Assembly (NCBI GenBank): GCA_964035545.1
Contig: OZ037766.1
Span: 12,576,722 to 12,640,721, forward strand
Direction: 5' to 3'
DNA length: 64,000 nucleotides
Source: Bugula neritina
Lineage: Eukaryota; Animalia; Bryozoa
The translations under genes and the position numbers were made by a program. Under the pieces are notes generated by a model. That model was not told the origin of the DNA and did not search any database. It was given only the letters and a program-made list of their open reading frames with translations. How positions within the stretch are numbered: the first letter of the stretch is position 1; every line of letters starts with the position of its first letter. This document shows, piece after piece, positions 1 through 64,000 of this stretch.

Positions 1-1017
1 GTATAAAAACCTGTACATCCTATTTCATCAGTTTTGAAGCTTTCGAACACTGTAAAGCTAATTCCAGCTACATAGCACAGCTAGAAGCTATTGTTTTACT
101 CCTTTAGAAGAGGTACTTGGAAACTATGAGGTACGTACACGTATAACAATTTTTAATTTGTCTAACCTTTACTGTAAGTGTAAGTGCACTGAAGTCTGAA
201 ATTGTCACTATGTTTCATAATCAAACTTATACTGAATTTCTTGTTGTTAATTAAATATTCTCTGATCAACGGTTTTTACTCTGAGCATTGTATAAGTGTA
301 GTGCTGAGAGTGGACTGCTCAGGAATGTAGATTTTTTAGCGAAAATCTAGCTTTGGCTACCAATTAGTTTTTGTTTTACTTATTTTGGGGAGGGGGTTTG
401 GGGAGGGGGTTTGAGCAATGACTGCTTTATTTCAAGCAGATTATTCAACTTATGTTACGTAGTTCAGCCAAATTTTGGCGTAAGGTGCAAATTAAATGGT
501 ATGATTTAAAAAAGAGGAATGAATGCTCTTGATATGCCAAATAATACTAATAGCATTAACTTTATTTCAGAATTTATGTGGTAACTTATTGCAACAAAAC
601 CAAGTGTTCAAATTTTAAAAACTTCAATCACATTTAATGTTATAGAATTAGCCTCACCTAAACAACATCATAATTAGGTGTGGAATAGTATAGTAAGCTT
701 AATTTCTCTGCTAGAGAATTCTAGAGAATTTCATCTAATAATTATACTGAAAATTATTAATTGTTCCTTCAATTTCACCAAGCATTGTTTGGAAAAAAGC
801 TAATTTGCTCTCAAAATTTGCATCCCAGAAGTAAATGGGCATAAAGTGTTAGGAGTTCTACAATGCACGTCTCATCTTGTAAAATACAACCTCCATCCTA
901 CAAGGATGCTATTACCTGTGAGTATTATAATATTTAGTTAAAACAATGCAATGGAACTGCCTCAGTTTAGGTAGCCATCTTTTAATTTTAAAGTCACATG
1001 TTCAAACTTGCGCGAAA

Positions 1018-1188
1018 TTTTATGGTCACTATCTCTCTGAGAACCCCTAATAGAAAGGATTTTTTTATTAAAACGAGCTAAGGACTTATTTATTTGTGGC
1101 ACAAGGCAATGCTCTTCCTGACACTACCAATGGCCTTTTACTGGGGTTCAAACCATTACTTCTGTTTACAAAACCAGCGCTTTAACCT
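1018..1188 (-). mobile_element. Degenerate tRNA-derived SINE copy 1
   Basis: Aligns by eye with 25227-25420 (shared gtcactatc, ctaaggacttatt, atgctcttcc, ccaatggccttt, gggttc, cgctttaacc). Confidence 0.65.
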
Positions 1189-1377
1189 GCATTCTTAAAT
1201 ACCATAAAAATATTAAATCAATGTCAAAGTTACTTGCATACATGTAGTTCATAACAATATGATAAATTATAAAACTGCTTCAATTCTCATATATAGATTC
1301 ATGTTTTGCTATCTAGAATACAGGTTGAAAACTATTAGCTGAATATAATTATTATGCGCCTTCTTGAATCTTCAAAC

Positions 1378-1702
1378 AAGGGCCCAGGGCCGGATGTGGC
1401 CCCCAGCCTACATTTATGTGGCCTTCAAAGGCATAAAGCTAAAATTGGTTTTCACACATATACATGAATTAAAGTAAAAAACCGCCTTTTAAATGTTTTA
1501 TTTCTACACATGCTACAAAACATGCAGCCTTCAGTAACTATTGAGACTTGATTGTGTAATTATTCATAAGAATTTTGAATAAAATAATTTGAAAATGCTA
1601 AATTGCTGTGGTCCCCCAGAGTGAGCTGAAGCTTTCAATGTGGCTTTCGCCAAAAATATTTTCTTTCAGTGGCCTTTAGTCTGAAAAGGTTGGACACCCC
1701 GG
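1378..1702 (+). mobile_element. hAT-type MITE copy 1
   Basis: Highly similar to 31581-31868 (gcctacattt..atgtg, gctacaaaacatgcagc, ttcataag, tctgaaaaggttggacaccc). Right end GTTGGACACCCC is followed by ctttaaag. Confidence 0.75.
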
Positions 1703-4373
1703 CTTTAAAGAGTTCACATACCTCGTGCATTTTGTAAAGTTGATACATTACATATGGCAATATCCACACAAAACTAGGTCACCACTGCAAGCAAGTCCTG
1801 TTGAATTGTTTGCAGGTTTTCATCAGTTATTGGTCATGCAGTCTAGCTTCGAAGTCTCAGCTAGTCAGTGTTTAATTGCAATCTTTTAAACTCTAAAGTC
1901 TAAATTGAGTTCATAACCACAGTTTGACAGATAAATCTCAATATAGCAACAACCAGTCTGTAAAAGTAATACCCTTGGATCTTCACATATATAGAGTCTA
2001 GAATCTAGATGTTTTGCTAAAGTTTTTGAAGATGAGATTGGCAGCTGTTTTCTGACAAATATGAGTTATTTTGGATACAATTTTGTCAGTTTGGCATTGT
2101 CTTGGATCTTACATATTTTTCAACCTAGCTTAGTTTGACGGGAGGGGTATGGTAAACCTATTATAGCATTATAGCTAATAGAATTAGCCTAACTTTCACA
2201 GAACTCAATGTGAGTGGGAAGTTATGTCTGCTAGCATTCAACTTGTAAATAGTATATTGCCAACATGCAGCTGTTCCACTCATGTAATGTTTTACATAAC
2301 CAATGTGGCAATATATCATTATTTCTAAATAATAGAGGTCTGCAGCTATGTGAATAATATATACGAACAATTTTTCTACTTAAGCTAATATAATGCACAA
2401 AGTCTGTTTATGATTTCTGTTCATCAATAGGAATTGCAGAGAGCATTTTAAAACCAATAATATTGATTATATTATCAGTTCAGAAAACTCTTGCAATCGA
2501 TATCTGCACACCAGCAGTTTTCTCAATGCCTCATTCTACTAGTAAACAGAAGAGTGATTTTTCATTAGTTTCTGATTATCACAGGTCAAAAAGTATTTTC
2601 AAAAACTAGTTTCAATTATTTTAAGTAAAATATAAAATTTAATCAAATGCGCAGCTATAGTAGTGATGCTTAGCAGTACTCAACTCTTACTGTAGAAGTT
2701 ATTATCCTATAGGCTAAGAACTAGTAGCTCTGAACCACCCAAGATCGAGAGCGTAACTCCTGCCAAAATACTTCAAATAATATTATTATAGCATTGTGCC
2801 AAGGCTCGTCTATGGTAGCACCAATATGATTTACTAATGAGCTTCACTTTTCCAATGCTGGTTTGAAAGACGGTTAGTTGTTTCAAGGACAGACAACTTT
2901 CAATGCTACAATTGTAATATGCAACATAAATAACTGTTTGAAAGTTGTGTACTTAAGTATTTACATTTAGTACATGTTTTTCTTATAATATAAAACATGA
3001 AAGTTACTTAAGATAAAACTAGCAGTTTGATTAATATATTATTCAGTACTTCTTTTGAAACCGCTGATGTAACATCTGTAAAACATATCTAATATGCCTG
3101 CTTAGGTCTACCTTGACAGGTTTAAATATCCTAGTAAACATGAATCTGTTGTCTATAGTGCAAAATATTATATGTAAAAATATTGTCATATTTATTGACA
3201 TGCACATATATTATTTCAATTATAGTAATGACCACATTGCATAACGATTAATTCTCTTACTGAGAAACGTGAGAAATGTTATACCATAGAAACTGCCATT
3301 AAAGCAAAGCATCTTTGATGGGTCTTTTCTTAGTAACATAGCCTACATATCTGAAATTATAGTGCTTATTATCTAATTGCCCTTGAACTTATGTTGAGGG
3401 GAAATATAGCAATAAGTATAAATTAGGGTAGCTATTTGCAACTTGAAAATTATCTGAGAAATTCTTAGCAGAAATAACTCAGTTTAATTGATTAATGTAA
3501 TCTTGGCGTATATTCATATTGTCCATTTCAAAATATCTAAGATGCAATAGCACTGGGGATATAACATCAATTTTCAGAAAAAAAACACATTGTCCTTAGA
3601 TTTATCTAATAATAGACTTTACAGTGAGTTGTGGTATGATTTTAGTTTGGCCAGTTTCATTGTTACAGACAAAATTAAATTTTTGCTGAAATAATTGCCT
3701 ACTAATATTGTACACATAATTTTATTGCTAAGATTAATTAGAACTTGTTGAGGTTATTTGGTACATGACAGTTTGAAAATATTCTAAATGCCAACAGATT
3801 ATTTTAAATCTAGATGCCATAACAGAAAAGTTGAAAAAGTTACTGCAAAAAGCTGTTTATTTTATTTTACCCAGTATTTTAGTGTATGGCACTCCGCCAT
3901 TTCATGAATATTATGTTCTGCTTTACCCTGAGTCTTATATAAATGTAGACTTAATTTACTTATGTTGTGACTGCATTGACAGAGTTCTAGATGTCAACTG
4001 AGCAACAGTATGCAAATAGGTCAATACAATGAGATGTGCTACTAAATTCATACGAATATGAGGAATAAGTTACATGAACTGCAAGCTACAGCTATTTAGC
4101 TTTATACAGATACTTTATATGTAGCTAATTAGATATATTGTAAGATTTTTAAAAATTTGAAAATTTTTAAGTTATGCCTCTTAGTTGTATTATGTATTTG
4201 ATACAACACGTCGCAATGTTTAGTTTTCATGACTTATTATAGCTATTTTAGTTCAAGTTATAGGTTTTAACTTACTATCTTGGCTATCGAAATTATCTCA
4301 TACAGTGTGAAAAATGGTTCCATTCAATCAAAATATTATGTGTTTAAGCCGGTAAATTGATACTATTTTATAG

Positions 4374-7352
4374 TGCCTCATCATCAGCACAAAATAGGCC
4401 AAGCAGGCGACTAACACAGCTCCGACATGGATCTTTGCCTTCGAAGTTAAACAGAGCTGGAATACCAGATACGAGATTTGTTGAAAGCGAACCCGAATAC
4501 CTATACACTTCTCCTTTGTTGGAGATAGGCCCTATATATCATTATAGGGCTAGGCAGGTAGGTGGAAATCACAACTATGTTACCCTAATTTTAAAATAGT
4601 CAACAAAAATATGACAACTATATAAAGTTATTGTCAAATAATAAGTTTATAGGCAAGCAAGCTCAGTAGGGTAAAATGCAGACTAAAAGCTTGTTTTGTC
4701 TACTGCTGGTCAAAAAGCAAAATGATGTCACCTTTCTCTGTTTTAATGAAGATATTTCATGATGTTGTAGCTAAGTGATTTAGCAAATACTGAATCCTTT
4801 GTCTATAACTGTAGAACATTGAAAGTAAAAACAGAAGGCGGGCCAGTTCGGGAGACATGTCAAAGATTAGACAGTCTACACCGAATCTGCACAACCCTGG
4901 TTACCATAGACAACTCACTGAAAATCAAGTAGTGGCTTATGTTTTGCAACCAGATGGTACAATGGCTGCTGTCAGGTAATCTTACAGCAGGGTAGGGGCA
5001 GTACATCATACTATGTAGTACAAATATGGCTATTATAATTATTATGATCAATTATGGCTGCTGTGTCAAAACAAGATTAAATTTGAACTTGATATTTTAT
5101 TACAAAAAACCACTATCCCATGTTACTAGTAATTGTGTGGCTTGGCCTTATGGTATTTTGTATTAAATATAACCAATATAATATTTAGTATACAATATTA
5201 TTGCAAGGCTAAAGCCAGCCACACAATACTAGTAAGGTAGAATAGTGGCCATAACATGATGCCTAATATAAAGTTAATTTACCATCCAACAAAACCATGA
5301 TGCTTTAACCCAATGACTTGGTTAATTTTTAAGCTGTTTATGGTAAATACTTTTTAATCTCTATAGGCCTACTACATTCACATTTGTCTAGCCTCTTTCT
5401 GGTCTATGTAATAAAAAGGTCCAATCAGCATAGTTATGAGCAACTAGATGCCAAATGTTTTATAAAGCAAACTGTTGTAGCTCATACAATCTCTCAAATT
5501 GGTTTTTTATTTTAAGTTAATGGACATGCAGTCAAAAATGGAAGCTGCTATTATACAGCCTTACGTTATTAAGAGAAATTTGCAATAAAAATTTTCTATA
5601 CTTCAATTTAAAAGTTATACTTTTTCTTTATGTAATAAAGATAGGGTTATTTACAATATATTTTTATAACTTCAATTTTTGGTAAATGTTTAGTGAACAG
5701 GTCTACTATAATGTGAATACTCAACCACAAGGCTTTAAGTGTAAATTCATTTTTCTAATGGGTTATTTAGATGGGATGATAGAAGTGCATTGAGGAGCAA
5801 CTATTCTGTATTGACTGCCCTTCAGGATGAGCAGAAAGCAAACAAAGTAGGAAAGACAACTGGTAGAATACAAAGTGTGTCTAATCCTTCTGCAAGATTA
5901 CCACCAGATGTTCTCAAGTGGTTGACAGATTGTAAAAGTGATACCAACAGTGAGAGGATACTACCATGCTATCATAAATGAAATGAAAAAATTATTTTCT
6001 GTTAATTAGATTTACATAGTTTCTGATGCACACTAAACTAATCAAATAATTTTATTTGTTTTTTATACAGAGCTAGTAATCTTAACTGTAGCTTTTATCA
6101 TTAAACCTGTACATGATATTTTACAGATAATATGAAACCAGGGTTATCCATTAGCTTCAATCAGAAATCTAGAAGCCGCTCTGTGGGCCCAGTTACCAAC
6201 CGCCTAGTGGCTACATCACCACACCATTACACTCTTTTGACTAGCTCCAGTCAACAAAACCAAGTTAGATCAAACAATCAGAAGGTTGGGAAAGTCTCTA
6301 GATCTTCTTCACAAGACACCTGCTCTCCAGAGTCACCCAATTATTATCATACTTTAACCAACCCTGATGGTAACCATAGCCCACATTATCCAAATGGCAA
6401 AGGCAGAGTAGGTAGTCCAAGTTCTCCAAAAGAAAAAATATATGTATCTATAGTACCAAGCCACCCTCATCGCACTACAAGTAGTTTTAAAGAGCTTAAG
6501 CCAACTAATCAGGCCAGTCTCGCCAAAGTTTCGACCTCTAGTCAGCAGCTTTTCCCAAATAATTCTCCTAGTCAACATAGTTCAAGCAACTTGAAATCAA
6601 AAACAAATAGCTCGAATGATATGATAATTTTCGAAAACCAGTCTGACGAATGGGCACCAAAACCAACACATGGGAGAACACTCACTGCTCCTGATGTCCA
6701 GTTTCAGAGGAGAATATCAAGCATGAGGTCATCTCAGACTCCAAACAAACACGGAGTTGATTGTTCACCTGATGGCATAAAATATGCAAAAGGTATGAAC
6801 TGCTTTCAAGTAACCCAACACATATTCCTCTAGTATAAACACTGCTGATCATGTTAGCTACTTCATGTCATACATTTATGATTGCTCTACTGTAGCTACC
6901 ACCACTTGTGATTCTTTTGTTCATTTTATTTTGTTTCTCACGTTTATTTTTTAGATTGTGCCACTAACTTGAGCTCACAGCCTAATGATTTGAAGCCTGA
7001 GAAAGTCAGATCAAACTCATCATTATCTACCACTTCTGCTCACCCATCTTCACAAAACAACCAAATTTTCAATCAAAATGCTGACATGCTATACAATGGG
7101 CAACCAACCAAAGCTCATCCATCTCATTCCTTGAATCAGCAACCGCAGCCATTTCATTCATCTGACACATGCGCAGAACAAAGGCCCACCCATTCCCGAA
7201 GACACTCTGCTGGTACTCAGTCTAATGAATACTCAAAAAGAAGGGAAAGAATGTTTTCAGTACCAATGAAGGAAGAGTTCAAATCAACTGATGAAATCTC
7301 AGTTTGGGAATATTTCAAGCATTATAAGCAATGTCCTGTAACAGATTTCTAA
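4374..7352 (+). CDS. Unidentified multi-exon protein, Ser/Pro/Asn/Gln-rich, probably disordered; 5' end uncertain
   Basis: Five phase-compatible GT-AG exons form one open frame: 4374-4557, 4815-4975, 5771-5949, 6127-6792 and 6955-7352 (stop TAA). A candidate start exon at 3991-4019 (MSTEQQYAN) is phase-compatible but has a weak donor (gtcaat). AATAAA at 7864. No domain recognised. Confidence 0.7.
5086..5276. repeat. Imperfect palindrome (MITE-like fold-back) in an intron
   Basis: ccactat..ttactagtaattgtgtggct (from 5110) pairs with agccacacaatactagtaa..atagtgg (to ~5249); outer arms aacttgatatt / aatataaagtt. Confidence 0.6.
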
Positions 7353-8652
7353 AATGCTCTACTTTCTCTCTATTGGTTTGCAAAAAGATTTCATTTCAAC
7401 TGTTAATCATTTGCTTCACAACCCACAAAACTTCAAGTATATAATATAATTTCTGAAAGATAAATAGTATTCTGAACATAAAAACAAAGAAAGGACCTGT
7501 GCATCACTCACTTGTGACAAGTTATGTGCTGAAGAAATTTAGCCTAAAGATTTTGCTGATTGAAACAAGTTTAGGCAGTCTCACCACTTAAAAATGTTCT
7601 GCTTTGTAAAAACTATATTGTATGTACATGTATACAAACTATTATATAACATATATTATTTAGAATTATAAATAGTGTTGCACAATATTCCTATAGTTCA
7701 CTGTTATTATATTTGAACACAAGTGTCACAGTTTTTTTTGAAAAAGGTGGGGGAGACGTACATAATTATGCTATTTTAGCTAGCTTGTATTTTGTTATCT
7801 CAAACATTTGAATTTAAAATTGGTAGCATATAGAAATTATGTCAAGCATAATCTTATTTCTGCAATAAATGAAATGCAAATTATGATTCGAACAGATGGG
7901 TTATTTTATTGTTATATAGGTAATAGATAAAACTGCACAGAGTATAAACTTTTCACAAATTATAGTAAGAGATTGAAAACATATACTTTACTAAAGTTCA
8001 TAGAACTGTCTCATTGGTTAGATTTGGGGGCTGCTTTAAGTAGGCTTTTGTCATAAAACTAGGCTAACAGATGGTTGCCAGTCTCAAGTGATAGCAGATG
8101 GTGAAAGTTGTTGCAACTTATAAAACTGGGCTATTAGACATATTTTTACTTGAGCTTTGGAATGCTAAAACTCCTTAGCCATAGTTTCTAAACAATGTTA
8201 CTCAAAAATCTCCCTATATTAGTTTTAGTAACAGCAGGTTAAAAATAGTTAGCATAACAGCAATTATTGAAGACAATAACTGCATTAGCATTTTTGCTCT
8301 AGCGGAAGCTTAAAGGGTGTAAATTTATACATGTCATACAATTGGTAATTTGATTGATAAGCTGTCAACATATCATCTAAATTCTAAGCTACTGAATAGA
8401 ACACAACATAAAAATAAGGTTGCTAATTTTTTAACGAAAAATTAGCAAAATATTATTTATTACAGGTATTTGGTTGTAGTAGGTAACCATGTATGAATAA
8501 AAATTATTCATTTCAATGTCTTGGCATTTATTACATTTTAATATGAAAGATGTAAAATCATCTTGGTGTTTCAAGTGAGGTGTTTAAGGAGTAGCCTGCA
8601 TGAATTATTCTAGTAATAAAGTTATTTACAAGTCTATCCTTGGTAAATGACT

Positions 8653-11600
8653 TTACTGTGCCATTTCGTCTTGAGGGCCTCGTTTTACTAGAGTAACAAA
8701 TGCATCGTAATCGAACAGTCCACCATGTGGCTTGGCCTCTTTCCACACTTGTCTAATCTCTTCTTCTTTGAACTGGTCACCAACATTCAATAGAAGATCT
8801 TTTACACTGTAAAATGAAATATCAAAATACTCAAGTGCTTCCCGCTGTCTAACAATTTTGTATACTATCAGAGAGCTTAATATTGATTTAATTTGGGTAA
8901 ATATAAATGCATAAAAAAAGAAATTCTATGTTTCAAAAAATCTGTACCATTTGCTTTATGTAAAGTCAAATAATATACTTTAAGAAATTTTGTTTTCCTA
9001 AACTGTAAAAACGTGTTGTATTTTCCATATGCACTAAACAGTCTACAAGTTAAAATCAGTAAGGCTACAGCTTATCAACAAACAGAAAGTACAACAGGTG
9101 ACAGAAAACCTTTGTATGCTGCTTTATGGATCAAAGTTACAACAATTATAATAAACCAATTAGCTTAAAATACAATGAGTTAACTTTTTATTTTTATAAT
9201 GTATGTTAGGAGTTATTGCAAATTTAAAAGCATTTGACCGAAAAAAGACTTTTATAGGTGTGAGAGCAAATTCATGGTTATATTCGCTATGAAAACCATT
9301 GCCCTTGAGTATGCCAGTGTTTGCTGCTGCAATATACTCACTATTCTTCAGATAACTTTCCTTTCTTTTCAGGGTCAAACTGTTCGAAAGCCTGTCTAAA
9401 TGTAGTTTCAGAATCAGTGCCTAAAATTGAGGAAAAAAATTTTCTACATAAAAACCAAACACACTAACAGCTGAATAGTTGTAGGTGATGCACCATAGAA
9501 AATTTGATGCTTTTATAATATATCGTTACCGTGCATTTTCTCTCCAAATAGTGTTAAAAATGCAGTAAAGTTGAGTTGACCAGGACATTCCTTTAGCATT
9601 TCATTGAGGTCTTTGTCTGAGGGGTTACGGCCAAGGTCGTTGTGGATTGCTTTCAAATCAGAAACATCAATGAAGCCATCTCTGTTTACATCCATCATCC
9701 CAAAAGCCTAAAATTTCAAATACAAACTTTAATTTTGTTTTTTCAATGCTATATATATAGGATATAATTTAGAATTCATTTATATAAAATTTATTACAAA
9801 TGTTATGCTTATTCAATTATATGGAATCAATAGAGAAAGTGAAATATTGATCACAATATACTAGGTATGTGTTGATCAAATGGGTTAATTAAAAATTGGA
9901 AACGTTACAGCACATGCAAAGTTCACAAACTCTAAGGAAACAGGGTCACTCAAAGTCTAAAAGTGTACATGCCACTTTATGTGTATTTGTTTATGTGTCA
10001 TCTGATTTATCTTTTTTTATTAAGTAATCTCCAAATCTTCAAATTATTTAAAAAATTGAGGTGGATCTACTGTTATGGCTATAATCACACTGTTGCTACA
10101 TAAAAATAAAGTTTAGTAGTGAAGGATAAATGAAACTAACATGCTAGCTAGGTTACAGAAAGTCTAGTTCAAACAATCTGTCATTGCTCAACCTCCTTAA
10201 ATTCTTGAATTTGATTCTGATTTAAAACTGCGAAAACATTAGAAGTAGTTCTTTGTGCCCTTTTAGGTTCTTTATCTTCTGCAGCAGCAGCAGCAGCAGG
10301 TGCAGGCTCTGCTTTCCGTGTTCTTCTATTAACTCTCTGTAATTTATTTAATGACATACAAAATATATGGGTAAACAGGGAAAGCATACAAGAACTGCAG
10401 GGTGCTTGTTATTGGTATGTGCAATAGCGGTTGCATCAGAGCCAGGGAGGGGTGCAAACTCAGCCAGCTGTTGTCTTGTCTTTTGTCTGTTGACACAAGT
10501 CTACTCAAGGGAGCAGAAATTATAAGATAGCTAGCAGCAGCATACCAATAGAATGAGAAACACATAAGGTGAATAATAAAGTCTAGCATGGCAGCAATTG
10601 AAATAAGGCTGCCCGGTTCGAAAGCAGGCTGGAGGGCAAACTTCAGCAAACCTCTTTAAATTCTTGTATTTGTGCTTGGGGAAACATTCCCAAGATATTG
10701 GTAGTTCCTTTCCTAGCCTTTTTCTGTAAACATTTGGTGTCAACTAATATTATAATTACAAATGTGTATCCATGCATTGTAGATAAGTGAGACAGAGACG
10801 ACTAAGGAGCAGTGCTCCGTAACATCCGTAGCAAGATAAACAGATAGTGGGTTGGACATTAAGCAAAGGTCTGTTTAGGTAATTTATACTCAAGTGTTGG
10901 GGGGTTTTTGGCTTCCCATACATAAAGGAATATTTGTGTAAGGCTTGCACATTGGTTATGTTTTCAAACCTCTTTAAACTCCTGGATTTGACTTTGAGGA
11001 AACATTCCCAAAACATTTCCAGATTTTCTAGCTGCCTTCTATAATTATGGATGAAATGGAGCATTTTAATATTGAAATATCGGTACTAGATTAAAATGGC
11101 AACATACTAAATTGTGTAAAACTATAGCATTATTCTAAGATTGAAATTTGGAAAAATAATTTCATGAAGAGTGCCTTGTTCGTGTAGCATTCTGCTATAG
11201 ATTGCAAAGCTCTACAATCTACATTATAGAATACAGGTATCTTATCTACAACAGTTATTGTAGAAATAATTAGGGATAGTGTATACACTAATCTAATTAT
11301 AATGCATATCCTACTAACCATCAAAATCCTGCATCTAAGCTTATGGCATCCTGCATATATGCAGAATTATAACAATATAACCTGCATGCTTAGTCTCAAC
11401 TCATGAATATAAGGCCAGTAATTGATTAGCCTGTGCTACCACATTATAGTTAGATTACAATATACTGAGAAAGTTATCAATGAGTATAGACATACTGCTA
11501 ATTTCTGTTTCTCCGAATTCTGCAATAACATAAATAATTTACTAAGTATGTTAGAATTAGTATGCAGGCATCTAGGCTCAAACAGCTGATAATTTGAAAA

Positions 11601-12373
11601 GCTTTCATGAATTTGAAAGTATATGCAGAAACTTAAAATACACATTTATTTACTTTATGAGACTTGAGAGCCGTGGTTTAGAAATGTTTCATTAGTATTT
11701 CGTATAGAAAAAAGTGATATGCATTTATTTTGTATACAAATCTGTCCTTGGTGTGGCTCATGTAATATACGTTTGTGCTTGTGCTTAATTTTCAGGCTAT
11801 AGCTGTTAATTTCCATCAAACGGGTTAGACTATGTAAATATCAATATTAGCTTAATATTTTCTAGCCAAAGCAATGTATGGACCAAAATATTGTAAAAAA
11901 AAAATCAGATTTCTATGTTATAGAATATAGAGAATGCATTGAATGCAGTGCTAAGCTACATGTTGAATTAGATATACCTGGTCAACTTATTGTTAGTAAA
12001 AACAGATGGTTAATGAAAAAATTCACCAAAAGTTTGTTCTAATATACACAGAATGAAAACGCCATAAGAGAAAATGGTTTATAACAAAAGCATAGGTATA
12101 TCAACTGAACGCATTGTAAGAAATTTGCCAGAGCATATGTGCTAACATAGGATATTATATCTTATCATATTGAATTATAGTAGGCTACAGCTGTTTATGA
12201 TTCTTAGGCCATGTTACTGGGACGCTACACCAGCCCCCCTACCCTTCTACCTATCACACTGATTTATAATATAGCAAACATTTCAATGCTCTGTAAAAAA
12301 ATATATACTAAAATTAGCAAAACTTTTAATGTTTGTATAATAAAATTTTAGGTTTACTTACATCTTCTGCCAT
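8653..12373 (-). CDS. Myosin II regulatory light chain (EF-hand)
   Basis: Coding exons: 12373-12362 (MAED); one of three alternative exon 2 copies (11038-10970, 10723-10652, 10336-10193); 9707-9530 (AFGMMDVNRDGFIDVSDL...GQLNFTAFLTLFGEKMH); 9420-9342 (GTDSETTFRQAFEQFD...); 8806-8653 (VKDLLLNVGDQF...FDYDAFVTLVKRGPQDEMAQ*). All junctions are GT-AG and in phase. The EF-hand DVNRDGFID and QIQEFKEAF are RLC hallmarks. Probable 5'UTR exon with a G|GTAAGT donor at 13278. Confidence 0.96.
10193..10336 (-). CDS. RLC alternative exon 2C (RVNRRTRKAEPAPAAAAAAEDKEPKRAQRTTSNVFAVLNQNQIQEFKE)
   Basis: 144 nt, phase 0-0, CAG acceptor, GAG|gttgag donor; carries the canonical MLCK-type site KRAQRTTSNVF. Confidence 0.92.
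10652..10723 (-). CDS. RLC alternative exon 2B (KKARKGTTNILGMFPQAQIQEFKE)
   Basis: 72 nt, phase 0-0, CAG acceptor, GAG|gtttgc donor. Confidence 0.88.
10970..11038 (-). CDS. RLC alternative exon 2A (KAARKSGNVLGMFPQSQIQEFKE)
   Basis: 69 nt, phase 0-0, TAG acceptor, GAG|gtttga donor; homologous to the other two exon 2 copies. Confidence 0.88.
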
Positions 12374-13488
12374 TTTGCCTACAAAAAAGATTATATAAAT
12401 TGTAGAGGTGTATTTGCTGTGTGTATAGCAAACATATTACAGCGCAGTGTAGTTAAACATAGAATAGTATAATATAACTAAACAAAGAGAGGCATGGGCT
12501 TAATTATTGCATGATGCATTTCATTACATCTAAAGCCAGCTACTGACTTTAAAGCAAGTGGGTATGATATTTATCTACAGCTGCAGCTGCATTTAACCAC
12601 TCCACTATTTTCTGTAGTTTACAGAAAACAAAGCTTCTTAAATCAATTGAACTAAAGCAAATAAATACCTATTCAAAATAATTTTTAAAATTTATAGAAG
12701 AGATGTAGAAAATCACAGCCACAAAATATTTAGTTTATAATTACAAAATCAAGGAATTAGTTCCCTTGTTAACTGACAACTGATAACTGACAGTTTTACT
12801 GATGGATGCAATTAGTAATTACTGCATGCAGTAAAGCAGACCAACAACAACCTAAGAAACTGCTTGATTGAAAAAGTGTATTGAGTGATAGTTGACAAAA
12901 ATGCTAAAGATAAAAGGAGAAATTAAAGTTTGTCATATTAAAACTGAGTTAGTGTAAATATTGCTACTATAATCCTAAGTTTATAGTAATGATTAAATTG
13001 TAAAACTATAATATAATTGTAAAATATTCAAGTGATTTATATATGAAAAATAATAACTTAAAAGTTTTAGAAAAACTACAAAAAACCTATTCTATGTAAG
13101 CAATTTAAACACTGTAATTAATCTCTTAAAGCTTTAAAATTAGAGCTTATAGGCATAGGATATAACATGAATAAAATATTGAGTGATTAAATTTATTTAA
13201 TTTAAACAGCTTGTAAAAATATTACAATGCTATTTTTCCTATAAATTGTAAGATATGCTAATATAGACTAAACTTACCAAGTGTAGTAGATATTAACAGA
13301 GGGAGAAAAAAGAAGAGTAAGGGTGTTGACTTGTGAGTGTTGTCAAGCTAAGCTACTGTCCAAGTGATTTGAGCAATCTACCTGTTTCCTGCAGTGCACA
13401 CAAGCTTGAGTTGTCCCTTAGCCGCTTAACCGCACCCACAAATGCTTGTAACTTATACCATTTAAGTCTACAAATGCCCATAAAATTA

Positions 13489-13515
13489 CCTAATATGGAA
13501 AATAAAAGGCGGGGC
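13489..13515. promoter_or_regulatory. CArG box (CCTAATATGG) plus GC-box-like AGGCGGGGC upstream of the RLC first exon
   Basis: Perfect CC(A/T)6GG at 13489-13498, about 210 bp upstream of the RLC 5'UTR donor at 13278. SRF/CArG control is typical of muscle genes. Confidence 0.55.
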
Positions 13516-15856
13516 TAATCTCAAGGAATGAGTAGGATCCCTCAAACTAACGATACCTGCATGCACTAAGTAAGTGAATGGCCTACAGAGCTCTGTAATA
13601 GGATAATAACTGTAAGCCTACATAGTGGAGGTAGACAAATGTGCAACTGGTAATTACTAATTAGCAAATGCATCAAGAAGCTGGTAATTAGAAAAATTTG
13701 AGTACATTCTACAGACTATGAACTCAGCACTGCAGCTGAATATGATCTGTTTCTAATAGACTTAACGGGCAATATTGCTCAAGTGCTTTTCTAAAAAATC
13801 ATAAAGAAGTCATTATAAGGAAAAAATATCTAATAATTTACAAGCAGATGCAAAATTTAAATGTTGAGGGAGGAAATTTAAGGTTTTATTATATATTATC
13901 TCCAAATAGTAACCTACTAAAACTTTTTGTACGTTATAAGTTATGCATTGCGGAAAGGATTTCTCATTTTTGAAACTCAAGTATTATAGAAAATAAAATA
14001 TATTATTATCTTGTACCTCTTCAACAGCAAATGAATTTCTTGCACATGATGCATTGAGTTTTGATAAACAGTTGGGATCTATTATAACCGTCAAAACTCC
14101 TGGAATCCAGCATCATGTGAGTTATCGGTTTAACAAGAGCAGTAATAATTGTAATTTTACTATATATACACCTTGATATTTCTAATATACATAGATTAGA
14201 AACTTTACAAAGCTAAGAAACTGTGATCATAGCAGAGCTGTGTGATGAAAATAAATTTAAAAATACTAGAATTATTTGCACAAGTTACATAATATTTCAT
14301 AAAAGAATTTTAGACATTGTCATTTTGATTCTAATTTTATAGTCTGATCAATGTAGGGCAAAGTCTCGGACATGGTAATTGGTTGTTTTACCTGGTATAT
14401 TGATCATAAAATTTTAAAACGACTAAAAGTACAAATTTCAGAAACACATTTTATATTTTACAACGCGTCTAGCCATTAAATTACGTAACCTATTTATAAA
14501 AACTAATTAAAGTTAAAGCTAAGCACCTTTTCTTTCTCCTACTGCCAGTACCAGTTTTATTTAGTTCTAGCTTACGTTTACTCTTTCTGATGACATGCCT
14601 GTTGCTAGTTTCTCTAAAGGTTTCTCTTTCACTTCATGAACAAAACTTGCATGTGTTAACACATTAACATGTATTTTATGTGACTATAAATTTAAGTCAC
14701 GTGGTACATGCTGCCCTACTGCATTTATCAAAAGGTATATTTATTTAAATTAATAATTTTACATTATTTTCCAACATGTTGAAAGTATTCAATAAGGGAC
14801 TGTTCATAGAGTGATGATGTAAAATGCTTCAGCTTTAAAAACTTTAAGATTTATTCGTTATCTCTTATGACTAATTATTCCATACGCTGAGATTACAACT
14901 ACGGTGAAACTTCCATCATCATAGCATAAGTGTAGTGCAGCATGTGATAGTTCTAGATTACTTGGTGCTGCACAAACTCGAAAGAAATATAATTACTTTT
15001 ATTATGGAGAAGAAATTTCTGGTCATCATATGTGCATACACCTTAATTATAATGATTTATATATCACGTATTGCAAGTGAAAGCTATCCCATATTAATAA
15101 CAAAGCTTAATACAAACATTATAAACGAATATGCATAGGTATATTGCAAGAGCTATTCTATTGTGAGAACTTAAGCCTTATTGCAGGTAAACTGCTGCAT
15201 ATAATTAACAAAGGAATCATACTTTTATAACTGACGATATGAGGAATGATCGGATTAAGTGTTGTTGGTTAGTTGTAAAAACTCGGGCAACTTTCTAATT
15301 GATATTCAGAGCCTATCAAACATATTATCAATAAGTATTGACATGGGTATGTAGTATATTTTATTACACACACGCACACTAAGCTCAATATCTGCTGATT
15401 GAATTTGAACATTGGCTATGATTATGATGCATAAAATAATTGGTTTTACAAATGATTTTTTACATGCTTTTCCCCTTTATTGCCTTCCTTCATTGTCCTT
15501 TATTTGATTTGCATATTGCAAGTGTAACTGCACGTATATTTTATTCAGGCCTCACAGCTAACATTTATAACAGTTTATGCAAGCACCAGGTCTACTATAA
15601 CTGCTATATTTACTGTACAGATTAAAATAAGTAGCCGAGGAGCAGTATTGCTATATTAGTATAGGTACCTTACTAAAAATACTGAATTGAGATACAGCAA
15701 ACAACACACAGTAAAGACTCATGAGGCTTGAAGACTTGAAGAAACTGATCTTAGGCAAGAAAGCTGGAATTTCGACACTAAAGTGCTTAGACTTAATTCA
15801 GGCACAAGGGCGCATAAAGAACTATTGGAGTTAGGACTGAAACTTTGTTATAAAAC

Positions 15857-17648
15857 CAGGGATGTAGTGGCAAAAATGTTCTTGGCCATACTCTCAGGCC
15901 GGGGGTCCAGGGGGCCGCCCAGGCCCCCGGCGGGGTCCGGGGCAGCGCCCCGGCCGCCGAAGCCCTCAGAGCGCTTCTGATGCAAATTTATGCAATTTAA
16001 AGCCATTGTGAATTCTAACTCTTTTGAAAAAAATCTGTGTTGAAATGTGCACCTCACTATTATTTTCATACCATATTAGCTACATGACGACTGGGCATTG
16101 CTGCAAACTGTATAAATATTCAGTATTGTCCCATACCTGTTGACTGTAATTTTAAATGTAGTCTTACTCAACTGACACTAAGTCCAACCTGTACAGAAAA
16201 ATTGCTGAAGATCTCAAAAAGATGGAAGGATAGAGACAGGTAACAAGTGCTCTCCAAATGTAACCTGATTACTTTAAATAACCAATACACTGCCGTGCAC
16301 AGAAAAAGAATAATAGAACAGAACAGAGGAAGATTGCAAATCAGAAAATGTGTGTTGGTTATTTATAAAGAGCAATTTGAATTGATAACTCATTGGCAAG
16401 CAGAAATTGGTTGAAAACCTAGTTGGAGTTTATTAGAGTATAGCCTACTAGTCTAATCCATAAGGAGATACCACCGCACCTCCTTGCACACAATAAAGCA
16501 CACCAAAGAAGAGTATGTTAACTTGGTTTTAAAGTAAAACCCCTGAGCTTCCACTAGACACATCAAGGAAATATACCCAAAAGAACAAATTTGACAGGTT
16601 CAATATGTGTTAACCTAGAAGATGATTAAATGTAAAGCCAGACGTTAGTACAATCAAACATAAAAGGTTACTTATGGTGGTGTATAGTTTGCAAAACCTC
16701 ATTGCATTGATAATTAACATGGAATAACGCAACCAAAATGTAGATATAGTACCTGTAGACCTCAGTGATAAATTTTCATTAACCTCTCCTACACACCTGG
16801 TATTGTTTCCTGAAGACATTTTGATTTTATTTCTGGATTTCATGTTGGTTTTTTTCCAAATTTCATTGCTTATTGACAAAATGCAAGTCCACACAAGATA
16901 AATAATGGCAACTTTCTAGCTGACACTGCCTTGCTGAGGCCACATTATTGGTATATTATAAGAATTCAGTCCCGCCAAATAAAACCATACTTAATTGTGC
17001 TAGAATTAAAATTTAAAAACTATGTTTTAGATCTTCCTGTTCCTCAGAGCACCTGATTTTTCGAATTTTCAATATTTTTTTTTGCAAGGTTATAGACAAA
17101 AATCTACTATTTTGGCCAATTTTACCTGAAAAGTTTATTTTTCAATCCCTGCCAAATATCTCAGCAGGAAAGCATAGTATTCGAATAAAACAAACACTGT
17201 CGAAAACCTGAGAAATTTATGCATAGCAAACTTTTTTATCTTTTCAATAGCCTTCATAGATTTTCTACAAATTAGTGATTTATACACTGAAAATGAAATA
17301 TTTTTTCCTTAGTAATCACTAATGCGCAGCACTTCGCGCTTCAATGAATACGTAGAGATGAGAAGATGGAATGTTGATAGCTGCTTATTATTCATAGTGT
17401 AATCTCAGGCTAAACAATCACAAGTAGGCAACACGCATGCCACCCACATAGCATTAACATAACAAGAACTTAAACTAGATTGTGAGCGAAATTTATGATG
17501 TTCTCAGTGAGGATGCCCTAACTATCCTGTGCACTAATCAGTAACACTTTCAAAAAATATATGCCCATACGGGCGTATGGCCAAGAACAGCCTATTTTCT
17601 TCTAGGCCATACGGCGTATGGGACCGTATGGGTACCACTACATCCCTG
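15857..17648. mobile_element. Non-autonomous hAT DNA transposon, 1792 bp, intact ends
   Basis: Perfect 14-bp TIRs CAGGGATGTAGTGG / CCACTACATCCCTG; perfect 8-bp TSD TATAAAAC (15849-15856 and 17649-17656); GC-rich subterminal block at ~15897-15965; repeated CCATAC/GTATGG motifs near both ends; no transposase ORF. Confidence 0.93.
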
Positions 17649-18099
17649 TATAAAACCATTTTGTTTTTATGTAATAAATTAATTTAATGCATTTTGTTTC
17701 GGAGTTGTCTTCTTGTTTGCTTATTTATTCCTGTGAACGACCTGTAGACCTATTTATGCTTTAGCTAAATGAAAGTAACAAAAATCACTATAAATAGCAG
17801 TTAAAAGTGATTAGGTGCAGTGGTTGGGGTCCCGAGTCTGGAGTTGAGGGTTTGGAGTTCGGCCAATGATGTGTATACAAACACTGTAGGTTTCTCAGAC
17901 ACCTCCAACTTGCTGCTTTTAGTGAGTCCTAGATGTAACACTATATTGCTATATTGCTCTTATTCACTCTCAATATTTAATACATTATAGTAGAAAGCTT
18001 CTGTTGTGCGGTTCTCAGATTGCATAAATAAAGTGCACGGAAAGAACTTTTGTTTGTAGAGTTGTCTGTTCACAGCAGATAATTTCTCGTAATTGCAAT

Positions 18100-21000
18100 A
18101 TGGCGGCGCCCATAAAATGCGTCAAGTTTTTGAAGCAACTTAACTCACCAATAATTTCTACTAGTTTAATTCACAGAGTAAATGCATTTGATTTTGTTCA
18201 CAGTCAAACTGCAGTTGGAAGGTAAATTCTAGTAATTTTTATTTCAGCCCAATTTACCAAAATGAAAAGCAACTATGCTATCACTATCACTATGACTATC
18301 ACTATCACTATCAGTATGAGTATCACTATCAGCATGAGTATCACTAAGACATTGACTAGTCACTATACTCTAAGTCTAACTCTAAGTCAGTCTATAAGTA
18401 TAAGTATAGACAATCACATTGAAATACTGATACTCATAAGTCTCATACTCATAAGTCTCATATTGATATTCATAGTCACAAACATAGCCATAGAGTGATA
18501 GTGATAGTCATAGTTAATGTGATAGTCATACTCATAGTCATAGTGATACTCATAGTCATACTGATAGTGATACTGATGGTTAAACCCAATGTTATGCAAA
18601 TACTTATAGTTATACTAATACTTATAGTACTAGTACTATGATTATCATTATCATAATGAATATGATATTCATATTGAATTTCAATTTGATAATCATAAAT
18701 AATGATGCTAAATACTGATGAGATAGTGATATTCATACTATGTCTGTATCATATTGAATAGAGTGAATACTGATACTCACCATCAGTATCACTATGACTG
18801 TATGACTATGACTATGAGAAAGGGTATCAGTATGGTTATTGTTATAGCTAACGTCAACGCTGAACACACTCACAGTAAGTGTAACACTGTGACTGTAACA
18901 CTAACAGTAACAGTATGACTAATAGTAATAGCAATACTATGGGTGCCAATAGCAGTATGAGATTGAGTATCAGTATTACTACCAGCAACTTATTAATATT
19001 ACCTATTGCTTATAGTTTATGGCTATTGTCATTACCATTATGATTATTATTATGCTACTTTAATTCAGTATTTAAATTTTAAATAAATGATAGATTAAAG
19101 TACAAGTTAGACTTGATAAATGTAATAGTCAAATTAGCAATTAAATAATCTCAATAAATTTGATGTAAAATAAATATAGGTATTTATATTTATAGTTGTT
19201 GAAAATAAGTTTAAAATATAGAAATAACAGATGTAGTGGATAAAAATGAATTAAAAGTTGAATAATTTGATGGCAATATTCATATTAATTAGTGTAATTA
19301 TATTATCAATGAAAATACTAAATATCAATTATAATATTATATTATTTATTATCATAATAATAATAATCAGGCAATCATGCCATAAATCTAATGAGAATGA
19401 CTAGACTCGCGTAAAATATTAATATGTAGCATCAAGTTCACATTTAACTCCGAAATTGCAAACAGAGTAACCTGTTTAGCTTTATTATTATTATGGTTAT
19501 CAAGAATAAATGTAGCATTAGTTACCGTTATAAATTATAAATTTTACATTGTAGTCATAATGCTAATTAAGAAAGAGTTTTTTAAGATTTAATAATAATG
19601 TATTATGCTATTGCTTGTTATTGTAAGTTAGTGTGGTAATTATTATCATCATTATGATTGCTGTCAATGTCCAACTTTGATTCTTAATTAGCCTTAGTCC
19701 TTACCAATATTATTATGTTTACTATGATCATATCAATTGTCATTGTGACTTCTACTAATAGCTAAATTTAGTGTGTAGGCTAAAGTGACTTGCAAGTTTT
19801 TAATCAACTTTTCAACTGATGTATGTAATGCTCATTTGAAATTACCAATTGATCGCAACTATAATAAACTAAATAAATATTTAAGTTTCATTCAAGCTAG
19901 TTTAAATTAATTATTTTATATAATTAATAAATAAGTAAGAATAGATAGAAAAGTTGCCAACATTTAGTTAAACTGATGATACACTTTGTCCTAATTACTC
20001 TAACAATTAATTTGCCTAATAACGAAACATAGTTAATTAGTTAACTACTAAGCTACTCTGTGGTATCATTGTATGCAGAAGTTTATTATAATTTATTTAA
20101 TTGTCGTCTTTGTAGTAATAGAACACTTACTACTTCTACCCCTGCCCACTCAGTGTATAACCCACGGTATGTTGAACCATTCACTGATAAAAGCAAGCTC
20201 CCTGCATCAATAGATGATTTCGGAGAAAGAGTTTTCTTACCTGTGAAGGCACTAGTTCCCAGTCACAAGATAACGCATTACCATGACCCTCTAGTGGAGT
20301 TAGTTATTATAATATTAATATTCAATCATAAATAATATAAAGACATATGTTGTGTTTATTAATGTATAATCCATATATTAGGATTGTTAATTGTTTTCCG
20401 GGTAAATCAATTTACTTTTTTTAATACTAATGTTATTGGTTCTGATAAAATTTATTAGTTACACTTATATTTTGACATCTGCAATGGGTGTAGTTGTGCT
20501 GCTGCTTTATTCATATTACTTGGTTGATAATTTTAGGCGATTCATTAATTGTTGTATGAGTCATGGGGAAAGAAACTTAGCAAAAGAGATAGTGGCGAAG
20601 GTAATTTAATGTCAGACTGATAAACTATTTAATGAGGTTGTTTAGACATTCAGATTTTAATAACATCTACAAATTTTCCATTTTAGTGTGATTAATCAAA
20701 TGCTCTTTGTATTTATCCTCTTCACCAATTTATTAAATATAGTAACAAATCATAACGTTTTTACTCTAAATTTGTATATTATTGTTGTGTAGCGGAGAGC
20801 CTCCAAACCCTCCTTTCTTTCTATTTGGAGTTTTTTCTTATTTTCAGGCTTTTGAACGCATCAAGTTGATTCAATTGGATAAGTACTATAAAGCCCAGAG
20901 TGATTTTGAAAGAGAGCAAATCATCTGTGATCCACTGAAAATCTTTCATCTAGCATTTGCTAATGTCAAGCCTGTGTTTAGGTTACTGCGGCACATTAAA

Positions 21001-24000
21001 AGTGGCACGATATACATGGTGAGAAAATCAACTATGTCAAGTGCAACTTATTTTATATAAATCTTCATGTAGGTAAAGTAAATATAATATAACATTCTCA
21101 TTAATAACATTCTATGCTTTTCTGCTATAATTCATAGGTTGTTCGTTTTTATATTTCTATGTAAGTAAACCAGTTGAGTCAAATTATTCAAGCCATTGTA
21201 ACAAGTTTATTTGAGTCAAGTATTTAAATTAGCAAGTACTCAAGTACATGTGATTTACACCCAGCTCAGTCCTTTATCATACATTTCTCTGTGGTGTCTA
21301 TAACTTTGCCCCTAATTTACTCACTTGAAACTTTCTGACCATTTAAATGAACTACTGAGTGATACTTTATTATTGCACATTGCATATAGAATATAAATTT
21401 GACGATTATATGCACTGAAATGAAAATTATTCAATTATTTTATTTCATATGTTATTAAAACAATTTTACTAATTTATGAAGATTATATGAGGCTCAGAGT
21501 TTTTTTAATTTGTTTTGGTTAGATTTGTTTTGCCACTGGTGAAGTACAATCAAGTAGTCTAATCTATCTATTGCTCTGTATAAAATGAATAAGAAAGTTA
21601 GTTTCTCAAACTTTCTGTTTATATTCATTTCCTGTTTTCAAGGTTCCAATAGCAGCTAAACCCAACCAGGCAGAGCTGATGGCTTTTTGCTGGCTCAGAG
21701 ATTCTGCTAAAAACAAGCCGAAGTTTGTTTCCTTCTGGGACGCTTTGGCCAGAGAATTGATAGATGCTTCACAAAACACAGTGAGCCTATATAGTGTATA
21801 CATACATTGAGCCTAGAAGTGCATAGGTTGAGCTTGGCGATACATAAGCAAGAGTTGTGTCATCCTTTTAGCTGTTGATTTAGGGTACACAACTCCTTGT
21901 CACCCAGCTATTGATTTGGGAAATGCAACTCCAAAGTTGTTATACACATTTGGGCATATTTACCACTCCCGTTCATTATCACAGCATTTCCTAATTCTAA
22001 AACAAATGTGTAGTATCATTGAACTATAAACCTATAGTTTTTGTTCAGTGTGTAGTATTATTTGCTAGTGTTGATTTAGCAAGCATATATATTTGACTTC
22101 TCACAGTTTAGTTTGAATTATTTCTAAGTACATTTGTTTTGTCTAGTGATGGAGGTTTGTCTTCAAAATATGAGAATTGCAAAAGAGTGCCAGCTCTTTC
22201 ACCTTATGTTTTGTTGTACTTATTATAAAGGGTAACAATGTTGCAATTAGACAGAAATAGATTTCTGTTTTGGCAATCAAAATAAATTTAATTTCTATTT
22301 TAAGCGCACAACATTTACAGTTTTAGTTTATTATTATAAATATTTGAAACAGTTTCAGATGTCCGAAATTGCTCAATGCATTTAATACCAGCATACCCTG
22401 CAATGGTGTAGTAAGATATTTTTAACTTCATTTTGGAAGTTTTAGGTGCTAATAGCATTTTATTTTTATGAATCTAGAAGTGCATTAAGGCAAGCTATAT
22501 ATACTAATTAGATTGTAAAACAAGTGGGAGCAAATCAAATAAATTGACTTTCTTATTTGTATTCTTCACATGATATTCCAGTAAGTGCAGTTTGTTGTAT
22601 TGATTAGAGAATACCCAGAGATGATTGAAAGTCAATATTGTAATTTGTGTAGGCCAGCTGACTCAAGAAGATTGTAAGTTGAGTGGTTTTTGTTTTAAAG
22701 GAGTCTTCAAAAGTTGTTAGGTTATTGAAAGTTTGAATGCTGATGGTCCAGATGAGTTGTGGGTTTAAAGAAGTGTTTACGGCTTTGTAACTCTTTATTC
22801 TGAAGATGTTCCTTAACAGTGGCAACTTTTAGTATGAAGCATTATGGATCATTGATTTGTGTTCTCATAGTTAGAGTTTAGGAGGAGACTTTCTATTTTA
22901 ATATTTTGTGGTACTTCATAAATTTTAAACTAATAACTGCATTGTTCACTGTTCAAGTTGAATAATACCTAAAGCAGTGCAAGCTGTAGAATATTCAGGG
23001 GGTTGTCTTCACCACTTTCATATAGCTTGACATATTATTTAACTGATTACTAATTATACCCACTAAAGTCGCATCAAGTATACTGTACACAGTAGTTAGT
23101 TTTTTTAAAAAGAAACCCTTTATCTATTATATGAACTATGCTACGCTTAATAATAAATTATAGTGCTCATGTATAATGTATGAAATGTAATTTAGGAAAG
23201 TTTCGGACTGTTGCTATAATATACTTACTCAATTGAAGTTATAACTAATGAATCCATATCTCTCTAATAAACATAGAGTTCAGATTTTTGAGTGGTTTTT
23301 TACTTTTCGGGATGCTTTCTGGTAAAAGTTGTCTTAGTGCCTTTGTTCTGGTTCACCAAATTGTGCTACTTTATTCAAATACCTTCTTCCTAGTTTTTTT
23401 ATTTCAATTGTGAAACAAATGAAAGTTGACAGTACTAGGTCAGAGTTAGGCTCATTTTTCATTGTCAAGAGCTGATATGTTTAAAATAGAAATATATTAC
23501 GTGCTATTTTATTTAGTTTGTTAAAAGCCAAGTACTAACTTGATGATAATTCCGCTTCTGATCTGGAACTTTTTAGACCAATTCTGCTAGCCATCTCTCT
23601 AGAGCTTCTTTAATACTTTCAAAAATTTAGTTTGGCCAGTTGAAAATTTCACTGAGTTGCCACCCATCAAGATTGTCTCATGCTGACTTCCTTAGCAGCT
23701 TCATAATAACAGTAAAAGGTAGTGGTGAATCCTAGTAGATATCAGCATTTAAAGCTTACTTTAGATTAACCTGTAGATAGTCAAGTAAAAGCTTCAAATT
23801 TTATAATTCTATCAGCTGCCATTCTTAATTATCGATTTTTGCAATTGACTTCTGGGATACCTTACATTTTCAAAAGGCATCAATAGCGATTTAGGATCAT
23901 ATTTATAACTATTAGAAAGTGATTTTCTGCATCAATATGATTTCAGAGTTTCAGTAAAGCTATAGAGGGGGGAATTTGACCGGTTTTTTTTAAGTGAAAG

Positions 24001-26564
24001 TATAAATGCGCTTTAATTATAGTCAGCTTTTAGTTAAACTCAAGTCTCTCTCCAATTTTAATTAGTTTTGAGTGTCATTGACTTTTCAGCTCGGATGCTA
24101 TCATCAGTCCATTGCTGTCCTTTGTGTATCTCCTATGTCACTCAAAGTTTCACTGCAGCAACTAAGCCATTCTTGTCATAGGCAGCCTGCAGCATCTTCT
24201 GTGTTTCTTGCACTTTTTCTCAAATTGTATACAATAGATTAATGCTATAAGACTCTAAAAAAATCTATAAAAAGCTTCTAAATTTCTAAAAAAAATTATG
24301 GTCTGATAAATATTCAATTTTCTCTCAAAAAGTGAGCTCGTTTTGCTGGTTTTATGCTCGTTGGTTAATAAAGCTCTCTTAAAATATATAATCTCAAAAG
24401 GTATTTTTTATTTGGTATTATTTTATACTAATTATTTCCATTTGCAGAATTTTTCTATAACTTTTCAGTCTGAAGTTATATAGAAAGTTAGTATCTCCAT
24501 ATTATTCTGAAGAAATATGGTAAGATTAAGATTAAGTTTTCTTGAAGAATTAGGAATAGTGATGGTGTAGATACTAGATATATTATTATGTCATTGGCCC
24601 ACTGGATTTTCTTGCTACAAAATTACAACAAATAAATCAAATGTATAATATTTTGCCAAGCTTGGCATTTTGTATGATAATATCTCTTGTGAACCAAGAA
24701 TTATGTTAAAAATAAAATTATATTCCCACCAGTACCTTTGCTAGACTAATGATCCCGAGGAGAAGCTCCAAGATTTATAGGAAAAGATAAGAGCATCGGT
24801 TTTTGGTTTGTTAGTGAAATGTTGACATCTGATGATACATTTATTTGGGAAGAGCTACATACAATCACAGGTGATCTGCCAATTTGTTAAACAGGTTTTA
24901 TAGGCTATTTGTATTTCCAGGTATTTGACTGGTATTAGTCATAATATACATTAAATTTGAGGCCTAGTTCAGAATATTTATAACTTTTAACTTTTGATCT
25001 TCAAAACTGACCGCCAGTTGTTTGGTTTTCTACATTAGTCTTGTGATTGATGGTGCAGCTAAGTTTTATATCTCATGTTATTTATGCAATCTCTGTTATG
25101 CCTAACTAGACTTTGATATGTCTACCATTAGTGTTCTATTTGGGTCACAGCTATCTTTTCTCCATTATTCTTGACTTCTTACAAATCTGTTCAACTGCTC
25201 ATTTTTAAACAAGAAACTCACCAAAGTTTATAGTCACTATCCCTGTGAGAAACCCCGATGGAAAGAGTTTTTTTAAGCATACTAAGGACTTATTCATATA
25301 TGGCACAGGAGCAAATATAACTGGATGCTCTTCCGAACATCACCAATGGCCTTTACAGGGTTCGGACCCGTGACTTCGTGCTTACTTAGCCAACGCTTTA
25401 ACCTCTAGACCGCGGCTGCTCATTTCTTGAGATGTTTTTCTATTATAAAACTCTTTTTACAGTCATGGAATGTTTTATGCACCTAAGCATTTCATATTTA
25501 AATCTGGTTGTGAAGCAGGAAAAGTGTAACACAAGTTGAATTAATATTGCAAGTCTTATCTCATAGAATATGAAATAATTTGCATGCTGTTTTGGTGAGA
25601 ATCCAGGAGTAATTGTTGCTCATCACTTCACCAGCAAATCACTCTAGAATGAGGAGGCTGCGTGCATGCAGGGTTGGTCATGTGATTGTATAGGTAGTTT
25701 CCTTGAACTCCTCTAACTGCCAATTTGGTAACATAGTGGATGACTGCTTAAAACACCCTGAAAGGGTGTATAGGTGTGGTAAAGTTCAACAAATTTGTGA
25801 ATGAATATTACAATTACTTTCTATGCATGCAATCTCCATAAAAATACAATGCTATTACAATCACGCGTTTCATCCATTGATGAATAATTTAAATAAAATG
25901 CATACATTTGATGATGTTATGCAGTCATCTTGTTCATTTCCATGTATCATCACAAATACATTTGAAAAAATAGATAGCCAGAACTTAATACAGCTCTACC
26001 TGTTTCCCCTACATAAATTACCTACATTGTAGGTCAGTTTCTGTTTAGTTGGCTAGTTCTAATTTCATAGAAACTGTGCTAGTTTTTGACAAAGCAAGCA
26101 TCAATGTTCCAGGAAATTATATAATTCTTTTGAAATTATTATTACCTGCATTGAATAATAATTCTGGTACATATATTATTGATGTGTTACAAGCATTATG
26201 CATCATATGCAAAGAAATTGTGAATGTGACTGGATGAATAGTGGCTGAATTTACATTCTCAATGTTTTTTTTTCTCAGAAATGTTGACGTCTATTCTTGC
26301 TTGTGATTATAGTAAGCAAGATAGGTGGCCTTCTTTTAAAAAATAGTTTATGCTAAAATTGTTGAAGTATATTCAATTTGATCATGTTTCCTACTCTCAC
26401 TCCTCATTATTCAATAGAGGCTGTAGTTACTTCAGTGTAAATATTTTCAACCATTTAATAACAGTATTGTAATTCTACAGGGGAAAAGTGTAAGAAAGAA
26501 GCTTGATTTACATAGACAATGTAACCAGAATAAAGCATACGCACACTTCATCTGGACAAAATGA
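18100..26564 (+). CDS. MRPS7: Mitochondrial 28S ribosomal protein S7 (uS7m)
   Basis: Exons: 18100-18221 (MAAPIKCVKFLKQL..., presequence-like); 20116-~20299 (...YNPRYVEP...HDPLVE); ~20537-20600 (RFINCCMSHGERNLAKEIVAK); ~20849-21018 (AFERIKLIQL...DPLKIFHLAFANVKPV...SGTIYM); ~21643-21780 (VPIAAKPNQAELMAFCWLRD...LARELIDASQNT); 26481-26564 (GKSVRKKLDLHRQCNQNKAYAHFIWTK*). Motifs match the uS7 family. Confidence 0.92.
18272..19050. repeat. Degenerate period-6 tract (ACTATC/AGTATG/GTGATA type) in MRPS7 intron 1
   Basis: Visible hexamer periodicity. Blocks 18272-18350 and 18494-18578 are roughly reverse complements of each other. Confidence 0.85.
22600..24200 (-). mobile_element. Highly decayed non-LTR retrotransposon (LINE) remnant(s) in MRPS7 intron 5
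   Basis: Broken minus-strand peptides resemble RT-ORF2 landmarks in the expected order: DDSIRAE (~24100), PLYSF (~23970), GIPEV (~23855), ASRIGLK (~23580), and a LINE C-terminus-like IW...SFKTK (~22750-22690). Many stops and frameshifts. Confidence 0.4.
25227..25420 (-). mobile_element. tRNA-derived SINE copy 2, possibly with a V-type core
   Basis: Minus strand reads AGCAGCCGCGGTCTAGAGG (A-box-like) ... GGGTCCGAACCC (B-box-like), then TGGTGATGTTCGGAAGAGCATCCAGTTATA. From memory this resembles the V-SINE core GGAAGGGCATCCGG. Second copy at ~1018-1188. Confidence 0.7.
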
Positions 26565-27346
26565 CGCTACAGCTCGGGATTGGGTATTCAAATCAGTGTA
26601 TATCATTCATAAGTATTACAATGGTTTGGTTTTCTACTTTTATTTTTGTTTTATATCACAGGATATATTATAAACTTTAAATAAACAAAATAAAGACAGA
26701 CAATCATGTTTTGTATTGACTTAGAAACTTTTAACAGTTATTGTGTGAAAAGATATGACATGAACTATATGGTAACAAAGAAAAGAAAAAACAACTTTGT
26801 GTGTACTATGTATGCTATATACCACTAAGACTAGCGCTATATCAAGCCAGTAGCCATCTGTAACTACGTGTTTTTACAGCATAGCAGAATTTTAAAAACA
26901 GTGTGCAGCTAAATGGTATTACATGTATAGTATTACTATATACGAAAAATTGACAGCACCTTTGAACAGGCCAAGTGCCTTGCTATCTTACACTGGCTTG
27001 ATAACTTCTTACATACAAGAATAAACATACAATATTTTTGAAGAACCAGTGCAACAAGGTGACAAACATAAACGAGTACTGCTGCTAATATATTTCAATG
27101 ATAATTTTAAAGAAAATAAATATTCAAAGAGTGTTTGTATTAGTGGAGAATGTTTTGTGTACTCTTGCTGAATATTAAATTTTCACAAAAATATGGCATC
27201 AAACTTTAAGAAATTTTGTAATTCCCAGCAAGATTGGAATGTCGAAAACTATTGGTTAAAATATCTTTCTTGCCAAAATGAGACATCTACATTTACTAGA
27301 AATGAATAAATAGAAGTTAAAATTTGAAAATGTGTGATTGAAATCG

Positions 27347-44791
<17,445 letters not shown>

Positions 44792-45329
44792 TTTCTTTCA
44801 GTTTAGCTAAAGTATTGCGCAATTTCTCTAGGCTCCAAATGTATGAAGTGGCAAGTTGTTTCTAAAGATTATGATGCATTTAACAACATGGGCTAAATAT
44901 GCCTAGTTTAGTTCAATGGAATAATACCCACAGTAATATAATCACTGATAACAATTTAAATAACATCATTTAGCCAGAATGTTTCAAATTATCTACATTC
45001 ATAAAATAAATTAGAACAAACAACCAAGCATTGTTATCTCAAAAAATCTTAAACATATGGAATTAATTTGGAGTTGTTTTCTCTCAACTAATGTAATTTG
45101 CAATTGAAAAGTTCAAGGTTATCCACGCCTGTCGTTAATTACGAATACTTCATAGCTGGTGTTATTAAAATTTTAATAAATTGTTAACTGTCATCGTTTA
45201 TAATTACTGTGAAACCGGATATCAAAATGAAAATGGTTATTTTTAATTTTTTCTTTGTAATAATAATAATTATAGACACTGCTCATAATATACGTCTATG
45301 ATTTTGAATTCTATGGTATACTACGTCTA

Positions 45330-64000: not shown

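What the first reader, a model, noticed from the sequence alone, without database searches (positions are those of the whole stretch)
10193..11038. Three tandem, homologous exon 2 cassettes swap the myosin RLC phosphorylation switch (Ser / Thr / Gly)
Seen: between the MAED exon and the EF-hand exon lie three phase 0-0 exons, each ending QIQEFKE|gt. The ORF track shows only exon 2C in the correct frame. At the position equivalent to vertebrate smooth-muscle Thr18-Ser19 (QRATSNVF), 2C has RTTSNVF, 2B has KGTTNIL and 2A has RKSGNVL, so the main phospho-acceptor is Ser, Thr or Gly. Exon 2C alone adds a basic then Pro/Ala-rich extension (RVNRRTRKAEPAPAAAAAA), similar in character to actin-contacting light-chain extensions. 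Established (from memory): scallop striated and catch-muscle RLC isoforms differ in this same segment through alternative splicing. Inference: one gene yields three myosin regulatory modes for different muscle types. Including two cassettes would duplicate the start of helix A, so they should be mutually exclusive.
Basis: partly seen in the sequence, partly recalled or inferred. Interest (0 to 1): 0.85.

Follow-up and report, generated by a model that had tools for sequence, protein, structure and literature searches.

The report
Swappable myosin light-chain regulatory exons
A bryozoan muscle myosin light-chain gene picks one of three alternative exons for the segment that carries the phosphorylation site; this is real and spliced, but snails, clams, scallops and other bryozoans use the same gene design, so it is a new example of a known kind.

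Summary
The gene is the muscle myosin regulatory light chain of Bugula neritina or a very close relative (matches GenBank mlc-4). Three phase-0 cassettes lie between the MAED micro-exon and exon 3. RNA contigs from four studies splice each to exon 3, with no cassette-to-cassette joint listed; 2B is in all four runs, 2A and 2C in different ones. All three cassettes are intact and under purifying selection in three related species, always Gly/Thr/Ser at the Ser19 column. RefSeq already lists the three isoforms for Watersipora. A paralog in this genome and a land-snail genome have the same array; clam, scallop, brachiopod and nemertean isoforms differ in the same segment.

Corrections: the Pro/Ala linker of 2C is not conserved; 2A keeps an invariant Ser18, so it is not safely 'non-phosphorylatable'; muscle-type assignment and three regulatory modes are untested. 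No conserved RNA pairing was found; weak donors and conserved Rbfox-type and MBNL-type motifs suggest protein-controlled choice.

Verdict: new member of a known kind. An ancestral spiralian array is plausible; I found no paper describing it. The scan had not noted this elsewhere in this genome.

The parts
14017..14125 (-). upstream non-coding exon (3' end at 14017; 5' end approximate)
   Evidence: 105-letter loose end of an X4 contig at 13469 matches the bases ending at 14019; donor GT at 14016
13278..13467 (-). 5' UTR exon, donor GTAAGT
   Evidence: RNA contigs 13277-13469 in X4, X5, joined to the micro-exon
12362..12378 (-). 17-nt micro-exon with start codon (12373), codes MAED; strong donor GTAAGT
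   Evidence: its letters appear as loose ends beside 10723, 10336 and 13277 in RNA contigs
10970..11038 (-). cassette 2A, 23 aa; Ser18 (11023-11021), Gly at the Ser19 column (11020-11018); weak donor GTTTGA
   Evidence: spliced to exon 3 in X1 (depth 1575) and X2 (551), absent from X4, X5; RKSGNVL invariant in 4 species
10771..10776 (-). TGCATG (Rbfox-type motif) in the intron after 2A
   Evidence: present in this intron in 3 of 4 species, 0.4 expected, P 0.011 uncorrected; binding not shown
10652..10723 (-). cassette 2B, 24 aa; Thr at the Ser19 column (10702-10700); weak donor GTTTGC
   Evidence: spliced to exon 3 in all four runs and to the micro-exon in X2, X4, X5; Thr kept in 4 of 4 species
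10383..10648 (-). YGCY-rich intron stretch after 2B (MBNL-type motifs, 12 copies)
   Evidence: 35 observed against 12.8 expected over 4 species; binding not shown
10193..10336 (-). cassette 2C, 48 aa; basic start, variable linker, canonical RAQRTTS site (Ser 10243-10241); weak donor GTTGAG
   Evidence: spliced to micro-exon (X4, X5) and to exon 3 (X4); E 4.4e-05 to MYL9 N-terminus
10141..10192 (-). 52-nt extension of 2C to an alternative donor GTTAGT at 10140; in-frame stop at 10183-10181
   Evidence: one contig in X5, depth 54.7, flagged 'between: not known'; site not kept in L009 or L014
9913..9918 (-). TGCATG (Rbfox-type motif) in the intron after 2C
   Evidence: present in 4 of 4 species, in L013, and 4 times in the paralog; P 0.009 uncorrected
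9530..9707 (-). exon 3, common; EF-hand 1 and helices to the linker
   Evidence: best PDB match squid mantle RLC 3i5f_B, E 4.9e-25; joints
9342..9420 (-). exon 4, common
   Evidence: joints 9420/9530 and 8806/9342 in RNA contigs; translation
8653..8806 (-). coding part of exon 5, common; keeps the equivalents of scallop Gly117 (8781-8779) and Lys149 (8685-8683); stop 8655-8653
   Evidence: 50 of 50 residues identical to B. neritina mlc-4; positions read

Best explanation
This is the spiralian muscle-type myosin RLC gene. A constant micro-exon (MAED) is spliced to exactly one of three duplicated phase-0 exons and then to the constant EF-hand exons (shown). Each cassette codes the whole phosphorylation segment up to mid-helix A, so the choice changes the kinase site and the N-terminal charge and leaves the heavy-chain-binding body unchanged (shown from sequence). 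2C carries a canonical MLCK-type Ser19 site, 2B a Thr19 site with weaker context, 2A a site shifted to Ser18 or lost (inferred). The choice differs between samples (seen in contigs) and probably between muscle types or life stages (inferred). Exclusivity most likely comes from uniformly weak donors that each need an activating RNA-binding protein, with Rbfox-type motifs after 2A and 2C and MBNL-type motifs after 2B (inferred). On/off control is probably calcium at the essential light chain, as in molluscs, with the cassette tuning it (inferred from the kept Gly117 and Lys149 equivalents). It is the same kind of system as the scallop striated/catch RLC isoforms.
For: Splice joints for all three cassettes, none between cassettes, and cassette depths that roughly add up to the common exons: X1 1575+1752 against 2872, X2 551+595 against 1137-1282. 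Intact cassettes in the same order in three other species; among changed codons, 11% (2A), 34% (2B) and 12% (2C) change the amino acid, against 23% for exon 3. Watersipora RefSeq X1/X2/X3 each hold one cassette. Paralog on C1 with the same skeleton and three cassettes. Snail genome with micro-exon and three tandem cassettes. Scallop chains 3pn7_B and 2os8_B differ only before AFTM. Donor and motif patterns. Muscle-RLC clade 100/100.
Against: All RNA evidence is from contigs, which drop rare forms and cannot give levels; the RNA runs are from strains a few percent different from the window. No tissue or stage labels. No phosphorylation data. The motif tests were chosen among 7 motifs x 4 introns, and the TGCATG P values would not survive strict correction. 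In X5 the only listed 2C form uses a donor that adds a stop.
Confidence: 0.8

Rival explanations
1. One reading: three discrete regulatory modes (phospho-Ser, phospho-Thr, non-phosphorylatable Gly), each for one muscle type, with an actin-binding Pro/Ala arm on 2C.
For: The Gly/Thr/Ser column is invariant in 4 of 4 species. 2A and 2C appear in different samples. A review states that the catch-specific bivalve isoform holds a phosphorylation site (PMC12040844). 2C resembles the tarantula RLC extension.
Against: Ser18 is invariant in 2A; MLCK phosphorylates the remaining residue in single S19A or T18A mutants (PMC4914028). The Pro/Ala linker is not conserved. The same review says the role of the catch isoform is unknown. 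A second gene adds further N-termini, so a one-gene, three-muscle mapping is too simple.
Confidence: 0.2
2. The cassettes tune the relaxed state through charge, length and the helix-A surface rather than through phosphorylation; the Ser/Thr/Gly column is secondary.
For: Cassettes also differ in the conserved LGMFPQ against FAVLNQ block and in length. Molluscan myosin is switched by calcium at the ELC (PMC4914028). Gly occurs at this column in many unnamed, annelid-like RLCs.
Against: The full basic motif upstream of Ser19 is kept in 2C and in the paralog's C and B cassettes, which suggests selection on a kinase site.
Confidence: 0.3
3. Exclusivity is set by competing RNA base-pairing (docking site and selectors, as in Dscam) or by steric crowding.
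For: In the snail the first two cassettes are only 67 nt apart, which could be steric. One window pair of introns gives a duplex below its shuffles (-104.6 against -76.7).
Against: Introns between cassettes are 211-456 nt in four species; no conserved intronic blocks; no 8-mer shared by all four and no complementary pair that recurs. Double inclusion stays in frame, so decay cannot filter it.
Confidence: 0.15
4. 2A or 2B are dead duplicates.
For: 2A is missing in two of four runs; the GenBank model of B. neritina has no cassette at all.
Against: Both are spliced at high depth, intact in relatives, under purifying selection and present in relatives' transcripts.
Confidence: 0.01

Closest known systems
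Scallop striated and catch-muscle RLC isoforms (PDB 2os8_B, 3pn7_B; Perreault-Micale et al. 1996, recalled from memory, paper not held)
   Same: One RLC body with alternative N-terminal segments that end at the same KE|AF boundary and differ in the basic residues before the Ser19 column.
   Different: The scallop short form keeps Ser at the Ser19 column and loses the basic cluster; here the acceptor itself changes to Thr or Gly. Bryozoans have two such genes. Cassette sequences are not one-to-one orthologues in the cassette tree.
Watersipora subatra RefSeq isoforms XP_067938162/3/4 (X1-X3) and paralog XP_067940718/23
   Same: Orthologous gene; X1, X2, X3 carry 2C, 2B, 2A after MAED; the paralog has C-type and B-type forms.
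   Different: Automatic annotation only; the 2C linker is shorter and lacks the Ala run.
Gastropod muscle RLC gene (Bradybaena similaris AP039584.1; Biomphalaria, Pomacea isoforms X1-X3)
   Same: MAEE micro-exon, three tandem phase-0 cassettes with non-consensus donors, common exon starting AF; includes an EPKRAQR..SNVF form and a short Thr19 form.
   Different: Order is catch-type, C-like, B-like, against A, B, C here; first two cassettes only 67 nt apart; gastropod C-like and B-like cassettes group with each other, not with the bryozoan ones (weak support).
Vertebrate smooth/non-muscle RLC (MYL9, MYL12B), T18/S19 switch
   Same: 2C has the same RxQRxTSNVF motif.
   Different: This gene lies in the spiralian muscle clade, not the non-muscle clade. 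The genome's two non-muscle RLC genes have no intron at KE|AF and no cassettes.
Mutually exclusive exon clusters of metazoan muscle myosin heavy chain genes (PMC3912159)
   Same: Tandem duplicated exons that tune one segment of the muscle motor; known in lophotrochozoans.
   Different: That study covers heavy chains only ('light chain' has 0 occurrences); here cassette lengths differ widely (69-144 nt).

Membership tests
Muscle-type myosin RLC (spiralian) | Sequence groups with molluscan, annelid, brachiopod and flatworm muscle RLCs, apart from non-muscle RLC | tested here: met
   PDB best hits squid and scallop RLC; tree of the constant part, clade 100/100, using the stored protein P0394
Muscle-type myosin RLC (spiralian) | Residues needed for myosin-linked regulation (scallop Gly117, Lys149) | tested here: met
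   Gly at 8781-8779 and Lys at 8685-8683 by ungapped reading against 1b7t; role of K149 from PMC4914028, of the glycine from a cited title and memory
Muscle-type myosin RLC (spiralian) | Binds the second IQ motif of muscle myosin II; muscle expression | not testable with these tools
   no binding or tissue data
Cluster of mutually exclusive tandem exons | Neighbouring homologous exons, same phase, valid splice sites | tested here: met
   (10-14 of the last 19 residues identical between cassettes)
Cluster of mutually exclusive tandem exons | Each exon is used in transcripts | tested here: met
   for all three to exon 3; micro-exon-to-2A join seen only in relatives
Cluster of mutually exclusive tandem exons | Exactly one exon per mRNA | tested here: inconclusive
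   no double or skip joint listed and depths roughly add up, all transcript-derived relatives hold one cassette; but contigs drop rare variants and part of the output was cut
Cluster of mutually exclusive tandem exons | Conserved in related species | tested here: met
   L009, L010, L014, Watersipora
Scallop-type RLC N-terminal splice isoforms | Isoforms differ only before the KE|AF boundary and come from one gene | tested here: met
Scallop-type RLC N-terminal splice isoforms | Isoforms specific to muscle type; one is phosphorylated | not testable with these tools
   only a sample difference seen (2A in X1, X2; 2C in X4, X5)
Docking-site/selector RNA pairing clusters (Dscam type) | Conserved complementary intronic elements | tested here: not met
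   species may be too distant for short elements

The most novel reading that the evidence does not exclude
The micro-exon plus cassette array in the muscle RLC gene is an undescribed ancestral feature of lophotrochozoans, more than 500 million years old and shared by bryozoans, molluscs, brachiopods and nemerteans. It includes an old short class with Arg-Lys-Ser and a non-acceptor at the Ser19 column (Gly here, Arg in Tubulanus X3, Lys in the unnamed P0398) that shifts the site to Ser18, and it is read by an Rbfox/MBNL-type splicing code.
Probability: 0.4. Interest if true: 0.55.

Novelty: new member of a known kind. Interest (0 to 1): 0.35.

Why it matters
Bryozoan muscle regulation is barely studied (no relevant paper), and the GenBank model of this gene misses its whole regulatory N-terminus. 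The cassettes give exon-specific markers for muscle types and life stages and a natural Ser/Thr/Gly series on one protein body. That makes testable the open question of what RLC phosphorylation does in calcium-regulated invertebrate myosin; a 2025 review calls the role of the catch-specific isoform unknown. If the array is ancestral, the scallop catch isoform is one use of a much older splice switch. A myosin specialist who knows the scallop work would find this a good extension, not a surprise.

Tried and rejected
Pseudo-exon reading: rejected. A fourth cassette in the window: none. Conserved RNA pairing or intron blocks: none found. Decay as the filter for double inclusion: rejected, all cassettes are multiples of three. 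Conserved Pro/Ala arm: rejected. Gly as unique to this gene: rejected, also in P0185 and many annelid-like RLCs. One-to-one orthology of cassettes across phyla: not shown; the 23-residue tree has weak support and the order differs in the snail. Genomic loci for Dreissena, Pomacea and Lingula were not on record. The scallop primary papers were not held (several ids were recalled and may be wrong). A myosin-head scan of the genome added nothing.

Full report
Observation. The heptapeptide occurs three times in the window, and a relaxed form never in 30 shuffles. No fourth cassette lies between the UTR exon and exon 4. Counting back 17 residues from the common end, the column of smooth-muscle Ser19 holds Gly, Thr and Ser.

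Gene and organism. Exon 3 matches squid and scallop muscle RLC best. Exon 5 is 50 of 50 identical to Bugula neritina mlc-4 (KAF6019451.1), and exons 3 and 4 read the same by eye; that GenBank model starts inside exon 3 and lacks the cassettes. The organism is therefore B. neritina or a very close relative (inference; the genome is 216 Mb). A tree of the constant part puts the gene with its Watersipora orthologue, the two bryozoan paralogs together (96.6/98), and all of them in a spiralian muscle-RLC clade (100/100) apart from non-muscle RLCs. The genome's two non-muscle RLC genes have no intron at this point.

Splicing. Contigs of four runs from four studies, taken as RNA by guess and a few percent different from the window, show 2A to exon 3 in X1 and X2, 2B to exon 3 in all four, 2C to exon 3 in X4, and the micro-exon joined to 2B and 2C. 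The spliced joints show that they hold RNA. No joint between cassettes is listed, and cassette depths roughly add up to the depth of the common exons. The tool warns that contig depth is a poor measure and that rare forms are dropped, so exclusivity is supported, not proven. The micro-exon-to-2A joint is not in the listed rows, but relatives' proteins show it (P0359, P0470). 2A is nearly as deep as 2B in X1 and X2 and absent in X4 and X5, where spliced 2C appears. This points to regulated choice, but sample identities are coded. In X5 the only listed 2C contig runs 52 nt on to a donor at 10140, which brings an in-frame stop; this site is not conserved.

Conservation. DNA contigs of three other, unnamed species (L009, L010, L014; exon 3 is 86-91% identical) hold the three cassettes intact and in the same order. 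Most codon changes are silent: 11%, 34% and 12% of changed codons alter the amino acid in 2A, 2B and 2C, against 23% in exon 3. The Gly/Thr/Ser column never changes, nor does Ser18 of 2A. The linker of 2C varies from 37 to 48 residues of cassette length and is Pro/Ala-rich only here; the basic start is kept. RefSeq lists all three isoforms for Watersipora subatra.

Wider pattern. A paralog on contig C1 has the same exon skeleton and three cassettes: a long divergent one, a B type and a C type. Its relative L017 has B, C and a decayed remnant with a stop; L020 has one B-type exon with a consensus donor. The B and C pair is thus older than the gene duplication (inference). The snail Bradybaena has a MAEE micro-exon, three tandem phase-0 cassettes and the common exon. 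Named isoforms of Pomacea, Biomphalaria, Haliotis, Mercenaria, Dreissena, Mya, Lingula and Tubulanus differ in the same segment, and some gene predictions fuse two cassettes in tandem. Scallop chains 3pn7_B and 2os8_B are alike after the boundary and differ before it; that they are catch and striated splice forms of one gene is from memory. 2A is 18 of 20 identical to the unnamed transcript P0398 and resembles Tubulanus X3. A tree of 23 residues recovers the bryozoan cassette classes but not one-to-one matches with molluscan cassettes, and the snail order differs, so the array may be old while its members turn over.

How it works. Shown: one constant start, one of three phosphorylation segments, one constant body. 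Inferred: 2C is a canonical MLCK-type substrate; 2B has Thr with Lys instead of Arg three residues upstream; 2A has lost the main acceptor but keeps Ser18, and single T18 or S19 substitutions in smooth-muscle RLC are still phosphorylated at the remaining residue (PMC4914028). The protein keeps the equivalents of scallop Gly117 and Lys149, so calcium control through the essential light chain, tuned by the cassette, is my preferred reading; I did not examine the essential light chain. For exclusivity, introns are too long for simple crowding, double inclusion stays in frame, and no conserved pairing was found. All cassette donors are weak in four species while the micro-exon donor is GTAAGT. TGCATG lies after 2A in 3 of 4 and after 2C in 4 of 4 species (P about 0.01 each, uncorrected), and YGCY is enriched after 2B (35 against 12.8). 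That these are Rbfox and MBNL motifs is established knowledge; their use here is inference.

Comparison and verdict. It works like, and meets the testable features of, the scallop-type N-terminal RLC splice isoforms and of a mutually exclusive exon cluster. Ten literature searches found no description of the array in bryozoans or across phyla, but the library lacks most subscription papers. Earlier scan notes held nothing on it. The finding is real and mostly as described; it is a new member of a known kind. Interest 0.35.

Noticed in passing
window 10192-10140 (-): Alternative donor 52 nt past cassette 2C, used in one X5 contig; adds VEQ and a stop, a likely decay target. Not conserved in L009 or L014.
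   Followed up: partly
window about 10268-10312 (-): The Ala run of 2C is 3 nt shorter in the X4 and X5 contigs: a length polymorphism.
   Followed up: no
L005 9000-3000 (G000:C1 about 27,093,000-27,099,000, -): Second muscle RLC gene with the same exon skeleton and three cassettes; its first, 153-nt cassette is divergent, decayed in L017 and not in the Watersipora isoforms retrieved. Its expression was not tested.
   Followed up: partly
L020 4858-4929: Relative of the paralog with a single B-type exon and a consensus GTAAGT donor, unlike the weak donors in multi-cassette genes (one case).
   Followed up: partly
window 14125-14017 and 13467-13278 (-): Two non-coding 5' exons upstream of the micro-exon, seen in RNA contigs.
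   Followed up: partly
window 9680-10680: Unspliced contigs at about 1-2% of exon depth in X1 and X2 cover 2C and its flanks: pre-mRNA, retained intron or DNA.
   Followed up: no
window 6132-6833 (+): 233-codon Ser/Pro-rich open frame on the opposite strand, probably an exon of a convergent neighbouring gene.
   Followed up: no
window 15990-15870: Short GC-rich palindromic stretch in AT-rich DNA upstream of the gene, perhaps a small transposon-derived element.
   Followed up: no
P0305/P0365/P0436/P0437 (Lingula isoforms X3-X6): Lingula isoforms also differ inside exon 3 (RDPSRSDL against REPTKAEL), which hints at a second alternative exon set in that gene.
   Followed up: no
G000:C126 and C127: Myosin-head matches with almost no introns on small contigs, unlike the host's genes; possibly from another eukaryote in the assembly.
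   Followed up: no
window 27347-28262: An earlier scan note (s1-472360) reports alternative C-terminal exons of a PKA catalytic subunit here; not checked and not used.
   Followed up: no
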